Notes under the pieces: generated by a model
Told to the model about the DNA's origin: nothing
Seen by the model: the letters and a program-made list of their open reading frames with translations, nothing else
Database searches by the model: none
Shown here: positions 1-64,000 of the stretch, piece after piece
How the letters are laid out: each line of letters begins with the position of its first letter
How positions within the stretch are numbered: the first letter of the stretch is position 1
Translations under genes and position numbers: made by a program
Assembly: GCA_902493795.1 (NCBI GenBank)
Contig: CABUQZ010000001.1
Location: forward strand, 38,697-102,696
Reading direction: 5' to 3'
Length of the DNA stretch: 64,000 bases
Source: an uncultured Clostridium sp.
GTDB lineage: Bacteria > Bacillota_I > Bacilli_A > RF39 > UBA660

Positions 1-253
1 TTGGAAGTAATCTATAATCTTGGAATACAATTCCTAATCTTCTTCTTAATTTGTATACTCTACTATTTCTAAGTTTAGCAACGTTAATTCCACCAACGAA
101 GATCTCTCCACGTGTTGGTTTTTCTTCACGATAAAGCATCTTAATAAGAGTTGACTTTCCGCTACCAGAACCACCAATTACAAAGACGAATTCCCCTTTT
201 TTTATCTTCAAATCCATATCATAAATAGCAGTGACGCCATTTTTATACTTCAT
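1..253 (-). CDS. ftsE: ABC transporter ATP-binding protein, FtsE-like (partial; C-terminal part lies beyond the window edge)
   Basis: Minus-strand translation reads MKYKNGVTAIYDMDLKIKKGEFVFVIGGSGSGKSTLIKMLYREEKPTRGEIFVGG...VFQDYRLL; Walker A GGSGSGKST and the FtsE-like N-terminus; ATG at 251-253 (complement). Confidence 0.7.
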   Translation of the reverse strand, partial: MKYKNGVTAIYDMDLKIKKGEFVFVIGGSGSGKSTLIKMLYREEKPTRGEIFVGGINVAKLRNSRVYKLRRRLGIVFQDYRLLP

Positions 254-363
254 ATTAACACCATTTAATGTTATTAATTCGGCCAATAAAAACACCTCTA
301 TTCTCAAGTAATTATAACATAAACAAGTGGATTTTGCTATAAAACCTCAGAAAAAATGTTTGT

Positions 364-843
364 TTACATATTATTAAACATTAATTGTCTATTAGAATTA
401 TCAAATATTATCTTATCTATCGTAATTTTATTAAAATAAAGAAAAATCAAAGTATACAAAAAATTATTAAATCCAAACATAAATAATCCAATAGAGACAA
501 TCCCTAAATTAATAATAAAATTACTCTTTGATATCGGAATAGACATTTTCTTATCTATTATTTGGGTAATTAATATTATGCCTCCAGGGCTTTTATTTAA
601 TCGGCAAATACATCCTGATACCACTCCTGATATTACTCCAGAAAAAATTGATAAAATTAACTTATCTTCATATCCATAAAAATTTATATTAGGTAAATAT
701 GAACAAATACTTATAAATAATGGATATATTAGACTTGCGTATACTGCACTTATTGTCTTTTGTTTACCAAGAAGAAAAAAAGAAAATACTAAGACCACAA
801 GATGAAATATAAGAACAAAAAAAGATGGACTAATTGGAAACAC
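364..843 (-). CDS. YitT-family (DUF161) membrane protein, truncated paralog lacking the DUF2179 C-terminal domain; the open frame continues upstream to 996 with no canonical start
   Basis: The tracked ORF starts at GTG. The in-frame upstream sequence ...GGINGLSIVVTSV matches the GGVSGLSIVFKEV motif of the neighbouring YitT; a stop occurs at 997-999. Confidence 0.5.
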   Translation of the reverse strand: MFPISPSFFVLIFHLVVLVFSFFLLGKQKTISAVYASLIYPLFISICSYLPNINFYGYEDKLILSIFSGVISGVVSGCICRLNKSPGGIILITQIIDKKMSIPISKSNFIINLGIVSIGLFMFGFNNFLYTLIFLYFNKITIDKIIFDNSNRQLMFNNM

Positions 844-977
844 ACTTGTAACTACAATTGATAAACCATTAATACCACCAGCAACTAAATCAAGAGGCTT
901 TAAAATATAATTTAAATTTAAAGCCCCTAAAAATAATAATAAATTAAATATTAAAAATTTTGTAAGTGAAGAAATAT

Positions 978-1829
978 TTATTCGCCTCCAGATACTTCAT
1001 AAGCATCACACACTACAAAGAATGAATCTTTATCTATTTCGTTAATACCTTCCTTTAAAGCATAATATTCTCTTGTAGGTACAACGCAGAAAATAATCTT
1101 TTGATTTTCTTTAGTATAACCACCTACTGCATCGATAATTGTAACACCATGTCCTAGTTTAGAAATAATATATTTTTTAACTTCTAAAGTTTTATCTGTA
1201 ACGATATAAAATGCTTTAGCTTGACCAACTCCTAGAATTACTCTATCTGTAATAGTAGTAACTAAATACAAAGCTACAATTGCATACATAAATAACCTAA
1301 ATCCAAATACAAATATACTGCTTGTAACAATTAAAAAGTCTACAATAAACATTGATTTACCAATACTTATTTTCAAGTATTTATTCATAATCTGATTAAT
1401 TATATCAGTTCCACCTGTAGTAAAGCCAGCTTTATAAACAAGACCTAAACCAATACCAGCAAGTACTCCTCCAAAGATTGCAGAAAGTAGAAGTTCTACT
1501 TCTTCAAGTACAATAAAACTACTTATAAAATCTGTAATCTCCATAAAAATAGGAAGTAGCAAAGATCCAAGAATTGACCCCATTGTCTTTTCTTTTCCTA
1601 ACACAAACCAACTTAATATTAATAATCCACAGGAAACTATAAAAACAAACAAAGATGGGTTTATTCCACATACTTCTTTAAAAACGATGGACAAACCAGA
1701 TACTCCACCAAATACTATATTATTAGGAGATAAAAAGAAAGAAAAGCCACAAGAAAAGGCAAGCAACCCAAAGAACAAACAAGTCGTTCTTTTAATGTTT
1801 TTTTTAGAAAATATTTTATTCTTGTTCAT
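978..1829 (-). CDS. yitT: YitT-family membrane protein (DUF161 plus C-terminal DUF2179)
   Basis: Multi-TM protein with a DUF2179-like tail ...CVVPTREYYALKEGINEIDKDSFFVVCDAYEVSGGE. Preferred start is MNKNK at 1829, preceded by AAGGAGG; the tracked ORF extends to 1877. Confidence 0.75.
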   Translation of the reverse strand: MNKNKIFSKKNIKRTTCLFFGLLAFSCGFSFFLSPNNIVFGGVSGLSIVFKEVCGINPSLFVFIVSCGLLILSWFVLGKEKTMGSILGSLLLPIFMEITDFISSFIVLEEVELLLSAIFGGVLAGIGLGLVYKAGFTTGGTDIINQIMNKYLKISIGKSMFIVDFLIVTSSIFVFGFRLFMYAIVALYLVTTITDRVILGVGQAKAFYIVTDKTLEVKKYIISKLGHGVTIIDAVGGYTKENQKIIFCVVPTREYYALKEGINEIDKDSFFVVCDAYEVSGGE

Positions 1830-2917
1830 TTTTATCCTCCTTAAGTTTTGCCTCAATAAAGCCATCAAGTGCTCCATCTAAAACCATATTAACATCGCTC
1901 ATCTCATACTTTGTCCTATGATCTTTAACCATTGAATAAGGATGCATAACATAACTTCTTATTTGAGAACCAAATTCAATATTTTTTTGTTCACCAATTA
2001 TGTTATTAAGTTTAGATTCTTTTTGTTCTATTTCAATTACTTTCAATTTATTTTTAAGAATCTTCATAGCTTGCTCTTTATTTTGCAACTGGCTTCTTTC
2101 ATTCTGGCAAACTACTACTATTTTTGTAGGAAGATGGGTAATCCTTACTGCAGAATCTGTTGTGTTAACTCCCTGACCACCATTTCCACTAGATCTATAA
2201 ACATCTATTTTTAAATCTTTTGGATCTATTTCAACATCATTTACGTCTTCTAACTCTGGTGTTACTAAAACAGAAGCAAAAGAAGTGTGTCTTTTATGAT
2301 TAGCATCAAATGGAGATAGTCTTACTAATCTATGAATTCCTTTTTCACATTTCAAGTAGCCATAAGCAAAAAGTCCTTTTACCAAAACAGAAACACTTTT
2401 TATTCCTACTTCGTCACCTTCTTGATAATCGATTAGTTCACACTTATACCCTTTCTTTTCACACCATCTCATATACATTCGATAAATCATATTAGCCCAG
2501 TCACAAGCTTCAGTTCCACCAGCACCAGAATGTATCTCTAATATACAATCGTTCTTATCATATTCTTTATTTAATAAAAGTAATAAATCAAGTCTTTCTA
2601 ACTCATTAGATATAGATAAAGCTTCTTCTTCAATTAATTCTTGAGTATCGCTATCCATAATAGGAGAATACATACTATCTAAATCTTTAACTCTTTCAGT
2701 AATACTAGATATATCTTTTACAACTTTTTTAAGTTCATTTAATAAAGAAACAACCTTACTACTTTCTTCTTGATCATTCCAAAAGGAAGAAGAAGACATC
2801 TGCTCCTCTAACTCACTTATTTTTTCCTTTTTACCTTCAATGTCAAAGTAACCTCCATAAGTCATCAACTTTTGCTAAAGAATTATTAATTGATTTTCTA
2901 AGTTCATATAGTTCCAT
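1816..2917 (-). CDS. prfB: Peptide chain release factor 2, requiring a programmed +1 frameshift
   Basis: SPF and GGQ motifs (RLSPFDANHKRHTSF, SGNGGQGVNTT). Frame 0 reads MELYELRKSINNSLAKVDDLWRLL then TGA; the recoding cassette GGAGG-TTA-CTT-TGA-C sits at 2842-2856 (complement); the downstream frame continues DIEGKK... Confidence 0.9.
2843..2856 (-). other. prfB +1 programmed frameshift site (internal SD-like GGAGG, CUU UGA C)
   Basis: Exact match to the canonical RF2 autoregulatory recoding motif. Confidence 0.85.
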
Positions 2918-2958
2918 AAAATCCTCCACACCCAAATTATATCATAAAAACTTTCTTA

Positions 2959-5085
2959 TTACATTTTAACACTATCTTTTAAATAATAATCTACTTTTTT
3001 AGCACCATTAGTAAGATATTCTGAGTTATATATTATTTCTTTAATTAAATTTATATTTTTCTTACTATTTTCAAGTTTCGTTTTTACTATCTGAACCATA
3101 TCTTCATAAGTTAAATCATTAAACATAATCTTTTTTAGATTAATATCTTCATCCATTTCTATTTTGTTATTATTACTTTGAAAACCAATTAATTCTTTAG
3201 ATATTTTATTGGTAATTAAAATAAAAAGTGAATTACTTAAATTATATTTAAATCCATTATAATCCTCGTAATGTCCAGTTTTCAACATTTTAAGAATAAT
3301 ATTTTTAACCTTATAATGACATTTATCAAAATTTTTAAGTATTATTAAATTAATAGGCTTATCTTTAATCATATTTAAAAATACATTATTGGTTTCGTTA
3401 ACTCCAAATTTAGCAAGATCATTAAGTTCACTTAAGTCAAGCTTGATTACATTATTATTAAATAAATATTGTCCTATTCTTTCTGCTAATAATGTTTTAC
3501 CTACCCCAGTCGAACCATAAAACATCAATGTAAGAGGTCTATCATTTTTATAATCACAATTAAAAATATTTTTACAATATGTAATAGTACTATCAATAGC
3601 TTTTGATTGAGCAATAACCTCTTTACTTAATTTCATCTTAATTCTTTTAAGATATCTATCTATATTTTTAGAATTATCAATGTAAACATTACATTTTTCA
3701 CTTATTATTTTATTTATTATATCTTTAGTAACCTTTTTAGGTTTATTATCACTTAACATTTTTATATCATTCAAATTTACTTCTGATTCAATTTCTCTTT
3801 CTTTTTTACGCAAAAGCATAGCTAACTTATAATTTTTTTTACTCAAAAACATATCTTTTTTTCTTTTTATTTCTTCAAGATTGTGTTTTAATTTACTGTT
3901 TTTAATTTGAATAAGAGAAGGCTTAACTGCCGTTTTAGAACAAGCTTCATCAAGTATATCAATTGATCTATCAGGTTCTTTTCTATTTGTTATATATCTA
4001 CGAGATAAGTCCATAATATATTTTAAAAGGTCATTAGTTATGTTAACGTTATGAAAATATTCATAACCTTTTTTTGTACTAACTAAAATGTTATAAAGCA
4101 TTTCTTCATTTGGTTCCTCAATTAATATATTTTGAAATCTTCTTGAAAGAGCTTTATCTTTTTCTATAAACTTTTTATATTCTTCATTTGTAGTAGCACC
4201 TATTATTTTAATATTTCCTCTTGCAAGAGCAGGTTTCAAAATATTACTTGCATCAATTGCACCATCAGCACCACCTGCTCCCACTAAAGTATGTATTTCG
4301 TCAATAAATAATATTATGTTGTTTTTCTCTGCATAGTTTATAACATTTAATAATTTTTCTTCAAACTCTCCCCTATATTTTGTACCAGAAACCATACCTG
4401 CCATTGAAATAGATACAATTTTTTTATTTAAAAGTTTATTAGGTACATCACCAATATTTATTTTTCTTGCTAGTTCTTCAACAATAGCAGTTTTTCCAAC
4501 ACCAGCATCTCCCAAAAGTAAAGGATTACATTTTGTTTTTCTAAGAAGAATTTCTATTATTTTCTCTATTTCCCTATCTCTTCCATATATTTTATTTTCA
4601 AAGTTATCTGAAGAAAGTATAACCCCAACATTTTTTAATATATCTTGATTAGCGTCATAAGAATATGAATCAAAACTTATCATCTCTTTAAGCATATCAA
4701 AATCAACATTGTATTCACAAAAAATTCTATAAGCTACACCCTCTCCTTCATCAAGAAGTAAAGAAAAAAACAGAGGTAAAGTAATTTTATCAAGATTATT
4801 TTTTGTCGAGTATTCAAAAGATTTATCAATTATTTTTTTTAATAATGGAGTATAAACAAATAATGAGTCTTCTTTTTCTCCGATTCCTAAATGCTCAATT
4901 ACTTTATTCTTAAATTCTGTGTATGTAATATTTTGTTGATTTAAAATACTACATATACTATTTTCAAAGCTTAGTATTGCCAGTATTATGTGTTCTGTTC
5001 CTATATAAGAATGTTTTAATGAAAACATTTCATTTTTAGAATAATTTAATACTTTTTTAAGTTCATCACTAAATTCTATAAACAT
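2959..5085 (-). CDS. clpC: Clp/Hsp100-family AAA+ ATPase, ClpC-like, with two N-terminal Clp_N repeats, an intact D1 and a degenerate D2
   Basis: D1 Walker A GDAGVGKTAIVE, Walker B ILFIDEIHTLVGAG, sensor SRRFQ. D2 P-loop GSTGVGKTLLAE but Walker B is degenerate (LIILKNFDKCH); an IGF tripeptide is present. Confidence 0.65.
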   Translation of the reverse strand: MFIEFSDELKKVLNYSKNEMFSLKHSYIGTEHIILAILSFENSICSILNQQNITYTEFKNKVIEHLGIGEKEDSLFVYTPLLKKIIDKSFEYSTKNNLDKITLPLFFSLLLDEGEGVAYRIFCEYNVDFDMLKEMISFDSYSYDANQDILKNVGVILSSDNFENKIYGRDREIEKIIEILLRKTKCNPLLLGDAGVGKTAIVEELARKINIGDVPNKLLNKKIVSISMAGMVSGTKYRGEFEEKLLNVINYAEKNNIILFIDEIHTLVGAGGADGAIDASNILKPALARGNIKIIGATTNEEYKKFIEKDKALSRRFQNILIEEPNEEMLYNILVSTKKGYEYFHNVNITNDLLKYIMDLSRRYITNRKEPDRSIDILDEACSKTAVKPSLIQIKNSKLKHNLEEIKRKKDMFLSKKNYKLAMLLRKKEREIESEVNLNDIKMLSDNKPKKVTKDIINKIISEKCNVYIDNSKNIDRYLKRIKMKLSKEVIAQSKAIDSTITYCKNIFNCDYKNDRPLTLMFYGSTGVGKTLLAERIGQYLFNNNVIKLDLSELNDLAKFGVNETNNVFLNMIKDKPINLIILKNFDKCHYKVKNIILKMLKTGHYEDYNGFKYNLSNSLFILITNKISKELIGFQSNNNKIEMDEDINLKKIMFNDLTYEDMVQIVKTKLENSKKNINLIKEIIYNSEYLTNGAKKVDYYLKDSVKM

Positions 5086-5142
5086 GTCATCACCTTTTAT
5101 TAGATTATATGTTTATAATGATTACACTTTTACTTTTTTAAA

Positions 5143-5172
5143 CAAAAAAAAGAAGCATACTACTATGCTTCA
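5143..5172 (-). terminator. Rho-independent terminator after the transporter gene
   Basis: Hairpin gaagcata/tatgcttc followed by a T-run on the minus strand. Confidence 0.6.
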
Positions 5173-5176
5173 AATT

Positions 5177-6601
5177 TTATAACCTTGCATTAAATATAAA
5201 CAAAATAACAAATATTGCCATAAATAATTCAAGTAATAGTTTCCATACAGCTTTTAGCCATTTACCATATGATACATCTGTATATGCAAGTGTAGACATC
5301 AAAATTACACTTGTTGGAGCAAACAACATAGTAAGTCCATACATTGATTGCCAAACTAATGCAGATAACCCTGCAGTCTTTGCAGTAGTTACAGCTAAAA
5401 TATAATATCCAGCAGAATTTGCTCCATAATATGATTCAACTGCAAATAAGCTAAACACTATTGCAACTATACACATAACAATTATTTGTGGAGATTCTGC
5501 TCCAAGATTAATTATATTTCTAACAATTGATAACTGAATTGGAACATTAGTTACAATAACTAATACTGTATAACACATTATAATTAATAATGCAGAGTAA
5601 ATTGCTTTTTTTGCACCTTCACCAAAATCTGTTAAGAAATCAGTAAATTTCTTTCTGTAGCAAAGGGATAATAAGTATCCAGCAAGTGCTACAACAAGAG
5701 CAGCTTCTAAAAGTGACCAAGCACCGAAAGCATTTTTTGTAGAAATTCCTAAAATTTTATTAAGATTTTCACACATAAATACTGCTTCATCACCAACTTT
5801 AGTGAAACTAGCAGTAATATCAGAAAAGAATGATATTTCAAATAAATCCCATGAAAAGAATGCCAATCCTAAAACTATTAATAAAACATCCAAAACTATA
5901 ACAATAGGATATGTTGTTTTATTTCTAGTTTCAACTTTTTCAGGTATACAATCTGAATTTACATTGCTTTCTACATTACGATGCTTTCTTGCATATAGAA
6001 TTGTGTTGATTAATACAATAGCTAATGATACTACTAGCAATATTAATTTGAAATAAAAGTTTGAACTTGCAGTTATTTTAAAAGAACTAAGAACATCAGT
6101 TATTCCAAATACATCATTAGCACTAAATACAGAACCAATTAATCCTGCTATTGTAGAACCAACAGTAAGCATTATTGCAGTAATTCTGTCATATCCCATT
6201 AATAATACTATAGATATTACAAAAGGGAATAACATCAACAATACTAAAGACATTCCTACCATTGATGATAATACTGCAAAAATTACTCCGATTATTATCA
6301 TAAATAACCATTCTAGACCATCAAATCCTTTAACAATTTTATCAAGTAGAACTCTATATTGAGGTATTTTATGTAAAACCCCATATAATCCACCTACTGC
6401 TAAAACAAATAAAGCAATATGGCCAAAATAACTAAGTGCTATTAAGAAATAATCTGCTACAGAGAACAAACCAACAACTGATGTATTATTTTGAGTTACA
6501 AATTCTCCATTTGAAACTCCAGTAATTGATAATGTCCAAGTTGCCATTACAACCAATAGAATAGTTATCAATAAAACCTTCAATAAATTATGCTTTTTCA
6601 T
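5177..6601 (-). CDS. Integral membrane transporter, IT superfamily (YfcC / C4-dicarboxylate anaerobic carrier-like)
   Basis: About 12 TM segments, roughly 475 aa; start MKKHNLLKV at 6601 preceded by AAAGGAGG (the tracked ORF begins 30 nt upstream). Confidence 0.45.
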   Translation of the reverse strand: MKKHNLLKVLLITILLVVMATWTLSITGVSNGEFVTQNNTSVVGLFSVADYFLIALSYFGHIALFVLAVGGLYGVLHKIPQYRVLLDKIVKGFDGLEWLFMIIIGVIFAVLSSMVGMSLVLLMLFPFVISIVLLMGYDRITAIMLTVGSTIAGLIGSVFSANDVFGITDVLSSFKITASSNFYFKLILLVVSLAIVLINTILYARKHRNVESNVNSDCIPEKVETRNKTTYPIVIVLDVLLIVLGLAFFSWDLFEISFFSDITASFTKVGDEAVFMCENLNKILGISTKNAFGAWSLLEAALVVALAGYLLSLCYRKKFTDFLTDFGEGAKKAIYSALLIIMCYTVLVIVTNVPIQLSIVRNIINLGAESPQIIVMCIVAIVFSLFAVESYYGANSAGYYILAVTTAKTAGLSALVWQSMYGLTMLFAPTSVILMSTLAYTDVSYGKWLKAVWKLLLELFMAIFVILFIFNARL

Positions 6602-6669
6602 TTTTCCTCCTTTAACAAAATTATACAACATTAAACCAAGGAATTACAACATTTTAAGCAAATTTATCT

Positions 6670-7257
6670 TTATTCTTCAACAACTTTAGTACCACAAATT
6701 AAATCATGAATAGATCTTTTATCTTTTCTAAATGCAATCATTAAAGTAGAAACAATTGTTATAAAGGAACTTAACATAGAAACAAGGAAAACAGTATAAA
6801 GATATTGATTTGATTTAATAAATAACAACATAATACATGAAATTAGTGAAAATAATACTCCAGACAAAATTAAAGCCCTTAATATATAGGTAGTATGTTT
6901 TAACTCTTTACCACTATTTGATGTTACTTTTATCTTTAATAATTTTTTTCCTAATGTTTGACCATTGTTGTAATATGCAAATGTACCAAAATAACCTATA
7001 GATAAAACACAAGATACTAAAGTTATTAAAATAGATTCTTTTTCTAATAAATATTGATTTTCTGTATACTTATCAAGATAAGTATCAAAATCTATTTTGT
7101 TTTCGGAATAATCATTTAACAAATTTCTTTCATCTTCTAAAGCTTTTTGATAGGAATTTGATTGAGGTACCCAAAATGTTAGTAAAGACAAAACAAGTGA
7201 TAATATTATTGAATCAATTAAAAATGAAGTAATTCTTGTAAAACTATGTGCAACCAT
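6670..7257 (-). CDS. RDD-family membrane protein
   Basis: TM helices flanking GQTLGKKLLKIKV (RDD-like motif). Confidence 0.45.
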   Translation of the reverse strand: MVAHSFTRITSFLIDSIILSLVLSLLTFWVPQSNSYQKALEDERNLLNDYSENKIDFDTYLDKYTENQYLLEKESILITLVSCVLSIGYFGTFAYYNNGQTLGKKLLKIKVTSNSGKELKHTTYILRALILSGVLFSLISCIMLLFIKSNQYLYTVFLVSMLSSFITIVSTLMIAFRKDKRSIHDLICGTKVVEE

Positions 7258-8240
7258 TATAAATCCTCCTCTATTTCACACTTATAATCATATAATATTT
7301 TTTTGATTTCTTCTATATCCTTAGTCATATATATCTTATTTTTTATTTCATTAGAGCCTTTTATTCCTTTTAAATACCATGCTACATGATTTCTTATTTC
7401 AAGAACAGCAACTTTTGATACTTTAATATCTTCTAAGTATTTAAAATGTTTAATACACATTTCTACTCTTTCAAGTGGAGTTGGGAGTTCAATTACTTTA
7501 TTATTTTCTATATACTCATTTACTTGTTTAAATATCCAAGGGTTTCCTAAAGCAGCTCTTCCTATCATAATAGCATCGCATCCTGTTTCATCTAGCATTT
7601 TCTTAGCACTAAAGATATCAACAATATCTCCATTTCCAATAACTGGAATTGAAACACTTTCTTTAACTTGTTTTATTACATTCCAATCAGCTTTTCCAGA
7701 GTATCCTTGACTTCTAGTTCTAGCATGAACACATATTGCACTAGCTCCTGCTTCTTCACATACTTTAGCAACTTCTACTGCATTAATATGTTCCATATCC
7801 CATCCGCTTCTTATCTTGACAGTCACTGGAATTGGCACAGTTTTAACAACTGTTTCTACTATCTCTCTGATTTTTTCAGGATTTTTTAATAAAGCAGACC
7901 CTGCCTGAGCTCTTAATGCAACTTTAGGCACAGGACACCCCATATTAATATCTATGATATCAGGATGCATATTTTCATAAATGTACTTTGCAGCAACAGC
8001 AAAAGACTCTTTATCACTTCCAAAAATTTGTTGAGAAATAGGTCTTTCTTCCTCTGTCATATAAAGCATATCAAGTGTCTTCTGATTATTATAAAAAATC
8101 GCTTTATCACTTACCATCTCTGCGTAAATTAGACCACAGCCCATTTCCTTCACAATCCTTCTAAAAGCAGAATTACAAACACCTGCCATAGGCGCAAGAA
8201 CCACTCTATTCTTTATTTCAACATTACCTATCTTCCACAT
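7257..8240 (-). CDS. dusB: tRNA-dihydrouridine synthase B
   Basis: VVLAPMAGVCNSAFRRI...INMGCPVPKV...KIRSGWD. Confidence 0.9.
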   Translation of the reverse strand: MWKIGNVEIKNRVVLAPMAGVCNSAFRRIVKEMGCGLIYAEMVSDKAIFYNNQKTLDMLYMTEEERPISQQIFGSDKESFAVAAKYIYENMHPDIIDINMGCPVPKVALRAQAGSALLKNPEKIREIVETVVKTVPIPVTVKIRSGWDMEHINAVEVAKVCEEAGASAICVHARTRSQGYSGKADWNVIKQVKESVSIPVIGNGDIVDIFSAKKMLDETGCDAIMIGRAALGNPWIFKQVNEYIENNKVIELPTPLERVEMCIKHFKYLEDIKVSKVAVLEIRNHVAWYLKGIKGSNEIKNKIYMTKDIEEIKKILYDYKCEIEEDL

Positions 8241-8345
8241 AAAATCACCAACAAATATTATAGAGGAAGAAAGAAATTAAAACAAGTTTTATAAAAAAAT
8301 AAAACCCCGTCTCTATATAAGAAACGAGGTAAATATTATTTTAAA

Positions 8346-10406
8346 TTAATCTTCTTTATCTTCAGTATCTTCATCCAAGTCTTCTTCTATTTCTTTATCA
8401 GAATCTTCAAGACCTTCTTCTATTTCTTTTGCTTCTTCTTGCTCTAATATATCCATTAGTTCATCTTTATTCATTTTTGCATAACCTTTTATACCTTTTT
8501 CTTTTGCTTTAGCTTTTAATTTATCTAAAGGTTCAGAAGCAAAATCTTCTTCCTCTGGCATATGACCATTTTTTACAAGATACTCAATTTGTTCATGAGT
8601 AAGAGTTTCGTACTCTAAAAGTGTTTCAGCAATTAATTTAACCAAATCTTCATTCTTTTTAAGAATATCTTTAGCATTTTTATAACATTCATCAACAATT
8701 TTTCTCATTTCAAGGTCTATTTCATGAGCAACTTCATTAGAGAAATTACGAGTTTTTCCATAATCTCTTCCAAGGAACACTCCACCTTCTTGTTGTTCTA
8801 ATTGAACAGGTCCTAAGTCACTCATTCCATATTCAGTTACCATAGCTCTTGCAATCTTTGTAGCTTTTTCAAAATCGTTATGAGCTCCAGTAGATATTTC
8901 ATTAAATGTTAGTTCTTCAGCAACACGACCACCTAATAAACCAGTAATTTCTTCAAGTAACTCAGTCTTAGTAGCTGTATATTTTTCCTCTTTAGGAACC
9001 ATTAGGTTATATCCACCTGCGTGCCCTCTAGGAATAATTGTTACTTTTTGAACATCATTAGCATTACTTAATTTAAGTCCAATAACAGCATGCCCTGCTT
9101 CATGGAAGGCAACCAATCTTCTTTCACTTTCAGTATATTTTTTACTCTTCTTAGCAGGTCCCATCATTACACGGTCAGTTGCTTCATCAATTTCCTTCAT
9201 AGTAATTTGTTCTTTATTTCCACGAACAGCTAGAAGTGCAGCTTCATTCATCAAATTTTCAAGATCTGCTCCAGAAAAACCAGGAGTTCTCTTAGCAAGA
9301 TTCTTTAATGAAACACTAGGAGCAAGTATCTTGTTTTTAGAATGAACTTCAAGTATTTCTTCTCTTCCTTTAATATCTGGTAAATTAACAATTACTTGTC
9401 TATCAAATCTTCCAGGTCTTAATAAGGCAGGATCCAAAACATCAGCTCTATTTGTAGCAGCTATAATGATTATTCCTTCATTAGCACCAAATCCATCCAT
9501 TTCAGTAAGTAATTGGTTAAGTGTTTGTTCTCTTTCATCATGTCCTCCACCTAAACCAGTTCCTCTTTGACGACCTACAGCGTCAATTTCATCGATAAAT
9601 ATTAAACATGGAGCATTATGTTTAGCTTCCTTAAACATATCTCTAACACGGCTTGCTCCAACTCCAACGAATAATTCAACAAAGTCAGATCCACTTATAT
9701 AATAAAATGGAACATTTGCTTCTCCAGCAACAGCTTTAGCAAGTAAAGTTTTACCAGTTCCTGGAGGTCCTACTAACAAAACTCCTTTAGGTATTCTTGC
9801 ACCAAGCTTTTGGAATCTTTTTGGATTCTTTAAGAAATCAATAAGTTCTTTAACTTCTTCTTTTTCTTCTTTAAGCCCAGCAACATCTTTAAATGTAGTC
9901 TTATTCTTTTCATTGTTTAATTTAGCTTTACTCTTTCCAAAATCCATACTTTTTCCAGCAGAACTCATTTGTTTAGAAATAAACCAATAACCCAATCCAA
10001 GAATAAGAATTAATGGAACTACATTAACTAATATATATAGTAATGGACTAGATCCTGGATCGCTTTCAGTATCTAGCTTATACTCTACATTTTCATCTGC
10101 TTGAACTATTTGATTAATAATTGCATCAGAATATGGAGTTGTAGTAGTAAATGATTCTTTCTCAGCATATCCTTCTAATTTACCAGTTATTATATAAGTA
10201 CCTTCATTAGAATGAGGAGTTATAACAACTTCAGTAACATTTCCATTTTTTAACTCACTTAGTAACTTATCATATGTTAGTTCATTAACCTTACTTCCAC
10301 CCATACTAAGGTAATAAGTAACACCTAATATAATAAGTAACAATATTAGATAAGGAACTAATCCCTTTTTGACATTTTTATTCTTCATCTTCTGCCTCCT
10401 AAACAT
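8346..10406 (-). CDS. ftsH: ATP-dependent zinc metalloprotease FtsH
   Basis: [24 protein letters not shown] zinc motif, N-terminal TM segments, acidic K/E-rich tail. Confidence 0.95.
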
Positions 10407-11724
10407 ATTTATATATTATATCATATTTTTCACTTTTTAATTTAGTATATTTTGATTTTTTTACACCAGGAATCCAAATAATTGTTCCACGAGAATCTGT
10501 AACAACTGGCCACGTGTCTCTTTCTGATATAGGTATCTTACAATCTATAAAGATATCTTTTATTTTTCTAGCACCATCTATTTTTTTAAGTGACATCTTA
10601 TCACCTAACTGTCTAGTTCTAACATAAAGTGGCAATTTAACTTCACTTGTATCTATTCTACATACATAATTATTATTACTTTCTTCTTCGTTAATTTCCT
10701 CAATTCTATGACCATTTGGTAAGATAACAAACTTTTCAAGTTCCATATTATAATCTACAACTTCTTTAACTTCTTTAGTAAAAGTAGCATAGTCATAGGA
10801 TTTAATAACCTCAATATTATGAGGCAAACTTATTTTAGCATTAGCTCTTTTTGAAGATAATAATTCTTCAATTAATTTAACGTGCTTATCATTTATCACC
10901 ATCAAATTCTTCTTATATATATCCTCTAATATATAAGATATTATCTTCTTTTGGAGTAATCTATCTAAAGTTTTATATTCTATAATGTTAATTTTATTAT
11001 CACAATATACTTTATTTATTGTTTTTTTAATTTCTTCATTAATAAATCTATCATACTCTTCAAGTGTTTCACTATACTTTAAGAACTTTTCATGAACATT
11101 TTCATCTTCATTTTTTAGAAATGGAAGAACATTCATTCTGTATCTGTTTCTTGTATACTTATCCTTAAAATTAGATTTATCAACTACATATGGTATATCA
11201 TGGGCTTCATCATAGTTTTTAATATAATCTTTTGTCAAAAAGATTAATGGTCTAACCATCTTATAAGAACCATTATCTACTATTTTTTCAAAGCCACTAT
11301 ATCCTTTTAAAGTAGATCCTCTCACAATTCTCATAAGTATCGTTTCAATTAAATCATCACCATGATGTGCAGTTATCAAATAATTTGCTTCATATTTTTT
11401 CACTAAGTCTTCAAAAAAGTTATAACGGATTTTTCTAGCTTGATTATGAAAATTATCATCACTATAAGACTCTATTTTCATTGTTTCAAATAATACATTA
11501 TTTTTTTCACAATATTCCATTAAAAATTTTTGCTCAGCATCGCTTTCACTTCTTACATTGTGATTAACATGAGCACATATTATTTTTAAATTAAACTTAT
11601 CTCTTAACTTAAGTAAAACATTAAATAAAAACATTGAATCAGGTCCACCCGAATTTCCAATTACAATAGTGTCATTTTTATTTAATTTAACTTCATTAAT
11701 TAAAAAATTAATTACTTTATCCAT
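10399..11724 (-). CDS. tilS: tRNA(Ile)-lysidine synthetase
   Basis: PP-loop IVIGNSGGPDSMFL; overlaps ftsH by 8 nt. Confidence 0.9.
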   Translation of the reverse strand: MDKVINFLINEVKLNKNDTIVIGNSGGPDSMFLFNVLLKLRDKFNLKIICAHVNHNVRSESDAEQKFLMEYCEKNNVLFETMKIESYSDDNFHNQARKIRYNFFEDLVKKYEANYLITAHHGDDLIETILMRIVRGSTLKGYSGFEKIVDNGSYKMVRPLIFLTKDYIKNYDEAHDIPYVVDKSNFKDKYTRNRYRMNVLPFLKNEDENVHEKFLKYSETLEEYDRFINEEIKKTINKVYCDNKINIIEYKTLDRLLQKKIISYILEDIYKKNLMVINDKHVKLIEELLSSKRANAKISLPHNIEVIKSYDYATFTKEVKEVVDYNMELEKFVILPNGHRIEEINEEESNNNYVCRIDTSEVKLPLYVRTRQLGDKMSLKKIDGARKIKDIFIDCKIPISERDTWPVVTDSRGTIIWIPGVKKSKYTKLKSEKYDIIYKYV

Positions 11725-11795
11725 AATGTCACCACACGAATAATATTTTAGTAAAAAAACACAAGAATAGCAAGAAAAAAGAAGATATATCTTCT

Positions 11796-12128
11796 TTATT
11801 TTTCATCTGGTAACTTTATTATATATTCATCAGATTTTGAATAAAAATATTTTTCACGTAAATATCTTCCAACATACTCTGGATCTTGTAATTTTAAAAC
11901 ATCTGTTGAAAGAACATTTTCTTCTTCTTTTAACTCCTCTAGTTGTTGATTTAATTCTTCTTTTTCATGATATTTGTTAACAATTTCTAAAACCATGTTA
12001 ACTATTAGACTAAACGAGTAAAAAACAAACACAAAACTTGCCACACCAAAAAGGAAAAAGCGTATTATTTTTTTGTTAAACTTTTTCACAGTTTTCGTTT
12101 GTTTAGTTTTGGTTGTAGTATTTTTCAC
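11796..12128 (-). CDS. divIC: Septum formation initiator, DivIC/FtsB family
   Basis: Basic N-terminus, one TM segment, a coiled coil, and a C-terminal EYVGRYLREKYFYSKSDEYIIKLP motif. Confidence 0.7.
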   Translation of the reverse strand: MKNTTTKTKQTKTVKKFNKKIIRFFLFGVASFVFVFYSFSLIVNMVLEIVNKYHEKEELNQQLEELKEEENVLSTDVLKLQDPEYVGRYLREKYFYSKSDEYIIKLPDEK

Positions 12129-12255
12129 CTATAGTCACCCACTCTAACAAATAAATAATAACATCAAAAAATAAATCAATAAATAAAATTTACTATGCAT
12201 ATTTACTTTATTTACATTATTTTTACAAAAAAAGTACCCTTAAAGGATACTTCTA

Positions 12256-12471
12256 TTATTTTGCATATGGTAATAATGCAATTTGTCTTGCTATTTTAAC
12301 TTGACTAGCAACATGTCTTTGATGCTTAGCACAATTTCCTGTTACACGTCTAGGTAAAATTTTACCTCTTTCGTTAACAAATTTCTTTAATGTTTCAACA
12401 TCTTTATAATCAACATCGTGCCCTGTGCACATATAACATACTTTTTTCTTTTTTCTAAAAAATTCTGCCAT
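12256..12471 (-). CDS. rpsR: 30S ribosomal protein S18
   Basis: [34 protein letters not shown]. Confidence 0.95.
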
Positions 12472-12485
12472 AATTATCTCCCTTC

Positions 12486-12959
12486 TTAATAGAACGGTAA
12501 CTCATCAGGATCAATCTCAATATTAGACCCTGCATTCCAAACACTAGCACCTTCAGAACTTGAATCGCTAGAAAAATCGCTTGGACTTACAGAAGAATCA
12601 TCAAAATTGCTGCTTGATGGCATATCACCTTTTCTATCCAAAAATTGAACAGAATCAGCAACTACATATGTTGACCATACTTGATTTCCATCTTTATTTG
12701 TATAATTATCAACCTGAAGTCTTCCATCGATAGCTATTTGATTTCCCTTTTTTTGAAACTTTGCCAAATTTTCTGCTTGTTTTCTCCATGCAACAACACT
12801 GATAAAATCAGCAGTTCTATTGCCATCTTGATTTCCAGATACAAAGCTTCTATCTACTGCGATAGTAAACCTACTACGAGCTACGCTTCCATTACTTGAA
12901 TTAACATACTCACATGTTGGGTCTTTTGTAAGACGACCAACTAAACATACTCTATTCAT
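12486..12959 (-). CDS. ssb: Single-stranded DNA-binding protein
   Basis: OB-fold N-terminus [14 protein letters not shown] and acidic tail ...DPDELPFY. Confidence 0.9.
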
Positions 12960-12973
12960 TTATTACCTCTTTC

Positions 12974-13264
12974 TTATTCACCAAGTTTAACAACGATACG
13001 ACGAATAATATTTTCATTGATTGAAGCAACACGATCAAATTCTTTAACAGCAACTGATCCTTTTTCTTCAACTAGATAATAGAAATAGTAACCTGTTTTA
13101 TATTTGTTAATTTCGTAGGCTAACTCTCTTTGTCCCCATTCTTTAGATTCAAGGATATTAGCTTTCTTCTCTTCTAAAAGTGTTTTAATTGATTCATTAA
13201 CACCTTTAATTTGAGCTTCTTCTAAATCAGGTCTTACGATAAAGATTAATTCATACTTTCTCAT
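12974..13264 (-). CDS. rpsF: 30S ribosomal protein S6
   Basis: MRKYELIFIVRPDL...; rpsF-ssb-rpsR synteny. Confidence 0.95.
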   Translation of the reverse strand: MRKYELIFIVRPDLEEAQIKGVNESIKTLLEEKKANILESKEWGQRELAYEINKYKTGYYFYYLVEEKGSVAVKEFDRVASINENIIRRIVVKLGE

Positions 13265-13375
13265 CTTTACACCTCCTTTTGGACTTTGGCCATACTAAAT
13301 ATGGCAAGGAGTATTAAATACTCGTATGTAATATAACAAAAAACGAAAAATTTGTCCAGCATTTTTTTACTTGGG

Positions 13376-13400
13376 GTTAAAAAAAGAAGTAAAACTTCTT
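13376..13400 (-). terminator. Rho-independent terminator ending the NAD operon; overlaps the nrtR stop codon
   Basis: Hairpin aagaagt-aaa-acttctt followed by a T-run on the minus strand. Confidence 0.6.
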
Positions 13401-14223
13401 ATTTACCATTATATTTAAATAATCTACTAGGTCTATGTCCTTCACCTGTTTTATATTTATCTGTTGGAATTACTTTATTAGCAATTATTCTTCTAAAAGC
13501 AGGGTCTAATAATTTCTTTCTCAAAATAACTTCATATACTCTTTGTAACTCTCCTAAAGTGAAATATTCAGGCATCATATTAAATACAATATCAGTATAC
13601 TCAATTTTATTTTTTAATCTTTCTATTCCACTTAAAATAACTAAAGGATGATCAAATGCCATATATTTGTTTTCGTGAATTTTAAATGAATATCTATCAG
13701 TAGTTAACTCTTTTAAGTGTTTTTCTATAGAAAAATCAATTATTTCTTCATTGTTACTAAGTGTTATTTTAACAATATTTTCATCCTGAGAAATATCAAT
13801 TATATCAAACCATGACGAATTACTACTTAAGTTTTCTGTTACTTTATCTTTATCAATTAAAGCCATATAGCTAACAGAAATAACTCTCATACGAGGATCT
13901 CTATCTATTTCTCCAAAAGTATACAACTGTTCCAAATAAATATTAGATATTCCAGTTTCATTCTTCAATACCTTAATAGGTGCTTCATCAAGAGTATCAG
14001 AAGTTCCAACAAATCCACCAGGTAAACACCACTTGTCTTTAAATGGATAAGTATCTCTTTTAACAAGTAACACACTCATCTTTTTATCATCTAACTTTTT
14101 ATAATTAGAAGAATCTACACTAGATATTCCAAAAACCAAAACATCAGTTGTACATGCAATACTAGGATAGTCTTTAGGATTATAATCTTTTAAAAACTCC
14201 TCCTCATTTTCATATTCTTTCAT
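13399..14223 (-). CDS. nrtR: Nudix-related transcriptional regulator NrtR (degenerate Nudix domain plus C-terminal winged helix)
   Basis: The Nudix box is degenerate (GGFVGTSDTLDEAPIKVLKNETGI). C-terminal FTLGELQRVYEVILRKKLLDPAFRR resembles the NrtR DNA-binding domain. It is the last gene of an NAD salvage operon. Confidence 0.65.
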   Translation of the reverse strand: MKEYENEEEFLKDYNPKDYPSIACTTDVLVFGISSVDSSNYKKLDDKKMSVLLVKRDTYPFKDKWCLPGGFVGTSDTLDEAPIKVLKNETGISNIYLEQLYTFGEIDRDPRMRVISVSYMALIDKDKVTENLSSNSSWFDIIDISQDENIVKITLSNNEEIIDFSIEKHLKELTTDRYSFKIHENKYMAFDHPLVILSGIERLKNKIEYTDIVFNMMPEYFTLGELQRVYEVILRKKLLDPAFRRIIANKVIPTDKYKTGEGHRPSRLFKYNGK

Positions 14224-14227
14224 ATTA

Positions 14228-14701
14228 TTATTTTAAATTAAACTTTTCTTTTAAAAGTCTAATAACCTCCTGTAACACAAGATTTTTATTATCTTCTCTT
14301 TTATCATAAATTACTTTAATATGTGATTTTAAATAACTATTATTATCTCTATCATAAATTGATATAAACACTTCATCATCATTACCATAATCGTTATTTT
14401 GATCACTTCTTAAAAGTTTTCCTGTTATACCAATTCCATAATTTGAATCTGCAAACTTCGAAATATTAAAGCTCATTTCATCAGCTACTTCTTGTGAATA
14501 AACAGTGTACTTATCTATTACTTTTTCGTCTACTCCCATTTTTACTTTAAAATGATTTGCATAAGTAACACTAGAATACTCAAGAACATAAGATGCACCC
14601 GGAATATTTGTTATAGCGTTTACAATATACCCACCAGTACAAGATTCCATTGTAGCAATTTTCTTATTATTATTTTTTAAATATTCAACAATTTCTTTCA
14701 T
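14228..14701 (-). CDS. pncC: NMN amidohydrolase (CinA C-terminal domain, PncC)
   Basis: IATMESCTGG, a variant of the CinA/PncC IATAESCTGG motif. Confidence 0.75.
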   Translation of the reverse strand: MKEIVEYLKNNNKKIATMESCTGGYIVNAITNIPGASYVLEYSSVTYANHFKVKMGVDEKVIDKYTVYSQEVADEMSFNISKFADSNYGIGITGKLLRSDQNNDYGNDDEVFISIYDRDNNSYLKSHIKVIYDKREDNKNLVLQEVIRLLKEKFNLK

Positions 14702-14702
14702 A

Positions 14703-15773
14703 TTATTTTCTTCCTAACAACTCTAAAATTTTATCATTACTATGAACAATTTTTTTAAGTGATTTTCCTTCATGAATGTAATCTATTATTTCTGCTATTC
14801 TTCTTGAACAATTTACAACGTGTAACCATTTATATTTTTGATATTCTTTAGGAATATACGTTAAATTAGTTGTATAAAGTTTATCAAACACTTTATTCTT
14901 TTTAGCTTCTTTAAATATATCTATTCCACCAGTAAATAATGAAAATGTTGTAATAAAGAATATTTTCTTTGCTCCTTTTTCTCTTAACTTTTCTCCAACT
15001 TCAATAATAGAGGCACCACTTGCTATCATATCATCTACAACAATTACATTTTTATCTTTAACATCTGCTCCCATATAAGCATGTTCTACTATCGGATTTT
15101 TACCATTAACCACTTTCGTTAAATCACGTCTTTTATAAAACATGCCAACATCACTAAGAAGCATATCAGCATAATATCTTGCTCTTTCCATAGCACCCAT
15201 ATCAGGACTAATTACAAGTAAGTTATCTATTACTCCTTCTTCTTGAATTAACTCTTCAAGTATTATATTTGTTGGATAAAAATTTTCAAAAGGTAAATTT
15301 GGTACTGCATTAGCAACCTTTTTTTCATGACAATCAAAAGTTATAATATGATTAACATTAAGTCTTTTTAATTCTTGTAAGGCAAGCGCACAGTCAAGTG
15401 ACTCTTTTCCTTTTCTTCTATCTTGTCTTGATTGATATAAAAGTGGCATTATTACAGTGATTCTTCTAGCATATCCAGATAAAGCACTAATTGCTCTTTT
15501 TATATCTTGAAAGTGTTCATCAGGTCCCATAGGAACTTTCATATCATGCATTTCGTAAGTGACACCATAATTTCCAACATCACTTAATATAAATACATCT
15601 TTATCTCTAGTTGTCTCATTTATTATTACTTTTCCTTCACCATTATTGAATCTTACAGCATCTAAATCCATGATATGTGACTTATCACTTCTATTCATTT
15701 TCTTAAGGTATTCATCAACCTCTTGTCCTATTTCCTTAATATTATCCATAACTATAAGCTTTAGATCATCCAT
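14703..15773 (-). CDS. Ribose-phosphate pyrophosphokinase-family protein (Prs paralog with an insertion; 356 aa)
   Basis: RFNNGEGKVIINETTR, PLLYQSRQDRR and the PRPP-binding motif VVDDMIASGASI; an extra segment sits near residues 68-95. Confidence 0.6.
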   Translation of the reverse strand: MDDLKLIVMDNIKEIGQEVDEYLKKMNRSDKSHIMDLDAVRFNNGEGKVIINETTRDKDVFILSDVGNYGVTYEMHDMKVPMGPDEHFQDIKRAISALSGYARRITVIMPLLYQSRQDRRKGKESLDCALALQELKRLNVNHIITFDCHEKKVANAVPNLPFENFYPTNIILEELIQEEGVIDNLLVISPDMGAMERARYYADMLLSDVGMFYKRRDLTKVVNGKNPIVEHAYMGADVKDKNVIVVDDMIASGASIIEVGEKLREKGAKKIFFITTFSLFTGGIDIFKEAKKNKVFDKLYTTNLTYIPKEYQKYKWLHVVNCSRRIAEIIDYIHEGKSLKKIVHSNDKILELLGRK

Positions 15774-15791
15774 TTCATACCTCCATTATCT

Positions 15792-16346
15792 TTACTTACT
15801 TATTATTTCTTCAACAATTTTATTTAAAACTTGGTCTCTATCATAAGTTGTATCATAGTATTTAATTCCAAGTTTTTTACATTCTTTTTCTACTTGTCTA
15901 GAATAATCTATATCTAATTCAATTAGTCTCAATAACTCTTCGTCACTTTTTTTATTTGTCCAAAAGTTATTATCATCTTTTTCTCTAATTGTTTTCAAAA
16001 TTTCTGAAGGTAACGCTTTACTATATCCTAAAAAGATAACTTCTGTATCACTTGTATCAATCATACTAATATCTTTAGGAAATACAAATGGAGTATCAAA
16101 CAAATACTTTTCTTTTCCAAAATTTGTATCTGTCTTATTATCTAAAATAATACGATTAATTATTTTACATACTATAGGAGATACATCTTCCCATTTATCA
16201 TATTTAACTCCATACGCTTCGCATATTCCTCTTTTAACAGAGTCCATCTTATAATGAGTAAACCCATATTTATTTAACATCAATGATAAAGTTGTTTTAC
16301 CACTTCTTGCTGCACCAGCAATTATTATGTGCATAAATACCACCAA
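15792..16346 (-). CDS. P-loop kinase, candidate nicotinamide riboside/nucleoside kinase
   Basis: Walker A IIAGAARSGKTTLS; sits in the NAD operon between nadD and the prs-like gene. Confidence 0.35.
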   Translation of the reverse strand: MVVFMHIIIAGAARSGKTTLSLMLNKYGFTHYKMDSVKRGICEAYGVKYDKWEDVSPIVCKIINRIILDNKTDTNFGKEKYLFDTPFVFPKDISMIDTSDTEVIFLGYSKALPSEILKTIREKDDNNFWTNKKSDEELLRLIELDIDYSRQVEKECKKLGIKYYDTTYDRDQVLNKIVEEIISK

Positions 16347-16347
16347 C

Positions 16348-16911
16348 CTAATTATTATACAATTTATTTTCTATGATATAGTTGTAAACTTCTAAAGGTA
16401 TATAATTTATATCAAGCTTATTTCTTAATTCAGTTGAACTAATATCTACGAAAGGATAATCTTTAATAATTACAAAATTTTCTTTATTTTCAAATTTATC
16501 AACATATTTTTTTATATCCAAATTATCTCTATTAAAAACAATTACTTTATTATTAGAAACAATTTGATCTACTTTCATCCATTTATCAAAAGAGACAATG
16601 TTATCAGCACCAATCATTAAATATAAATCATCATTTGGATGTTCTTTTTTTATAGCTTCTAACACTTGATAAGTATAATCATATTTATTATTAACGTTAT
16701 CTACAGTTAGATAATCTCTTTTAATCAGTTTTAACATTTCTACTCTTTTATTTATATCTGTCAAAGATTTTTTATCCCAATAATTCTTAGTAGGCAAAAT
16801 AACTATCTTATCTAAATAATTATTATCTATTAAATAATCCATAACTTTTATATGTCCAGTATGTATTGGGTCAAAAGATCCTACATAAACACCAAGTCTC
16901 ATTTTAATCAC
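16348..16911 (-). CDS. nadD: Nicotinate-nucleotide adenylyltransferase
   Basis: LGVYVGSFDPIHTGHIKV (HxGH motif) and a C-terminal SSTELR motif. Confidence 0.85.
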   Translation of the reverse strand: MIKMRLGVYVGSFDPIHTGHIKVMDYLIDNNYLDKIVILPTKNYWDKKSLTDINKRVEMLKLIKRDYLTVDNVNNKYDYTYQVLEAIKKEHPNDDLYLMIGADNIVSFDKWMKVDQIVSNNKVIVFNRDNLDIKKYVDKFENKENFVIIKDYPFVDISSTELRNKLDINYIPLEVYNYIIENKLYNN

Positions 16912-16938
16912 CTACCAATAAATAATATTATAACAAAT

Positions 16939-17712
16939 TTATTTAGTTTGGCGATAGGTTGGAATAACAAATTTATGTTGATTGTTATTATGTAGTCTTT
17001 CTATCTTTTCTCTTACTTCAACAGGTAATTGTTCTTTATCTTCTAAATATGTTGCAATATCTTTATATTTTACTCCCAACTTATCTTCATCACTTAAGTT
17101 TGATAATCCATCACTTGGAGTTCTATAAAGCACTTCTTTAGGTACTTTTAAGTATTCTCCTACTGCAATTACTTCGTCAACTGTTAAATCTGCAAGGGCT
17201 GAAATATCATGAACTGAATCCCCACCTTTAGTGAAATAACCTACATAAAGTTCACTCTTATTACTTGTTCCACCAACTAAATAAGTTTTACCTTTTATAC
17301 TAGAATATAAAGCTGCTAAATAATATAATGTACTCATTCTTAATCTAGGTTTTAAATTAATATCACTATTTTTTAAGTTTTCTTCTGTAAACTCACCTAA
17401 TTTATCGATTTCTTTTTTAAATGTATTAAAAGTTGGTGTTAAATCTACATTAATTAATTCAAATCCATAGTAATCTGCTACTACTTTAGCAAGATCTTTA
17501 TCTTTAGGTTTTGACTCACAAGGCATTGTTACACCAAGAACATTTTCACTTCCAAGAGCTTTAGTAAATAAAGCAGCAACAACACCAGAGTCTTTTCCAC
17601 CACTTATTCCTAAGACAACTCCCCCTAAATTATTTTTTTTGTAATAGTCTCTAATAAACTCGATTATTTCATTTGTAACTTTTTTAGCATCAAACATATT
17701 ATTTACCTCCAT
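16939..17712 (-). CDS. nadE: NH3-dependent NAD+ synthetase
   Basis: PP-loop GISGGKDSGVVAAL; 257 aa with no glutaminase domain. Confidence 0.85.
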   Translation of the reverse strand: MEVNNMFDAKKVTNEIIEFIRDYYKKNNLGGVVLGISGGKDSGVVAALFTKALGSENVLGVTMPCESKPKDKDLAKVVADYYGFELINVDLTPTFNTFKKEIDKLGEFTEENLKNSDINLKPRLRMSTLYYLAALYSSIKGKTYLVGGTSNKSELYVGYFTKGGDSVHDISALADLTVDEVIAVGEYLKVPKEVLYRTPSDGLSNLSDEDKLGVKYKDIATYLEDKEQLPVEVREKIERLHNNNQHKFVIPTYRQTK

Positions 17713-19180
17713 AAATATGACGTTTTACATTATTAATAACTTCTTGTTTTGAATCAATATATTCTTTTGTACCACTAACTCTATATTCGTGTGGATTTAG
17801 CTCTCTTCTAACTTCTGGATATAACTTATTCATTTCTTGTTCGCAATAAGCTTTCTTTTCAAGTAATGTTGGCTCATCATAAACAAGCTCTCCATCTTTA
17901 AAGATATATTGTTGAAGTTCTTTTAATTTAAATCCATCGATAACACTGCTTTTTAACATATCTTGTGGACTAATAATTAATAAATTACTTGTATCGATAT
18001 GTTTTCCTTCTTCAGTCATAACATCTGCTAAAGCATAACCTGTTTTTTCATCAAATGCTCTATATAATCTTTTATAAAAAGGATTTATTGTTTTTATTGT
18101 ATCATTACTTAATTTAATTTTTGGAACCCATTTACCATTTTGTTTAATTGCTACTTCTTTGTAAACACATCCCATTCTTCCATTAGGTTTAGAAATATTA
18201 TCACCAACTCCTAAACTATCAAATTTTGCTCCTTGTCTAACAAGCGCTTCGATAACTTCTGCAGTAAGTCCATTACTTAAACAAATCTTTGCATTTGGGT
18301 ATCCTGCTTCATCTAACATTTTTCTTGCTTCACAAGATAAGTAAGCTAAGTCACCAGAATCTATTCTAATTCCAATATGATCAGTAGGAAGTCCAATTTC
18401 TTTCATATAGTCAAAAGTTTTAATTGCGTTTGGTACACCACTTCTTAAAGTATCATAAGTATCTACAAGCAAAGTTGCATTATTTGGAAACTTCTTAACA
18501 AACGCTTTAAATGAATCTAGCTCAGTATCAAAAGATTCTACAAAACTGTGAGCCATAGTTCCTAATGGTTTTAATCCTAAAGCTTTAGCAACAAGTGTAT
18601 TACTAGTACCAGCACAACCTGCCATTACTCCATATATTGAAGAATCAATTGCAGCTTCAGGTCCATCAGCACGTCTTGCTCCAAACTCCATAACAGGAAC
18701 ATTTTTAGGTACTGCTTCAATTATTCTTCTTGCTCCAGTCGCATGTTCCATAGAACCATTAACAAGTGTTAATAAAGCAGTTTCTATAACTTGAGCTTCT
18801 ACTAGTGGAGCTCTTACAGTAACAATAGGTTCATTAGGAAATACTGGTGTCCCATCTGGTACTGCTTTTAAGTCACCATGGAATTTGAAGTTTCTTAGTT
18901 TTTCAACAAACTCTTCTCCTAATCCTTGTTCTTTCAAAAATTCTAAATCTTCTTCTGAAAAATGTAGATTCTTAATGTATTCAATTATCTTATCAACTCC
19001 TGCCATAACAGCATATCCACCATCATTAGGAACTTTTCTAAAAAATACATCAAATACAACTTCTTCAGTATCTTTACTAGCAGAATTATATCCATCACTC
19101 ATTGTTAATTCATACCAGTCTGTTAGCATTGTATAATTTCTAGGTAATCTTTCAAATTTTTTCATTTTATCTTCCTCCAT
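17699..19180 (-). CDS. pncB: Nicotinate phosphoribosyltransferase
   Basis: N-terminal LTDWYELTM (PncB-type); 493 aa. Confidence 0.8.
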   Translation of the reverse strand: MEEDKMKKFERLPRNYTMLTDWYELTMSDGYNSASKDTEEVVFDVFFRKVPNDGGYAVMAGVDKIIEYIKNLHFSEEDLEFLKEQGLGEEFVEKLRNFKFHGDLKAVPDGTPVFPNEPIVTVRAPLVEAQVIETALLTLVNGSMEHATGARRIIEAVPKNVPVMEFGARRADGPEAAIDSSIYGVMAGCAGTSNTLVAKALGLKPLGTMAHSFVESFDTELDSFKAFVKKFPNNATLLVDTYDTLRSGVPNAIKTFDYMKEIGLPTDHIGIRIDSGDLAYLSCEARKMLDEAGYPNAKICLSNGLTAEVIEALVRQGAKFDSLGVGDNISKPNGRMGCVYKEVAIKQNGKWVPKIKLSNDTIKTINPFYKRLYRAFDEKTGYALADVMTEEGKHIDTSNLLIISPQDMLKSSVIDGFKLKELQQYIFKDGELVYDEPTLLEKKAYCEQEMNKLYPEVRRELNPHEYRVSGTKEYIDSKQEVINNVKRHIYGGK

Positions 19181-19772
19181 ATTTTTTTACTAATTTAATT
19201 CCACCTGCATTCATAAACTCAAATGCCATATTATTCCATTTATCTCTTGGGTGTGTTGGTGCATCAAAAGTTTCTACTGCGTTTTCTGGAACAACTATTT
19301 CTATATCCATATTATGTTCATCAAAATAATTTCTTAATGGTATTGCAAGATTAATAACACATATATCTGTACAACATCCAGTAATAACAATTCTCTTTAA
19401 GTTCTTCATTTTCTTAATGTTTTCTAAGAATCCTTTTGAAAACATTGCACTTGTTGAATTCTTCTCTTGAACTAAAGCCATATTTTCATATTTTTTTAAT
19501 TCTGAAACAACTTCTGATTCACTTGTATCTCTACGACTATGTATAGGATATCTTTTAAACTCAAGGCAACCCTCATTATGTACATCTTTAATAAACATTG
19601 TTCCTTTGTTTTCATCTTCACTAAATTCTTGAGCCAAAGATTGAATTTCTGGAACGATATGCATAATATATGGATCTGCCATTGCTCCTTCTTTAGTAAA
19701 ACCATTAATCATATCAACTACAATCAATAACTCTTTAATTTCTTCTAAATTTTTCTTATTCATAACACTCAT
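19167..19772 (-). CDS. pncA: Nicotinamidase / isochorismatase-family hydrolase
   Basis: VVDMINGF ... GCCTDICV; first gene of the operon, with RBS GGGAG. Confidence 0.7.
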   Translation of the reverse strand: MSVMNKKNLEEIKELLIVVDMINGFTKEGAMADPYIMHIVPEIQSLAQEFSEDENKGTMFIKDVHNEGCLEFKRYPIHSRRDTSESEVVSELKKYENMALVQEKNSTSAMFSKGFLENIKKMKNLKRIVITGCCTDICVINLAIPLRNYFDEHNMDIEIVVPENAVETFDAPTHPRDKWNNMAFEFMNAGGIKLVKKYGGR

Positions 19773-19790
19773 ACTCCCTTCTTTTTAACA

Positions 19791-19807
19791 AAGTGTTAAT
19801 AACACTT
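19791..19807. promoter_or_regulatory. 17-bp perfect palindrome AAGTGTTA-A-TAACACTT at about +1 of the pncA promoter; candidate NrtR operator
   Basis: The arms are exact reverse complements. The element lies immediately downstream of the predicted -10 and upstream of the pncA RBS. Confidence 0.5.
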
Positions 19808-19815
19808 ACGAGACC

Positions 19816-19844
19816 ATTCTATAACAATAAACATCATTTGTCAA
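19816..19844 (-). promoter_or_regulatory. Sigma-A-type promoter of the NAD operon (-35 TTGACA, 17-bp spacer, -10 TAGAAT)
   Basis: Minus-strand TTGACA at 19839-19844 and TAGAAT at 19816-19821. Confidence 0.55.
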
Positions 19845-19873
19845 TATCTTTTTAACAAAATATTAAAAAGAGC

Positions 19874-20560
19874 TTATTTTCGCACATTAATAAAGTGCAT
19901 GAATAAACTCTTTGACTCTTCATCTTCTAATGTTTCTGGATGCCACTGAACTCCAATTACAAACTTTTTATCTTTCATTTCAATTGCTTCAATGTAATTA
20001 TCATCGCTAAATGCCACCGAATCAAAATAAGGATTTGGCAAGGCATGATAGTTATGCCTACTATTAACCACTAATCTACTAGATTTAACTATCGAAAACA
20101 ATTTACTTTTTTCATCTATAGACACATAATGAGCATGTTTATCAGCTGTATTATGTATTATCGAACTAGTATTTTTTTCATTCCATACTTTTTCCTTCTT
20201 ATAGTTAGATAATACCTGCATACCTAAACAAATACCTAATGTTGGAATATCATTTTCTATTACGTACTCAGCAATAAATCTATCAAATTTATTAATTTTA
20301 TTACCACCCGGAAGAACTATTCCATCACACAAGTTAATTTGACTAATCAGCATTTCTTTTTCGTCTATTGAAAGTTCTTCTTGATCATTATACTTAACTT
20401 CCAAATAATTTATATTTTGAGGAGGCATTATCATTATTGGAATTCCACCACACTCTATTATTTTTTTTCTATACCCCTCATTCACACTTGTTCTAACAAC
20501 CCCATCTAATTCTATAACTCTTGCAACAACACCTATCATCGGTTTCATACTATCACCCAA
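19874..20560 (-). CDS. Class I glutamine amidotransferase-like hydrolase (peptidase C26 / gamma-glutamyl hydrolase family)
   Basis: GICLGMQ ... GVQWHPE. Confidence 0.75.
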   Translation of the reverse strand: MGDSMKPMIGVVARVIELDGVVRTSVNEGYRKKIIECGGIPIMIMPPQNINYLEVKYNDQEELSIDEKEMLISQINLCDGIVLPGGNKINKFDRFIAEYVIENDIPTLGICLGMQVLSNYKKEKVWNEKNTSSIIHNTADKHAHYVSIDEKSKLFSIVKSSRLVVNSRHNYHALPNPYFDSVAFSDDNYIEAIEMKDKKFVIGVQWHPETLEDEESKSLFMHFINVRK

Positions 20561-20596
20561 ATTTATTATAAAATAAAAGAGGTTAAAAATAAACCT

Positions 20597-21694
20597 CTAA
20601 ACATTAAATCTAAAATAACAAATATCTCCATCTTGCATTAAATAATCTTTTCCTTCAAGACGAGTTTTACCAGCTTCCTTTACCTTTAATTCACTACCAT
20701 ATTGATCTAAATCTTCATAAGACATTATTTCAGCTTTGATAAATCCTTTTTCAAAATCAGTATGTATTATTCCAGCACACTCTTTAGCATTCATTCCTTT
20801 TTTGAATGTCCAAGCCCTTACTTCATCAGGTCCACCTGTGAAATATGTTGCAAGTCCTAACAAATCATATGTAGCTTTTACTAATTGATCAAGACCACTT
20901 TCTTTTATCCCTACAGAAAGAAGCATCTCTTTTTTATCTTCATCAGATAAATCACTTAAATCAGCTTCCATCTTAGCGCATGCTTTAACAACTTTTGAAT
21001 TTTCTTTTTCAGCATATTCTTTTACGCTTTTAACATATTGGTTATCTTCAGTTAATTCACTTTCTTTAACATTTGCTAAATAAATAATTGGTTTCATTGT
21101 AAGTAAATTAAATGATTTTAAAAATGGTAATTCATCTTTAGTAAACTCTACTCTTCTAAGTGCTACACCTTTTTCAAGATTTTCTTTAACTTTCTTTAAT
21201 ACATTTAATTCTTCTAAAGCTTCTTTATCTCTATTTGTTTCAGCTTTCTTTTTTATTTTATCTATTCTTGAATTAATTATTTCTAAGTCAGATAAAGATA
21301 ACTCAAGGTTAATAACTTCTATATCGCTTACTGGATCTATTTTACTTTCAACATGGATTATATTGTTATCATCAAAGCATCTAACTACTTCAACTATTGC
21401 ATCAACTTCTCTTATATGTGATAAGAATTTATTTCCTAATCCTTCACCCTCTGATGCTCCTTTTACAAGTCCTGCAATATCAGTAAACTCATAAGCTGTT
21501 GGTATTGTCCTAGCCGGATTATAAATTTCTGTTAATCTATCTAGCCTATCATCTTTTACTACAACAACTCCAACATTAGGTTCTATTGTAGCAAAAGGAT
21601 AATTTGCTGCTAAAATATTTTGTTTTGTAATTGCATTAAATAGTGTTGACTTTCCAACATTAGGAAGTCCAACAATTCCTGCTTTTAATCCCAT
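20597..21694 (-). CDS. ychF: Ribosome-binding ATPase YchF
   Basis: MGLKAGIVGLPNVGKSTLFNAIT; C-terminal TGS domain. Confidence 0.95.
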   Translation of the reverse strand: MGLKAGIVGLPNVGKSTLFNAITKQNILAANYPFATIEPNVGVVVVKDDRLDRLTEIYNPARTIPTAYEFTDIAGLVKGASEGEGLGNKFLSHIREVDAIVEVVRCFDDNNIIHVESKIDPVSDIEVINLELSLSDLEIINSRIDKIKKKAETNRDKEALEELNVLKKVKENLEKGVALRRVEFTKDELPFLKSFNLLTMKPIIYLANVKESELTEDNQYVKSVKEYAEKENSKVVKACAKMEADLSDLSDEDKKEMLLSVGIKESGLDQLVKATYDLLGLATYFTGGPDEVRAWTFKKGMNAKECAGIIHTDFEKGFIKAEIMSYEDLDQYGSELKVKEAGKTRLEGKDYLMQDGDICYFRFNV

Positions 21695-21706
21695 TTAAAC
21701 CACTCC

Positions 21707-23302
21707 TTATAACATTGGTGAAACATCTGGACCAATAGGTATTCCAATAACATAAGTTAAAATTACTATTAATAACCAAGCAATACTTATTATAAAACAA
21801 TAAGGTGATATATAAGATAATGCTTTCTTTATTGATATTGGTTCTTTCTCAGTATTATACACATTAAGATATCCTAAGTAAATAACAAAATAAGCCAAAA
21901 GTGGAGTAATACCCTTAGTCATTGAATCTCCAACTCTAAATAAGAATTGAGCAAACTGAGGAGAAACATTATTTTGCATTAAAAGTGGAACAGCTACTGG
22001 AGACAACAATGTCCATTTTGCTGTTGGTGTAGTAATAAATAGACTTGATAATGCAATTAGTAAAACAACAGCTATTATTAAAGGAAGTCCACTAAATGGA
22101 ATATCTTTAATAATATTTGATATAATTGCAACAATAAGTGTTCCAATATTTGTTTTTTTGAAGATAGCAATAAACTGAGCTGCAAAGAAAATCATTACTA
22201 CAAGATACCCAACATCTTTTAAGTAAAGTGATGATTTCTCAACTATTTCTTTATCACTTTTAATTGTTTTAGCACCTATTCCATATGCTATTCCTATAAC
22301 TAAAAATAACATTGAAATTAAATATGTAAATCCATCCTGGAAATAAGCATTTTCACCAAATAATTGATAAATATATGCTTCTTCATTCATATCAAGAAGA
22401 AGACCACTACCAGGAAGACCAGGTATCAACATATATACAAAGGCAAGAATAAATACTATAAGTGCAATTAATGCATATCTTAATCCTCTTTTTTCTCTTA
22501 TTTCTTGCTCTAATTTCTTTTGTTGTTCTTCTTCAACATCTTCTATTAAAATCTCTTTTGTCTCGTCACTTGCCTCAGCAACAGATAAACGATATCTTCC
22601 AATTCTTTTTGCAACAATTGATTCTATTATATAGGTTCCAACAATAGATAATACAACTGATGAAATAATAATTATAAATAAATTACTTAGTAAACTTACA
22701 TGAAAAGTTGGATCAACTATACGAGCAGCCTTTTCAGTGTAATTAACCAAATTCATTTCCATACTTCCTGCAAATATAGTAGCTCCATATCCAAAGGCAA
22801 CACCACAAAAGCTTGCTGTTATTCCTAATAATGGATTTCTTCTATTTGCAAGAAATATCAAAGCAGAAAGTGGTATTAAAATAACATAACCAACTTCATT
22901 TATTATACTAGAGATAGTTGCTATAAATATAATGAAAAATGTTAATGTTTTATTATTAATTTTTAAAGTTACTCTTTTTATAAAAGTATCAATAAGTCCA
23001 CTAGCATGTGCAACAGATAAGCCAATTAGACCTATCAGTAAAGTACTAAGTGGAGCAAAAGATATAAAATTCTTTGCAGCATTACTTATTAAAAACTTAA
23101 AGCCTTCAAAATTAAACAGTCCATCAACGGATACAACCACATTTTCTAGTGTACCAGACGAACTTATTCTTGAATATGTACTTTGAACGTCAAAGAAAGA
23201 TAATATTGAGCTAACTAGCATAACTAAAAAAGTTAGTACTATAAACGTGGTAATTGGATGCAATGTGATCTTTTTTAAACGAAACTTTTTCTTACTTTTC
23301 AT
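21707..23302 (-). CDS. AbgT-family-like (IT superfamily) membrane transporter
   Basis: 531 aa polytopic protein whose N-terminus resembles AbgT (..ITLHPITTFIVLTFLVMLVSSIL..). Confidence 0.4.
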   Translation of the reverse strand: MKSKKKFRLKKITLHPITTFIVLTFLVMLVSSILSFFDVQSTYSRISSSGTLENVVVSVDGLFNFEGFKFLISNAAKNFISFAPLSTLLIGLIGLSVAHASGLIDTFIKRVTLKINNKTLTFFIIFIATISSIINEVGYVILIPLSALIFLANRRNPLLGITASFCGVAFGYGATIFAGSMEMNLVNYTEKAARIVDPTFHVSLLSNLFIIIISSVVLSIVGTYIIESIVAKRIGRYRLSVAEASDETKEILIEDVEEEQQKKLEQEIREKRGLRYALIALIVFILAFVYMLIPGLPGSGLLLDMNEEAYIYQLFGENAYFQDGFTYLISMLFLVIGIAYGIGAKTIKSDKEIVEKSSLYLKDVGYLVVMIFFAAQFIAIFKKTNIGTLIVAIISNIIKDIPFSGLPLIIAVVLLIALSSLFITTPTAKWTLLSPVAVPLLMQNNVSPQFAQFLFRVGDSMTKGITPLLAYFVIYLGYLNVYNTEKEPISIKKALSYISPYCFIISIAWLLIVILTYVIGIPIGPDVSPML

Positions 23303-23309
23303 AAAGCAC

Positions 23310-23495
23310 CTACTTAATTATTTTTTTCAACTTCTTGTTAAAATCTACTCTAGGCATCATAACGACTCTTGAACAGCCAGTACATTTTAGTTTAATATCT
23401 GCACCAACTCTAATTACTTCCCATTCATTAGTACCACATGGATGTCCTTTTTTCATTTCAACTAAAGTTCCTAATTCAACTTTTTTGTCGTCCAT
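23310..23495 (-). CDS. DUF951-family small protein (YyzM-like)
   Basis: 61 aa, CxxC pair, located between ychF and parB as in Bacillus. Confidence 0.7.
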   Translation of the reverse strand: MDDKKVELGTLVEMKKGHPCGTNEWEVIRVGADIKLKCTGCSRVVMMPRVDFNKKLKKIIK

Positions 23496-23498
23496 ACT

Positions 23499-24392
23499 TT
23501 ACTCACTTATATTTAGTATTTCTAAAATTCTATTTAAATCATTTACATTGCTAAAAGAAATACTAATTTTATTAGAATTTATCTTTACTTTCGTTCCTAA
23601 CTTATCGCACATTACATTTTGAATATATTCATAATCATTATTTTTTGTTGTTTTTATTTTATGAGACTTTTCAATATTTCCTGTTTTAGAAACATTTTCA
23701 ATATCTCTAACGTTTAAGTTTTCATCAATAATTTTATTAGCTAAAGCCAAAATATCTTCTTTGTTTTCCATCTTACTAAGAACTCTTGCATGACTCATAG
23801 ATATTTTATTATCGATAATCATATCTTTAACTTCTTCAGGCAAATTTAAAAGTCCTAGCATATTAGTAATATAACTTCTACTTTTTCCTAGTCTGTTTGC
23901 TAGTTCTTCTTGAGTTATTTTCATAGCATCGATCAAACTTCTATATGCCATTGCTTCTTCTATTGAGTTTAAATTTTCTCTTTGCAAGTTTTCAAGCAAA
24001 GCAATTTCCATCATTTGTTGATCTGAAAAATCCCTTACGATAGCAGGTATTTTATCAATTTCTGCCATTTTACATGCTTTAACTCTTCTTTCACCCGCTA
24101 TTATTTCGTATCCCTTAATAGAACTTTTCTTAACTATTATTGGTTGAAATACTCCATGTTCTTTTATTGACTGAGCAAGTTCTTGAAGTTTTTCTTCATC
24201 AAAAACTTTTCTAGGTTGATATGGATTTGGTCTTAACTCATCAATTGGTAATTCTACTATTTCATCAACTGAAGTAGAATCAAGTATTTTTTCTTCAATT
24301 TGGTCAAAATTAATCTGTTCATTATTAAATAATTCTTCTAACCCTTTTCCAAGAGCTCTTCTTTTAAAATTACTATTGTCCATTTCTCTCAA
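23499..24392 (-). CDS. parB: Chromosome partitioning protein ParB/Spo0J
   Basis: LPIDELRPNPYQPRKVFDEEKLQELAQSIKEHGVFQPIIVKK...GYEIIAGERRVKA. Confidence 0.9.
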   Translation of the reverse strand: MREMDNSNFKRRALGKGLEELFNNEQINFDQIEEKILDSTSVDEIVELPIDELRPNPYQPRKVFDEEKLQELAQSIKEHGVFQPIIVKKSSIKGYEIIAGERRVKACKMAEIDKIPAIVRDFSDQQMMEIALLENLQRENLNSIEEAMAYRSLIDAMKITQEELANRLGKSRSYITNMLGLLNLPEEVKDMIIDNKISMSHARVLSKMENKEDILALANKIIDENLNVRDIENVSKTGNIEKSHKIKTTKNNDYEYIQNVMCDKLGTKVKINSNKISISFSNVNDLNRILEILNISE

Positions 24393-25158
24393 TCACTTCC
24401 TTAGCTAGATTTATATAGGCATCTGTTGCTCTACATTTTGGATCATAAGCAAGTATTGGTTTTCCATGTGAAGGACATTCAGCAAGTCTTACCAATCTTG
24501 GTATTATTGTATTATATACTCTTTCTTTAAAATACTTTCTAATTTCTTCAACGACTTCGAATCCTAAATTAGCTCTTGAATCAAGCATTGTAAGTAAAAC
24601 ACCTTCTATTTCCAAACTAGGATTCAATTGTTTTTGAGCCATCATAATTGTATTTAATAATTGCATTATTCCTTCAAGTGCTAAAAATTCACACTGAACC
24701 GGAATAATAACTGAATTAGAAGCTGTTAAAGCATTTATTGTAATAATACTTAAAGTTGGTGGACAATCAACTATTATATAATCATATTTATCTCTTATTG
24801 GATCTATTTTATTTTTTAATTGTGCACCCTTAACAAAATTAGGTTCTTCTTTAGATTTTTCAAAGAATTCCGTCTCTAATCCGCTTAAATTAACTGTAGC
24901 AGCAAGAAGATCTAGTCTATTATACTTCGTATGAATTATTGCTTCATCAATATTGCATTTTCCAATTAATACATCATATATTGTTCTATCTATATCACCC
25001 TTGTTCATACCAATTCCAGTTGTCGAATTACCTTGTGGGTCTAAATCTATAAGTAAAACTTTCTTACCTAAATAAGCTAAAGATGCAGATAAATTAATAC
25101 TAGTAGTAGTCTTTCCAACTCCACCTTTTTGATTAACAAGAGAAATCATTTTTCCCAT
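24373..25158 (-). CDS. parA: Chromosome partitioning ATPase ParA/Soj
   Basis: Deviant Walker A NQKGGVGKTTTSINLSA. Confidence 0.95.
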   Translation of the reverse strand: MGKMISLVNQKGGVGKTTTSINLSASLAYLGKKVLLIDLDPQGNSTTGIGMNKGDIDRTIYDVLIGKCNIDEAIIHTKYNRLDLLAATVNLSGLETEFFEKSKEEPNFVKGAQLKNKIDPIRDKYDYIIVDCPPTLSIITINALTASNSVIIPVQCEFLALEGIMQLLNTIMMAQKQLNPSLEIEGVLLTMLDSRANLGFEVVEEIRKYFKERVYNTIIPRLVRLAECPSHGKPILAYDPKCRATDAYINLAKEVIERNGQ

Positions 25159-25223
25159 CTACATCGCCTTCCTTATAACACATATACTATTTTATCAAAA
25201 ATTAAACGATTAATAAATAACTT

Positions 25224-25252
25224 TTAAAAAAAAGAAAGCATAACGCTTTCTT
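25224..25252 (-). terminator. Rho-independent terminator after noc
   Basis: gaaagcgttatgctttc followed by a T-run on the minus strand. Confidence 0.6.
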
Positions 25253-25258
25253 CTTGCA

Positions 25259-26617
25259 TTATTTTTGTAAATTAATAGTTATCTTGTAACTAGAGTCACT
25301 ATCTGCTTCTTCAAAGCTAACTTTATATCCTTTACCTTCAAGTGAAGTAATTGCATTTTTTATATCAGCAATTGCAGGAGTTAAATCAGCTTTAGTTGGA
25401 ACAGCAATTCCAACAGATCCAATAGAACTAGCAACATTTACTGGTTCTTTAGCTATATTTGAGTTAAAAAATTGATCAAAATTATTAGTAGTTGGTGGTG
25501 GAGCTAAAGTAGAAGCTGTCGTTGTTTGCAAAGGAGATGTTGTAGTTTGTTCTTTATTTGCTGTTTGATTAAAACCAAACGTTGGAACAAATTTAAATCC
25601 ATCATTTTGTGGCTCAGTTGTATCTTTCATAAGATCTTTTACATCAACTGTTTCTGGTTTTATTCCACCTATATCAACAGAATTTTCTCTTATTTTATTT
25701 ATATCTATTGTTGTAGGATTATTTTGAGTTATAGGAGCACTTGTTTCTTTTACAGGTTCAGTTTCAGGCTCTGTAGATGAAGGTATTCCAAAATTAGCTA
25801 AATTAAATTGAGGTGCTGTTGTAGATTGTTCACTTGGTAACGAACTAACACTACCAATAGCTTGATTTTGAACATTTCCCACTATATCATTAGCTGTTAA
25901 CATATTATTAATTCCTATCTGGTTATTCATAGTAGCACCACCCTCAACTGTTCCACTTGGATTTACATTATCTGTTCCAGGTTTACTATCATTTATTAAC
26001 TTAATTTCTTTATCTAAATCTCTAACAGTCATCTTTTCATCAATGATTCTATTTAACATTTTTATTTGGTCATTTTTATCTTGAAGATTCAATAAGCTTC
26101 TTGCATGACGTTCAGAAATTTTCGTTTTTAACAAAGCATCTTGTACTTCATCTGGAAGAGCAAGCAATCTTAATTTATTAGATACAGAAGACTGTGTTTT
26201 ACCCATCGTTGCAGCAAGTTGCTCTTGAGTCATATTATCCTCAAGTTCTAGTATTTTTTGGTAAGTTCTTGCTTCTTCAATAGGAGTTAAATCCCTTCTT
26301 TGTAAGTTTTCAATTAATGCAACCTTAGAACTTTCTTTATCATCTAAATTTTTTACTATAGCAGGTATTTTAGTAAGTCCTGCCATAGTAGAAGCCTTAT
26401 ATCTACGTTCTCCTGCTATTATCTCATACTTATTATCAACTTTTCTAACAATAATGGGCTGAATAACCCCATGTTCCTTAATTGAAACAGCAAGTTCCTT
26501 TAATGCTTGATCATCAAAAACTTCTCTTGGCTGAAATCTATTAGGAATAATATCATCTAAATATAATGAAACTACTTCACTATTACCATCCATAACTAAC
26601 ACCCTCTTCTTATACAC
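25259..26617 (-). CDS. noc: Nucleoid occlusion protein Noc (ParB paralog) with a long low-complexity C-terminal extension
   Basis: IPNRFQPREVFDD..GVIQPIIVRK..EIIAGERRYKAS..KISERHARSLL matches Noc/ParB. Residues 230-415 are a T/P/Q/N-rich disordered tract, followed by a short C-terminal domain. Confidence 0.75.
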   Translation of the reverse strand: MYKKRVLVMDGNSEVVSLYLDDIIPNRFQPREVFDDQALKELAVSIKEHGVIQPIIVRKVDNKYEIIAGERRYKASTMAGLTKIPAIVKNLDDKESSKVALIENLQRRDLTPIEEARTYQKILELEDNMTQEQLAATMGKTQSSVSNKLRLLALPDEVQDALLKTKISERHARSLLNLQDKNDQIKMLNRIIDEKMTVRDLDKEIKLINDSKPGTDNVNPSGTVEGGATMNNQIGINNMLTANDIVGNVQNQAIGSVSSLPSEQSTTAPQFNLANFGIPSSTEPETEPVKETSAPITQNNPTTIDINKIRENSVDIGGIKPETVDVKDLMKDTTEPQNDGFKFVPTFGFNQTANKEQTTTSPLQTTTASTLAPPPTTNNFDQFFNSNIAKEPVNVASSIGSVGIAVPTKADLTPAIADIKNAITSLEGKGYKVSFEEADSDSSYKITINLQK

Positions 26618-26667
26618 CTTACTATAACATTATAAAATAAAACAATAAAAAATTAAAGTATTTTATT

Positions 26668-26702
26668 AAAAAAGTGTGATTATATTAATCACACTAATTA
26701 AT
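26668..26702 (-). terminator. Rho-independent terminator after the pilin-like gene
   Basis: AGTGTGATTA-ATATA-ATCACACT followed by a T-run on the minus strand. Confidence 0.6.
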
Positions 26703-26707
26703 TTATA

Positions 26708-28030
26708 TTATTTTAATTCTGGAACTGCATTTGTATCAGACGTTTCTACTCTTAAGAATCCATCATATTCTGCTGTTTCTCCAGGAGACAACGTTCTTCT
26801 TGTAGTATCATATTCAGATGGATAAAACGTATACTCATTATTATTTTTTACATACATTAATGGATTATAAGAATAAGCATTTTTAAACTCAGGAGGTGCT
26901 ACTAAAACAAATGACCAGTCTTTAACATCAGTAGAAGAAGTATTAGTAACATAAACATTATAATCTTCTACATAAGAGCTTCCTCCAGCTGTATAATAAC
27001 TTTTTCTTTCTAATCTAACTTTTAATGTAGGAAGTTCAGCATACATATCATTTGAATCTCCAACTACACCACCATGTGATGTTCCTTCATGAGTACCATC
27101 GATAAGTTCAACATATTGAATATTACCATTTTTCAATATAAACTCTTTGTCTTTAGGGAACTTAATTTGGAATCCACTATTGAAATTGCTATGTGATGCA
27201 TTTAAATAGTTCCATGTAGATTGAGATGGATTTCCTATAACTTTTAATTTAGTTCCATTTAATTCAAGCTTTACTAAGCTTTGATCAAATCCAGGATTAT
27301 CTAGAATTGTTCCTTCTGGTACATCAAAAGTTGCATCAAATGACTTAATTGTCGACAAGTTACCAATATTTGTAACATCAATTGCAGCATTATAACAAAC
27401 TTTATAATCACCTTGAATACTACATCTATCTAAACGAACATCTATTTTTAATTTCAAGTCTTTATAAATCCATGTAATGTTATCTGTTGTTGTTGTAGTA
27501 GTAATATTTTGTTCAATTGTTTCTTTAGATGTACAGTTTGCATTATATACGACAACATGTTCTTTCCCCTCGATTGATTGAATCTTAACATCTGATATAG
27601 ATAATCCAGCTTCAATTAAATCGGCATCCAAATCATCGTATTTTGTTAAATCTTTAATTCCTTGTCCTGTTTCATCAACACTTGTCCAATAATAATCATA
27701 TCCATTACCATTGTAAGTAACAACTATATAGGCACTGACGAAATCACCATATGGTGAAACTGGTTTATCTCCGTTTTCAAGGTTAATACAAGAAGATGGA
27801 ATGTAATAAGTAACTGAGGAATCGTATGCTTCTAACTTACCGCTATTAACTAAAACTCTAGCACCGCCAATAACTTGTTTTGCTGTATCGACATATGCAT
27901 TTTTCCTTGAACTAGAGATATATGAAGTAACACTAGGAATTGCAATTATCATCAATATACCCAATATGATAATAACTGCTAATAATTCAATTAAAGTAAA
28001 CCCTTTCTTATTCTTTTTTTTCATTTTCAT
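26708..28030 (-). CDS. Type IV prepilin-like protein (N-terminal methylation motif) with a large C-terminal extension containing two repeated beta-rich modules
   Basis: Class III signal KKGFTLIELLAVIIILGIL. The C-terminal half has two modules of about 90 aa sharing VTN..G...W / GF motifs, reminiscent of carbohydrate-binding or Ig-like domains. Confidence 0.7.
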   Translation of the reverse strand: MKMKKKNKKGFTLIELLAVIIILGILMIIAIPSVTSYISSSRKNAYVDTAKQVIGGARVLVNSGKLEAYDSSVTYYIPSSCINLENGDKPVSPYGDFVSAYIVVTYNGNGYDYYWTSVDETGQGIKDLTKYDDLDADLIEAGLSISDVKIQSIEGKEHVVVYNANCTSKETIEQNITTTTTTDNITWIYKDLKLKIDVRLDRCSIQGDYKVCYNAAIDVTNIGNLSTIKSFDATFDVPEGTILDNPGFDQSLVKLELNGTKLKVIGNPSQSTWNYLNASHSNFNSGFQIKFPKDKEFILKNGNIQYVELIDGTHEGTSHGGVVGDSNDMYAELPTLKVRLERKSYYTAGGSSYVEDYNVYVTNTSSTDVKDWSFVLVAPPEFKNAYSYNPLMYVKNNNEYTFYPSEYDTTRRTLSPGETAEYDGFLRVETSDTNAVPELK

Positions 28031-28052
28031 ATATCCTCTCTAATATAAGAAC

Positions 28053-28081
28053 ATTATAATTGATTTAATTAGCATTGTCAA
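28053..28081 (-). promoter_or_regulatory. Consensus sigma-A promoter driving the pilin-like gene (-35 TTGACA, 17 bp, -10 TATAAT)
   Basis: Perfect hexamers on the minus strand at 28076-28081 and 28053-28058. Confidence 0.6.
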
Positions 28082-28098
28082 AAAAAAGAGAATATATT

Positions 28099-28803
28099 CT
28101 ACATATATTCCTTTTTAATTACATCCACTCTTCTAGGATACTTTTTATTTGTTTTTGATACTTTTACAAGATTAATGAGTGTTCTAGCACTGTTTTCTAG
28201 TGGTAAAACAAATTTATTAACATTAACTAGTTCTAAACCCAAAGAAGATGATTTAAGTAAAAATTTATTTAATTCTTCTTCACAATTACCTTTCATAAAA
28301 ACTAAATGACCATTAATTTTAAGAGCACTCACAGATATTTCTGATATAATTCCTAAATTAGCTACTGCTCTTGCAGTTATATAGTCAAATTCTTCAACAT
28401 GTTTTTTTGAATAATCTTCCATTCTTTCGTGATATGCATCAATATCTTTTAAATTTAATTCTCTTATTACATAAAGCAAATAATTAACACGCTTTTGTAA
28501 GGAATCAATCAAAGTAATTTTAACATTAGGAAAAAATATTTTTATTACTATTCCAGGAAACCCTGCACCACTTCCAACATCACATAATCTACACTCTTTA
28601 GATAAATCGATTTCTTTACAAAGTGTTAAACTATCATAAAAATGTTTCAAGTATACATCTTTTTCTTCTGTTATAGCAGTTAGATTAATCTTTTCATTCC
28701 AATCAACTAGCATATGATAAAATCTATCAAGTAAGTTTAACTTCTCTTCTGTAACTTCTATACCTAACTTTTTAACTTCTAAAATAAACTCATCCTTATT
28801 CAT
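28099..28803 (-). CDS. rsmG: 16S rRNA (guanine527-N7)-methyltransferase RsmG (GidB)
   Basis: LCDVGSGAGFPGIVIKIFFP. Confidence 0.9.
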   Translation of the reverse strand: MNKDEFILEVKKLGIEVTEEKLNLLDRFYHMLVDWNEKINLTAITEEKDVYLKHFYDSLTLCKEIDLSKECRLCDVGSGAGFPGIVIKIFFPNVKITLIDSLQKRVNYLLYVIRELNLKDIDAYHERMEDYSKKHVEEFDYITARAVANLGIISEISVSALKINGHLVFMKGNCEEELNKFLLKSSSLGLELVNVNKFVLPLENSARTLINLVKVSKTNKKYPRRVDVIKKEYM

Positions 28804-30652
28804 CTTTATTCCTCTTTAAATATAAAAGTAACATGGAAATATCAGCAGGATTAACTCCACTAATTCTAATTGCTTGTCCAATAGAAATAGGTTTAATCTC
28901 ATTAAGTTTTTGTGCTGCTTCCTTAGCAAGATTAGGTACTTTACTATAATCTATATCATCAGCTAATTTAATCTTTTCATATTCAAGCATTTTCTCTGCT
29001 TCTTTATTTGCCTTATTAATATATCCTTCATATTTAGTATTTATTACAACTTGTTCAATAACATCTTTAGAAAATTCTTTTTCTACAAACTTTTCTATGT
29101 TTTCATATTGAATCTCAGGTCTTTTTAATAAATCATAAAGTGTAATTGAATCAAGAAGTGTTGCACTATTTATACTTTCTAAATACTCATTAATCTCCTT
29201 TTTTGGAGTTATCTTAGTCTCTTTTAAAATATCTGTTAAAAGTTTTATATTATTCTTCTTATCTTCAAATTTCTTATATTCTTCTTCATTAATTAACCCA
29301 ATATTATGGCCATAATCCATAAGTCTTAAATCAGCATTATCATGTCTTAAAAGCAAACGATATTCTGCCCTTGATGTTAGAAGTCTATAAGGATCTATTA
29401 CCCCTTTAGTAACCAAGTCATCGATAAGCACCCCAATATATGCTTCATTTCTTCCTAAGATTATTGGTTCTTTTCCATCGATTTTTCTAGCTGCATTAAT
29501 TCCAGCAATTAATCCTTGACCTGCTGCTTCTTCATACCCACTTGTACCATTTATTTGTCCAGCAGTATATAAATTCTCTATAAATTTACATTCAAGTGAT
29601 GGTTTTAACTGCAATGAATCTATTGCATCATACTCTATAGCGTAAGCATATTTAACTATTTCGGCATGTTCAAGACCTGGAAGACTATGAACCATTTGTT
29701 CTTGTATGTCATGTGGCATACTTGTAGAAAATCCTTGTAAATAAATATCATCGTAGTATAAGCTTTCTGGTTCCAAAAATAACTGATGTCTTTCTTTATC
29801 AGCAAATTTAACTATTTTATCCTCAATAGATGGACAATATCTAGGCCCAACACCAGTAACATACCCACCATACATACTAGATTTAGATAAATTATTTCTT
29901 ATTATCTCATGTGTTTTTGGAGTAGTATAAATTAAATAGCAAGGAACTTGTTCTTTAGGGTCATAATTAGGAGTATTTGAAAAAGAAAAATTGTATAACT
30001 CATCATCACCAGGTTGTATAGTAGCCTTTGAATAATCAATACTACTTTTTTTAATTCTTTGAGGAGTTCCTGTTTTTAATCTTTTAATATTAAATCCAAT
30101 ACGCTTTAAGGCATCACTTAAATACAAAGATGGTTCTTCATCATGAGGCCCACTAGATACTTTAGTGTCCCCACATAAAACCATACCTTTTAAATATGTT
30201 CCAGTTGTAATGACTAAGCTTTTACCTTCTATTTTTGTTCCATCTCTTAATATAATCGCTTTAAACTTTCCATCTTCCACAATAATATCTTCGGCCATTG
30301 CCTCTAATACTTCCAAATTTTCTTGATGAAGAATTGTCTCTTGCATCTCTTTTTGATAAGTAACTTTGTCAGCTTGTGCCCTTAATGCTCTTACTGCAGG
30401 TCCCTTTTTTGTATTAAGCATTTTCATTTGAAGAAAACTCTTATCAGTATTCTTACCCATTTCCCCACCTAAGGCATCTATTTCTCTTACAATAACTCCT
30501 TTAGCAGGTCCACCAATTGATGGATTGCATGGCATATCAGCAATATTTTTTATTTTACCAGTAACCAATAATGTTTTCTTACCTAATCTTGCACTAGCAA
30601 GACTTGCTTCACATCCAGCATGACCTCCACCAATAACTATTACATCATACAT
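28796..30652 (-). CDS. mnmG: tRNA uridine 5-carboxymethylaminomethyl modification enzyme MnmG (GidA)
   Basis: MYDVIVIGGGHAGCEASLASARLG; the tracked ORF extends 5 codons further upstream. Confidence 0.95.
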   Translation of the reverse strand: MYDVIVIGGGHAGCEASLASARLGKKTLLVTGKIKNIADMPCNPSIGGPAKGVIVREIDALGGEMGKNTDKSFLQMKMLNTKKGPAVRALRAQADKVTYQKEMQETILHQENLEVLEAMAEDIIVEDGKFKAIILRDGTKIEGKSLVITTGTYLKGMVLCGDTKVSSGPHDEEPSLYLSDALKRIGFNIKRLKTGTPQRIKKSSIDYSKATIQPGDDELYNFSFSNTPNYDPKEQVPCYLIYTTPKTHEIIRNNLSKSSMYGGYVTGVGPRYCPSIEDKIVKFADKERHQLFLEPESLYYDDIYLQGFSTSMPHDIQEQMVHSLPGLEHAEIVKYAYAIEYDAIDSLQLKPSLECKFIENLYTAGQINGTSGYEEAAGQGLIAGINAARKIDGKEPIILGRNEAYIGVLIDDLVTKGVIDPYRLLTSRAEYRLLLRHDNADLRLMDYGHNIGLINEEEYKKFEDKKNNIKLLTDILKETKITPKKEINEYLESINSATLLDSITLYDLLKRPEIQYENIEKFVEKEFSKDVIEQVVINTKYEGYINKANKEAEKMLEYEKIKLADDIDYSKVPNLAKEAAQKLNEIKPISIGQAIRISGVNPADISMLLLYLKRNKDE

Positions 30653-30716
30653 ATTTATCACTTCCATAAATCTATTGTATTATAATACAAAAATTATTAA
30701 AAAAAAAGAAATATTT

Positions 30717-33700
30717 CTATTCCTTTTCTTTAGCGACAGTCAACATTAGTTTTATTCTATTAACTTGATTAGTATGACTTGCTCCTGGATCATAATCAAT
30801 AGCAACAATATTACTATCTGGATAAAGTTTTCTTACCTTTTTAATTACTGCCTTACCTACTATGTGATTAGGAAGACAAGCAAAAGGTTGAACACAAACA
30901 ATATTATTTATACCTTCTTTAATAAGTTCAACCATCTCTCCAGTTAAGAACCATCCTTCACCAGTTTGATTTCCAACAGACAATATTCCTTCAACATTAT
31001 CAGCAAGTTTATAAATATCAACACTTTTTCTAAATCTAGTACCCTCTAACGCTTTATCTATTGGTTTCTCATATAAATGGATAATTTCAAGCATTTTTTT
31101 ACATAAGTAAGAGTAAAATGACCCTGTCTTAAACAATTTATCTTTAATTAAGCTATTATAAGCACAATACTTAACAAATCCCATAAGTTCAGGAGCACAT
31201 ACTTCTACTCCTTCTTTTTCAAGTTTATCAACTAAATGGTCATTTCCAAACGTATGATACTTAATAAGTATTTCACCAACAATTCCAACTTTAGGTAATT
31301 TTTTATCTTCTATTTCAATCTCACTAAATCTTTTAACAATTTTATTTATATTTTTCTTATATTCTTTAAATTTTCCATGATACAATGACTCTTCACACAT
31401 TTTTTCAAGCTCATCATACACTCTATTAGTTTCACCTTTGTTAACTTCATAAGGTCTAGTAGCATAGCTAAGTTTCATTAATAAATCACCATAACTTACT
31501 GCTTGAAGTAATTTATTGATAAGTGAAATATTTAAATGGAACGCTTGATCTTTTTCAAGTCCAGAAAAATTCAAAGACATAACTGAAACTTGAGGAAGCC
31601 CAGCATCTACTAAAGCTTTTCTAATTAGTCCTATATAGTTAGTAGCACGACATCCACCACCAGTTTGGGTTAAAATGACACTAGTATTATTAACATCATA
31701 TTTTCCACTAAGCAAAGTATGTACAAGTTGGCCTATAACTATAATTGCAGGATAACAAGCATCATTATTAACATATTTTAACCCTGTTTCAATCATTTCT
31801 TCAGTTGTTTCTTTTAAATATACAGGTTTATATCCTTGTGATAACAATGTTGCGCCCAACAAAGGCATATGAAATTGCGAAACATCAGGAAATAACAATA
31901 TATGTTTTTTATCGGCTTCACTAAAAGTATTCTTTTGATAACTATATGTTTCATATTCTTTATCATTTTGTCTTTTATTCATAGATGCAATTAAAGATCG
32001 AATTCTAATCTTTGCAGTACCTAAATTATTTACTTCATCTATTTTAATTGTAGTAAATAACTTATTATTAAATCTTAATATTTCTTCAGCTTGATCTGTT
32101 ACTATCGCATCAAGTCCACATCCAAAAGAATTTAAATTAACAAGTTCTAGGTTATCATAGCGACTTACAACATCACACGTATTAAATATTCTAGCATGGT
32201 ATTCCCATTGATTCATTACTCTCATTTTAGATTTAATTTTACTTAGATGACAAATTGAGTCTTCTGATAACACAGCAAGGCCTAAAGAATTTATCATAGT
32301 ATCAATTCCATGATTTACTTCTTTATCCAAATGATATGGACGCCCAGCAAGAACAATTGCCTTCTCATTATGTTTTAAAATATATTCTAAGAATTCTTCA
32401 CCCTTATCTTGAACGTCTTTTTTAAACTTTTCTTGTTCTTTAAACCCTAAAGCAACAGCTTTTTTAACTTCACTCTTTTTAAACTTGTATTTCTTAAATT
32501 CAGGAATTTCTAATAATCTCAAAACAAGTTTTTCTTGTTCAATAGGTAAAAATGGATTTATATAAGTTATATTGTTCTTCTCGATATCTTCAACATTTAA
32601 TTTAATTGCTTCACTATAAGAAGTTACTATTGGACAGTTATAATGGTTATCTGAGTTATCAAATTCACTTCTTTCATACATCAAACAAGGATAAAATATT
32701 GTCTTTACTCCTTTATTTATTAAATTGATAATATGTCCATGTACTAGTTTTGCAGGATAGCAAACTGATTCACTAGGCATTGATTCAATACCGCTTTCAT
32801 ATATTCTTCTATTAGAATGATCTGAAATAACAACTTTAAATCCCAAATTAGTGAATATTGTAAACCATAAAGGATAATCTTCATACATATTAAGTACTCT
32901 TGGAATACCTATTTCTCCACGTGGAGCATCTTCTATTGGTTTATAATCAAATAATCTATCATACTTCCAAGCATACATATTGGGTAATGTTGAACTGCTT
33001 CCATTGTTACCACTACCTCTTTCACACCTGTTACCAGAAATAAACCTTTTCTTATCAAACATATTTATTGTTAATGCACAATGGTTTTCACATCCCTGGC
33101 ATCTTGTGTTTGTTGTCTTAACCTTTTGATTTAATAGTTCTTCTTTAGAAAGCATAGAACTTACTATATCTTTATCGTCATACTTATTAAAGTTATCAAG
33201 AGCAATTAAAGCTACTCCATAAGCCCCCATAAGTCCAGCTATATCAGGTCTAATTACTTCTTTATGCGTAATATTTTCAAAAGCTTTTAAGACAGCATCA
33301 TTTAAGAATGTTCCACCCTGAACAACTATCTTTTCTCCTAGAGTAGTCATATCTCTTATTTTCATAACTTTTTGAATGGCATTACGAATAACAGAATAAG
33401 AAAGCCCAGCAAAAATATCACCTAAAGGTCTTCCCTCTTTTTGAGTTTGTTTTATTTTACTATTCATAAATACTGTACAACGACTACCTAAATCTATTGG
33501 AGACTTACTCTTAACAGCTAAGTCTACAAAATCATTAACTGTCATACCTAAGCTCTTAGCAAGTGTTTCAATAAAAGAACCACATCCACTAGAACAAGCT
33601 TCATTTAACATTATAGAGTTAACTGCACCATCTTTAATTCTGATGTACTTCATATCTTGTCCACCAATATCTATGATACTTTCAACTCCAGGCAAGAAAT

Positions 33701-34961
33701 AATTAGCAGCTTCATAATGAGCCATTGTCTCTATTTCACTAATATCAAGATTAAACGCTGTTTTAATAAGCATTTCACCATAACCAGTTGAACCACTTTG
33801 CCTAATAATAACTTTAGGAGGAAGTTTACTATATAAATCAAGGATCATTTCCTTAGCAGTATCATAAGGAGTACCTTTATTGCTTTGATAATTTTCATAT
33901 AGTAATTCCCCATCACTACTTATCAAAACAACCTTACAAGTTGTACTTCCAGCATCTATTCCTACAAATGCATCTCCAACATAACTATTTAAATCTCTTT
34001 TCTTAATTGAGGACTTTTTATGACGTTTTAAAAACTTTTCATAATCTTTATTATCTTTAAATAATGCTGGTAAATTATTAGATTCCTCTTCTTTAAAAGA
34101 CTCTAGTTTTTCCTGTATTTTTTTAAATTCTTTAATATCAAATACATTTTTCTTTTCTTTATCAAGTATTGCACCAATACACACAAAAACTTTTGTATCG
34201 ATATTAGGGTTAACCACTTCATCATCATTTAAGTTCAAAGTACTAATAAATCTATCTTTTAAACTAGATAAATAAGTAAGAGGTCCTCCCAAAAATATAA
34301 CATTACCCTTTATTGGCTTACCACAAGCAAGTCCACTTATTGTTTGGTTAACAACTGCTTGCATTATAGAAAGAGCTACATCTTCTTTTTTAGCTCCTTC
34401 ATTTAAAAGAGGTTGAACATCTGCTTTTGCAAACACCCCACAACGAGAAGCTATTGGGTAAATTGTTTTACCATTCTTAGCTAAATCATTAAGTCCTTCT
34501 GTTGTTGTATTCAAAAGTACTGCCATTTGATCCAAAAAAGAACCTGTTCCACCAGCACAAGAACCATTCATTCTTTGTTCTATTGTTTGATCAAAATATA
34601 TAATTTTAGCATCTTCCCCACCAAGCTCAATACACACATCAGTTTGAGGAACAAATTCCATAATAGCATTCTTACATGCAATTACTTCTTGAACAAAGTT
34701 AACATCCAAAAACTTAGCAAGTGCAATAGCACCACTACCAGTCATTGTTAATGTATAATTGTAACCTTTAAACTTTTCCATAATTTCAGAAAACAAAGTA
34801 AAAATTGTTTTCTTAGTATCTGAAAAATGTCTTCTATATTCACAAAATAAAATATTATTTTCTTTATCCATTACAACTGCTTTAACAGTAGTTGAACCAA
34901 CATCTAATCCTATATTTACTACTTTCATATAAATTACCACCGATAAAAATAATAGTAACAC
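30717..34961 (-). CDS. Fusion protein: two BadF/BadG/BcrA/BcrD-type ATPase (CoA-substrate-specific enzyme activase) domains, a DUF2229-like Cys-rich segment and a 2-hydroxyacyl-CoA dehydratase D-component (HgdB)-like domain
   Basis: Two acetate/sugar-kinase-fold blocks (NIGLDVGSTTVKAVV and FVGIDAGSTTCKVVL); Cys cluster RCQGCENHCALT..CERGSG; C-terminal HgdB-like region (~520 aa); 1414 aa in total. Confidence 0.65.
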   Translation of the reverse strand: MLLLFLSVVIYMKVVNIGLDVGSTTVKAVVMDKENNILFCEYRRHFSDTKKTIFTLFSEIMEKFKGYNYTLTMTGSGAIALAKFLDVNFVQEVIACKNAIMEFVPQTDVCIELGGEDAKIIYFDQTIEQRMNGSCAGGTGSFLDQMAVLLNTTTEGLNDLAKNGKTIYPIASRCGVFAKADVQPLLNEGAKKEDVALSIMQAVVNQTISGLACGKPIKGNVIFLGGPLTYLSSLKDRFISTLNLNDDEVVNPNIDTKVFVCIGAILDKEKKNVFDIKEFKKIQEKLESFKEEESNNLPALFKDNKDYEKFLKRHKKSSIKKRDLNSYVGDAFVGIDAGSTTCKVVLISSDGELLYENYQSNKGTPYDTAKEMILDLYSKLPPKVIIRQSGSTGYGEMLIKTAFNLDISEIETMAHYEAANYFLPGVESIIDIGGQDMKYIRIKDGAVNSIMLNEACSSGCGSFIETLAKSLGMTVNDFVDLAVKSKSPIDLGSRCTVFMNSKIKQTQKEGRPLGDIFAGLSYSVIRNAIQKVMKIRDMTTLGEKIVVQGGTFLNDAVLKAFENITHKEVIRPDIAGLMGAYGVALIALDNFNKYDDKDIVSSMLSKEELLNQKVKTTNTRCQGCENHCALTINMFDKKRFISGNRCERGSGNNGSSSTLPNMYAWKYDRLFDYKPIEDAPRGEIGIPRVLNMYEDYPLWFTIFTNLGFKVVISDHSNRRIYESGIESMPSESVCYPAKLVHGHIINLINKGVKTIFYPCLMYERSEFDNSDNHYNCPIVTSYSEAIKLNVEDIEKNNITYINPFLPIEQEKLVLRLLEIPEFKKYKFKKSEVKKAVALGFKEQEKFKKDVQDKGEEFLEYILKHNEKAIVLAGRPYHLDKEVNHGIDTMINSLGLAVLSEDSICHLSKIKSKMRVMNQWEYHARIFNTCDVVSRYDNLELVNLNSFGCGLDAIVTDQAEEILRFNNKLFTTIKIDEVNNLGTAKIRIRSLIASMNKRQNDKEYETYSYQKNTFSEADKKHILLFPDVSQFHMPLLGATLLSQGYKPVYLKETTEEMIETGLKYVNNDACYPAIIVIGQLVHTLLSGKYDVNNTSVILTQTGGGCRATNYIGLIRKALVDAGLPQVSVMSLNFSGLEKDQAFHLNISLINKLLQAVSYGDLLMKLSYATRPYEVNKGETNRVYDELEKMCEESLYHGKFKEYKKNINKIVKRFSEIEIEDKKLPKVGIVGEILIKYHTFGNDHLVDKLEKEGVEVCAPELMGFVKYCAYNSLIKDKLFKTGSFYSYLCKKMLEIIHLYEKPIDKALEGTRFRKSVDIYKLADNVEGILSVGNQTGEGWFLTGEMVELIKEGINNIVCVQPFACLPNHIVGKAVIKKVRKLYPDSNIVAIDYDPGASHTNQVNRIKLMLTVAKEKE

Positions 34962-35018
34962 TATTTAAAATTAAATGCAATTTATGAATTTTTTTCCCAT
35001 AATTTTCCAAAACTGCAA

Positions 35019-36374
35019 TTACTTACCTAAACAGAACTGACTAAATAGCTGATCTATTAATTCATCACTATAGTTTTCTCCAAGAATTTCACCAAGTTTA
35101 GTCCAAATTCTTTTAATATCTATAGCAACTAAATCAACAGGAACATTGTTGCTTATACCATTTTCAACATCAGATAATATAGGTAAGCACTCTTTAGCAA
35201 GAGTTATTTGTCTTGCATTTGTTAGAATTTCAACATCAGAACTTCCTATTTCTTCTAGGTTAAATAATTCAATAATCTTATTTTTTAATGATTCAATACC
35301 ATCAAGTGAAACTGTATCAGTATAAATAACATTTTTTAAATTTGTTACATCACTTTCTATTTTACTTTCTAAGTCTTTTTTATTAATTACTGTAATATAC
35401 TTTTTATCACCAATCATATCGATTAATTTATAATCGTCACCAGTTAGCTTTTCATTATTATTTAAAACAAGTAGGACTAAATCTGCTTTACTAATTTCTT
35501 TAATACTCTTTTCGACACCAAATTTTTCTACAACATCATCAGTATCTCTAATTCCTGCTGTGTCAATAAAATTAAGTAGAATGCCATTAAGTGTTATGCT
35601 TCCTTCAACTACATCTCTAGTTGTACCAGCTATTTCTGTAACAATTGCTTTATTTTCTCCTAAAAGACAATTTAAAATACTACTCTTTCCTACATTTGGA
35701 CGTCCTACAATAGCTAGATTAATACCTTCTTTAATAATTTTTCTTGTTTCACTTTCCTTAATTATAGAGCTAATTGATTCTTTCATAGAAGCTACCCTAC
35801 TCTTTATATCATTAATAGTAACTGTTTCAATATCTTCATATTCTGGATAATCTATATTAACTTCTACATTAGCAAGTAATTCAAGTAATTCCTGTCTAAA
35901 TTTTCTAATTACACCAGTAAGTCTTCCCTCTAATTGTTTCATAGATTGTTCTCTTGCTTTATCAGTTTTAGAATTAACTATATCCATAACTGCCTCAGCT
36001 TCTACTAAATCTATTCTCCCATTTAAAAATGCTCTTTTGGTAAACTCCCCTTTTTCAGCAAGTCTAGCCCCATTAAGTACCATAATTTCAAGTATTTTAT
36101 TAGTTGAAGCAATACCACCATGACAATTTATTTCTACAACATCTTCCCTTGTATATGTCTTTGGTGCTTTCATAACGCTTACTAAAACCTGGTCTATTTT
36201 AACGTCATCTTGTACAATATATCCAAAATTAATAGTATGACTATCTACTTTAGTTAAGTCTTTGCCACTAAAACATTTATTAACTAACTCAATACACCCA
36301 TTACCAGTTAATCTAATAATTGATATAGCACCCTTCCCTAATGCTGTAGATATAGCTACAATAATATCATTCAT
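35019..36374 (-). CDS. mnmE: tRNA modification GTPase MnmE (TrmE)
   Basis: G domain GRPNVGKSSILN and a C-terminal CxGK motif. Confidence 0.95.
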   Translation of the reverse strand: MNDIIVAISTALGKGAISIIRLTGNGCIELVNKCFSGKDLTKVDSHTINFGYIVQDDVKIDQVLVSVMKAPKTYTREDVVEINCHGGIASTNKILEIMVLNGARLAEKGEFTKRAFLNGRIDLVEAEAVMDIVNSKTDKAREQSMKQLEGRLTGVIRKFRQELLELLANVEVNIDYPEYEDIETVTINDIKSRVASMKESISSIIKESETRKIIKEGINLAIVGRPNVGKSSILNCLLGENKAIVTEIAGTTRDVVEGSITLNGILLNFIDTAGIRDTDDVVEKFGVEKSIKEISKADLVLLVLNNNEKLTGDDYKLIDMIGDKKYITVINKKDLESKIESDVTNLKNVIYTDTVSLDGIESLKNKIIELFNLEEIGSSDVEILTNARQITLAKECLPILSDVENGISNNVPVDLVAIDIKRIWTKLGEILGENYSDELIDQLFSQFCLGK

Positions 36375-36411
36375 ATAATCACTCCCTTAAAGAAAAAAGG
36401 ACTTCACGTCC

Positions 36412-37026
36412 TTAATCATTTCTAACTTTAATGACAACACATCTATTAGGTTCTTCGCCAATACTTTCTGTATAAACATAACGATCATCATTTAATGCAT
36501 TGTGTATTATTCTTCTTTCATATGAGTTCATTGGATCAAGTTTAACTTCTATTTTACTTTTGGCAACTTCTCTTCCTATTTGCTTTGCCATTCTTTCTAA
36601 ATTTTTCTGTTGTTTTAATTTGTATTCACCAACATCTAAGTTAAATTTGTAAAATCTTCCAATTTCATTTTGAACAATTTGTTTAACAATAACACTAAGA
36701 GCACTCATATTTTTTCCATCTCTACCAATTAGTAAGTTATTATTGCTACTATTAAGTGTTAAATTTAATATTCCATCTCTTACTTTAGATTCGATTTGAG
36801 CATCACTAAATCCCATATCTTTTACTAATTTTAATACTGTCTCTTTTATAAACTTATTAATATCTTCTTTCTTAGTAACAGAAACTTCATATTTTTTTCC
36901 TTTAAATAACCCACTTTTTTGTTCTTTAACATCGTAGAAAATTTCTTCTTTTGTTACATTTAATTCATTCAATGCACTTTCAAGTGCTTCTTCCTCTGTT
37001 TTCCCAGAAAATACGTACTTCTCCAT
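36412..37026 (-). CDS. jag: RNA-binding protein Jag/KhpB (KH plus R3H domains)
   Basis: Synteny yidC-jag-mnmE; C-terminal R3H-like ...YVYTESIGEEPNRCVVIK. Confidence 0.8.
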   Translation of the reverse strand: MEKYVFSGKTEEEALESALNELNVTKEEIFYDVKEQKSGLFKGKKYEVSVTKKEDINKFIKETVLKLVKDMGFSDAQIESKVRDGILNLTLNSSNNNLLIGRDGKNMSALSVIVKQIVQNEIGRFYKFNLDVGEYKLKQQKNLERMAKQIGREVAKSKIEVKLDPMNSYERRIIHNALNDDRYVYTESIGEEPNRCVVIKVRND

Positions 37027-37028
37027 AT

Positions 37029-37952
37029 TTATACCTTCTCTTTCTTCATCTTAACTATCATATTTTGAACAACTGTAAATAAGTTTGTTGTAATCCAATA
37101 TATATTTAAAGCTGACGTCATGAAAATTGAAGTAAACAATATTAAGAAAAACATAAATCTAGACATCATCTTCATACTTTGATCACTAGGATTAGATGAA
37201 GAATTCATCTTTAATGAGAAATATGTAGTAGCACCAACTACTATAATAAGAACTAAATATAATAAGTTACCACCTTTTATTCCAGTAAATGGTGTTGTTC
37301 CAAGTTGTAGACCTAATAAATGTTCCTCAAATATAGCAGGTACCCTATTTATTGCTTCTAAAAATCCTATAAATAAAGGTATTTGTATGAAAGCGAACAA
37401 GCAACCAGAAATAGGATTAATATTATACTTTTTATAAATCATTGCCATTTCATTTGATTTTTTCATCATTGAAGCTTGATCTGTTTTTCCTTGATACTTC
37501 TTCTCTAGCCTATCTAACTCTGGCTTAGCATCTTTCATCAATTCAGATTGCATTGCTGTTTTTCTAGTTAATGGATATGCTATTAATCTAATTATCAAAC
37601 TAGTAATTATTAAACCAATTCCATAATCTTTAAAGATATTACCTAATTGAATAATAACCCATGCAAGTGGCTTAACTATTCCACTAGACCATAATCCATC
37701 ATATCCTCCACTACCTATTGAAAAATTCTTACATACAGGTAGTTCATCAATATTCTTATTATTATCTATATAAAGTTTTCTTACTTCTTCATCCTCTGGC
37801 TGACACAAAATATTTTCTGTTAAACTTTGACCTGTTGTAGGATTAGTAACAACCTTACTGTTTTTATCCTCTAATTGTTTTGTACAACCAGTTAGTAAAA
37901 ATACTCCTATTAAAATAACAAATATTTTAGCTATGTTTTTTCTATCTTTCAT
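37029..37952 (-). CDS. yidC: Membrane protein insertase YidC (lipoprotein type)
   Basis: Lipobox LLTGC and YidC/Oxa1 core TM helices. Confidence 0.85.
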   Translation of the reverse strand: MKDRKNIAKIFVILIGVFLLTGCTKQLEDKNSKVVTNPTTGQSLTENILCQPEDEEVRKLYIDNNKNIDELPVCKNFSIGSGGYDGLWSSGIVKPLAWVIIQLGNIFKDYGIGLIITSLIIRLIAYPLTRKTAMQSELMKDAKPELDRLEKKYQGKTDQASMMKKSNEMAMIYKKYNINPISGCLFAFIQIPLFIGFLEAINRVPAIFEEHLLGLQLGTTPFTGIKGGNLLYLVLIIVVGATTYFSLKMNSSSNPSDQSMKMMSRFMFFLILFTSIFMTSALNIYWITTNLFTVVQNMIVKMKKEKV

Positions 37953-38317
37953 TTTTTCTCCTTAAATTTTTGAATTCTTTCCAATAAAGACAAAAAATCT
38001 TTATCTTTAGTAGAAAAATCTACACTTCCATTCCTAATTATTATAATATAATCATAGCCTTTTTGGTAGTATTTTTTATATTTATCAATTATAAAGCGTA
38101 ATTGCCTTTTATATTTATTTCTATTAACTGCGTTACCAAGTTTTTTACTAACAGATATTCCAAACCTGTAATAATCACGTTTATTATCCTTATAATATAT
38201 AACATAACTATTATTTTTAAAAAAATGACCATTATGAATAACATCAGAAAATTCAAAATTTTTCTTAACTGTATGATATCTATCCATAATGATCACCTCT
38301 TTTAACAAAAAAGCCAC
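37949..38317 (-). CDS. rnpA: Ribonuclease P protein component
   Basis: Basic protein with a ...KKLGNAVNRNKYKRQLR.. motif, downstream of rpmH. Confidence 0.85.
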   Translation of the reverse strand: MAFLLKEVIIMDRYHTVKKNFEFSDVIHNGHFFKNNSYVIYYKDNKRDYYRFGISVSKKLGNAVNRNKYKRQLRFIIDKYKKYYQKGYDYIIIIRNGSVDFSTKDKDFLSLLERIQKFKEKK

Positions 38318-38333
38318 TGATTACAGTGGAATT

Positions 38334-38453
38334 TTAAACTAATTTTTTGCGTCCTTTACTTCTTCTATTATTTAAAACTTTTGTCTTTTTACGAGCAAAG
38401 AATCCGTGTTTTTTAGCTTTTTTTCTATTATTTGGTTGATAAGTTCTTTTCAC
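38334..38453 (-). CDS. rpmH: 50S ribosomal protein L34 (short, 39 aa, GTG start)
   Basis: Translation [50 protein letters not shown] upstream. Not in the ORF track because it is under 60 aa. Confidence 0.8.
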
Positions 38454-38580
38454 AATTCCACCTCCAAACTAAAATCGACATTATTATAATAAGGAAATAA
38501 CAAAATGTCAATTAAAATAATATCATTAAAATAATTATGATGCAACAAAAAAATACAAATTTCCACATTATTCACAACCC

Positions 38581-38743
38581 TGTGTATAAATATACGTAAA
38601 GTTATTCACATAATTAACAAACATGTTGAAAACTTAATAACATCCTGTGATTTAAAATTTGTGGAAAAAGTGGAAAACTCATATTTTACATATAAATAAA
38701 AGGTTTTACCTATGGATAACTTAGTGTATAACTTATGGATAAC
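38581..38743. promoter_or_regulatory. oriC upstream part (incA/B-like): cluster of degenerate DnaA boxes upstream of dnaA
   Basis: TGTGTATAA (38581), TTATTCACA (38602), TGTGGAAAA (38660), TATGGATAA x2 (38711, 38734). Each is one mismatch from TTATCCACA. Confidence 0.6.
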
Positions 38744-38825
38744 TATTTTTTGATTTTTTCTCTTTCTTTTTTTGCACAATTGGTCTACAATATTTGTTGT
38801 ATTTTGACAGGGGGCTTGATAAAGA

Positions 38826-40208
38826 ATGAACAACAATTCTATACTTTGGACAAAGATTCTTGAAAAGATCAAAAGTGAAATCAATTCTTTATCTTTTCAA
38901 ACATGGTTTGAAGAAACCACTTTGTACGATTTTAGTAACGGAGTAGCGAAGATAATTGTTCCTTATGCATTACACAAGGACCACTTAGCAAATAACTACA
39001 AAAAGCTTATAACTTCATGTTTTATTGAAGAAATAGGGGAACCAGTTGAACTTGAATTCCTAATCCAAGAGGAAATAGAAGAGCAAGATGAACTCCTAAA
39101 TGAACCAGAAATAAAGTTAGATTTTAATGACAATATATATAAGGATGTCAAAGATACTAATTTTGAATCACATTTGGATAAAAAATACACATTCGAAAAC
39201 TTTGTAGTAGGAAATACTAACAAATTTGCCCATGCAGCAGCACTTGCAGTAGCAGAAAAACCTGGAACTATGTATAATCCTCTGTTTATATATGGAAATA
39301 GTGGGTTAGGGAAGACCCATTTGATGCATGCAATAGGAAATTACATAGAAAAGAACTCAAATAAAAAAGTTTTATATATAACAAGTGAGACTTTTGTAAA
39401 TGATTTCATTGAAATTACAAGGAAAAAAGAAGAAAAAAGTAATTTTGAAAACATTGATTTCTTTAAGAAAAAATATAGAGATATAGATGTTCTAATTGTT
39501 GATGATATTCAGTTTTTAGCTAAAAAGAATGAATCTCAAAAAGAATTTTTCCATACATTTAACAACTTATATGGTGATGATAAACAAATAATCATATCTT
39601 CAGATAGATCGCCAAATGACTTGAAAATATTTGAGGATAGGTTAAGAACAAGATTCAATTGGGGATTACCAGTTAATATTTATCCACCAGATTTTGACTT
39701 AAAAGTTGCTATATTAAAGAAAAGAATAGCAGCAGAAGCCATGAATACTGATATACCTGATAATGTTATAGAATATATGGCATCAAATATAGGAACAGAC
39801 ATAAGAAGTTTGGAAGCTAGTCTGAATAGATTGTTTGCATATTCAACAATGATGGGAGCAGATATAACACTAGATTTAGCAATAGAAGCCCTAAAAGACT
39901 ATATAAATGCTGGATTTAGTGAAAAAAATGACGTAGGAAAAATCCAAAAATTAGTAGCAGATTACTTTAAAGTATCAATTGATGACCTAAAATCTAAGAA
40001 AAGAAACGCTGATTTAGCATTTCCAAGACAAATTGCTATGTATCTCTGTAGAAAACATACTGATGAATCTTTTCCTAAGATAGGGCTAGAGTTTGGTGGA
40101 AAAGACCATACAACTGTTATGCACTCTTGTTACAAGATAGAAAAAGAGATAAAAAATAACAAAAATTTAGCTGAAGAAATTGATAAACTTGAAAAAGAAT
40201 TACATTAA
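38826..40208 (+). CDS. dnaA: Chromosomal replication initiator DnaA
   Basis: GNSGLGKTHLMHAIGN ... C-terminal DNA-binding domain. Confidence 0.97.
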   Translation: MNNNSILWTKILEKIKSEINSLSFQTWFEETTLYDFSNGVAKIIVPYALHKDHLANNYKKLITSCFIEEIGEPVELEFLIQEEIEEQDELLNEPEIKLDFNDNIYKDVKDTNFESHLDKKYTFENFVVGNTNKFAHAAALAVAEKPGTMYNPLFIYGNSGLGKTHLMHAIGNYIEKNSNKKVLYITSETFVNDFIEITRKKEEKSNFENIDFFKKKYRDIDVLIVDDIQFLAKKNESQKEFFHTFNNLYGDDKQIIISSDRSPNDLKIFEDRLRTRFNWGLPVNIYPPDFDLKVAILKKRIAAEAMNTDIPDNVIEYMASNIGTDIRSLEASLNRLFAYSTMMGADITLDLAIEALKDYINAGFSEKNDVGKIQKLVADYFKVSIDDLKSKKRNADLAFPRQIAMYLCRKHTDESFPKIGLEFGGKDHTTVMHSCYKIEKEIKNNKNLAEEIDKLEKELH

Positions 40209-40337
40209 TTAACAAGTTATCAACAAGAATGTTAATAAAAAAATTGCTAAAATGTCGTAAAATCAAGAATTTTGAAAGTTATACACAATATTCACTTCAA
40301 TAATATAAATAATATATAAAAAGAAAGAGGTAATAAT
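40209..40337. promoter_or_regulatory. dnaA-dnaN intergenic region (incC-like): two degenerate DnaA boxes plus an AT-rich unwinding-element candidate
   Basis: TTATCAACA, TTATACACA, then aataatataaataatatataaaaag. Confidence 0.5.
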
Positions 40338-41468
40338 ATGAAATTAAAAATAAAAAAAGATTTATTATTAGAAAATTTAAACAAAGTATCAAAAGCAATA
40401 TCAACAAAAAATTTAATACCAACTTTAGCAGGAATAAAGTTTGATCTTACAAAACAAGGATTAACTTTAACAGCATCTAATAATGATATTACAATCCAAA
40501 AATTTATTAAAATAGAAAAAGATAACATAAATGTGGATAAAGAAGGAGTAGCAATACTTCAAGGAAAAGATATATTAGATATAGTAAGAGTAATTCCTGA
40601 AGAAGAGATTAACATAGAAGTATTTGATGAATCAAAAGTACTAATATATACAGATGATGAAAAAATAAAATATGACTTAAATGTTATTAATAAAAATGAT
40701 TATCCTAATGTTGATTTAGAAAAAAGTGACAATTATATCACAATATCTGCAAAAAACTTACTTGATATAGTAAGAGAAACAGCATTTGCAACTTCAAGTG
40801 ATGAATCACGTCCTGTTCTTACAGGTATAAGCTTCAAAATTAATGGAGATTTACTTGAGTGTATAGCAACAGATTCTTATAGATTATCAAGAAAGAATTT
40901 AAGATTAGACAAAGCTGTTGAAGAAAACTACAATATTATAATTCCAGGAAAAAATATAATTGAATTTTCAAGAATAATAGATAGTAATGAAACAGAAGTC
41001 AAAATGCATATATTTAACAATAAAGTATTATTTGAAAATGAAGATTTACTATTCCAATCTAGATTAATAAGTGGAAATTATCCACCAACATCTAAATCTA
41101 TACCAGAAGAATTTAATTTAACTATTAAGGCTAATTTATCACAATTATATAATGTTATTGAACAAGCAAGTATTTTAACAACAGATAAAGAAAAAAATAT
41201 CGTTTCATTATCAACTAAAGACAACTTATTAACAGTAAAATCAGTTTCTAATGAAAAGGGAAAAGCTGAAATGAAAATGAATATAGAAAAAAATAACAAC
41301 GAAGAAATAACAATTGCTTTCAGTGCAAAATATATGATGGAAGCTTTAAACGCTTTATCAACAGAAGAAGTGGAAATGTCTTTTGTAGGAGAAGTAAAGC
41401 CTATAGTTATCAAGAATAACGTTGATGATGGATTACTTCAATTAGTAGTACCAATAAGAACATATTAA
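40338..41468 (+). CDS. dnaN: DNA polymerase III beta sliding clamp
   Basis: 376 aa three-domain beta clamp; synteny after dnaA. Confidence 0.95.
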   Translation: MKLKIKKDLLLENLNKVSKAISTKNLIPTLAGIKFDLTKQGLTLTASNNDITIQKFIKIEKDNINVDKEGVAILQGKDILDIVRVIPEEEINIEVFDESKVLIYTDDEKIKYDLNVINKNDYPNVDLEKSDNYITISAKNLLDIVRETAFATSSDESRPVLTGISFKINGDLLECIATDSYRLSRKNLRLDKAVEENYNIIIPGKNIIEFSRIIDSNETEVKMHIFNNKVLFENEDLLFQSRLISGNYPPTSKSIPEEFNLTIKANLSQLYNVIEQASILTTDKEKNIVSLSTKDNLLTVKSVSNEKGKAEMKMNIEKNNNEEITIAFSAKYMMEALNALSTEEVEMSFVGEVKPIVIKNNVDDGLLQLVVPIRTY

Positions 41469-41545
41469 TTACAATTTATTAGATAATTCGACAAATTATT
41501 ACAAACAAGGATGTTAATATATACCTCGTTCAAAGGGGGATATAT

Positions 41546-42004
41546 ATGAACAATTATGAAATTAATGAAGATACGTATGCAATTATTTCACAGAATAGTG
41601 GAAAAACAAGAATAGTAGAAAGAAAATATGAGTTAGATGTGGAAAAAAATGCATACGAAATTATGGATGAAAGCTGTAAATACTATGGAAGTAGCTATAA
41701 GGGTAGAATAGAAGCTGCTAAAGATATTTTAAATTGTAGCTATAAACTGCCAATACTAGTAGAGGAGAGTAGTGCATTAATATTTTTTCCAATTAAGTCT
41801 TCTTTATTAGAAGATTGCTGTTGGATTAATCTTAATAGCATTGATAATATTGAAAAACAGAATAATAAATCTATTGTGACATTTAAAAATGGTAAAAAAG
41901 TGACCTTTGATATTTCTAAACTTTCACTAGAAAATCAAATTTATAGATCATCTAAATTAGAGTCAATAATTTATAAAAGAAAAAGTGCAAAAAAAAGGGA
42001 TTAA
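41546..42004 (+). CDS. comK: ComK-family competence transcription factor homolog
   Basis: SCKYYGSSYKGR, KLPILVEESSALIFFPIKS, CCWINL, VTFKNGKKVTFDISKLSLENQIYRSSKL align with conserved blocks of B. subtilis ComK. Confidence 0.7.
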   Translation: MNNYEINEDTYAIISQNSGKTRIVERKYELDVEKNAYEIMDESCKYYGSSYKGRIEAAKDILNCSYKLPILVEESSALIFFPIKSSLLEDCCWINLNSIDNIEKQNNKSIVTFKNGKKVTFDISKLSLENQIYRSSKLESIIYKRKSAKKRD

Positions 42005-42101
42005 TTCCTTTTTTTTATTGGTTTTAGCCTCAAATTATGATATAATTATATTGTCTGTACAGGAATACCTAATATGGGGTAAGGTGAGAATATGAGCATT
42101 T

Positions 42102-43241
42102 TTGAGAGAAAAAATGATAGTTAAGAAAATTAGCTTAATAAATTTTAGAAATTTAATAAAACAAACAGTAACATTTTCAAAACATGCAAATGTTTTTATA
42201 GGAGATAATGCTCAAGGAAAGACAAATCTATTAGAAAGTATTTATTTTTTAGCTTTAACTAAATCATATAAAACAATAGATGCTAATTTAATAAATAAAG
42301 ATAAAACTTTTACTAAAGTTAAAGCAGAAATAAGAGATGAAAATATTTTTAAAAGTTTATCTGTTGAATTAAATGAGTCTAAAAAGATAGTTAAAGTAAA
42401 TAATAACGAAATTAGTAGAATTTCTGATTATATAACAAACCTTAATGTAATATTAGTATGTCCTGAAGATATAAATATTTTAGAAGGAGCACCTGCAGAA
42501 CGTAGAAACTTTTTAAATATTGAATTGAGTCAGTTATCAACAAATTATATTAAAAAGTATAACGAATTTAATAAGATATTAAAAATAAGAAATAACTACC
42601 TAAAAATGTTATCTCATAACGCTAATTCTGACCAAAGATACCTTGATAGCTTAACAGAGAATCTAATTGAAAGAGAGATAAGTATTTACCAGGAAAGAAA
42701 AAAATTTATTGATTTAATTAATTCAAATATAGCAGAAATTTATAAGGACATCATTGGAATAGATAATTTTAAAATTGTTTATGAAACAAACGTCGAATTT
42801 GATAATTATGAGACAGAACATTTAAAAGAAAGATTAATAAAAAAATATAAGACAAATTTAAAAAGAGAGATTGAAAATGGTATGACACTATATGGTCCTC
42901 ATAGAGATGACTTACATTTTTTTATTGATGATGATGATATAAAGTTATATGGATCACAGGGGCAGCAAAAAGTAGCTATAATAGCTCTTAAATTAGCAGA
43001 AATACCAATATTTAAGAATTTAACTACTACATATCCTATAATGTTATTAGATGATATTTTTAGTGAACTTGATGTAAAAACAAGGAATAAATTAATAAAT
43101 TATATTCCTGAAGATATTCAAGTAATAATAACATCTAATGATACAAGAGGTATAAATAAAAAATTTTTAGACTCTGCAAAGATATTTAAAGTAGTAAGAG
43201 GAAATATAATAGAAAAGGTGGGAAATAACAATGGAAAATGA
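42102..43241 (+). CDS. recF: DNA replication and repair protein RecF
   Basis: Walker [13 protein letters not shown] and signature LYGSQGQQK. An alternative start lies at 42114. Confidence 0.95.
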
Positions 43242-45153
43242 AAATTATGATTCTTCTTCGATACAAGTTTTAGAAGGACTAGAAGCTGTTAGAAAAAGAC
43301 CAGGAATGTACATAGGTACAACAGATGTTAAAGGATTACATCATCTTGTATGGGAAATTGTCGATAATTCAATTGATGAAGCTATGGCAGGATTCTGTAA
43401 GAATATTGAAGTAGTTATTAATAAAGACAATTCAATAACAGTAAAAGATGACGGACGTGGAATACCAGTAGATGTGCATCCTAAAACTAAAAAATCCACA
43501 GTAGAAACAGTATATACAATACTACATGCTGGAGGAAAATTTGGTGGAGGAGGATACAAGGTATCTGGAGGACTTCATGGTGTAGGAGCATCAGTTGTAA
43601 ACGCTTTATCAAAATGGCTTGAAGTAAAAGTATATAAAAATGGAAAAGTACATTTTATTAGATTTGAAAATGGTGGACATGCAGTCGAACCTCTTAAAAT
43701 AATAGGGGATTGCGAAGAAAATAGAACAGGAACAACAGTAACTTTTAAACCAGATCCTGAAATCTTTGATACAGATATCTATGACTACAACACATTAATG
43801 GTGAGAATAAGAGAGCTAGCATTCTTAAATAAAGGTTTATCTATTAATTTAAGAGATGATAGAGATGACGAAGATACAACAGGTCAAACATTCTTATATG
43901 ATGGTGGAATAAGTGAATATGTTAAGTTTATTAACACCGGAAAGACACCAGTACATGAAGATATTATTCACTTAGATGGTGAAGAAGATAGTGTTTTCTT
44001 TGAAGTAGCACTACAATATAACACTGGATATAATGAAAACATCTATTCATTTGTTAATAATATTAATACACATGATGGTGGAACGCATGAAGAAGGTGTA
44101 AGACGTGCTTTAACAAGAGTTATAAATAATTATGCTAGAAAATATAATTTGTTAAAAGAAAAAGATGAACCACTTACAGGAGACGATGTTAAAGAAGGTT
44201 TAACAATGATTGTATCTTGTAAGCATCCAAATCCTCAATTTGAAGGTCAAACAAAAGGAAGATTAGGTAACTCAGAAGTAAGAAAACTTGCTGATAATGT
44301 ATTTTCTGAAGGATTTGAAAGATTCCTATTAGAAAATCCAGATGATGCTAAGGCAATAGTAAATAAAGCAATACTTGCCTGTCATGCTAGAAATGCAGCA
44401 AAAAGAGCAAGAGAAATAACAAGAAAAAGTGACCTTGCAACAACTAATTTCTTTGGAAAATTATCAGATTGTAAAAGTAAAGATCCAAAAGTTTCAGAAA
44501 TATTTATAGTCGAGGGAGATTCAGCTGGAGGATCAGCTAAAAAAGAAAGAGATTCAATGACTCAAGCAATACTTCCATTAAGAGGAAAAATACTTAATGT
44601 TGAAAAGGCAAGAGTAGATAAAGCATTATCAAATGAAGAAATAAGAACGATAATTACAGCATTTGGTACTGGTATAGGTGATGAATTCGATTTAAGTAAA
44701 TTAAGATATGACAAAATTATAATAATGACCGACGCCGATGTTGATGGTTCTCACATAAGAGTACTTCTATTAACACTATTTTATAGATTCTTTAAACCAA
44801 TAGTAGAGGCAGGACATGTATATGCAGCACAACCTCCATTATTTAGAATTACACATGGAAAAATAAGAAAATATGTACTAAATGAAGAAGAACTTGATAA
44901 ATATTTAAATACTCTTCCTGAAAACGTAAGAAGCAAAGCAGAAATTGCCAGAATGAAAGGTTTAGGAGAGATGGACGCTGATGAATTAAATGAAACAACT
45001 ATGGATATTGAAAAGCGTGTATTAAGAAAGATAAATGTTGATGATTGTGTAGCAGCAGATGCAATATTCGAAAAATTAATGGGTGATGAAGTTGAACCAA
45101 GAAGAAAATTTATCGAAGAAAATGCTGGATACGTACAAAATCTAGATATTTAG
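43231..45153 (+). CDS. gyrB: DNA gyrase subunit B
   Basis: GHKL ATPase domain, Toprim [19 protein letters not shown]. Confidence 0.97.
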
Positions 45154-45165
45154 GAGGTGAGTTGA

Positions 45166-47763
45166 ATGGAAAACGAAGAAAATGAAAACAAAAATGAAGA
45201 GTTTGATGAAGCTCTAGAGAAAGTTGAAATAGATAATGCAAATTTTGCTGGATATTTCCATGAAAGAGATAGCCTAGCAGAAAACAACATTGTGGATGAA
45301 GTTAAAACATCATTTTTGGAATACTCAATGAGTGTAATTGCTTCTCGTGCTTTACCAGACTTAAGAGACGGTCTAAAACCCGTTCACAGACGTATTTTAT
45401 GGTCAATGTATGAATCAGGTTATACTCCAGATAAACCTCACAGAAAGAGCGCAAAAACAGTTGGAGAAGTTATGGGTAATTACCACCCACATGGAGATTC
45501 ATCAATTTATGAAGCAATGGTAAGAATGGCTCAAGATTTTAACCAAAGATATATGTTAATCGATGGACATGGAAACTTTGGTAATATCGATGGTGATGGA
45601 GCAGCAGCAATGCGTTATACTGAGTCAAGATTATCAAAGATATCACTTGAATTACTAAGAGATATTAATAAAAATACAGTTGATATGGATGATAACTTTG
45701 ATGTTACAAGAAAAGAACCTAAAGTCCTACCTGGAAGATTTCCAAATGTTTTAGTTAATGGAGCAATGGGAATAGCAGTAGGTATGGCTACAAATATTCC
45801 ACCACATAATTTAGGTGAAGTAATAGATGGTTGTGTTGCCTATATTGATAACCCAGATATTGATACTTTAGGACTTATGCATTATATCAAAGGACCTGAT
45901 TTTCCAACTGGTGGAACTATTTTAGGAAACTCTGGTATCAAACAAGCGTACGATACAGGAAAAGGAACAATAACTATACGCAGTAAAGCTGAAATAGAAG
46001 ATCATGGATCACATAGTTGTATAGTATTTTCTGAAGTACCATATGGAGTTAATACTATGGAGCTTAAGAATAAAGTTGCAGAACTTGTTCATAACAAAAC
46101 TCTAGATGGCATCGCAGATTATCACACAGATTTAAAAAATGGTATAAAAATAACAATTACATTAAAGAAAGATGCTAATCCGCAAGTTGTATTAAATAAC
46201 TTATATAAACACACTAATTTTCAAGTAACTTATGGAATAATAATGTTAGTACTTGATGGATTAACACCAAAAACATTGGGATTAAAATCAATTATTTCTA
46301 AATATATTGATTTCCAAAAAGAAGTAATAATTAGAAGAACTAAATTTGATCTTGAAAAAGACGAAAAAAGAGTACATATCCTAGAAGGATTTAAAATAGC
46401 ACTAGATAATATCGATGAAGTAGTTAAGATAATAAGAAATGCTGAAACTGATACAGAAGCTAAGAATAAATTGATGGAACGCTTCTCATTATCTGAAATT
46501 CAGTCAGATGCAATATTAGAGTTGAAATTAAGAAGATTAACAGGACTAGAAAGAGACAAGATTGAAGCTGAATTAAAGGCTTTACTTGCTGAAATAGAAG
46601 AGTTAAAATCTATTCTTGCTTATGAAAAGAAAGTACTAGAAATAATTAAGAAAGAAATGTTAGATATTAAATCTAAGTATTCTGATGAAAGAAGAACTAC
46701 TATAGATATGACAGCAGTAGATTACATCGAAGATGAATCATTAATTCCTGTTGAAAATATCTTAATTGCCTTAACTAATAAGGGATACATAAAAAGAGTA
46801 CCAAACGATACATTTAAGGCTCAAAATCGTGGTGGAGTAGGAATAAAAGGAATGTCAACTAACGAAGAAGATTTCCCTGAAAAACTTATTTCAATGAAGA
46901 CACATGATTATATATTAATGTTTAGTAATCTAGGTAAGGTATATAGAATGAAAGGATACGAAGTACCTGAGTATTCAAGACAAGCTAAAGGATTACCAAT
47001 AATTAATTTATTACCATTAGAAAAAGGAGAGAAAATAACATCTGTAGTTACACTAAAAGCAGAAAAAGATAACTCTTATTTAACTTTTGTAACTAAAAAA
47101 GGATTAATAAAGAGAACTGCTAGAGAAGAATTTGATACAATAAGATCTAATGGAAAGAAAGCTATTGTATTAAAAGAAGATGACGAATTAATAGCAGTAA
47201 AAAGAACAGATGGATCAAAAGAAATAGTAATTGGTGCAAGTAATGGTAAAGTAGTAAGATTTAATGAAACAGAAGTTCGTGTAATGGGAAGAGGAAGTTC
47301 TGGAGTAAGAGGAATCGAACTAATGGATGATGAACAAGTAGTAGGAGCAGAAGTTGTTGAAAAAGATGCTGAAGTTCTTATAGTAACAGAAAAAGGATAT
47401 GGAAAGAAAACACCAATTGAAGAATATAGATTAACTCATAGAGGAAGTAAAGGTGTTAAAACTCTAAATATTACTGATAAAAATGGAAAACTTGTTTCAT
47501 TAAGAACAGTAAATGGAACTGAAGATTTGATTATAATAACTGATAGTGGTATGACAATAAGAATTAATCTATCCCAAATATCAACATTAAGTAGAAATAC
47601 TCAAGGAGTAAGATTAATTAATCTAAAAGACGAACAAAAGGTATCTACAACAGCAATAATAGAAAAAGAAGAAAACGAAGAACAATTAGAGACTGAATCA
47701 GAAATAGAACAAAATATCGAATCTAATGAAGAAAATACTGTGGAAAAAAGTGAAGAAAATTAA
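45166..47763 (+). CDS. gyrA: DNA gyrase subunit A
   Basis: AMRYTE active-site Tyr region, C-terminal beta-pinwheel repeats and an acidic tail. Confidence 0.97.
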
Positions 47764-47804
47764 TAATTTAGTTGTAATTTATTAATTAATATAGTAAAAT
47801 TTAA

Positions 47805-47892
47805 TTGATGCAATAAGTACGGCAGAACTAGGTCAGGACAGGAATGTAGCAGCCTTAATGCTTATAAAAATTTGTACTTATGTGCATCATTT
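47805..47892 (+). ncRNA. ffs: Signal recognition particle RNA (small 4.5S-type)
   Basis: Domain IV motif AGGUCAGG-ACA-GGAA-UGU-AGCAGCC closes a GGAA tetraloop. The 5' segment GATGCAATAAGTAC pairs with the 3' segment GTACTTATGTGCATC. A tadA-scr-dnaX neighbourhood is known from Bacillus. Confidence 0.7.
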
Positions 47893-47913
47893 TTTTTGGA
47901 GTTGTGGAAGTAT

Positions 47914-48336
47914 ATGATCAAAGATGATTTATATTATATGAATCAAGCCTATAATGAAGCATTAAAGGCCTATGATAAAAATGAAATTCCAGTAGGAGCT
48001 GTAATTGTATGTAATGGAAAAATTATAGCAAGAGGACATAATTTAAGAGATTCGAGCAATATTGTGACAAAACATGCAGAAATCATAGCAATAGAAAAAG
48101 CAAATAAAAAGAAAAAAAACTGGAGATTAATAGATTGCATTCTATATACTACATTAGAGCCATGTAATATGTGCAAAGAGGTAATAAAAGAAACAAAAAT
48201 AAACAAAGTTATCTACGGAGCAAGTGGTAAAAATCCAAGTAAAGAGGAAAAAATAATTCAAATTAAAGATCAAAATATAATAGCACAGTGTGAGAATATT
48301 ATTTGTAAAATGTTCAAAAATATAAGAGAAAAGTAA
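47914..48336 (+). CDS. tadA: tRNA-specific adenosine deaminase TadA
   Basis: HAEIIAIEKA ... TLEPCNMCKEVI zinc-binding motifs. Start placed at MIKDD to avoid overlapping ffs (the tracked ORF starts at 47872). Confidence 0.85.
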   Translation: MIKDDLYYMNQAYNEALKAYDKNEIPVGAVIVCNGKIIARGHNLRDSSNIVTKHAEIIAIEKANKKKKNWRLIDCILYTTLEPCNMCKEVIKETKINKVIYGASGKNPSKEEKIIQIKDQNIIAQCENIICKMFKNIREK

Positions 48337-48346
48337 TATAAAAAAT

Positions 48347-48372
48347 TGTGGATAAAAGTTTCACGTGAAACG
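48347..48372 (+). promoter_or_regulatory. Composite element 1: DnaA box TGTGGATAA (48347-48355) abutting parS-like AGTTTCACGTGAAACG (14/16)
   Basis: Direct sequence match; 1-nt gap. Confidence 0.7.
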
Positions 48373-48465
48373 AAGTAAAAAAAATCTACGTAATAATTCC
48401 AATAATAGATTATTTATTGGAATTTTTTTTTGAAAATATTTCCTTATTACATTTTTTATTTAAAT

Positions 48466-48850
48466 ATATTATTTCTTGGGAAATATTCTATAAATTATTT
48501 CCCAAAGACCATAGATAGTAAAAATATATTTCCCGAGAAATATTTATATATAATTATTATCTTAATATATTAGTTGTTAAAAAAAATATTTCCTGGGAAA
48601 TATTCGATAAATTATTTCCCAAAAACTATAAATAGTAAAAAATATATTTCCCGGGAAATAATTATATGTAATTATTATCCAATATAATAGTTGTTGAAAA
48701 AAAATTTTTCCCAGGAAATATTCTATAAATTATTTCCCAAAAACTATAAATAGTAAAAAATATATTTCCCGGGAAATAATTATATGTAATTATTATCCAA
48801 TACAATAGTTGTTGAAAAAAAATATTTCCTAGGAATTATATAAATATTTT
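48466..48850. repeat. About 3.2 tandem copies of a 119-bp repeat, each carrying two Noc-binding-site-like palindromes
   Basis: Unit starts at about 48466, 48586, 48704 and 48823. Perfect ATTTCCCGGGAAAT at 48646-48659 and 48764-48777. Variants with 1-3 mismatches: ATTTCTTGGGAAAT (48471), ATTTCCCGAGAAAT (48528), ATTTCCTGGGAAAT (48588), TTTTCCCAGGAAAT (48706), ATTTCCTAGGAATT (48825). Confidence 0.85.
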
Positions 48851-49135
48851 ATATAAAGTATTAATTAAAGAATAGTGATTGCAATTTTATTTTAAGAATA
48901 ATCTTTTTATATTATATAAGATTATTTTTATTTGTGGAAAAAGAAATATATAGTTTTAATAATAAAGAAAATAAACGAAGAAAAAATATTTAATAATAAA
49001 CATATTTTATAAAAAATAAATTTTGTATATGCATCTTGTTGATAAAAGTTATAAGTGGCAAAAGAGAAGAAAATATAAATGAAAAAATGGTAAAACGAAG
49101 AAAAAAAGATTAATTTATTAAATACAAACAGTTTA

Positions 49136-49161
49136 TGTGGATAAATGTTTCACGTGAAACA
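49136..49161 (+). promoter_or_regulatory. Composite element 2: perfect DnaA box TGTGGATAA plus perfect parS TGTTTCACGTGAAACA (49146-49161)
   Basis: 16/16 match to the Bacillus-type parS consensus TGTTNCACGTGAAACA. Confidence 0.85.
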
Positions 49162-49250
49162 TAATAATAATCTGGAAAAAGGAAGTAATAAACAAAATAG
49201 GTGAAAAACAGAACGGAGAATAAGATATTGATGAATAAATTAAGAAATCA

Positions 49251-49275
49251 AAAGGATAAAGTTTCATGTGAAACT
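49251..49275 (+). promoter_or_regulatory. Composite element 3 (degenerate): AAAGGATAA plus AGTTTCATGTGAAACT (13/16)
   Basis: Same architecture as the other units, with mismatches. Confidence 0.45.
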
Positions 49276-49375
49276 ATTGATAGTGGAAAAAGATATTATA
49301 TAGAATAAAAAAGAAAGTAAAACGGAGAAAAAAAGTTTTATATATAACATTTAAGAAAAATAATATGAACATTTT

Positions 49376-49400
49376 TGTGAATAATGTTTCACGTGAAACA
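49376..49400 (+). promoter_or_regulatory. Composite element 4: DnaA box TGTGAATAA plus perfect parS TGTTTCACGTGAAACA (49385-49400)
   Basis: 16/16 parS; the box has one mismatch. Confidence 0.85.
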
Positions 49401-49488
49401 TAAAACTTAGTGGAAAATATAAAAAATATTAATAATTTGATATGATTATAATTGTGACTAAATGCTTTATGTATCAAAATTTCTAGAT

Positions 49489-49513
49489 TGTGGAAAAAGT
49501 TTCACGTGAAACA
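49489..49513 (+). promoter_or_regulatory. Composite element 5: DnaA box TGTGGAAAA plus parS AGTTTCACGTGAAACA (15/16)
   Basis: Direct sequence match. Confidence 0.75.
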
Positions 49514-49585
49514 TTATAAATAAAATGTAGAATATAACTTATAAATAATATTTTAAATAATAATGTAATAAAAACGGTTGTGCTT

Positions 49586-49686
49586 TGTGGATAAAAATTG
49601 TTGATTAAAAAAATAGAAATATATGTAAAGTAAAATAAAAATAGAATATTAAAAAATAATTTTTATATATTTTTTATTGTGGATAA
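49586..49686 (+). promoter_or_regulatory. Two further perfect DnaA boxes (TGTGGATAA at 49586-49594 and 49678-49686) inside an almost pure A/T tract (49600-49900)
   Basis: 9/9 consensus boxes in the same orientation as the composite units; the flanking DNA is over 90% AT. Confidence 0.7.
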
Positions 49687-49930
49687 AATTTAAAAAAACA
49701 AAAAAATATGTGTTTTAACACTTTTTATATCAAGAAAATAACAAAAATGTAATAATAATATTTATATGTATGATTTTGCTTATAAAATATTTTTATAGAT
49801 AAAAAATAATGTTTTTATATAATGTCAATATGTATGCTTAAAAATAAATGTAAAGTATGTAAATATACGTAAAAATAATGATAACTTGTTGATAAAAAAT
49901 ATATTCAAAATGTCTGTAAAATAAAATATT

Positions 49931-49945
49931 TATGGTATAATATAT
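49931..49945 (+). promoter_or_regulatory. Extended -10 promoter element (TGgTATAAT) for dnaX
   Basis: tatggtataat lies 25 nt upstream of the dnaX start. Confidence 0.45.
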
Positions 49946-49967
49946 CTTGAGATTTATAGGGGGACTT

Positions 49968-51536
49968 ATGGAATATCAGACATTATATAGAAAATATAGA
50001 CCTAAGAATTTTGATGAAGTTGTGGGACAAAAAGTAACTATTCAAATATTGAAAAATGCTTTGAACAAAAATAAATTGTCTCATGCGTATCTTTTTTATG
50101 GACCACGTGGAACTGGAAAAACATCAATTGCCAAAATACTTTCAAGAACGATCAATTGTGAACATCACGAAGATGGAATTCCATGCGAAGAATGCACAAG
50201 TTGTTTAGCATCCATTAATCCAGGATGTGTGGATATTATAGAAATAGATGCGGCTTCAAATAATGGTGTTGATGAAATAAGAGAATTAAAAAATAACGTT
50301 ACTTTTGTTCCATCTGAATTAAAATACAAGGTATATATTGTTGATGAGGTGCATATGCTTTCTTCAAGTGCCTTTAACGCACTATTAAAAACATTAGAAG
50401 AACCACCAGCTCACGCTATATTTATTCTTGCAACTACAGAGTTTCAGAAAGTTCCGTTGACTATTGTTTCTAGATGCCAAACTCTTGAATTTAAAAAAAT
50501 TGATGATATTTCAATGACACAAAAGTTAAAAGAAATCTCTTTAAAAGAAAATATCAAAATAGATGATACTGGCTTAAAAGAAATATGTAAATATTCTAAT
50601 GGAGGACTTCGTGATGCAATAGGAATACTTGAAAAAGCAATTGCATATACTGATGATACAATCACAGATAATACCATAAAAGAAATATCTGGTAATATAT
50701 CTGATAGTGAACTTGAGATGTTTACAAAAATGTTTGATGATAAAAATATTGAAGGAATTATTCAAAAAATATCTGACTATTATAACGAAGGTATTGATCT
50801 AATAAAATTGTCTAATAATTTAATTGATTATAATAGAAATAAGATGATTAACACAAAAAAATATTCTACTAAAACATGTAGTTTACTAATTGAATTAGAT
50901 AAAATGGTATCTAATATGGAAAAGTCAGAAAATCCAAAAACTTTGTTAGAAGCAACTATAATTAATTTTCTTATTGATAAAAAAGAAGAAAATATACCAA
51001 ATAATAGTAACGTTTCTAAGAATGTTAATCAAATAGATACAGAATCAACTGAGCAAAATAATAATGAAGTAAAACCAATAGAAGAAAAGCCTGTTTCAAT
51101 AGAAACAAAAGATGATTTAATAGAGATAAGGGTTAACAATACTCTATGTAATCCTCAAAAAAATATTATTTCAGAAATAAGAAATAATTGGGATAAAATG
51201 AAAGATTATGCGTTTGATGAGGAATTTGGTAACATAGCAAGATTATTATCATCTGATGTGGTGCCAGTTGCAGCAAGTGATACAAACGTAGTATTAACAT
51301 CAAAAATGGGTGGAATAGCAACACAAATTAATACTGAACTAGACACTGTGGAAAAAATATTTAACAAAATCTTCAATAAGAAATATAAGGTAATTTGTTT
51401 ATCTGAAACAACGTGGAAAAAATATACTGAAGAATATAGAGAAAATAAATCGAAATTTACTTATATTGAAGAAAAAATAAACGAAAAAAAGAATAAGACA
51501 TTAAAAGAAAAAGCAAGAGAATTATTTGATGAATAG
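49968..51536 (+). CDS. dnaX: DNA polymerase III subunit gamma/tau
   Basis: YRPKNFDEVVGQ ... GPRGTGKTSIAKIL ... zinc module CEHHEDGIPCEECTSC. Start at MEYQTLY with RBS GGGGGA (the tracked ORF begins 7 codons upstream). Confidence 0.95.
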   Translation: MEYQTLYRKYRPKNFDEVVGQKVTIQILKNALNKNKLSHAYLFYGPRGTGKTSIAKILSRTINCEHHEDGIPCEECTSCLASINPGCVDIIEIDAASNNGVDEIRELKNNVTFVPSELKYKVYIVDEVHMLSSSAFNALLKTLEEPPAHAIFILATTEFQKVPLTIVSRCQTLEFKKIDDISMTQKLKEISLKENIKIDDTGLKEICKYSNGGLRDAIGILEKAIAYTDDTITDNTIKEISGNISDSELEMFTKMFDDKNIEGIIQKISDYYNEGIDLIKLSNNLIDYNRNKMINTKKYSTKTCSLLIELDKMVSNMEKSENPKTLLEATIINFLIDKKEENIPNNSNVSKNVNQIDTESTEQNNNEVKPIEEKPVSIETKDDLIEIRVNNTLCNPQKNIISEIRNNWDKMKDYAFDEEFGNIARLLSSDVVPVAASDTNVVLTSKMGGIATQINTELDTVEKIFNKIFNKKYKVICLSETTWKKYTEEYRENKSKFTYIEEKINEKKNKTLKEKARELFDE

Positions 51537-51547
51537 AGGAGGAAAAT

Positions 51548-51847
51548 ATGAATATTCAAGCTTTAATGAGACAAGCACAAACACTACAAAAGGATATGCA
51601 AAAACAAGAAGAGGAAATTGAAAAAACAACATTTGAAGGAGAAAGCGCATTAGTAAAAGTAAAAGTAAATGGTAAAAAAGAAATCCTTTCAGTAACTATT
51701 GAAAATAAAGAAAATTTAGAAAAAGATGATCTAGAAATACTAGAAGATATGATAATGGTTGCTATTAATAATGCTTTTAAAAAAGTTGATGATTTAAGAG
51801 AAAAGAAAATGTCAAAATATTCTAATATGATGCCAGGATTATTTTAA
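51548..51847 (+). CDS. ybaB: Nucleoid-associated protein YbaB/EbfC
   Basis: MNIQALMRQAQTLQKDMQKQEEEI...; dnaX-ybaB-recR synteny. Confidence 0.9.
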   Translation: MNIQALMRQAQTLQKDMQKQEEEIEKTTFEGESALVKVKVNGKKEILSVTIENKENLEKDDLEILEDMIMVAINNAFKKVDDLREKKMSKYSNMMPGLF

Positions 51848-52443
51848 TGTATCCAGAAAGTTTAAAAAATTTAATTGAAAGTTTTAAATTATTGCCAGGA
51901 ATTGGTGAAAAAACAGCTGAAAGAATGGCATTTTTCATACTAAACGAAGATGAAGAAAAGACAGAATTCTTTGCTAAATCAATAAAAGAAGCAAAACAAA
52001 AAATTAGAAGATGTTCTATTTGTAATGGTATAACAGACAAAGATATATGCGAAATATGTTCTAATGAATGCAGAAATAAAAATACACTTTGTGTAGTAGA
52101 AGATCCAAAAAGTATCTTCTTATTCGAAAAAATAGGGGCTTATAATGGCGAATATCACGTATTAGATGGCCTAATATCACCACTAGATGGTGTTGATCCA
52201 GATGATATAGGAATAGAAAAACTAGTTAAGAGAATTGAAACAAACCATTATGATGAAATAATAATTGCAGTAAAACCTAGTGTAGAAGGTGAAACTACAG
52301 CAATGTATATAAAAAAGATAATCGAAGGAATGAATATTAAAGTAACAAGATTAGCAAGTGGAGTACCTATAGGAACAGATATTGAATACATAGATTCTAT
52401 GACATTAGAAAGAGCTCTAACAGATAGAAAAGAAATTGAATAA
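51847..52443 (+). CDS. recR: Recombination protein RecR
   Basis: HhH LPGIGEKTAERMAFF, C4 zinc finger CSICNGITDKDICEIC, Toprim. Confidence 0.95.
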   Translation: MYPESLKNLIESFKLLPGIGEKTAERMAFFILNEDEEKTEFFAKSIKEAKQKIRRCSICNGITDKDICEICSNECRNKNTLCVVEDPKSIFLFEKIGAYNGEYHVLDGLISPLDGVDPDDIGIEKLVKRIETNHYDEIIIAVKPSVEGETTAMYIKKIIEGMNIKVTRLASGVPIGTDIEYIDSMTLERALTDRKEIE

Positions 52444-52481
52444 CTTTTCTAGTTTTTTCATATTAGTAAATAGGTGAAAGT

Positions 52482-52673
52482 GTGAAAAAACTGATTTTTT
52501 TGATTAGAAAAATAATATTATCTTTTTTGATTTTGTATACCTATAATTTAATTGCAGTATCATTTAATATGGTTATCCCAATTAATATTTTTTCACTTGG
52601 AATATTAACCTTTTTGGATGCTCCTGGATTAATTCTATTGGTATCAATATTAAAAATATTTTATATGGGGTAA
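52482..52673 (+). CDS. bofA: BofA-family small membrane protein (pro-sigma-K processing inhibitor-like)
   Basis: Two-TM 63-aa protein. VIPINIFSLGILTFLDAPGLILLVSILKIF resembles B. subtilis BofA HVPINLVTTAISGILGIPGIAALVVIKQF. GTG start with RBS AGGTGA. Confidence 0.5.
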   Translation: MKKLIFLIRKIILSFLILYTYNLIAVSFNMVIPINIFSLGILTFLDAPGLILLVSILKIFYMG

Positions 52674-52677
52674 TTAT

Positions 52678-53529
52678 ATGGATGAAGAAAGTATTAGGAA
52701 AAAATTTAATGAGTATATCTCAAAATATATAAAAAACGATAGAATAAATCATGCATATATGATTGAGACAAACTACACTGATAAAGTTACTTTAGCTAAA
52801 GAATTAGTTAATCTAATAATAAAAAATGATAGTGTAACTATTGATGATATGATAAAAAATGAGGATTTAATTATTTTATCTAGTGACACAAATTTAATAC
52901 TTGTTAAAGAAATAGAAAATTTAAAAGAAAAATTCAAAACAAAATCTATATATGATAAAAAAAGAATATATATAATAGATGGAGCAGAAAAACTAAATGA
53001 TTCTTCATCAAATAAATTACTTAAATTCCTAGAAGAACCAGAACAAGATATAATTGCAATTTTATTAACTAATAACAAAAATAAAGTAATAAATACGATC
53101 GTATCAAGATGTCAGCTGCTAAGATTCATATTAAATGAAAATAAGTTCAAAAAAATAGAGAATGATTATATAGAAAATATGTTCGATTTTTTGATGAATA
53201 TCGAAGAAAACAAAGAAGCAGCAATTGCTTTTCCAAATAGAATGAATTTAAAAAATTTAAATGATAGAAAATACTGCTTTGACTTTTTGAATAATTTGTT
53301 ATACATATATGATGATGTATTAAATTATAAGGTAGGAAAAAAGATTAATTATTTTGAAAATAACATTGATAAACTTGAGATAATAAGTTCAAATAACGAT
53401 ACAAAAGATATAATGAGAAAAATTGATGCTATCAATCAATGTATATATAGACTAAAGTTTAATCCTAATATTAGATTATTATTAGACAAGCTTATAATGC
53501 TAATGACGGGAGATGATAATAATGAATGA
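52678..53529 (+). CDS. holB: DNA polymerase III delta-prime subunit
   Basis: AAA+-like protein with a degenerate P-loop (NHAYMIE) and clamp-loader sensor motifs; synteny. Confidence 0.6.
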   Translation: MDEESIRKKFNEYISKYIKNDRINHAYMIETNYTDKVTLAKELVNLIIKNDSVTIDDMIKNEDLIILSSDTNLILVKEIENLKEKFKTKSIYDKKRIYIIDGAEKLNDSSSNKLLKFLEEPEQDIIAILLTNNKNKVINTIVSRCQLLRFILNENKFKKIENDYIENMFDFLMNIEENKEAAIAFPNRMNLKNLNDRKYCFDFLNNLLYIYDDVLNYKVGKKINYFENNIDKLEIISSNNDTKDIMRKIDAINQCIYRLKFNPNIRLLLDKLIMLMTGDDNNE

Positions 53530-54322
53530 AGTAATAGGAATAAATTATGAAACTGGAAATAGAATTCACTATTTTAGCACAAATAATTTAGAAATAAAAA
53601 AGGGAGATAATCTTATAGTAGAAACAGAAAGAGGACTTCAGTTTTGTACAGCAGCAACAGATATAATGGAACTACCAGATTCTAAGATTATTGCCCCTTT
53701 AAAGCCTGTTTTAAGAATTGCTAGTAAAGAAGACATAAAAAAAGCAGCAGATAATAGAAAAGTATGTACTGAAGCAATAGCAAAAGCAAGAAAAATAGCT
53801 AACGATTTAAAACTAGATATGAAATTTATCGACTGTAGTTATACTTTAGATAGAAATCAATTGGTTTTTAACTTTCTAGCAGATGAAAGAGTAGATTTTA
53901 GAGAACTAGCCAAAAAATTAGCTTCTCAGTACAAAACAAGAATTGAATTAAGACAAATTGGTGTAAGAGATAAAGCAAAAGAAATAGGTGGAATAGGTCC
54001 ATGTGGTAGGGTACTATGTTGTGCAACCTTCCTAAATGATTTTAGTAGTGTATCAATAAATATGGCTAAAAATCAGAATATATCTTTAAATCCATCAAAA
54101 ATCAATGGAATATGCGGAAGATTATTATGTTGCTTGAATTATGAAGATGATACATATACTGAGTTAAAAAAAGTATTTCCACCTGTAGGATCTAGAATCA
54201 AAGTAAATGATATTGAAGGAAAAGTTGTATCTTGTAACGTACTAAATAACAAAATAACTATTGAAAAAAGTGATAAAACTCAATTAGAAGTAGAGTATAA
54301 ACCAAATGAAAGTAATAAATGA
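53513..54322 (+). CDS. yaaT: PSP1-domain protein YaaT/RicT
   Basis: PSP1 C-terminal-like region; synteny after holB. Confidence 0.75.
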   Translation: MIIMNEVIGINYETGNRIHYFSTNNLEIKKGDNLIVETERGLQFCTAATDIMELPDSKIIAPLKPVLRIASKEDIKKAADNRKVCTEAIAKARKIANDLKLDMKFIDCSYTLDRNQLVFNFLADERVDFRELAKKLASQYKTRIELRQIGVRDKAKEIGGIGPCGRVLCCATFLNDFSSVSINMAKNQNISLNPSKINGICGRLLCCLNYEDDTYTELKKVFPPVGSRIKVNDIEGKVVSCNVLNNKITIEKSDKTQLEVEYKPNESNK

Positions 54323-55037
54323 TTTGCTAAATTATAGTGATTTGAAAATAGTACAAGATGATGATTATTTTAATTTTTCTTTAGATTCTGTACTTTTACC
54401 AAATTTTGTCAAAATTAATAGTAGAACTAAGAATATATTGGATTTAGGTACTGGAAATGCTCCAATTCCTATGATACTTTCAACAATGACAGATGCTAAT
54501 ATATATGGTATCGAACTACAAAAAGAAATATTTGATATGGCTAAAGAGTCTTTAAAAATTAATAATTTAGAGGATAAAATTACATTAATTAATGATAATA
54601 TGAAGAATTTGGACAAGTATTTTCCAGCAAATTATTTTGATGTAATAGTATCTAATCCACCATATTTCAGACTAAATGAAATGTCTAACGTTAATGAAAC
54701 CATTCAAAAGACAATTGCTCGTCATGAAAAAGAAATCACTCTAGAAGAAATTGTACAAATTGCCAAAAAATTCTTAAATAACAATGGTACTTTTGCTATG
54801 GTACATAGAACTGATAGATTAATAGAAATAATAGAAGAATTTAGAAAAAATAACATTGAACCAAAAAGAATACAGCTTATATATCCAAAAGACAATACAG
54901 AATCAAACATGGTATTAATCGAAGGAAGAAAAAATGGAAATATTGGGTTAAAAATACTTCCACCATTGATTGCTCATAAACAAAATGGGGAATATAGTGA
55001 AGAAGTTAAAAAAATGTTCCAAGAAAGGGGTAAATAA
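54306..55037 (+). CDS. SAM-dependent methyltransferase, YabB/TrmN6-like (NPPY motif)
   Basis: LDLGTGNAPIP ... VSNPPYF. Confidence 0.7.
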   Translation: MKVINDLLNYSDLKIVQDDDYFNFSLDSVLLPNFVKINSRTKNILDLGTGNAPIPMILSTMTDANIYGIELQKEIFDMAKESLKINNLEDKITLINDNMKNLDKYFPANYFDVIVSNPPYFRLNEMSNVNETIQKTIARHEKEITLEEIVQIAKKFLNNNGTFAMVHRTDRLIEIIEEFRKNNIEPKRIQLIYPKDNTESNMVLIEGRKNGNIGLKILPPLIAHKQNGEYSEEVKKMFQERGK

Positions 55038-55038
55038 A

Positions 55039-55593
55039 ATGAAATTAATAGTAGGTTTAGGTAATCCTGGAAAAGAATATGAAAATACAAGACATAATAT
55101 CGGGTTTATTTTTATAGATAATTTTGCTAAATCATTAGGAGTAACTATAGAAAAAGAAAAATTTAATGGATTATATACACAAGTTACAATTAATGATGAA
55201 AAAGTAATTTTGTTAAAACCATTATCTTTTATGAACCTTTCTGGTGAAGTAGTAAGAAAATATGTTGATTTTTTTAAAATAGATATAAATGACATTTTAA
55301 TAATAAATGATGACTTAGATTTAACTTTTGGTAGAATTAGATTAAGGCCTTCTGGATCAAGTGGAGGACACAATGGTCTTAAAAATATTGCCTTACATTT
55401 AAATTCAGAGAAGTTTAAACGCATAAAAATAGGAATTTCTAATGATAAATCTATTGATACAAAAGATTATGTCTTAGGAAAATTTAGTAAAGAAGAAAAA
55501 GAAACTTTAGATAATCTGAAAGAAACAGTCAATAACATACTTAATGACTTTCTTTTAACAGATTTCGACAAGTTAATGTGCAAATATAATTAA
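55039..55593 (+). CDS. pth: Peptidyl-tRNA hydrolase
   Basis: MKLIVGLGNPGKEYENTRHNIGF; RBS AAAGGGG. The tracked ORF is extended upstream in-frame. Confidence 0.95.
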   Translation: MKLIVGLGNPGKEYENTRHNIGFIFIDNFAKSLGVTIEKEKFNGLYTQVTINDEKVILLKPLSFMNLSGEVVRKYVDFFKIDINDILIINDDLDLTFGRIRLRPSGSSGGHNGLKNIALHLNSEKFKRIKIGISNDKSIDTKDYVLGKFSKEEKETLDNLKETVNNILNDFLLTDFDKLMCKYN

Positions 55594-55605
55594 AAAGGGA
55601 TTAAA

Positions 55606-58600
55606 ATGGATTTACTAAAAGATTTAATTACAATAAAAGAAGGTAAAAAAATAGGATTGGTCGGACTAAACGACGAATTCTTTTCGTTGTACATTAATAA
55701 ACTTCTTGATGAAAGTAACAAAAATATATTAATAGTAACATCAACATTATATGAAGCAAATATTTTAAATAACTTTTTATCAAGTTACACAAATAAATCA
55801 TATTTATTTCCCATGGATGACTTCTTAACAAGTGAGTCTATTGCAATGAGCCCTGATTTAAAGGTATCAAGACTTGAAACAATAAATAAAACTTTATCAA
55901 ATGATAAAAAAATAATAGTAACGCATTTAAATGGGTATTTAAGATATTTGCCAACAAAACAAAATTATATTAACTCTATAATTAATTTAAAAGTAGGGCA
56001 AGAAATATCAAGAGATGAATTATTAAAAAGAATAATTACTTCTGGATACACAAGAGAAAGTATTGTAACTAAAACAGGTGAACTAGGAGTAAGAGGATAT
56101 GTTCTTGATATATTTCCAGTAGAATATGAGCATCCTGTAAGAATTGAATTTTTTGGTGATGAAATTGATTCATTAAGACTATTTGATGAAGTAAGCCAGA
56201 AAACAATCGAAGAAATAAAAGAATGTAGAATATTTCCAAATACTGAATTTATTGTTGACGATGAAGTAGAGATAGAAAAAAATAATCAAAAGTATTTGAA
56301 AGAATTAACAGGTGGAAAAATAAATTCAATTTATGATTATTTAGATAAACCAGTAACAGTATTTAAAAATTATAATCAGATATTGGTTAACTATGAAACA
56401 ATGCTAGAACAAATAAAAGAGTATAATAGTGATCAAGATAGTGACTTTACAGATGACTACATGTATAGTATCGATGACATTAAAAACGATTTAGTGATTT
56501 ACTATAACACTATTGATAACATAATAGAGGGTATAAGTAAACAAGATGTAGTAAATTTCGACATAAAAGAAGTAAATAGTTTCAACGAGAATATAGATTC
56601 TATTAATAAATATTTAAGTACTAATATTTATATGGGAAAAACATTTGTAATAGCCTTAAAAGACTTTCAAATCAAAAGTTTTACGAAATATCTAACAGAG
56701 CCTTACATAGTAACCAACACTAACAATATTATTGAAAATAAAATAAATATTATTAATAAAAGCTTAAATAAAGGATTCATTTATAAAAACATAATATTAC
56801 TTACAGAAACAGAATTATTTAATAAGCACATTAACAAAGCAAAGTATAAAACTAATTTTAAATACTCTTCCAAAATTAGAAACATTAATAACTTAGAAGT
56901 AGGGGATTACGTGGTTCATAGCCTTCATGGTATTGGTGTATACAATGGAATTAAGACACTTAACCAAGGTTCTTTCTTAAAAGATTATCTTGAAATACTT
57001 TATCAAGGTAAAGATAAGCTTTATATTCCAGTAGAGAAAATAGAGTTAATATCTAAATACACTGGAAAAGAAGGAGTAACACCTAAAATAAATAAATTAG
57101 GTGGTGTTGAATGGGAAAAAACTAAGAAAAGAGTAAAAAATAAAGTAAAAGATATAGCTGAAAAATTATTAAAGTTGTATGCATTAAGAGAAATTAAAAA
57201 AGGTCATCAATTTAGAAAAGACGATGAACTTCAAGAGCTATTTGAAAACGAATTTGCATATACTCCAACTGATGATCAACTTTTAGCATCAAAACAGATA
57301 AAAGAAGATATGGAGTCAAGTACCCCAATGGATAGACTTCTATGTGGCGATGTTGGTTATGGAAAAACAGAAGTAGCTTTTAGAGCCATGTTCAAAGCAG
57401 TAAATGATGGAAAGCAAGTATTATATTTGTGTCCTACAACTATTTTATCTAAACAACAGTACGAAAGTGCTAAAGAAAGATTTAAAAATTTCCCAGTAAA
57501 CATGGGACTTTTAAACAGATTTACTTCCCCAAAAGAAGTAAAACAGATAATAAGCGATTTAGAAGAAAAGAAAGTTGATATTGTTTTTGGGACTCATAGA
57601 TTACTAAGTAATGATATTAAGCCAAAAGACTTAGGTCTTCTTGTAATAGATGAGGAGCAAAGATTTGGAGTTGTTCACAAAGAAAAAATAAAGGAATATA
57701 AAGAAAATGTTGATGTACTAACTCTTACTGCAACACCTATTCCAAGAACTCTACAAATGTCTATGACAGGGCTTAGAAGTCTTTCCTTAATTGAGACTCC
57801 TCCTGTTGATAGATATCCTGTACAAACTTATGTTATGGAAGAAAATAATCACATCATAAAAGATGCAGTATATAAAGAACTATCAAGAAATGGACAAATA
57901 TTCATACTTTATAATAGAGTTGAAACAATAGAAGCAAAAAAACTAGAAATACAAAAACTAATTCCTGAAGCAAGAATAGTTGTAGCCCATGGACAAATGG
58001 GTAAAGATGAACTAGAAAATAAAATGATTGAGTTTGTTAATCATGAATATGACATTATGTTGTGTACCACTATCATTGAAACAGGAATAGACATTCCAAA
58101 TGTTAATACGATAATAATATTAAATGCTGATTACTTTGGGTTAAGTCAGTTATATCAAGTAAGAGGAAGGGTTGGAAGAAGTAATAAAATAGCTTATGCA
58201 TATCTTATGTATGACAGAAATAAAGTTCTAAACGATATTGCTATAAAAAGATTAAATGTTTTAAAAGAATTTACAGAATTAGGTAGTGGATTTTCTATTG
58301 CAACAAGGGATTTATCAATAAGAGGAGCAGGAGATATATTAGGAAGTGAACAAGCCGGTTTTATTGATAATATAGGTATTGAACTATACTTAAAAATATT
58401 AAATGAAGAAGTTGCAAGATTAAAAGGTGAAACTGTAGAAGAAGAGCCAGTAAAAGATGAAAGACCACTATTAAATGTAGAAACGCATATTAGTGATGAA
58501 TATGTAGATGATACAGATTTAAAAATAGAAATTCACAAAAAGATTAATCAAATAGACTCACTAGAAAAATTAGAATCAATCAAGAAAGAACTTGAAGATA

Positions 58601-58932
58601 GATTTGGTAAACTTGATGAAAAAGTAATAATATATATGTATGAAGAATGGTTTGAGGCATTAGCTAAGAAAAATGAAGTTGAAGAAGTACATGAAACTAA
58701 AAACTCTGTTGAACTAGTATTTTCTAGAGAAATGTCTGATAAGATAGATGGTGAGCAATTATTTGTCGATGCATATCAAATTTCAAGAATGTTTAGATTC
58801 CAAATGAAAAATAACCATTTAATATTAATTCTAGACACGATAAAACTAGAAGAAAATTACATCTATCTACTTACAAAAATTTTAGACAAAATAAAAATAA
58901 AAAACTTTAAAACAACTGAAAATATTGACTAA
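55606..58932 (+). CDS. mfd: Transcription-repair coupling factor Mfd
   Basis: RecG-like SF2 helicase motifs (LLCGDVGYGKTEVA, DEEQRFGV) with a UvrB-homology N-terminus; 1108 aa. Confidence 0.95.
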   Translation: MDLLKDLITIKEGKKIGLVGLNDEFFSLYINKLLDESNKNILIVTSTLYEANILNNFLSSYTNKSYLFPMDDFLTSESIAMSPDLKVSRLETINKTLSNDKKIIVTHLNGYLRYLPTKQNYINSIINLKVGQEISRDELLKRIITSGYTRESIVTKTGELGVRGYVLDIFPVEYEHPVRIEFFGDEIDSLRLFDEVSQKTIEEIKECRIFPNTEFIVDDEVEIEKNNQKYLKELTGGKINSIYDYLDKPVTVFKNYNQILVNYETMLEQIKEYNSDQDSDFTDDYMYSIDDIKNDLVIYYNTIDNIIEGISKQDVVNFDIKEVNSFNENIDSINKYLSTNIYMGKTFVIALKDFQIKSFTKYLTEPYIVTNTNNIIENKINIINKSLNKGFIYKNIILLTETELFNKHINKAKYKTNFKYSSKIRNINNLEVGDYVVHSLHGIGVYNGIKTLNQGSFLKDYLEILYQGKDKLYIPVEKIELISKYTGKEGVTPKINKLGGVEWEKTKKRVKNKVKDIAEKLLKLYALREIKKGHQFRKDDELQELFENEFAYTPTDDQLLASKQIKEDMESSTPMDRLLCGDVGYGKTEVAFRAMFKAVNDGKQVLYLCPTTILSKQQYESAKERFKNFPVNMGLLNRFTSPKEVKQIISDLEEKKVDIVFGTHRLLSNDIKPKDLGLLVIDEEQRFGVVHKEKIKEYKENVDVLTLTATPIPRTLQMSMTGLRSLSLIETPPVDRYPVQTYVMEENNHIIKDAVYKELSRNGQIFILYNRVETIEAKKLEIQKLIPEARIVVAHGQMGKDELENKMIEFVNHEYDIMLCTTIIETGIDIPNVNTIIILNADYFGLSQLYQVRGRVGRSNKIAYAYLMYDRNKVLNDIAIKRLNVLKEFTELGSGFSIATRDLSIRGAGDILGSEQAGFIDNIGIELYLKILNEEVARLKGETVEEEPVKDERPLLNVETHISDEYVDDTDLKIEIHKKINQIDSLEKLESIKKELEDRFGKLDEKVIIYMYEEWFEALAKKNEVEEVHETKNSVELVFSREMSDKIDGEQLFVDAYQISRMFRFQMKNNHLILILDTIKLEENYIYLLTKILDKIKIKNFKTTENID

Positions 58933-58985
58933 AAACACCATTTTTGTTAATATTTATTTAAAGAAAATAGGTGAATATTTGAAAG

Positions 58986-59609
58986 ATGAATAAGATAGAC
59001 GCAGACATTAGTAAAATGTTCAAGGATAAAAATAAAGAGATTTTTCTTAACAGTTTAACACTTGAAATGGAAAGAAATTTAGAAACACTAAAAAATACAA
59101 CAGACAATTGTGTAGCACTCGAGATTAATAAACTATTTTTATTCTTTAAAAAGTATTTTCAAGAAATTGATATTAAATATAAAAAAGAAGAATTACTAGG
59201 AATGCTATACAGAGAAAGAAAAAAGATAAATGATATTGTAAATGCCAAAATAGAAGAAAAAAAACAACGTATAAAAGAAAATTTCCTAGAAAAAGTTCAA
59301 GAAATTGATGAAAATTTCTTAGATAAATATAGTGAAGAGTTATCTTCTGAAACAAATAGAATTAATGAAGAAATCGAATTAGAACTAAAAAAAGAAATAC
59401 GTACAGAGTTTTCTTTATATATAACAAGTAAATATAAATTAAAAACTGTTGAACAAGACGAAAGAATTCATTCAAGAGTAGATATATTGTTTAACGAAAG
59501 TGTAATATCAAGAATCAAAGAACAAACAGTTTTTAGAGATGATTCATTAAAAAATATGGCAAAAGAATCATACAATAAGTATCTTGAATTAAATAAAAGA
59601 ACAACATAA
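58986..59609 (+). CDS. Hypothetical K/E-rich coiled-coil protein
   Basis: No recognisable motifs; coding potential supported by length and context. Confidence 0.4.
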   Translation: MNKIDADISKMFKDKNKEIFLNSLTLEMERNLETLKNTTDNCVALEINKLFLFFKKYFQEIDIKYKKEELLGMLYRERKKINDIVNAKIEEKKQRIKENFLEKVQEIDENFLDKYSEELSSETNRINEEIELELKKEIRTEFSLYITSKYKLKTVEQDERIHSRVDILFNESVISRIKEQTVFRDDSLKNMAKESYNKYLELNKRTT

Positions 59610-59631
59610 AGAACAAACTTATCTATTATGG

Positions 59632-60119
59632 ATGAGTTTGTTTTTACAAGGAGTAAAAAAAGAAAGTTTGAAAAAAATAAGTTTTGAACAATTCAAAATA
59701 GACATTAAAGATGATAAAAAATTATATGATGCATACAATTTACCAAAAAGAAGTACATTGTATGCAGCAGGTTATGATTTTGAAGCTATTGAACCTTTTA
59801 CAATAAAATCTGGGGAAATAAAAAAATCCCAACTGGAATAAAAGCTACAATGGAAAATGATGAGGTATTATTATTAATTGTTAGGAGTAGTCAAGGATTT
59901 ACTTATAACCTTAGAATGTGTAATCAAGTTGGGGTAATAGATAAAGATTATTTCAACAACAAAGATAACGAAGGACATATTTGGATAAAACTCAAAAATG
60001 AAGGCGATAAAGACTATGTCGTTTCAAAACATGATAGAATTATTCAAGGACTATTTATAAAATATTTATTAACAGATGACGATATTAAACCAATAAAAGA
60101 AAGAAAAACAAATCTTTAA
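59632..60119 (+). pseudogene. dut: dUTP diphosphatase (dut) split by a -1 frameshift inside an A7 run (either recoding or a homopolymer indel)
   Basis: ORF1 (59632-59841) has the dUTPase N-terminus ..PKRSTLYAAGYDFEAI... ORF2 (59850-60119) has the C-terminus ..LLLIVRSSQGFTYNLRMCNQVGVIDKDY..DRIIQGLF. The minus-one frame is open from 59793 and reads ..KKIPTGIKATMEND, restoring the conserved PTGI segment. Confidence 0.75.
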
Positions 60120-60152
60120 GAATATTCTTTCTTTTAATTTTTAGGAGGAAAC

Positions 60153-60905
60153 ATGTTTATAGATACCCATTGTCATATATCAAAAGATGATTATGAAGAC
60201 GTTGAAACAGTAATAAAAAAAGCAAAAGAAAACAATGTAGGAACGTTATTACTATGCGGATGCGATAAAAAAGGAATAAAAGAAGCAATAGAAATAGCAA
60301 AATCACACGATAATATATATTTAGAAATTGGTTATCATCCAAGCGAGACGAACACAACTACTGATGAAGACTTAGAAGAGTTAAAAAAACTAGCACAAAA
60401 TCCTAAAGTAGTTGCAATTGGAGAAATAGGGCTAGATTATCACTGGGAAAAAGAAAATAAAGAAGAACAGAAAAAATTATTTAGAAAGCAAATTAATATT
60501 GCAAAAGAATTAAAACTTCCAATAGTAATTCACACTAGAGATGCTTTTCAAGATACTTATGACATACTAAAAGAAGAAAATCACTATGGAGATATTCACT
60601 GTTTTAGTGGAAATAAAGAAAATGCAAAAATGTATATTTCTTTAGGATATTATTTAGGTATAGGGGGTGTGTTAACTTTTAAAAATACTAATCTAACTGA
60701 AACTTTAAAGGATATACCACTAGAAAGAATTTTACTAGAAACGGACTGTCCATACCTTACTCCAGAACCATATAGAAAAGAAAAAAACGAACCAATGTAT
60801 ATTCCTGTAATAGCTAAAAAAATAAGTGAAGTTCTTGATAAAGATATAAATGAAGTAGAAAAAACTATATGTAATAACACAATTACTCTTTTTAAATTAA
60901 AGTAA
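60153..60905 (+). CDS. tatD: TatD-family metal-dependent hydrolase/DNase
   Basis: MFIDTHCHI ... GEIGLDYHW ... VIHTRDA. Confidence 0.9.
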   Translation: MFIDTHCHISKDDYEDVETVIKKAKENNVGTLLLCGCDKKGIKEAIEIAKSHDNIYLEIGYHPSETNTTTDEDLEELKKLAQNPKVVAIGEIGLDYHWEKENKEEQKKLFRKQINIAKELKLPIVIHTRDAFQDTYDILKEENHYGDIHCFSGNKENAKMYISLGYYLGIGGVLTFKNTNLTETLKDIPLERILLETDCPYLTPEPYRKEKNEPMYIPVIAKKISEVLDKDINEVEKTICNNTITLFKLK

Positions 60906-60977
60906 AATAGTGAAATTGACTATAATTATAATCTGTGCTATGATTTTTATATATATGAAAGATAGGTAGCTGATTCT

Positions 60978-61577
60978 ATGAGAAAAAAAAGAACATTAAA
61001 GATTCTAAGAAATGCATCTTTATATACTTTGTATGTAGCATTAATTTTTATAATGTTGTTTAACTTTGGATCAAAAAATAAAATAACTACTTATAATGTT
61101 GCTGGAGTAAGTTCTCTTAATTCTTCACATATGTTAGACAAATACACGCCTAAACCTAAAAAAGAAGAAGTACCGGTTGTTAAATATCCAGTAAACACTA
61201 AGTATCGTCTTACATCATATTATGCAAATGATGAATTAAATACAGGTGAGTGTACAGGAGCAGGATTCTGTGCATGGGAATTTGGAGTAAATGAAAAAGG
61301 TTGGTATACATACAAAGGAAAGTTAGTTTTAGCAGCAGCAACTACATATTTACAAAACAAATTTGGAACAAAGCCTGGTAAAACATATTTTAAATATTAC
61401 GATGAAGTTAACCTAACAATAGATGGGGAAGTATATCAAGGAATTATCCTAGACACATGTGGAGCATGTTATAGAGATGAACGAATTGACTTGTTTGTAA
61501 AAGATCGTGCAAGTGTAATCGATCGTGGTTACATGGGAAGAAATATGATAGATGTTAAAATAACAAAAAAAAGATAA
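60978..61577 (+). CDS. 3D-domain protein (YabE/MltA-like)
   Basis: N-terminal TM segment; a C-terminal 3D domain with conserved D/G/C pattern (..GECTGAGFCA..ILDTCGA..IDLFV). Confidence 0.6.
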   Translation: MRKKRTLKILRNASLYTLYVALIFIMLFNFGSKNKITTYNVAGVSSLNSSHMLDKYTPKPKKEEVPVVKYPVNTKYRLTSYYANDELNTGECTGAGFCAWEFGVNEKGWYTYKGKLVLAAATTYLQNKFGTKPGKTYFKYYDEVNLTIDGEVYQGIILDTCGACYRDERIDLFVKDRASVIDRGYMGRNMIDVKITKKR

Positions 61578-61614
61578 ATCTGAATTTATTCAGGTTTTTT
61601 TAAAAGGAAGAAAT

Positions 61615-62397
61615 ATGATAGAACATAATTTTAAGAAAAAATTTGGTCAAAACTTTTTAAAGGATAAAAATATTTTAAAGAAAATAGCGGAACTTGCTCC
61701 ATCTAATAAAGATGATTTAATAATAGAGGTTGGTCCAGGTGCTGGAGCTTTAACTGAAGAAATATTAAAAAAATCGAAAGTTCTAGCTTATGAAATAGAT
61801 AAAGATTTAGAGGAAAGATTAAGAGAAAAATTTCAAGATAATGATTTTAATCTAATTATAGATGATTTTTTAAATAGAAATTTAACACAAGACTTAAAAG
61901 AATATAAATACAATAAATTATATGTAGTAGCAAATCTTCCTTACTATATAACAACACCAATAATAAATAAACTAATAGAAGAAGAATTAGACATAGATAA
62001 AATGGTATTTATGGTTCAAAAAGAAGTAGGAGAGCGTTTTAGTGCTAAAGTAGGTACTAGGGATTATTCTTCTATCACAGTATTTTTAAATTACTATTAT
62101 GACATAAAAAAAGAATTTGTAGTCTCAAGACATTGTTTCTTTCCAACACCAAATGTCGATAGCATAATAATATCTCTTACAAAGAAAAAAAATCAAATAC
62201 CAGTAAAAAACAAAGAGTTATTTTTTAAATTAATAAGAGAATCTTTTACTCAAAAAAGGAAAACATTAAAAAATAACCTAAGAAATTATGATTTTACAAA
62301 AATAGAAAAAGTTTTGGAAAAACACAATTTACCTAGTGATGTAAGAGCAGAAAACATACCAATTGAGGTATTTGTAGATATAAGTAATGAATTATAA
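61615..62397 (+). CDS. rsmA: 16S rRNA (adenine1518/1519-N6)-dimethyltransferase RsmA (KsgA)
   Basis: KKKFGQNFLKD ... VGPGAGALTE ... NLPYYITTPII. Confidence 0.95.
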   Translation: MIEHNFKKKFGQNFLKDKNILKKIAELAPSNKDDLIIEVGPGAGALTEEILKKSKVLAYEIDKDLEERLREKFQDNDFNLIIDDFLNRNLTQDLKEYKYNKLYVVANLPYYITTPIINKLIEEELDIDKMVFMVQKEVGERFSAKVGTRDYSSITVFLNYYYDIKKEFVVSRHCFFPTPNVDSIIISLTKKKNQIPVKNKELFFKLIRESFTQKRKTLKNNLRNYDFTKIEKVLEKHNLPSDVRAENIPIEVFVDISNEL

Positions 62398-62450
62398 AAT
62401 TGTAATAATTATTTAAAGTAAATGCATATAATCTTAAAGGAGATGATTAT

Positions 62451-63209
62451 ATGCTTTTTTCAATTGGAGATTACGTAAGTAGAAATTCTCATAACAATGA
62501 TATTGTATTTAAGATTAAAAGAATAGATGGAAAAACTGCGATACTAGAAGGTGTAGAAGAAAGACTAATTGCAGATAGTGATTTAACTGATTTAAAAAAA
62601 GAAATAGAACTTCTTAACGATGATGATGAACGGCTAGAAGAAATATTTCAAAATACCAGGCTAGATAGAGGAGAGTATTTTTATCTTCCTGGTAAAATAC
62701 TACACATTGATGCAGATAAAGAGTATTTAGAAAGATGTATGAAACTTTATAAAAAAATGCATATAATGTCTTATGGAATTGTAATAGATGAAAAAGAAAT
62801 AGAAAATGTTATAACAGATTATTTAAATAAAATTAATCCAGACATCTTAGTAATAACAGGTCATGATGCATTAATAGGAAATAGAGAATATAAAAATAGC
62901 AAAAATTTCATAAATAGTATTTATAAAGCGAGACAATATGAAAAAAGTCACGATAAATTAATAATAATCGCAGGTGCTTGCCAATCAAACTACGAGGAAC
63001 TTATAAAAGCAGGTGCAAATTTTGCAAGTAGTCCTAAAAGAATAAACATACATGCACTAGATCCTGGTATTATTGCAAGTAAAATAGCATTATCAGATAA
63101 AAATAAACCTCTAGATTTAATTGAAATAATTAATAGTACTAAATATAAAGAGGAAGGGTTTGGTGGAATCATAACTAATGGAACTATGTATCAGGGGTAC
63201 CCAAGATGA
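62451..63209 (+). CDS. yabG: YabG-like protease (peptidase U57 family)
   Basis: N-terminus MLFSIGDYVSRNSHNNDIVFKIKRIDGKTAILEG resembles YabG; ksgA-yabG-veg synteny. Confidence 0.55.
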   Translation: MLFSIGDYVSRNSHNNDIVFKIKRIDGKTAILEGVEERLIADSDLTDLKKEIELLNDDDERLEEIFQNTRLDRGEYFYLPGKILHIDADKEYLERCMKLYKKMHIMSYGIVIDEKEIENVITDYLNKINPDILVITGHDALIGNREYKNSKNFINSIYKARQYEKSHDKLIIIAGACQSNYEELIKAGANFASSPKRINIHALDPGIIASKIALSDKNKPLDLIEIINSTKYKEEGFGGIITNGTMYQGYPR

Positions 63210-63421
63210 ATAAACAGAGGATGATTGAGGAAATAGAGAAGTATCGTGGTAAGTTAGTTAGATTTAAATATAATGGTTCTAGAAATCAGACAGAAGAGTT
63301 TTATGGAACCATAGAAAATACTTATAACTCAATATTTACAATAAAAATAAAAGACTCGAATTCAATTAAATCATTTTCATATAATGATGTTATTAATAAA
63401 ACACTACAAATTTTTATATAA
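63206..63421 (+). CDS. veg: Veg protein (DUF1021)
   Basis: LVRFKYNGSRNQTEEFYGTIENTYNSIFTIKI matches the Veg pattern; synteny. Confidence 0.75.
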   Translation: MNKQRMIEEIEKYRGKLVRFKYNGSRNQTEEFYGTIENTYNSIFTIKIKDSNSIKSFSYNDVINKTLQIFI

Positions 63422-63502
63422 ATTGTTTGCATTTTCTTGCATTTTATATTACGATTATATTATAAGGTTATAGAAACTTTATGGATGGGGAGGATTCTAA
63501 TG

Positions 63503-63790
63503 GAGATTACATCAGTAAGAGTTAAAAGAGAAGAACGCGAAGGTTCTCATATGAAGGGTAGAGCTTCTGTTGTTATTGACAACGGTCTTGCAATTCACAA
63601 CATTCGTATCATTGAAGGAAAGAACGGATTGTTTATAGCTATGCCTAGCACTTCTAGAGAAGTTGAGAATGAAGAAGGAGAAACAGTAACAGTTCATCGT
63701 GATATTGTACACCCAATCAATCCTGAAATCAGAGCTATGTTCGAAGAAAAGATTCTTAAAGCTTACGAAGAAGCAGAAGAAACTGAATAA
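63503..63790 (+). CDS. spoVG: Septation protein SpoVG
   Basis: MEITSVRVKR...MKGRASVVIDNGLAIHNIRIIEGKNGLFIAMPS; RBS GGGGAGG. The tracked ORF begins upstream at 63437. Confidence 0.95.
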   Translation, partial: EITSVRVKREEREGSHMKGRASVVIDNGLAIHNIRIIEGKNGLFIAMPSTSREVENEEGETVTVHRDIVHPINPEIRAMFEEKILKAYEEAEETE

Positions 63791-63796
63791 GAATAA

Positions 63797-63830
63797 TAAA
63801 AGGCCAAATGGTCTTTTTATTTTGTAGGAA
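63797..63830 (+). terminator. Rho-independent terminator after spoVG
   Basis: aaaggccaaatggtcttt hairpin followed by a T-run. Confidence 0.55.
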
Positions 63831-64000
63831 AGTAATATTATTCATGTTTAAAATTTATAAAAAACAATTGAATTTTAAGTCTATAAATGATAGATGATAC
63901 TTATCAATAAAGTAAATTATTTGAGTGGTGACGCCCAAAGTGGTTAAAAATATTTATTTTAATCTTTTGCATAATAACTTGTACTAGTCATATATTTTAA

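Follow-up and report, generated by a model that had tools for sequence, protein, structure and literature searches.

In Bacillus, ComK acts as the switch that controls natural transformation and the K-state. To our knowledge, nothing is known of ComK in the uncultured, small-genome Bacilli of gut and rumen. The C-terminal tail of ComK holds the MecA-recognition motif that ComK shares with ComS, and Prepiak and Dubnau (2007) are said to have located the FMLYPK MecA-binding signal of the Bacillus protein in this tail. ComS and ComK compete for MecA (PMC5506225). Removal of the 25 C-terminal amino acids of B. subtilis ComK leaves DNA binding intact but abolishes activation of comG, and ComK2 of B. 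cereus, which is 22 amino acids shorter, lowers comG expression (PMC3128618). The B. subtilis comK promoter is bound directly by Spo0A~P (PMC3297582), which is a precedent for Spo0A-to-comK wiring. A different arrangement is found in Streptococcus pneumoniae, where comCDE lies next to oriC and competence responds to replication stress via gene dosage (PMC8394987, PMC5034851).

The window analyzed here is a 64,000-nucleotide stretch of DNA from an uncultured Clostridium sp. (GCA_902493795.1, CABUQZ010000001.1:38697-102696). It spans a replication origin and has an overall GC content of about 27%. An ORF on the plus strand that begins with ATG and encodes 152 amino acids lies between dnaN and recF, and is called comK below (Table 1). 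The family is known, and annotation pipelines already use the name ComK for such proteins; what is new here is that the gene has a fixed location at the origin and a compact promoter with 0A boxes, and that the protein lacks the regulatory tail. These features yield a concrete wiring proposal, in which Spo0A boxes would control a short ComK, which in turn would control a set of target genes.

Table 1. Features of the comK locus, with triple box arrays in other contigs (positions are those of the window unless a contig handle precedes them)
Feature	Position	Strand	Basis or remark
dnaA	38826-40208	+	ORF list
dnaN (beta clamp)	40338-41468	+	ORF list; Pfam DNA_pol3_beta three times on the identical same-species gene
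Three 7-bp boxes, 10-bp period	41477-41503	+	phased array in 43 relatives
Box 1, TATTAGA	41477-41483	+	3/7 match to TTCGACA
Box 2, TTCGACA	41487-41493	+	7/7 match
Box 3, TATTACA	41497-41503	+	4/7 match
Extended -10 of comK, TGTTAATAT (TGn + TAATAT)	41512-41520	+	TGn-TATAAT or TGn-TATAAG, 11-12 nt after box 3, in most loci
Shine-Dalgarno, AGGGGGA	41534-41540	+	5-6 nt before the comK ATG
comK	41546-42004	+	short-form ComK-family protein, 152 aa; Pfam ComK, 141 bits
Intrinsic-terminator-like hairpin	41990-42017	+	A-run, GGGA, loop holding the TAA stop, TTCC, T-run; dG -9.8 kcal/mol
Extended -10 for recF-gyrB-gyrA, TGATATAAT	42038-42046	+	TGnTATAAT nearly invariant in 44 comK-recF gaps
Palindrome GTAnnGGnnTAC (GTACAGGAATAC in the window)	42057-42068	+	conserved column block in all 44 comK-recF gaps
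recF	42114-43241	+	ORF list; ATG at 42114 confirmed by gene callers on identical same-species contigs
gyrB	43231-45153	+	ORF list; overlaps recF by 11 nt
gyrA	45166-47763	+	ORF list
Triple array upstream of Spo0A homologue	L058 1031-1056		
Triple array upstream of Spo0A homologue	L053 2320-2345		
Triple array upstream of Spo0A homologue	L104 10871-10896		
Triple array upstream of Spo0A homologue	L150 2053-2078		
Triple array upstream of soj, 26%-GC relative	L063 1545-1570		
Triple array before SpoVS-like gene	L127 8601-8626		gene called by eye from its translation

The short ComK-family protein

An earlier note on this DNA had read the protein as a ComK homologue and proposed a profile search as a check. 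The Pfam ComK profile (PF06338) matches the protein over profile positions 2-150 of 152 with 141.2 bits (E 2.8e-41), well above the family cut-off of 22.3. Searches with the same protein gave no match to a ComK model in NCBIfam and no match to sequences in the PDB. As a Bacillus reference, a 192-amino-acid sequence (P0271) was taken from a cluster named ComK; it is 97% identical to the B. subtilis ComK sequence used as the query. BLASTP aligns the 152-amino-acid protein with residues 9-152 of this reference at 33% identity (E 9e-28), which covers the whole conserved core. Both motif blocks quoted in the earlier note are common to the two proteins: the SCxxxGSSYxGR block reads SCKYYGSSYKGR in the window and SCRFFGSSYAGR in Bacillus, and NGK...ENQIYR in the window corresponds to NGK...ENQVYR. 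Residues Y4, T10, E25, C44, G48, S49, G53, R54, K67, P69, F81, S85, C91, W93, N115, S124, S127, Q131, L138 and R145 are invariant in 38 aligned short and Bacillus ComK sequences, and 10 of them remain invariant when sequences of relatives are added. Judged by these similarities, the ORF product is almost certainly a ComK-family DNA-binding protein.

The short form is widespread. Close homologues of the 152-amino-acid protein number 361. Among the best 120 of these, nearly every one has a length of about 152 amino acids, and those that are named are annotated as 'competence protein ComK' from 'Bacilli bacterium' MAGs. An exhaustive search with a limit of E<1e-3 returned 1104 ComK-family representatives; among the 150 closest, the majority comprise 140-157 amino acids. 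Thus, the form without a tail represents a large branch of the ComK family.

An AlphaFold2 model of short ComK built from the 38-sequence alignment (pLDDT 88, pTM 0.84) is mostly beta: it has two regions of beta-sheet and two helices, plus a long helix at the C-terminus. The top PDB matches of the model in Foldseek are LytTR DNA-binding domains (3d6w, pneumococcal ComE 4cbv and AgrA), with a weak resemblance (E 0.009-0.09, TM 0.33-0.40 on the query). Unlike AgrA and ComE, short ComK is not a LytTR protein at the level of sequence: its score against Pfam LytTR (PF04397) is 16.6 bits, under the gathering threshold of 22.6. The weak structural resemblance agrees with this sub-threshold match, and also with a 2026 preprint in which fold similarity among ComK, AgrA-LytTR, RemA and SwrD is noted (PMC13232269).

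The protein differs from Bacillus ComK at both ends. It does not have the 8-amino-acid N-terminal extension, and it stops 12 residues past the aligned core, so that the C-terminal Bacillus tail of about 40 amino acids (KFQDR...EFMLYPKE...ILRELGERY in P0271) has no counterpart. The earlier observation that the protein is shorter than ComK and lacks its tail is therefore borne out by BLASTP and by the alignments (152 versus 192 amino acids), and the canonical Bacillus-type activation and MecA tail, of about 25-40 amino acids, is absent. Because the tail is missing, it is probably transcription that determines the level of ComK in this lineage, and not the MecA/ClpCP-ComS switch, which short ComK would escape; independence from MecA appears to be the best reading of the truncated C-terminus. 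ComK2 of B. cereus is likewise a ComK-family protein without the C-terminal region, but it is only 22 amino acids short, occurs alongside a full-length ComK1 and is not reported at the origin. In view of the published results with tail-less ComK (PMC3128618), activator function is not to be assumed for short ComK.

Gene order and transcription units at the origin

The GC skew of the window changes sign at about 38 kb, together with a flip in gene orientation, such that rnpA-yidC-jag are directed leftward and dnaA rightward. The gaps on the two sides of comK are 77 and 109 bp, so no S4-like yaaA is present between dnaN and recF, and the overlap of recF and gyrB likewise leaves no remB; none of the loci with comK between dnaN and recF has room for either gene. 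As the earlier note had stated, comK occupies the slot that yaaA holds in model Firmicutes; in S. aureus, for example, the order is dnaA-dnaN-yaaA-recF-gyrB (PMC10821479).

A locus scan using one genome per species returned 48 loci. The order dnaA-dnaN-comK-recF-gyrB-gyrA, with comK colinear, is found in 43 of the 48 species-level genomes, all of which are uncultured Bacilli-type MAGs from gut and rumen, and which include one closed 1.31-Mb chromosome. The five exceptions comprise one Bacillales MAG and four Bacillus or Peribacillus genomes; in the latter (L045-L048), comK lies away from the origin, in contrast to its position between dnaN and recF here. The same order also occurs in five metagenome contigs, one of which has 21% GC and a ComK that is 29% identical, and in five same-species contigs. 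Repetition on this scale implies that the placement is not due to chance. The placement had been called unusual, and this holds by comparison with model organisms, but not within the lineage, where the order is the rule. The occurrence of comK at one fixed origin-proximal place in at least 43 species also makes it a simple lineage marker.

The lowest identities to the window among the 43 genomes are 38% for ComK, 37% for DnaA and about 62-70% for GyrA and GyrB. Because the order is kept at such low identities, the arrangement is old. In every locus, ComK identity tracks that of RecF and DnaN, and ComK evolves about as slowly. For example, dnaA, dnaN, comK and recF are 77, 85, 76 and 73% identical to the window in L001, and 51, 46, 43 and 46% identical in L029. 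ComK length remains within 147-156 amino acids across 44 loci. These comparisons show what is evidently strong constraint on the ComK sequence. A pseudogene or decaying remnant was considered and rejected, given that the length is constant, that identity is comparable to that of RecF and DnaN, and that the exact protein is present on at least 23 contigs. On balance, we lean toward a functional short ComK, the gene for which has become fixed at this site throughout a deep lineage of gut Bacilli that are uncultured and have small genomes. A literature search on ComK together with dnaN and recF returned nothing relevant.

The loci share a conserved order of elements: a box array, an extended -10, a ribosome binding site, comK, a terminator and a separate recF promoter. 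A hairpin followed by a T-run (dG <= -4) is found after comK in 37 of 44 loci. Its stem cores vary (GGGA/TCCC, GAGAT/ATCTC, GGCT/AGCC and ATAGG/CCTAT), which indicates that the structure is kept while the sequence changes. The GTAnnGGnnTAC palindrome sits just downstream of the recF promoter. In the window's subgroup, the recF leader (42038-42124) includes a strong ribosome binding site (AAGGTGAG) with an ATG that opens a 10-codon mini-ORF at 42092-42124. This mini-ORF overlaps the recF start at 42114, and recF has no obvious ribosome binding site of its own, which together suggest translational coupling.

The earlier note had described comK as embedded in the dnaA operon, and had suggested a coupling of replication-gene and competence expression. 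The first description is too simple, given that comK has its own conserved promoter, ribosome binding site and terminator, and that recF has a separate promoter. Co-transcription with dnaA-dnaN was rejected as the main control of comK for the same reasons, and also because a terminator follows dnaN in the deeper-branching relatives. It is highly probable that comK forms its own insulated one-gene transcription unit, with a transcript predicted to begin near 41527 and to end near 42017. Coupling to the replication genes by co-transcription is thus unlikely, except that read-through from dnaN into comK is possible in the window's subgroup.

The comK promoter and its candidate regulator

The comK promoter has no -35 hexamer at 17 bp from the -10, and the TCGACA of its perfect box lies 21 nt upstream of the -10. 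The lack of a -35 explains why a simple consensus promoter scan missed the extended -10. Generic promoter and terminator scans, moreover, found no more sites than in shuffled sequence, and are uninformative in DNA this rich in A and T. Alignment of the dnaN-comK gaps from 44 loci revealed that TTCGACA recurs upstream of comK, in two or three copies and with an exact period of 10 bp. The TTCGAC sequence occurs 54 times in these gaps, compared with 0.24 expected, and pairs of boxes are exclusive to them, with none elsewhere on either strand in about 580 kb of origin-region sequence. In relatives, these gaps also show an enrichment of about 40-fold for GGGGGA and AGGGGG, which mark a strong ribosome binding site.

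The array varies in quality within the lineage. In the deeper-branching relatives (L029-L044), all three boxes are perfect and dnaN is followed by a terminator; in the window's subgroup, the boxes are generally more degenerate and dnaN has no terminator. Variant boxes are alike within a genome: CCGACA is found three times in L008, TCGCCA twice in L013, TTCGACC twice in L023 and TTAGACA twice in L033. The comK 5' leader of L029-L044 also contains a conserved palindrome or hairpin of the type CCAAT-N3-5-ATTGG, for example GCCAATTTATTGGC, between the -10 and the ribosome binding site; this element is absent from the window's subgroup.

In contrast to the B. subtilis comK promoter, the promoter here is a compact tandem 0A-box array without K-boxes. 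Canonical ComK is autoregulated by way of K-boxes, dyads of AAAA-N5-TTTT with spacings of 8, 18 or 31 bp, and this feature has no counterpart upstream of this comK. No B. subtilis-type K-box with at most one mismatch is present within 250 bp upstream of comK in 44 loci, and the weak matches (at most three mismatches) upstream of comK are formed by the dnaN terminator, at positions that are not conserved. No DnaA boxes flank comK.

Read on the opposite strand, the TTCGACA box gives TGTCGAA, the core of the 0A box to which Spo0A binds. Structural work indicates that Spo0A binds in tandem to 7-bp boxes separated by 3-bp spacers. The Spo0A-activated spoIIG promoter has a -35-like element about 22 bp from its -10. 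Promoters of the spoIIG and spoIIE type carry the core head-to-tail at 10-bp spacing, overlapping the -35 region, as the comK promoter does, and neither kind has a properly spaced -35. The comK promoter differs from Spo0A-dependent sigma-A promoters in that its gene is not a sporulation gene, and its Spo0A site is a prediction made from sequence. Tandem 0A boxes in the promoter region are a feature of the Spo0A regulon; the window has one perfect and two degenerate boxes, and most of the 43 relatives have two or three good ones at the 10-bp period. A CtsR operator, a CodY box and a LexA box were rejected as identities for the boxes, which agree exactly with the 0A core but not with any of these three. 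Spo0A contacts G2, C4 and G5 of the core (PMC3485338), and most of the variant boxes in relatives retain these three bases.

A metagenome scan for three phased TCGACA boxes yielded 120 loci. In four high-GC metagenome contigs, the triple array lies about 130-190 bp upstream of genes for Spo0A homologues, which are 43% (L058) or 30% (L053, L104 and L150) identical to B. subtilis Spo0A. Together with the arrays before soj and before a SpoVS-like gene (Table 1), these examples support the array as a genuine type of Spo0A site. One other pair of 0A boxes was found in the window and flanks, a weak pair before mfd at 55554 that is not above chance.

The window also includes the sporulation genes for YabG (284 bits) and SpoVG, at 62451-63209 and 63437-63790, and those for veg and YabP are just beyond its end (same-species scaffold; L174 11564-11854). 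The presence of yabG, spoVG and yabP implies that this small-genome organism keeps sporulation-specific genes. No spo0A gene was found in the window or in the roughly 17 kb of flanking sequence from the same species; the genes in these flanks are housekeeping genes plus veg, spoVG and yabP, with no mecA among them. One survey, which covers RF39, RFN20 and ML615J-28 (all orders of uncultured Bacilli), treats yabG as a sporulation gene and reports that spo0A is encoded throughout, except in two RFN20 families (PMC10868615). Assignment of the window's lineage to RF39 or RFN20 is a guess.

Proteins of the LytTR type bind direct repeats, and the fold search returned LytTR domains as its best matches to ComK. 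Perhaps, then, the phased boxes are bound by ComK itself, in an autoregulatory loop that uses direct repeats in LytTR-like fashion, or by some other lineage-specific regulator. B. subtilis ComK is autoregulatory (PMC3297582), the concerted variation of boxes within a genome could reflect co-evolution with a faster-evolving binding protein, and spo0A was not seen near the locus. However, a slipping tandem 10-bp repeat is also expected to change in concert, most variants keep the three bases contacted by Spo0A, and the boxes equal the 0A core exactly, in the tandem 10-bp spacing. In addition, identical triple arrays precede spo0A homologues in high-GC contigs where the stretch examined contains no match to ComK. 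A binding protein other than Spo0A is accordingly quite unlikely. We somewhat favor control of short comK by Spo0A, although the poor matches of boxes 1 and 3 in the window count against it. Transcription of comK would then depend on a regulator that binds the 10-bp-phased boxes at about -51 to -25, and this regulator would most likely be Spo0A~P, which is favored by the 0A core in Spo0A tandem spacing, the arrays before spo0A homologues and the retained sporulation genes. It could act as an activator or as a repressor. B. subtilis comK, the promoter of which is bound by Spo0A~P (PMC3297582), would be comparable in this respect.

Possible output of comK and other features of the window

The presumed output of the pathway would be a K-state or DNA-uptake program, which is the least supported step of the proposal. 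None of comG, comE and comF was revealed by Pfam annotation of the 64-kb window and of about 17 kb of sequence that flanks it in the same species. These regions contain origin-region housekeeping genes, as well as genes for a ClpC-like ATPase, ssb and a CinA-domain protein. The window has two K-box matches with 8-bp spacing, compared with 0.36 expected, which is no convincing excess, and none with 18-bp spacing. One of the two lies inside prfB and the other in an AT-rich region of DnaA boxes, and neither precedes a competence gene. With no com genes and no K-box excess in the sequence examined, it is family membership that points to a role in competence.

A gene for a type IV pilin-like protein of 440 amino acids is located at 26708-28030 on the minus strand, between rsmG and a noc-like gene. 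The N-terminus of this protein is that of a type IV prepilin (KKGFTLIELLAVI), and the gene has a perfect TTGACA-17-TATAAT promoter at 28052-28080, with a terminator upstream. Nothing else in the window hints at machinery for pili or DNA uptake.

That short ComK is a competence activator is a fair possibility judged from its sequence, though somewhat short of probable. A less probable reading is that short ComK is not a competence activator, but a tail-less DNA-binding repressor or modulator like ComK2, or a regulator with another set of targets, such as DNA repair, the adjacent recF-gyrBA unit or growth arrest. The whole C-terminal region is missing from short ComK, and proteins truncated in this region either fail to activate comG, in the case of B. 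subtilis ComK, or lower its expression, in the case of ComK2 (PMC3128618). The absence of competence genes and K-box excess in the window and flanks, and the conserved palindrome at the neighboring recF promoter, point in the same direction. Against this reading, forms of about 150 amino acids make up most of the closest 150 of the 1104 family representatives, so activation may not need the Bacillus tail in general; moreover, the window does contain the type IV pilin-like gene, and nothing links ComK to the recF palindrome. If ComK drives DNA uptake, abundant gut organisms would be naturally transformable, which bears on gene flow and on their genetic tractability. If it does not, the job of the family's large tail-less branch is a different one.

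The position of comK might also matter in itself. The gene lies about 3 kb from the GC-skew switch and from clusters of DnaA boxes, and its placement is kept even where DnaA is only 37-50% identical to that of the window. It is conceivable, but unlikely, that comK is held near oriC such that a rise in its dosage on initiation or fork stalling triggers the ComK program. The origin-proximal comCDE genes of S. pneumoniae provide a precedent (PMC8394987, PMC5034851), with a competence-family regulator beside oriC in both cases; however, the pneumococcal genes encode a two-component system and a peptide pheromone in another lineage, whereas comK is known here from its sequence. A tight conserved cluster, furthermore, can hold synteny without selection on the position of an inserted gene, and an effect of position would be compatible with Spo0A-controlled transcription of a fixed comK, rather than exclusive of it. 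Coupling of comK to replication through gene dosage is therefore a conjecture by analogy, for which this locus could be a second natural case, after comCDE, for asking whether location hard-wires competence to replication. More speculative still, and improbable as a whole, is a scheme in which ComK dosage reports the state of replication and ComK acts on the recF-gyrB-gyrA promoter, perhaps through the GTA-N6-TAC palindrome, as well as on DNA-uptake genes; with Spo0A input, this would constitute a compact module for replication stress, the K-state and repair in gut Bacilli with reduced genomes.

Several other features of the window were identified. A 1.6-kb non-coding stretch with 19% GC lies at 48337-49946, between tadA and dnaX. 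It includes nine DnaA boxes, four of them perfect (TTATCCACA), with five copies of the palindrome GTTTCACGTGAAAC right by the DnaA boxes, and seven copies of the palindrome ATATTTCCCGGGAAATAT at a period of 58-60 bp. Judged by its sequence, this stretch, which is 10 kb from dnaA, resembles a cluster of DnaA boxes or a second origin-like element; the GC-skew switch is at about 38 kb and not within it.

The mnmG and mnmE genes are adjacent in model Firmicutes. Between them in the window is a gene on the minus strand (30717-34961) for a 1414-amino-acid protein with two BcrAD/BadFG ATPase regions and DUF2229, of the CoA-enzyme activase type. The noc position is occupied by a second ParB-like protein of 452 amino acids (25259-26617, minus strand), in which ParB_N and HTH_ParB are found in the first about 210 residues, followed by a long C-terminal extension without a recognized domain. 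A small SRP RNA (44.9 bits) is located at 47804-47894, directly after gyrA. Because this RNA overlaps the mechanically predicted start of the tadA ORF (47872), the real tadA start is further downstream.

Follow-up and report, generated by a model that had tools for sequence, protein, structure and literature searches.

A tandem array of predicted ParB-loading sites abutted by DnaA boxes near the replication origin of an uncultured Clostridium species

In the tadA-dnaX spacer of this genome, ParB centromere sites lie directly beside DnaA boxes, and the locus raises the question of whether this juxtaposition is more than a chance unit that was copied, and what it might do for the chromosome. The window, by which we mean the whole 64,000-nucleotide stretch of DNA that was analyzed, contains the spacer at positions 48337-49967. 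The spacer spans 1631 bp, is gene-free, and with 18% GC has the lowest GC content in the 64-kb window, where perfect DnaA boxes are nowhere denser. Rfam searches at gathering and permissive thresholds gave no credible RNA within the spacer (a sub-threshold sRNA match had an E-value of 0.1), and the sole Rfam match was an SRP RNA at 47804-47894. No terminators were predicted in the spacer. A reading as a promoter array was rejected since sigma-70-like sites were not enriched (26 versus 20.7 +/- 5.1 in shuffles). The units described below were identical in four independent assemblies of the same species, indicating that the array is not an assembly artefact.

We scored as a DnaA box any 9-mer within one mismatch of TTATCCACA, and all of the units run on the minus strand. 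Unit 1 (48347-48372) consists of a perfect DnaA box at 48347-48355 (TTATCCACA on the minus strand), a gap of 1 nt, and a parS site at 48357-48372 with 14 of 16 positions matched. Unit 2 (49136-49161) has a perfect box at 49136-49144, again a gap of 1 nt, and a perfect parS at 49146-49161; the 9-mer that precedes parS in these two units, from 48347 and 49136, is TGTGGATAA with no mismatch. There is no gap in unit 4 (49376-49400; TGTGAATAA with one mismatch, perfect parS at 49385-49400) or in unit 5 (49489-49513; TGTGGAAAA with one mismatch, parS at 49498-49513 with 15/16). Both halves of unit 3 (49251-49275) have decayed: AAAGGATAA, with three mismatches, directly adjoins the parS-like AGTTTCATGTGAAACT (13/16), and this 9-mer is not a credible DnaA box because it no longer has the CACA end. 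The first-pass annotation had counted five composite units, of which four (1, 2, 4 and 5) stand and unit 3 does not. Its five occurrences of TGTG(G/A)ATAA do exist as literal copies, except that those at 49586 and 49678 are stand-alone boxes past the end of the array as it drew it, and the 9-mers of units 3 and 5 depart from that pattern.

The spacer carries further boxes, also on the minus strand. A relic unit at 49037-49062 shares 82% identity with the head of unit 1; its TGTTGATAA box is retained, but the parS after it (AGTTATAAGTGGCAAA) has been destroyed. Stand-alone boxes were found at 48933-48941 (TGTGGAAAA, one mismatch), at 49586-49594 (perfect, with a weak tandem copy, TGTTGATTA, 3 nt later and then an AT-rich tract), by the box scan at 49678-49686 (perfect), and just upstream of the dnaX promoter region at 49887-49895 (TGTTGATAA). 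In a relative (L010), too, two perfect boxes stand alone upstream of dnaX. A box-like sequence with two mismatches, AGTGGAAAA, occupies 49282-49290 on the minus strand, 6 nt downstream of the unit 3 parS. A similar copy follows unit 4 at 49409-49417, and the motif also flanks parS in three relatives (L010, L011 and L013) and recurs in the oriC region at 38660-38678. In total, the 1631-bp spacer holds nine DnaA boxes at no more than one mismatch, all on one strand, four fused to parS and five stand-alone; the first-pass annotation had overlooked the latter five. The fused boxes carry 0, 0, 1 and 1 mismatches and lie 0-1 nt from parS. Four of the five perfect boxes in the window sit in the spacer, and the window as a whole has 43 box matches versus 22.7 +/- 4.3 in shuffles. 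Under random placement, the probability that at least four of nine boxes fall at a gap of 0-1 beside one of five parS sites is 1.7e-7.

The DnaA box consensus is TT[A/T]TNCACA, in which positions 3 and 5 are variable and position 6 is not. Across the clade, mismatches in parS-adjacent boxes fell at positions 3 (20 cases), 5 (11) and 6 (11), and none fell at positions 7-8. The same variants of the 9-mer are also present in the canonical oriC beside dnaA. Judged by these sequence patterns, the composite 9-mers behave like genuine DnaA boxes, as had been proposed. Alternatively, the 9-mer could extend the ParB recognition site or serve some other factor, an explanation to which we give very little credence. 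It would draw on the closest relatives, in which the adjoining motif is xGTGGAAAA, with two mismatches including box position 9, and on a further conserved motif, AAACGGAGAAAAA, which suggests that other factors probably bind the modules as well. On the other hand, the same 9-mer occurs without parS at 49586 and 49678 and in the oriC cluster upstream of dnaA, one extended ParB site could not accommodate gaps of anything between 0 and 5 nt, and a spectrum in which mismatches fall on positions 3, 5 and 6 but never on 7 or 8 is consistent with a DnaA box.

The 16-bp palindrome TGTTNCACGTGAAACA, the Bacillus-type parS, is the consensus matched by all five parS-like sites at 13-16 of 16 positions: 48357-48372 (14/16), 49146-49161 (16/16), 49260-49275 (13/16), 49385-49400 (16/16) and 49498-49513 (15/16). 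These grades agree exactly with those first assigned. No further parS at two or fewer mismatches was found in the 64-kb window, parB included, or in the next 10 kb rightward, so that the five are the only ones in ~74 kb; the same 10 kb also contained no Noc site and no perfect DnaA box. At three or fewer mismatches, 15 matches were observed (both strands counted) as compared to 1.5 +/- 1.3 in shuffles. Cognate partition genes are encoded 24 kb from the array, both on the minus strand. The parB (spo0J) product (23499-24392) has ParB_N and HTH_ParB domains (Pfam), and its best solved relative is B. subtilis Spo0J; it has the parS-type specificity residue R173 and a GKSR motif, and it deviates in having S at the position equivalent to G201. 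The parA (soj) ATPase gene (24373-25158) was assigned by its Pfam match. The palindromes are thus Bacillus-type parS with a cognate ParB and ParA, which upholds the first assignment, and are predicted to be ParB-loading sites.

Since the array combines DnaA boxes with very low GC, we considered whether replication starts in the spacer itself, as the true oriC or as an additional portion of oriC, with boxes used for unwinding and parS sites embedded among them. Its box density and 18% GC, the top and the bottom values of the window respectively, speak for this, as do the perfect box, weak tandem copy and AT-rich tract at 49586-49700, a pattern that is uninformative on this point since the whole spacer is 18% GC. 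However, the sign of the GC skew and the orientation of genes both flip at 38-39 kb, beside dnaA, and canonical box clusters flank that gene: imperfect boxes on both strands upstream of dnaA at 38560-38742, at the skew switch, and the dnaA-dnaN spacer at 40209-40337, with DnaA boxes at 40217 and 40279 and an AT-rich tract. The parS array (48.3-49.5 kb) lies ~10 kb to the right of dnaA and of this switch. The array boxes are 100-800 bp apart and in a single orientation, unlike the compact box arrays of oriC, and in relatives the array shifts between the gyrA-tadA and tadA-dnaX spacers. We therefore placed oriC at dnaA on the basis of skew and box clusters, and rejected the view that the locus is the origin itself, which we regard as highly improbable.

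A second type of site, missed in the first-pass annotation, occupies the left part of the spacer. Seven Noc-binding-site (NBS) palindromes with the consensus TATTTCCCGGGAAATA and 0-3 mismatches lie within 48462-48839, starting at 48470, 48527, 48587, 48645, 48705, 48763 and 48823 (spacing 58-60 bp), and they form three copies of a 118-bp tandem unit. Two of the seven are perfect, and the sole match elsewhere in the window, at 42683, has three mismatches. A Noc-type ParB paralogue of 452 aa is encoded at 25259-26617 on the minus strand; its best solved relatives are Noc structures. Specificity for NBS requires Q173 and R201 plus K at 179 or 184 (PMC7383237). The HTH region of the paralogue has Q173, K179 and R201, and its motifs GKTQSSVSNKLRLLALP and SERHAR give Q, K, A and R at the four specificity positions. 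The protein has a long low-complexity C-terminal linker and just 3-11 residues ahead of the conserved domain, where an amphipathic membrane-targeting helix would lie; in the solved Noc chains the alignment begins at residue 27. Noc-site arrays that adjoin parS here, and are interleaved with it in relatives, point to loading of ParB and Noc clamps next to each other; a literature search returned no description of such side-by-side loading at one locus.

The array is built from duplicated modules of ~115 bp. Units 2-3 and units 4-5 represent an old ~230-bp duplication whose likeness survives in motif islands alone: the flanks have diverged to background, the box and parS islands have been kept, and unit 3 has lost both halves together. 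The modules also share a conserved motif on the plus strand, GTAAAACGAAGAAAAAAAG at 49090-49108 with a second copy, GTAAAACGGAGAAAAAAAG, at 49317-49335, identified from the sequence and by comparison across relatives; relatives L010-L013 carry the pattern AAACG[GA]AG[AT]AAAA in their arrays as well. The ~100-bp repeats first noted at 49091 and 49318 are real, with their starts corrected to 49090 and 49317, and they are the heads of the ~230-bp duplication.

Such a history invites an explanation by co-location without coupling, in which a chance box-parS module was copied by tandem amplification and gene conversion. The spacer would then be a large non-coding region near oriC that gathers all three site types, and DnaA and ParB would act independently. 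We consider this explanation unlikely, although it deserves more weight than the origin and ParB-extension readings. In its favor, duplicated modules are plain to see in the arrays, and array length varies among strains when same-species assemblies are compared. Against this stands the retention of box plus parS between flanks at background, together with the joint loss of both halves of unit 3, and we infer that steric independence at a gap of 0-1 bp is physically unlikely. The remaining evidence on both sides came from related species.

A genome-collection scan for TGTGGATAA-N0-12-parS returned at least 119 loci from many phyla. Composite-pattern matches in low-GC Bacilli lay at gyrA-tadA-dnaX in 27 of 27 loci, and related uncultured Bacilli have parS arrays at gyrA-tadA-dnaX too, often with Noc sites. 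A pan-bacterial fusion was rejected: among the matches listed from beyond the Bacilli clade, distinct composites had a roughly flat distribution of gaps, and we claim lineage-conserved cases only and no general rule. We assembled a sample of 177 parS sites from the 27 composite-pattern loci, the window, L010-L013 and ten DnaX-anchored metagenome loci. A box with at most one mismatch lay within 8 nt of parS in 83 of the 177 (47%) versus 11 of 692 shifted controls (1.6%), a comparison biased by ascertainment because each of the 27 loci was picked for holding at least one perfect composite, and one in which tandem copies within an array are not independent. In a DnaX-anchored sample of 22 loci that was not selected for composites, a box was found at a gap of 3-5 nt to the parS core in 11 of 73 parS sites, as compared to one further match at gaps of 6-60 and three in the opposite orientation at gaps of 0-60. 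All 11 positive sites came from two of the 22 loci, a restriction that favors co-location without coupling.

The fusion recurs in many related species with unalignable flanks, and two loci (L046 and L119) have a perfect composite inside the coding tail of gyrA. Relative orientation is constant across species, with the ATAA end of the box facing parS, and the gap is 0-5 nt. Which side of parS the box occupies is not constant: it is the side toward oriC in ~8 species and the side away from oriC in ~21, which disfavors a role that needs a fixed direction to oriC. Recurrence with unalignable flanks, differing gaps and either side, always in the same relative orientation and even within coding sequence, argues against mere co-location. 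Sequence and comparison show that the adjacency is non-random and recurs in related species. The first-pass annotation had itself raised the possibility of one amplified chance unit; with P ~2e-7 and recurrence among unrelated flanks, this did not hold. It had also called the fusion fixed, which it is not: the gap ranges over 0-5 nt, the box may be on either side, and it is missing from many related parS arrays. In the closest relatives the boxes have two mismatches or lie 8-15 nt away. L013 has a two-mismatch box 8-9 nt from parS, L010 and L012 have two-mismatch boxes only, and L011 has no adjacent box; the parS arrays of L134, L139, L153 and L159 are without any box. Judging from these arrays, the fusion is dispensable within the clade. 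The absence of boxes from many arrays and the lack of a conserved gap or side are also what co-location without coupling would predict.

Taken together, we favor, as a probable reading, that the spacer is a dedicated origin-proximal centromere that grew by tandem duplication of ~115-bp modules and serves ParB, DnaA and the Noc paralogue. The locus is likely both an array for loading ParB and a cluster of DnaA boxes close to the origin, with steric cross-talk. The mechanism that we propose is drawn from established ParB, DnaA and Soj biology. ParB-CTP clamps, once loaded at parS, would slide away from it, bring in SMC and stimulate ParA/Soj, and the high-affinity boxes would make the same DNA an origin-proximal cluster that holds DnaA by the partition complex. 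Since box and parS are 0-1 bp apart, DnaA and ParB would have to touch or exclude each other on the composites. Because gap and side vary between species, proximity appears to have been selected and not one rigid ternary geometry. Two consequences seem likeliest. Bound DnaA might be a one-sided roadblock at the loading site, confining ParB clamps to the array, and DnaA might be kept within reach of ParB-stimulated Soj, which would tighten the coupling of initiation to segregation.

The arrangement hints that the start of replication may be wired directly to the segregation of the chromosome; the first-pass annotation had suggested possible hard-wired coupling in cis. To our knowledge, what is understood of the coupling between initiation and segregation comes from indirect links, chiefly the action of Soj/ParA on DnaA, plus one direct case, DnaA at the Caulobacter centromere; a recurrent 0-5 bp fusion would give Firmicutes a direct cis link. 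More tentatively, as a reading that we hold to be less likely than not, we suggest a clade-wide modular 'origin-organising array' of ParB, Noc and DnaA sites, possibly convergent elsewhere, in which the fusion is a cis-acting coupling device. If so, DnaA occupancy would gate ParB loading or spreading, or ParB would gate DnaA availability, and initiation licensing would be tied to segregation and to membrane or division control with no diffusible intermediate. Coupling should be unusually easy to test, since DnaA and Spo0J of B. subtilis presumably recognize the same consensus sequences as the sites of the array, which can be transplanted or synthesized.

The first-pass annotation could not place a fixed fusion to DnaA boxes in known origin architecture, but there are precedents in Caulobacter and in the DnaA-box clusters of B. 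subtilis. The locus resembles the parS clusters of the B. subtilis type in its palindrome TGTTNCACGTGAAACA, in lying within 10 kb of oriC, and in a Spo0J-like ParB and Soj-like ParA in the rsmG-noc-soj-spo0J arrangement. However, B. subtilis-type parS sites are scattered, whereas here five lie in one intergenic tandem array with none inside parB, and four are fused to DnaA boxes. We know of no box-parS fusion in the DnaA-box clusters of B. subtilis, and a literature search for such fusions in those clusters found none. Like those clusters and E. coli datA, the boxes are intergenic and near oriC yet outside it, and here they are predicted to be of high affinity; they differ from the B. subtilis clusters in being spread over 1.5 kb on a single strand and in abutting ParB sites. 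B. subtilis cells from which the oriC-proximal clusters have been deleted initiate early, and the deletion acts synergistically with that of spo0J (Okumura et al. 2012, PMC3245932).

Noc of Bacillus and Staphylococcus has an identical NBS consensus, TATTTCCCGGGAAATA, and the paralogue here is in the noc position with Q173, K179 and R201 (PMC7383237). NBS in those genera are scattered origin-proximally, whereas here seven lie in 380 bp beside parS and in relatives they are interleaved with it; the paralogue also differs from their Noc in its very short N-terminus and long low-complexity C-terminal linker. A DNA-bound protein is able to stop ParB-CTP spreading unidirectionally (PMC7053999). In Vibrio cholerae chromosome 2, the centromere site of rctA/parS2 also binds the initiator of the replicon, a likeness in partition-initiation cross-talk in cis (PMC6399470); the initiator there is RctB and not DnaA, the system is plasmid-derived, and no repeated composite is present. 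In Caulobacter crescentus, according to a summary of the work, DnaA binds boxes in the parS centromere and influences segregation (Mera, Kalogeraki and Shapiro 2014, summarised in PMC6399470). DnaA boxes likewise lie within the parS region here, four of them at 0-1 bp, but Caulobacter belongs to the alphaproteobacteria and has a single parS locus, for which that summary describes no repeated 0-1 bp composites of the kind found in this array.

The spacer between tadA and dnaX (48337-49967; 1631 non-coding bases, 18% GC) contained five parS-like palindromes, with 14, 16, 13, 16 and 15 of 16 positions matching in units 1 to 5 (48347, 49136, 49251, 49376 and 49489), exactly where the first-pass annotation had located them. 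Scanning the 64 kb for parS identified no further copy with two or fewer mismatches, as had also been claimed, and none was present in the next 10 kb rightward. The 9-mer to the left of parS was TGTGGATAA in units 1 and 2 (gap of 1 nt in each), and AAAGGATAA, TGTGAATAA and TGTGGAAAA in units 3, 4 and 5, respectively (gap of 0). Four of these five 9-mers qualified as DnaA boxes, none with more than one mismatch. The 9-mer of unit 3 had lost the CACA end and was not credible as a box. The identification of both motifs stood; the assertion that every parS carries a DnaA box applied to four units at gaps of 0-1 nt and failed for unit 3. Since the parS of unit 3 was also the most degenerate of the five, this unit appears to have decayed as a whole. 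The spacer held nine boxes that departed from the consensus at one position at most, on a single strand, and four of the window's five perfect boxes; five boxes stood alone, and a relic unit was noted at 49037. With nine boxes randomly placed, the probability that four or more lie 0-1 nt from parS was 1.7E-7. The units were identical in four independent assemblies of the same species, where only the length of the neighboring tandem array differed. The spacer matched no known RNA family, and promoter-like sites were not in excess there. An AT-rich hairpin followed by a T-run (TTCCAATAA...TTATTGGAA; 48397-48431, + strand) directly after unit 1 is probably the terminator of tadA; it escaped the terminator scan, which was G+C-based.

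The window was the origin region of an uncultured Firmicute (27% GC), in which a sign change of the GC skew and a flip in gene orientation coincided at 38-39 kb. To the left of this switch were rnpA, yidC, jag, mnmE, mnmG, rsmG, a pilin-like gene, a gene for a 452-aa ParB paralogue, parA and parB, and to the right were dnaA (38826-40208), dnaN, comK, recF, gyrB, gyrA, the SRP RNA, tadA, the spacer, dnaX, ybaB and recR. Imperfect DnaA boxes on both strands clustered 5' of dnaA and in the dnaA-dnaN spacer, and these clusters are the usual bipartite Firmicute oriC. Because the skew switch and the canonical clusters are at dnaA, the composite array lies ~10 kb clockwise of oriC and outside it; the same evidence makes it very improbable that the spacer is itself the origin. 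Several features of the flanking genes were also recorded. The small SRP RNA (47804-47894, + strand) between gyrA and tadA was overlapped by the mechanical tadA ORF call (TTG at 47872), and TadA among the called genes of relatives has 140 aa and starts downstream of that RNA. The placement of comK (41546-42004, + strand) between dnaN and recF was kept in relatives L001-L004, L010 and L013. Between rsmG and noc was the gene of a pilin-like N_methyl protein (26708-28030), and a 1414-aa BcrAD/BadFG-type activase fusion (DUF2229; 30717-34961, - strand) was inserted between mnmG and mnmE, around which the gene order was otherwise conserved. The dUTPase gene downstream of a 207-aa ORF (window ~59630-60130; L001-L009, L213 and L214) was intact in one assembly (L008, 162 aa) and split into products of 58+100 or 69+89 aa in the remaining ones, a pattern that points to frameshifts at strain level or to a pseudogene.

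Units 1 and 2 were separated by three tandem copies of a 118-bp repeat (48462-48839), which together contained seven occurrences of TATTTCCCGGGAAATA, two of them perfect, 58-60 bp apart; this sequence is the 16-bp Noc-binding site (NBS) of Bacillus and Staphylococcus. The 452-aa paralogue (25259-26617, - strand) occupied the noc position, had Noc structures as its best solved relatives (E = 1e-63) and read Q, K, A and R across the four positions that set specificity. Q173, R201 and one lysine (179 or 184) suffice for NBS specificity (Jalal et al. 2020, PMC7383237). Only 3-11 residues preceded its conserved domain, so no N-terminal amphipathic helix was obvious; a ~190-aa low-complexity S/T/P/N/Q-rich linker and a small C-terminal domain followed the DNA-binding domain. 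ParB proper (23499-24392, - strand) was nearest to B. subtilis Spo0J and kept R173. It had a serine at the G201-equivalent position (ISMSHARVL vs LSMGHGRTL in Spo0J), where glycine is invariant in ParB orthologues according to Jalal et al. (PMC7383237). Units 2-3 and 4-5 represented an old duplication of ~230 bp whose likeness was left only in islands, namely the conserved GTAAAACGRAGAAAAAAAG motif, box plus parS, and the GTGGAAAA motif. AAACG[GA]AG[AT]AAAA occurred at 49090-49108 and 49317-49335, and also at 48971-48987 and 49211-49221; all of the close relatives (L010-L013) had kept it in their arrays, and in L013 it was directly 5' of each Noc site. At the level of sequence, our analysis establishes that these elements are genuine consensus sites of three proteins, ParB, DnaA and Noc, and that they are gathered in a single spacer near the origin whose evolution proceeds by duplication of modules.

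Four related species (L010-L013) found through DnaX homologues (84-64% identity) all had parS and Noc-site arrays directly after tadA, frequently in the form of interleaved tandem modules. Near each parS was a DnaA-box-like xGTGGAAAA, in varying arrangements: fused at a gap of 0-1 nt in L012 (2 mismatches), fused as TGTGAAAAA in L010 (2 mismatches), 8-9 nt upstream in L013 and 15 nt downstream in L011. Noc sites were beside or interleaved with parS in the window (48462-48839), L011-L013 and two other relatives (L139 and L152), and the two kinds of site alternated within a single module of ~105 bp in L013, 119 bp in L139 and 175 bp in L012; our literature search found no description of the Noc-site array or of this interleaving. 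The parS of unit 1 was 789 bp from that of unit 2 in the window, as against 675 bp in L001 and 889 bp in L002, and Logan contigs ended inside the Noc-site tandem array.

Scanning one genome per species with TGTGGATAA-N0-12-GTTTCACGTGAAAC gave at least 119 loci. Among the matches listed, at least 27 were from low-GC 'Bacilli', 'Tenericutes' or 'Clostridium sp.' MAGs, and in 27/27 the composite was in the gyrA-tadA-dnaX neighborhood, in arrays of up to 11 parS sites with Noc sites within the same 8 kb. In these listed low-GC loci most parS sites had a box, always with its ATAA end toward parS and at a gap of 0-5 nt to the 16-mer that was roughly constant per species. About 8 species, including the window, had the box on the side toward oriC, whereas about 21 had it on the far side. 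Two loci, L046 (7166) and L119 (5968, reverse strand), had a perfect gap-0 composite within the 3' end of the gyrA reading frame, encoding ...VDNVSRET... with the acidic tail ...VDNVSRETEEEKENE before the stop; their GyrA was 90% identical to that of the window, whose own GyrA tail lacked the composite. Among the matches listed from outside the clade, distinct composites showed a roughly flat distribution of gaps, and we therefore claim no bacterial rule. Identical composites were seen within other lineages (among the matches listed, L014-L132), mostly near parAB/rsmG or gyrA: TGTGGATAAyCAGTGTTTCAC in Lachnospiraceae/Butyricicoccaceae, and others in Deferribacteres (gap 7), Treponema (gap 0) and Alphaproteobacteria (gaps 1 and 3).

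Over the loci of this clade, 83 of 177 parS sites had a box (at most one mismatch) within 8 nt, as opposed to 11 of 692 control anchors (parS positions shifted by 70-90 nt), the perfect boxes in the former count being partly ascertained by how the loci were found. Imperfect boxes adjacent to parS had mismatches at positions 3, 5 and 6 and never at 7 or 8; the DnaA-box consensus TT[A/T]TNCACA varies at positions 3 and 5. We consider it most doubtful that the 9-mer is anything other than a DnaA site. An ascertainment-free sample of 80 metagenome loci collected through DnaX contained 73 parS sites in 22 loci, and 11 of these sites had a box in the same orientation 3-5 nt from the parS core; gaps of 6-60 added one match, and the opposite orientation over gaps 0-60 gave three. 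All eleven came from two loci, and several other parS arrays had no box. These results establish that, in part of the clade, the placing of a box next to parS is under selection or at the least strongly favored. That the functions are independent and merely share a spacer in which they were amplified together is unlikely, although we give this reading some weight.

ParB-CTP clamps would load at parS and then slide away, and such sliding is halted on one side by a DNA-bound protein (PMC7053999); DnaA bound 0-1 bp from the loading site would therefore have to interfere with ParB. It might form a barrier on one side and so keep the clamps between one unit and the next, or alternatively might compete with ParB for an overlapping footprint. 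Since gap and side vary between species, we favor proximity-dependent steric cross-talk over a stereospecific DnaA-ParB complex. The arrangement is open to direct testing.

The same boxes would also keep DnaA beside the ParB/ParA complex. This would fit the finding that origin-proximal DnaA-box clusters in B. subtilis restrain initiation and are synergistic with Spo0J (PMC3245932), and that boxes in the Caulobacter parS region are bound by DnaA, as summarized in PMC6399470. The first-pass observation was largely right, but its description of a fixed fusion foreign to known origin architecture was too strong, given the variable gap and side and these two precedents. The arrangement, which recurs in a clade of uncultured Bacilli, combines known parts: a parS array, a DnaA-box cluster and a DnaA-bound centromere.

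Follow-up and report, generated by a model that had tools for sequence, protein, structure and literature searches.

The textbook example of a DNA-binding specificity that diverged after gene duplication is the pair of Noc and ParB. The B. subtilis chromosome carries about 70 Noc-binding sites (NBS). These are "scattered around the chromosome" (PMC8429893); in S. aureus, NBS map to 41 loci over the chromosome's origin-proximal half, and Noc spreads over 8-10 kb from these sites and holds back the initiation of replication (PMC5540599). Membrane binding and function of Noc need an N-terminal amphipathic helix (aa 1-15; F5, F8, and F9), which is extremely conserved among Noc proteins (Adams et al., 2015, PMC4331003; Jalal et al., 2021, PMC8429893). 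What is known of Noc biology rests on these two features, sites dispersed over the chromosome and a membrane helix at the N-terminus.

Other systems gather their sites in different ways. Multi-parS origins, such as those of Corynebacterium, Myxococcus, and Streptomyces, use one site type and one ParB, which works with ParA. In the F-plasmid sopC, a 43-bp unit is repeated 12 times in tandem, and the ParB-family protein SopB binds a 16-bp inverted repeat in every unit. In sporulating B. subtilis, RacA, which does not belong to the ParB family, binds ram sites that lie over hundreds of kb and are not arranged in tandem. In full-text literature searches, the coverage of which is incomplete, the only NBS to turn up were the dispersed ones of B. 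subtilis and S. aureus, and the same searches, with the same incomplete coverage, returned no natural NBS arrays, no alternating parS/NBS arrays, and no helix-less Noc with a long linker. The components of the locus presented here, NBS, parS, and Noc/ParB-type clamps, are known; its architecture and the protein variant are, within the coverage of these searches, new.

A tandem NBS array in the tadA-dnaX spacer

The window, by which we mean the whole stretch of 64,000 nucleotides that was analyzed, covers an origin region with the gene order rnpA-yidC-jag-mnmE ... dnaA-dnaN-comK-like-recF-gyrB-gyrA-SRP RNA-tadA-[spacer]-dnaX-ybaB-recR; oriC is marked by a switch in gene strand and GC skew at about 38.3-38.8 kb. 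The spacer between tadA and dnaX is 1.6 kb long. Its features and landmarks are as follows (elements to which no strand applies are called unstranded).

38826-40208, plus strand: dnaA, with its start 9.6 kb left of the array
47914-48336, plus strand: tadA, left flank of the spacer
48347-48372, unstranded: a perfect DnaA box (TGTGGATAA) joined with a parS (AGTTTCACGTGAAACG) in one composite, just past the tadA stop
48462-48839, unstranded: tandem NBS array, at least 3.1 copies of a 118-bp higher-order unit composed of two diverged ~59-bp subunits (Tandem Repeats Finder)
48471-48484, unstranded: NBS-like site 1, ATTTCTTGGGAAAT, 2 mismatches
48528-48541, unstranded: NBS-like site 2, ATTTCCCGAGAAAT, 1 mismatch
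48588-48601, unstranded: NBS-like site 3, ATTTCCTGGGAAAT, 1 mismatch, at the tolerant position 7
48646-48659, unstranded: exact NBS (site 4), ATTTCCCGGGAAAT, 0 mismatches
48706-48719, unstranded: NBS-like site 5, TTTTCCCAGGAAAT, 2 mismatches
48764-48777, unstranded: exact NBS (site 6), ATTTCCCGGGAAAT, directly left of the scaffold-gap junction
48779-48780, unstranded: scaffold-gap junction, where a 100-N run of the source assembly was removed and array sequence is missing
48824-48837, unstranded: degenerate NBS-like site 7, ATTTCCTAGGAATT, 3 mismatches
49136-49513, unstranded: parS cluster of four sites 113-125 bp apart, of which those at 49146 and 49385 are exact, the one at 49498 has 1 mismatch, and the one at 49260 has 3
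49586-49594 and 49678-49686, minus strand: another pair of perfect DnaA boxes, located between parS cluster and dnaX
49968-51536, plus strand: dnaX, right flank of the spacer

Tandem Repeats Finder describes the stretch 48470-48839 as 3.1 copies of a 118-bp period (91% matches, score 605) and also scores it at periods of 58-60 bp (5.6-6.9 copies, 67-71%); the 118-bp unit is therefore a dimer of two diverged subunits of ~59 bp. Every subunit carries one palindrome related to ATTTCCCGGGAAAT, which makes seven in the array, 57-60 bp apart, and the 118-bp units are 91-96% identical to each other. The palindromes stand out from their surroundings: at up to 3 mismatches, the window contains 12 matches to ATTTCCCGGGAAAT vs. 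a mean of 2.55 (maximum 7) in shuffled sequences; the exact 14-mer is expected by chance at ~2e-9 per position at the window's GC content; and the remaining 62 kb of the window contain no NBS at up to 2 mismatches. Five of the seven array sites deviate from the consensus, two of them at position 6, and A1/C6 is found in 11 of the 14 half-sites. The palindromes are of the NBS type and keep A1 and C6, the two bases that separate NBS from parS.

The spacer has five parS in all, at 48357, 49146, 49260, 49385, and 49498. A DnaA box with at most one mismatch precedes three of the four parS in the 49136-49513 cluster, and the remaining one, at 49260, follows a degenerate GGATAA-type remnant; at the same threshold the spacer contains nine DnaA boxes, among them four of the five perfect boxes of the whole window.

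How many sites does the array really have? The window equals the ENA scaffold ZEEV15-1_SAMEA3664605 scaffold_85 (ERZ28657878, 134 kb, human-gut metagenome) minus one 100-N run, and the last array unit is joined across the resulting gap, 48779|48780. As this gap lies inside the array, the copy number and the site count are lower bounds. Six independent Logan contigs bear tadA: four stop within the array (48529-48636), of which three hold the first three sites and one only the first, and a fifth ends upstream, at 48342. Three of the six independent assemblies (L003, L004, and L007) have identical copies of the first three sites, and another assembly holds these sites too. The array is real and occurs in several samples; short reads leave its copy number open-ended. 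Contig ends inside the array are the expected behavior of a repeat that short reads cannot span.

What the first-pass annotation had observed in this DNA is real, and its interpretation holds in part. The position of the array, beside parS and DnaA boxes about 10 kb from dnaA, is borne out, since all three share one 1.6-kb spacer at a distance of 9.6 kb; a mismatch search recovers the two exact palindromes and five others with 1-3 mismatches, seven sites in total. The repeat itself, given there as about 3.2 copies of a 119-bp unit, is indeed a tandem array; its unit is 118 bp, and the number of copies is a minimum.

Other explanations for the spacer were tried and rejected. At gathering thresholds, Rfam finds only the SRP RNA, upstream of tadA, and a permissive Rfam scan of the spacer yields a single sub-threshold match (26.6 bits vs. 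a threshold of 48). Coding potential is confined to short mechanical ORFs, and the source assembly called no genes there. A promoter/terminator scan returned 33 elements vs. 26.5 expected, which is uninformative in AT-rich DNA.

Conservation of the locus and separation of the two site types

Is this arrangement a peculiarity of one genome? A DNA-pattern scan for two NBS-like cores 30-60 bp apart, applied to one genome per species in 185,579 species, returned at least 120 stretches. Most of these are REP-like repeats of high-GC genomes (including Amycolatopsis), which occur at dozens of loci per genome, carry sites with 2 mismatches, and lack parS; they were set aside as unrelated. A few other Firmicutes among the matches listed have exact NBS pairs and no synteny, and were also set aside. 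At least 12 of the matches listed come from low-GC (23-30%) metagenome-assembled genomes of uncultured gut "Bacilli," "Erysipelotrichaceae," or "Tenericutes," loci that were ascertained through the presence of paired NBS. All 12 listed loci are syntenic with the window (gyrB-gyrA-tadA-dnaX-ybaB-recR; GyrA identity 63-76%), and among the matches listed each low-GC genome has one such locus, in the same syntenic position every time. In 11 of the 12, NBS lie together with parS in the spacers that flank tadA; in the twelfth (L082), the NBS pair is inside dnaX. The two site types are arranged in two ways: in L012, L017, and L043, NBS and parS alternate strictly in 5-8 tandem units (of 62, 72, and 64 bp, respectively), with mostly exact NBS; in the other listed genomes, L082 aside, an NBS cluster adjoins a parS cluster.

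A test free of NBS ascertainment gives the same picture. Seven relatives were picked solely by DnaX homology (52-84% identity), and all seven have NBS and parS clusters in the same spacers; some of these assemblies may share a species with genomes of the scan, as L134, for example, resembles L008. In ~226 kb of origin-proximal DNA, 59 NBS (at most one mismatch) fall into 23.5 kb of spacers and five into the other 202.6 kb, with a chance expectation of ~0.002. The NBS of the relatives are mostly exact. The comparison that the first-pass annotation had suggested, of a conserved vs. a strain-specific array, comes out in favor of conservation: the pairing of NBS with parS is kept at the same locus across the clade. 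What is not kept is the repeat. Tandem periods range over 62, 64, 72, 105, 106, 115, 116, 118, and 126 bp in different genomes, and the closest relative (L132, DnaX identity 84%) does not have the 118-bp amplification, yet has three NBS and two parS. Repeats turn over while sites stay, which argues that selection acts on the sites and their multiplicity rather than on the repeat sequence.

The same spacers reveal how sharply the two site types are separated. All matches to NTTTCNC|GNGAAAN, a pattern that leaves the positions distinguishing NBS from parS free, were collected from 19 spacers. Among the resulting 156 palindromes, 77 have G1/A6 on both sides, which makes them pure parS, and 71 have A1/C6 on both sides and are pure NBS; not one of the 156 joins a parS half to an NBS half. 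Counted as half-sites (n = 312), 157 are G1/A6, 147 are A1/C6, and eight are something else. Within NBS, variation is concentrated at position 7, a position common to both site types. Such strict bimodality implies two distinct readers: it is the pattern that two orthogonal DNA-binding specificities would be expected to enforce.

A Noc-like paralogue as the candidate reader

Which proteins might these readers be? Three neighboring genes of the window are relevant.

23499-24383, minus strand: spo0J/parB, 294 aa, with R173, S in place of G201, and a ParA-binding motif (LGKGL)
24373-25158, minus strand: soj/parA, a ParA-family ATPase (Pfam calls at the syntenic locus L128)
25259-26593, minus strand: Noc-like ParB paralogue, 444 aa, with Q173/K179/A184/R201 and no ParA-binding motif

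The Noc-like gene occupies the noc position of an rsmG-noc-soj-spo0J cluster, with an extra pilin-like gene between rsmG and noc in the window. Its product scores higher against solved Noc structures (Geobacillus, 219 bits; B. subtilis, 190) than against Spo0J (173); the best-scoring NCBIfam family is TIGR04285 (Noc), at 287.3 bits, below the cut-off of 315 and over model positions 1-201 of 255. The protein shares 51% identity with the ParB of its own genome, and its closeness to Noc is just a little greater. It may be an independently derived paralogue.

Recognition residues point in the same direction as the sites. In the specificity study (Jalal et al., 2020, PMC7383237), Q173 reads A1, R201 reads C6, and a single lysine at 179 or 184 suffices for NBS binding. 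The Noc-like protein has A at 184 and thus lacks K184 of the Noc specificity set; by the rules of that study, it has both switching residues and one permissive lysine, and its QKAR combination falls outside the variants that the available part of the study describes as non-functional, hybrid-specific, or promiscuous. Q173, K179, and R201 occur together in 119 of 120 long-Noc homologues (395-521 aa, all from uncultured Bacilli), and the LG[KR]GL ParA-binding motif is present in none of the 120, vs. 119 of 120 ParB homologues. The most likely cognate reader of the NBS, judged by these residues, is the Noc-like paralogue encoded at 25259-26593. The longest contigs of the long-Noc and DnaX homologue sets have matching sizes (150318, 290428, and 450881), which suggests that array and long-Noc are carried by the same genomes. 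The first-pass annotation saw here two ParB-family proteins with two adjacent site arrays; specificity residues that fit both site types support this pairing.

The protein is also likely to work as a clamp. The CTP motifs GERR(xR) and ENLQR are present, with IAGERRYKA and IENLQRR invariant in 39 aligned homologues, and together with a predicted C-terminal dimerization domain they would provide the features of a CTPase clamp. An AlphaFold2 model built with these 39 homologues contains a confident DNA-binding domain (85-203) and a confident C-terminal domain (405-443), modeled as a helix and two strands; the linker between them (205-400) has low confidence, apart from short helices at 298-304 and 373-376. 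Three islands in the linker are conserved: NPTxVDINKIRENSVDIGG, FKFVPSF, and [NK]Fxx[FL]Fxx N. The ~220-aa disordered tail reported earlier thus turns out to be disordered as claimed and not to be a tail: it is a linker of ~200 aa with conserved motifs, and a folded C-terminal domain follows it.

What the protein does not have is the N-terminus of Noc. Translation starts at an ATG at 26593, preceded by a ribosome-binding site, and the product is identical to a 444-aa database protein; the unusual Noc proposed at 25259-26617 is therefore a Noc-like gene with a different start. Residues 5-6 align to Noc residues 27-28, and at most eight extra in-frame codons are available upstream. In each of the 120 homologues, PNRFQPR is preceded by only 14-18 residues, ~23 fewer than in B. 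subtilis Noc. The alignment, the upstream frame, and the 120 homologues agree that the N-terminal amphipathic membrane-targeting helix is absent, so the protein is not a canonical Noc. The Noc-DNA-membrane complex that the first-pass annotation imagined anchoring the origin has no basis in the sequence, since this helix is missing. Could the helix have moved? One linker island, an FxxFF motif (FDQFFNSN at residue 372; 94 of 120 homologues), recalls the F5/F8/F9 core of the Noc helix, and an internal membrane anchor at this island can be hypothesized; a relocated helix was rejected after a hydrophobic-moment scan that does not single the island out.

A proposed two-clamp cluster near the origin and its relation to known systems

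By sequence and by analogy with characterized clamps, we think it likely that the array serves as a set of loading sites for the Noc-type paralogue and, with the parS beside it, makes up a composite, origin-proximal two-clamp cluster that selection has kept. Each 14-bp palindrome would bind one Noc-like dimer; on CTP binding, by analogy with B. subtilis Noc and with ParB, the dimer would close into a clamp and slide onto the flanking DNA. Many head-to-tail sites would create a high-flux loading zone, as in multi-parS origins or sopC, while the adjacent or interleaved parS would load Spo0J/ParB and so place both clamps on the same region. Selection would hold the cluster at gyrA-tadA-dnaX in this clade of uncultured low-GC gut Bacilli, and the repeats that bear the sites would turn over quickly as the cluster persists.

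Could a single tolerant protein read both site types? A Spo0J/ParB of dual specificity, for which NBS would be extra loading sites while the Noc-like protein does something else, has one feature of the sequence to recommend it: in 119 of 120 homologues, residue 201 of the clade ParB is S, a position at which Jalal et al. (2020, PMC7383237) describe G as absolutely conserved in extant ParB and, in their mutational scan, dual-specificity variants as mostly S or T; NBS and parS are, moreover, physically interleaved in several genomes. Yet the combination of R173 and S201 occurs among parS-specific variants too, according to the same study, and a tolerant reader would not enforce bimodality, as seen in the 156 palindromes without a chimera and in half-sites among which G1/C6 and A1/A6 are essentially missing. 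The retention in the same genomes of a paralogue with invariant Q173 and R201 is a further argument against a single reader, which we think improbable. Nor do we expect that the array nucleates a Noc-DNA-membrane complex for classical nucleoid occlusion, as the strongest of many NBS throughout the chromosome. The 14-mer is the same as the NBS of B. subtilis and S. aureus, the gene sits where noc should be, and the FxxFF of the linker, in 94 of 120 homologues, is modeled as a short helix and resembles the core of the Noc helix; against this stand the 14-18 residues that precede PNRFQPR in every one of the 120 homologues, the failure of the hydrophobic-moment scan to single FxxFF out, and the 62 kb of the window outside the array that are free of NBS at up to 2 mismatches. 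Taken together, these make an occlusion array unlikely, though not to the point of dismissal.

Two explanations that do without ParB-family proteins fare worse. An operator array through which an unrelated transcription factor controls dnaX or tadA would explain regularly spaced palindromes in an intergenic region upstream of dnaX; it would not explain why, depending on the genome, the sites are placed upstream or downstream of tadA, between recF and gyrB, or within the dnaX coding sequence, why they nearly always accompany parS, or why 14 of 14 positions match the experimentally defined NBS, and no Rfam family or credible ORF was matched there. We regard such an operator as very improbable. 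A neutral minisatellite, a dispersed REP-like element, or an assembly artefact that resembles NBS by chance could draw on the 91-96% identity of the 118-bp units, a sign of recent amplification, on the scaffold gap inside the array, and on the REP-like repeats of Amycolatopsis and other high-GC genomes that match the same pattern. Sites are, however, kept in genomes with repeat units of different length and sequence; the first three are identical in L003, L004, and L007, three of six independent assemblies; and among the matches listed each low-GC genome has a single, always syntenic locus, whereas the high-GC matches consist of 2-mismatch sites without parS at dozens of loci per genome. That the array is an accident of this kind is scarcely credible.

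To return to the two-clamp cluster, what would it be for? Its function is the least certain part of the proposal. Since the canonical membrane helix is lacking and the sites gather at a single origin-proximal locus, we favor a role centered on the origin or centromere (organizing, positioning, or tethering the origin, possibly with DnaA/ParB cross-talk) over chromosome-wide nucleoid occlusion. Given the distance over which S. aureus Noc spreads and the position of the array, 9.6 kb from dnaA and amid DnaA boxes, cross-talk with replication initiation is conceivable by analogy. A more ambitious reading is tentative, and we would sooner doubt than adopt it: the Noc lineage may have been repurposed as a second centromere-type clamp, whose NBS arrays alternate with parS and which would form a dual-clamp origin complex with ParB and act through its linker motifs, e.g., as an origin tether or a recruiter of factors for division or replication, with a co-evolved S201 ParB keeping the two site types orthogonal.

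The implications reach beyond this locus. In a whole lineage, the NBS/parS dichotomy is orthogonal and both site types are found together at one origin-proximal locus, often in strict alternation; in the same lineage, the membrane helix has been lost and a motif-bearing disordered linker gained. If confirmed, this would amount to a second, centromere-like mode of action for Noc-type proteins and to a natural test bed for the interplay of two clamps that occupy the same DNA. A further bearing could be on S. aureus, in which Noc is connected to the initiation of replication in an unexplained way and spreads over 8-10 kb, the distance between array and oriC. The sequence defines all that in vitro work would require: two proteins and two sites of 14-16 bp.

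How does the locus compare with the systems described so far? With the Noc-NBS systems of B. subtilis and S. aureus it shares an identical 14-bp core, ATTTCCCGGGAAAT, and a ParB-derived paralogue encoded upstream of soj-spo0J, with Q173/K179/R201, CTP-binding motifs, and no ParA-binding motif. Unlike known NBS, which are dispersed singly, the sites form tandem arrays or clusters beside parS at a single conserved locus, and unlike Noc, the protein is without the essential membrane helix, has a disordered, motif-bearing linker of ~200 aa, and falls below the TIGR04285 cut-off. Chromosomal parS clusters likewise place several palindromic loading sites for ParB clamps within a few kb near oriC; here, by contrast, the parS are adjoined by or interleaved with sites of a second type, whose presumed reader is a paralogue that lacks the ParA-binding motif. 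The array resembles sopC in its head-to-tail units, each with one ParB-family palindrome, and in its variable copy number, but sopC is a plasmid element beside its own sopAB with one site type, whereas the array is chromosomal and paired with parS, and its presumed reader is encoded 22 kb away. RacA-ram, finally, offers GC-rich 14-bp palindromes near the origin that serve to organize or tether it rather than to drive segregation through ParA; ram sites, however, are spread out and read by a protein outside the ParB family, while the NBS described here stand in tandem, and their candidate reader is a ParB-family protein.

DnaA boxes and parS in a composite motif

The spacer between tadA and dnaX, which holds the tandem array of Noc-binding-site-type palindromes (NBS), also contains a cluster of DnaA boxes:

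48347-49895, boxes all on the - strand: DnaA-box cluster, nine boxes at ≤1 mismatch

Four of the window's five copies of the perfect DnaA box, TTATCCACA, fall inside this cluster. Within the same interval, a DnaA-type box is followed, after a gap of 0-1 nt, by parS; this composite motif is present in five copies, with the consensus TGTGGATAA-A-WGTTTCACGTGAAAC, and its DnaA box has ≤1 mismatch in four of them and is degenerate in the copy at 49260. In three related loci (L030, L083, and L096), TGTTGATAA is positioned 17-25 nt past the parS start. The NBS array itself contains, at 48779-48780, the junction where a 100-N gap was taken out of the metagenome scaffold; the window sequence has zero N.

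NBS pairs in other positions and genomes

Where do such palindromes occur in other genomes? In a locus from a 'Tenericutes' MAG (L082, 6575-6651), it is the coding sequence of dnaX, not a spacer, that holds two NBS, one of them exact, and a perfect DnaA box. In the relative L067, the recF-gyrB spacer holds two exact NBS 51 bp apart (2295-2359), in addition to an NBS/parS cluster between gyrA and tadA. Exact or near-exact NBS pairs with no parS nearby are found in L102 (348-432), L125 (226-300), L071 (2003-2062), and L111 (7878-7935), loci that have no synteny to the origin region; their hosts are other Firmicutes (Clostridium sp. CAG:138, a Limnochordia MAG, a Ruminococcaceae MAG, and Lapidilactobacillus concavus). 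The paired TTTCCNNGGAAA pattern also matches dozens of loci per genome in the high-GC actinomycetes Amycolatopsis palatopharyngis and A. marina (L015, L023, L028, and about 35 more among the matches listed); these look like members of a dispersed family of REP-like palindromic repeats that has no relation to NBS.

Other genes of the origin region

Several further features accompany the replication genes:

30717-34961, -: 1414-aa ORF containing a pair of acyl-CoA dehydratase activase domains of the BcrAD/BadFG type
41546-42004, +: ComK-family ORF, 152 aa, between dnaN and recF
47804-47894, +: small SRP RNA, upstream of tadA

The 1414-aa ORF is an insertion between mnmE and mnmG, and the syntenic locus L128 lacks it. 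The placement of the ComK-family ORF is common to L128 and L067. In B. subtilis, the small SRP RNA is located downstream of tadA. A mechanical ORF call places the tadA start at TTG 47872, overlapping the SRP RNA; the actual start is ATG 47914.

The two ParB-family proteins

The Noc-like protein (25259-26593, -) carries conserved islands in its long linker (residues ~205-400), which are kept across homologues of 395-521 aa:

From residue 297: DINKIRENSVDIGG
Residue 333: FKFVPTF
Residue 372: FDQFFNSN

These islands could be partner-binding or membrane-binding motifs. Next to the Noc-like gene lies:

26708-28030, -: gene that separates rsmG from the Noc-like gene; its 440-aa product has a prepilin-type N-terminal cleavage/methylation domain

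This gene is absent from L128, where the Noc-like gene directly follows rsmG.

In the Spo0J/ParB homologues of the clade (P0241-P0360; window gene 23499-24383, -), the equivalent of Caulobacter G201 is Ser in 119 of 120, and the residues at the four specificity positions form the quartets RMNS, RMSS, and RMTS. In extant ParB, G201 has been termed absolutely conserved, and S or T at 201 is typical of dual-specificity variants (Jalal 2020, PMC7383237).

Follow-up and report, generated by a model that had tools for sequence, protein, structure and literature searches.

Within the window analyzed here (the whole 64-kb stretch of DNA), all parS sites are confined to one intergenic gap, where they lie alongside Noc-binding sites (NBS). 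This gap (48337–49967, 1.6 kb, non-coding) is bordered on the left by tadA, encoding tRNA adenosine deaminase (47914–48336, + strand; NCBIfam TadA match; called as a 140-aa gene in same-species contigs), itself preceded by the gene for SRP (4.5S/scRNA) RNA (47804–47894, + strand; Rfam RF00169, scoring 44.9 bits where the gathering score is 40), and on the right by dnaX. The dnaX start at ATG 49968 is fixed by a 522-aa gene call in same-species contigs, and reading of the sequence places a ribosome-binding site (AGGGGGA, 49958–49964) and a probable promoter with an extended −10 element (TGgTATAAT, 49933–49941) just before it (49933–49970 in all, + strand). A consensus scan of the gap for sigma-70 promoters was uninformative (33 sites against 26.5 expected). 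Behind tadA lies a terminator-like hairpin (48395–48431, + strand) with an 11-bp stem followed by a T run and a folding energy of −10.6 kcal/mol (z = −3.5); the consensus terminator scan, which requires G–C pairs, found no terminator in the gap and missed this hairpin because its stem has too few of them. Apart from the SRP RNA, the only hit in an Rfam scan of the gap (E up to 1) was an sRNA match below threshold (26.6 bits, gathering score 48), so that an additional RNA gene in the gap is unsupported. The gap contains five parS sites, seven NBS and nine DnaA boxes with at most one mismatch, and four of the five parS sites are adjoined by a DnaA box.

DnaA boxes and A/T-richness of the gap

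A first-pass annotation of this DNA had drawn attention to the interval 49580–49946, which is one end, the dnaX-proximal one, of the larger parS/NBS array. The two perfect DnaA boxes it had listed are present at 49586–49594 and 49678–49686 (both + strand; TGTGGATAA, the reverse complement of TTATCCACA), ~382 and ~290 bp upstream of the dnaX ATG, and they are far beyond chance: in a Markov-1 simulation of the interval 0.003 perfect boxes were expected, and two or more occurred in 0 of 5000 runs. It had overlooked two further perfect boxes, at 48347 and 49136. Its one-mismatch boxes at 48933 (TGTGGAAAA) and 49037 (TGTTGATAA) are where it placed them (48933–49045, + strand), and the third, a dnaX promoter-proximal TGTTGATAA, begins at 49887 (49887–49895, + strand) and not at 49888. 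The gap as a whole thus holds 4 perfect and 5 one-mismatch boxes against 0.03 and 0.70 in simulations; counted together, boxes with at most one mismatch number 3 in 49580–49946 and 9 in the gap, where 0.22 and about 0.70 were simulated. The entire window has 5 perfect boxes against 0.59 expected. All nine gap boxes point the same way. This common orientation, which the first-pass annotation had not noted, extends to 17 of 19 9-mers that resemble a box at up to two mismatches. With this number of boxes in 1.6 kb, 8–11 kb from dnaA–dnaN, the gap is a DnaA-box cluster. By eye, the 49037 box is followed by a decayed parS-like sequence, GTTATAAGTGGCAA, with 8 of 14 matches.

The same interval had been described as a pure A/T tract resembling an unwinding element. 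It is in fact 86% A+T (51 G/C in 367 bp), and its longest pure A/T run, 34 bp, is equalled elsewhere in the window. That the DNA is easily melted holds nevertheless: of all 300-bp segments in the window, the one starting at 49604 is the least stable by nearest-neighbor free energy (−300.5 kcal/mol), a value that reflects composition only and not unwinding.

parS sites, Noc-binding sites and their proteins

The five parS sites compare with 0.06 expected by chance. The first belongs to a composite (48347–48371, + strand) in which the perfect DnaA box TGTGGATAA (48347–48355) is separated by a 2-nt spacer from the parS core GTTTCACGTGAAAC (48358–48371); this composite is kept in strains L081–L086. 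The other four form a cluster (49136–49512, + strand) with cores at 49147, 49261 (one mismatch), 49386 and 49499, at a spacing of 113–125 bp, and in three of these four a DnaA box on the + strand ends 1–2 nt before parS (the perfect box at 49136, TGTGAATAA at 49376 and TGTGGAAAA at 49489). The box–parS composite of 27 bp reads TGTGGATAAATGTTTCACGTGAAACAT, and the exact 16-bp parS consensus TGTTTCACGTGAAACA is present at two of the five sites (49146–49161 and 49385–49400).

The interval 49580–49946 has no parS site at all, and the boxes at 49586 and 49678 stand alone in the A/T-rich spacer ~95–210 bp past the last box–parS composite; what links them to the array is shared flanks (TTGTGGATAAAA) and a spacing of ~92–126 bp. 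When the putative ~100-bp units of 48931–49946 were aligned, identity outside the box/parS heads was ~50%, the background for this composition; the tract therefore cannot be demonstrated to consist of homologous repeat units.

The seven NBS, palindromes of the ATTTCCNGGGAAAT type, are spaced 58–60 bp apart within a 118-bp × 3.1 tandem repeat (48462–48839; 91% matches) identified by tandem-repeat and motif scans. A search allowing up to three mismatches gave 12 matches in the window, 7 of them in the gap array, against 2.55 expected; the perfect 14-nt core is found in two of the seven gap sites, and copy number among strains varies from 3 to 7. The consensus sequences of parS and NBS were checked against PMC7383237, which gives the NBS consensus as TATTTCCC-GGGAAATA.

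The cognate proteins are encoded 22–26 kb to the left of the gap, all on the − strand and all identified by NCBIfam, Pfam and PDB alignments: ParB/Spo0J (23499–24392), ParA/Soj (24373–25158) and a Noc-like ParB paralog of 452 aa (25259–26617). At the four specificity positions defined in PMC7383237, where Noc has Q173, K179 or K184, and R201 (Caulobacter ParB numbering), the Noc-like protein reads Q-K-A-R (from GKTQSSVSNKLRLLA...SERHAR) and ParB reads R-M-N-S. The locus thus combines the elements of a ParABS system (consensus palindromes, a cognate ParA and ParB, sites 8–11 kb from dnaA–dnaN, and conservation of the locus) with those of a Noc system (palindromes like TATTTCCCGGGAAATA, plus a Noc-like protein whose specificity residues include the NBS-type Q, K and R).

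Conservation within the species and among relatives

In an alignment of seven strains the box at 49586 falls within 15 consecutive invariant columns (TTTGTGGATAAAAAT) and its flanks vary. The box at 49678 is perfect in four of the six other aligned strains and has one mismatch in L082; in L090 it is removed by a deletion of ~145 bp. Hardly any variation among the seven strains is seen in the ~170 bp just before dnaX, a stretch that holds the 49887 box. As judged from these alignments, the DnaA boxes of the gap are conserved islands among divergent strains. An identical YbaB protein is indexed for 90 blocks of the assembly collection.

Of 80 genomes of related uncultured Bacilli, nearly all have arrays of parS and NBS between gyrA and dnaX, with 1–12 parS per array at most of these loci. 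The array of L061 has 12 parS alternating with 13 NBS at a spacing of 82–83 bp, and in some relatives the array unit is a 41-bp triple NBS plus box plus parS; L017 has an NBS–box–parS triple. In the relatives, 70 of 289 parS sites (24%) have a DnaA box of no more than one mismatch 0–8 nt away, that is, 7.8 per offset at 0–8 nt against 0.67 at offsets of 10–30, counted in both orientations since a single-orientation count gave an underestimate. Five different box–parS geometries occur in different sub-lineages, and this recurrence argues for selection on parS-adjacent boxes. In the majority of relatives the arrays contain DnaA boxes rarely or not at all, from which it follows that the boxes are not essential to the centromere. 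The A/T-rich tract is species-specific, since in the 20 relatives with an array between tadA and dnaX only 38–243 bp separate the last parS or NBS from dnaX. The exact composite was also found in 20 stretches of JGI metagenomes, about half of them from the same lineage: ~10 independent contigs have the same composite in the same gyrA–tadA–dnaX context. The remaining stretches (37–71% GC) are no more than chance could give, and the composite is therefore not claimed outside the lineage.

Transcriptional control of dnaX and neutral decay as alternative explanations

One alternative is that DnaA at these boxes represses or activates dnaX, thus tying clamp-loader supply to the DnaA level. In its favor, the 49887 box (TGTTGATAA) is ~50–60 bp upstream of the predicted transcription start and within the nearly invariant ~170 bp, at least 13 other relatives have a box with at most one mismatch 43–157 bp upstream of dnaX (including L018–L020, L024, L030, L033, L034, L047, L053, L060, L065, L073 and L074), and DnaA is a transcription factor in B. 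subtilis, where some clusters regulate neighboring genes (PMC3245932). However, the frequency of such near-dnaX boxes is about that expected from the general box density in the gaps of relatives (1.45 per kb × 0.13 kb × 62 loci, ~12), the two perfect boxes, 290 and 382 bp upstream of the ATG, are far from the promoter, and the boxes fused to parS are left unexplained. We consider control of dnaX an unlikely role.

Quite unlikely as well is that the boxes at 49586, 49678 and 49887 are functionless leftovers of decayed, tandem-duplicated box–parS units. The flanks they have in common with the composites and the continuation of the array spacing are what such an origin would leave, and it comports with variation of repeat copy number between strains, with the loss of a unit in one strain and with the absence of the tract from other genera. 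But decay does not account for two 9-mers that are still perfect though the neighboring parS halves have become unrecognizable, nor for the invariance of the 49586 box in strains with differing flanks, nor for the recurrence of parS-adjacent boxes, with differing geometries, in several sub-lineages.

The canonical origin region and strand bias

The first-pass annotation was correct that neither canonical origin spacer has a perfect DnaA box. The rpmH–dnaA spacer (38467–38825) holds six one-mismatch and five two-mismatch boxes; the same spacer in relatives has 9.8 one-mismatch and 1.6 perfect boxes per kb. The dnaA–dnaN spacer (40209–40337, + strand) has two one-mismatch boxes and contains a candidate unwinding module, with TTATCAACA at 40217 and the tandem TTATACACA-ATATTCACT at 40279–40296, followed by TCAATAATATAAATAATAT and the dnaN ribosome-binding site. 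In an alignment of 20 relatives this spacer is conserved as a series of tandem boxes (TTATNNACA-ATWTCCAC), GTAATAATAATA trinucleotide repeats and an A/T-rich stretch, in that order, and the A/T-rich part is among the least stable 0.2% of 30-bp windows. Across the 80 relatives the DnaA-box density of the two canonical spacers is 5 to 15 times that of the gap (12.7 + 3.8 per kb at the canonical site against 1.45 + 0.25 per kb in the gaps).

No switch of strand bias occurs at the gap, either in the window or in 49 lineages, nor does gene orientation change there, all 21 genes from dnaA to the end of the window being on the + strand. Neutral-site bias in the window is similar for the genes from dnaA to tadA and those from dnaX onward (AT4 of +0.22 and +0.16, GC3 of 0.01 and 0.04, respectively), and among the 49 lineages the bias on the two sides of the gap correlates with r = 0.94. 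A switch was also sought rightward through same-species contigs to about 73 kb, and none was found. Raw GC skew does flip at 38–39 kb; this flip was rejected as evidence for an origin because it coincides with the switch in gene strand, and skew at the first codon position is +0.4 to +0.6 in every gene. At fourfold-degenerate (neutral) sites there is no flip at rpmH/dnaA either. Skew thus provides no confirmation of the canonical origin, and the result that the first-pass annotation had named as refuting a moved origin, skew that places the origin strictly at the rpmH/dnaA junction, is not cleanly obtained either. The direction of neutral-site bias differs between sub-lineages. Since the bias runs through rpmH/dnaA and its direction varies in this way, the active origin of the family, or the symmetry of its fork progression, may not be dnaA-centered and bidirectional.

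These data bear on the proposal that the functional origin or its unwinding element has moved to the tadA–dnaX gap, where DnaA at 49586 and 49678 would open the adjacent A/T-rich DNA and replication would start. What makes it attractive is that the two perfect boxes sit in the 300-bp stretch of lowest stability in the window, together with the lack of a perfect box in the canonical spacers, the missing neutral-site flip at dnaA, and an arrangement that formally fits an origin-unwinding pattern: (NAN)x3, TAA TAA AAA, at 49565–49573, a 12-nt spacer, the 49586 box and, 4 nt on, a weak box (TGTTGATTA, 49599). The DnaA-trio rule applied here calls for a box (at most two mismatches), at least three NAN within 0–16 nt on the correct strand, and a second box; because A makes up ~48% of that strand, chance alone would satisfy the rule most of the time. 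The (NAN)x3 is accordingly non-discriminating in 86% A+T DNA, and its spacer is not conserved in strain L089. Given also that bias is equal on both sides of the gap, that other genera have only a 38–243-bp tail in place of the tract, that one strain has deleted the 49678 box, that the dnaA–dnaN module is kept in 20 relatives, and that the + strand genes from dnaA to tadA would meet a leftward fork head-on, a relocated origin is very improbable.

Discussion

The reading that we favor, and consider reasonably probable, is that the tract before dnaX is the dnaX-proximal end of a centromere-like array, that its boxes act as an origin-proximal secondary DnaA-box cluster, and that unwinding most likely stays at dnaA–dnaN. 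The array in the gap would be where two CTP-dependent clamps of the ParB family, whose genes lie 22–26 kb to its left, load onto DNA, the five parS serving ParB/Spo0J and the seven NBS serving Noc. The box cluster, ~10 kb from dnaA, would hold DnaA beside the ParB–Soj–Noc nucleoprotein complex, and would either titrate DnaA or couple its availability to centromere loading. Where the sites abut, it is probable that DnaA competes sterically with ParB or that each protein impedes the movement of the other. Unwinding of the origin would most likely take place in the dnaA–dnaN spacer, at its conserved module (tandem boxes, trinucleotide repeats, A/T-rich DNA). A cluster that titrates DnaA or regulates dnaX had been offered in the first-pass annotation as the alternative to a moved origin, and it is compatible with nine co-oriented, strain-conserved boxes; the parS/NBS setting had been missed, however, and the most likely role of the cluster changes because it is embedded in a centromere array.

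More tentatively, initiation, segregation and division control might be wired together in one cis element, and it is likewise only possible that the active origin or fork symmetry departs from the textbook dnaA-centered scheme. In these uncultured small-genome gut Bacilli the tandem array of box-fused parS interleaved with Noc sites may be that cis element. DnaA occupancy would then gate the loading or sliding of ParB clamps, or be gated by them, and membrane anchoring of the origin region would fall to the mixed ParB/Noc domain.

ParB and Noc, both CTP-gated DNA clamps, are paralogs, and the arrangement of their sites has been studied in few model species, with dispersed sites. A natural array that alternates ParB and Noc loading sites, some of them fused to high-affinity DnaA boxes, is a ready-made test substrate, suited to studying competition, blocking or recruitment between the initiator and the clamps for segregation and occlusion. 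As B. subtilis has the same consensus for each of the three binding proteins, existing purified B. subtilis proteins and strains could serve directly. The locus also illustrates that perfect DnaA boxes in A/T-rich DNA near an origin do not justify an origin call without comparative evidence, and it points to a lineage where placing the origin by skew may mislead.

Comparison with known systems

The basal unwinding system of bacterial oriC consists of a DnaA-box pair, DnaA-trios and A/T-rich DNA (PMC8287927). A box pair, A-centered triplets within 16 nt and easily melted DNA are likewise seen in the tract, a pattern that is non-discriminating at this base composition. The tract differs in having no conserved counterpart outside the species and no strand-bias switch, the better conserved module being in the dnaA–dnaN spacer. 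In E. coli the datA locus, non-coding and close to the origin, groups high-affinity DnaA boxes and reduces the potential for initiation, working through IHF-dependent hydrolysis of DnaA-ATP. We know of no link of datA to ParB or Noc in E. coli. The datA locus is mentioned in PMC5010248.

The six DnaA-box clusters (DBCs) of B. subtilis are proposed to restrain initiation by binding DnaA, and genetically they act in concert with Spo0J/Soj (Okumura et al. 2012, PMC3245932). Like them, the gap has consensus boxes clustered in non-coding DNA near but outside the origin; unlike them, its boxes are fused to parS, interleaved with NBS, co-oriented and spaced as ~100-bp repeats. We are not aware of a B. 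subtilis DBC that is part of a parS array. In Caulobacter crescentus, DnaA binds boxes in the parS centromere (Mera et al. 2014, reviewed in PMC6399470), where its box-binding domain is used at a centromere a few kb from the origin, linking initiation to segregation (PMC6399470). DnaA boxes at a centromere near the origin are common to both, here as sites predicted from sequence; the present locus belongs to another phylum and differs in its tandem arrays, in having the box 1–2 nt from the parS core, and in its Noc sites.

Multiple ParB nucleation sites are a feature both of chromosomal parS clusters and of the centromere repeat arrays of plasmids, F sopC among them. The gap is like the former in concentrating such sites near the origin, and its lineage is like plasmid centromeres in its regular tandem repeats, with units of 82–118 bp in relatives. 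In model Firmicutes chromosomal parS sites are dispersed and lie mostly inside genes, whereas here they share one intergenic gap and alternate with the sites of a second ParB-family protein. Chromosomal parS clusters and plasmid centromere arrays are reviewed in general in PMC7333895.

The NBS palindrome consensus, TATTTCCCGGGAAATA, is identical to that of B. subtilis and S. aureus (PMC7383237, PMC5540599), the Noc encoded here has the same Q/K/R specificity residues, and in S. aureus Noc restrains initiation (PMC5540599). Known NBS are spread along the chromosome, through the half to two-thirds of it nearest the origin, whereas here seven of them (up to 13 in relatives) stand in tandem, 58–83 bp apart, beside parS.

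An array of parS, Noc-binding and DnaA-box sites between tadA and dnaX

The A/T-rich tract at 49580–49946 lies inside a 1.6-kb non-coding gap (48337–49967) between tadA (47914–48336) and dnaX (ATG at 49968), and the DnaA boxes noticed there by the first-pass annotation are real, yet they represent just one end of a larger structure. Perfect boxes (TGTGGATAA, the reverse complement of TTATCCACA) are present as claimed at 49586 (box 1) and 49678 (box 2); 0.003 perfect boxes are expected in the tract by simulation, and two occurred in 0 of 5000 runs. One-mismatch boxes are found at 48933, 49037 and 49887 (the last had been placed at 49888), and the rpmH–dnaA and dnaA–dnaN spacers do hold one-mismatch boxes only. 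The description of the tract as pure A/T was overstated: 51 of its 367 bp are G/C (86% A+T), the longest pure run being 34 bp. Nearest-neighbour free energies nevertheless put it last in stability among the 300-bp stretches of the whole window. A motif with ATGTAAAGTA, repeated upstream of dnaX (49619–49632 and 49844–49857) and invariant in seven strains, may be the binding site of some regulator. Another perfect box falls within the dnaN coding sequence (40532–40540), and 30 of the 43 boxes in the window (≤1 mismatch) lie in 38.5–51.4 kb, many of them intragenic.

Five parS-type palindromes (ParB/Spo0J sites, GTTTCACGTGAAAC) occur in the gap, against 0.06 expected, with cores at 48358, 49147, 49261, 49386 and 49499; two of them are the exact 16-bp consensus TGTTTCACGTGAAACA (PMC7383237). 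At four of these five sites a DnaA box stands 1–2 nt ahead of parS (perfect at 48347 and 49136, one mismatch at 49376 and 49489). Between parS sites lies a tandem repeat (118 bp x 3.1, 48462–48839) containing seven copies of ATTTCCNGGGAAAT, 58–60 bp apart, which by sequence match the Noc-binding-site (NBS) consensus TATTTCCCGGGAAATA (PMC7383237). The whole gap holds four perfect and five one-mismatch boxes (0.03 and 0.70 in simulations), and 17 of its 19 box-like 9-mers (≤2 mismatches) share a common orientation. A hairpin with a T run identified by folding at 48395–48431 is probably the tadA terminator; an Rfam scan of the gap returned no RNA family match. No description of tandem arrays in which parS alternates with NBS and is fused to DnaA boxes was found in the literature searched.

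ParA (24373–25158), ParB (23499–24392, minus strand) and a Noc-like ParB paralog of 452 aa (25259–26617, minus strand) are encoded in the window. The paralog and ParB were compared at the four specificity positions of PMC7383237 after alignment to solved structures of Noc and Spo0J. The paralog has Q-K-A-R; because Q and R are the residues that switch specificity and a single lysine suffices (PMC7383237), it is predicted to be of NBS-type specificity. ParB shows the parS-type R at the first position and S (SMSHAR) at the equivalent of Caulobacter G201, the position of an invariant glycine in ParB orthologues (PMC7383237). In the paralog the ParB_N and HTH domains (residues 15–208) are followed by a C-terminal extension of ~240 aa that has no Pfam match; a protein of 440 aa whose N-terminus is prepilin-type is encoded between its gene and rsmG (26708–28030).

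Conservation in relatives and strains

For comparison 80 loci were fetched by GyrA query (70–90% GyrA identity) from uncultured low-GC gut Bacilli, whose records bear the names Bacilli, Erysipelotrichaceae, Tenericutes, Clostridium sp. CAG:1193 and CAG:302, and among which dnaA-to-recR synteny is kept. Arrays of parS and NBS lie between gyrA and dnaX, before or after tadA, in nearly all 80, for example 12 parS alternating with 13 NBS at a period of 82–83 bp (L061), 7 parS with 7 NBS (L047), and 7 parS with 6 NBS (117 bp; L041). A DnaA box (≤1 mismatch) stands 0–8 nt from parS at 70 of 289 sites, i.e., 7.8 boxes per offset versus 0.67 at offsets of 10–30; beside NBS the corresponding values are 1.3 and 0.4. 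Sub-lineages differ in how the box is oriented and spaced relative to parS, a pattern more suggestive of selection acting repeatedly than of a single accident passed down. In four loci (L017–L020) a triple unit of NBS, 2 nt, DnaA box, 2 nt and parS recurs several times per array; these triples sit in gyrA–tadA gaps (e.g., L017 ~12606–12646), with box orientation opposite to that in the window. About ten contigs of the JGI metagenomes carry the exact composite of DnaA box and abutting parS core amid the same genes; matches there in other, higher-GC organisms were no more numerous than expected by chance.

Within the species, contigs from independent metagenomes (L081–L090) keep the general order of sites, with 3 to 7 NBS copies and, among the six that span the gap, gap lengths of 1428 to 1731 bp. 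In a seven-strain alignment box 1 falls within 15 invariant columns with divergent flanks, and hardly any variation occurs over approximately the last 170 bp upstream of dnaX, where the 49887 box lies. Of the six other strains, four have a perfect box 2, one carries it with a single mismatch and one has lost it to a deletion. The pattern speaks for constraint acting on boxes and dnaX promoter region alike. Several short-read assemblies (Logan contigs L087–L090) end at their position 1 in the gap at NBS repeats; the breaks lie about 1.1–1.2 kb upstream of dnaX, and the NBS repeat number in any single assembly, the window included, may therefore be unreliable.

Position of the replication origin

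The proposal that the origin or its DNA-unwinding element has moved to the tadA–dnaX gap is not supported, and four lines of evidence go against it. First, a conserved unwinding-type module stays in the dnaA–dnaN spacer: in an alignment of 20 relatives a tandem box pair is kept (TTATNNACA, then directly ATWTCCAC), followed 3' by GTAATAATAATA, whose triplets are T-centred on the strand read and thus A-centred on the opposite strand, then A/T-rich DNA and finally the ribosome-binding site of dnaN. The module occupies 40279–40325 in the window and is built like the unwinding module of B. subtilis type (PMC8287927). Second, across the 80 relatives the canonical spacers are far richer in boxes (one-mismatch + perfect: 9.8 + 1.6 per kb upstream of dnaA, 12.7 + 3.8 between dnaA and dnaN) than the gyrA–dnaX gaps (1.45 + 0.25; elsewhere 0.58 + 0.05). 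Third, in 20 relatives with the array between tadA and dnaX the distance from the last parS/NBS to dnaX is 38–243 bp, versus 433 bp in the window, and the tract is therefore species-specific. Fourth, neutral-site strand bias (AT4 and GC3) is alike on either side of the gap, both in the window (AT4 +0.22 vs +0.16; GC3 0.01 vs 0.04) and across 49 lineages (r = 0.94 for AT4, 0.85 for GC3). DnaA-trios fitting the published rule can formally be read beside the box at 49586, but this does not discriminate at 86% A+T, and the spacer there is not conserved in strain L089.

Skew analysis, which had been suggested as a check, favours neither the gap nor the canonical position. The flip of raw GC skew at 38–39 kb mostly reflects which strand is coding; 4-fold sites show the plus strand to be A-rich on either side of dnaA, from 0 to ~73 kb, regardless of gene strand (coding-strand AT4 -0.13 and GC3 +0.37 for 32 minus-strand genes to the left; AT4 +0.19 and GC3 about +0.03 for 21 plus-strand genes to the right). 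The same bias continues to ~73 kb in a same-species contig (L091 10760–20759), two minus-strand genes included. Among the relatives, the value on one side of the rpmH/dnaA junction tends to fall as that on the other side rises (r about -0.5), with a sign that depends on sub-lineage. What looks like a uniform bias passing through the dnaA locus could reflect replication starting away from dnaA, forks that progress asymmetrically or some other cause. There being no neutral-site flip at dnaA, skew can neither confirm the canonical origin nor establish, for this family, where replication starts and how symmetrically the forks proceed.

Gene content near dnaA was also noted. A 152-aa ORF between dnaN and recF (41546–42004, plus strand), a slot occupied by yaaA in B. 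subtilis, belongs to the ComK family (Pfam PF06338, 141 bits) and is also called in same-species contigs. Right of dnaA, the plus strand carries a DHH-family gene, rplI and the gene for the replicative helicase (L091 12205–14994; ~64.7–67.4 kb in window coordinates); B. subtilis has them across the origin. In L091 the plus-strand genes stop at ~72 kb, followed by two minus-strand genes.

Proposed role of the gap

Most likely ParB and Noc would use the gap as a loading pad that, in this species, doubles as an origin-proximal DnaA-box cluster. By analogy, DnaA bound there would be titrated from oriC or put within reach of Soj/ParB/Noc; because the box–parS spacing is only 1–2 nt, DnaA and the ParB clamp are likely to compete sterically or to act as roadblocks to one another at the abutting sites. 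The first-pass alternative of a DnaA-box cluster is plausible, and control of dnaX through the promoter-proximal box would be a compatible minor role. The gap is likened to the DnaA-box clusters of B. subtilis, which hold back initiation and show genetic interactions with spo0J/soj (PMC3245932), to the boxes bound by DnaA in the Caulobacter centromere (PMC6399470), and to S. aureus, where initiation is restrained by Noc (PMC5540599).
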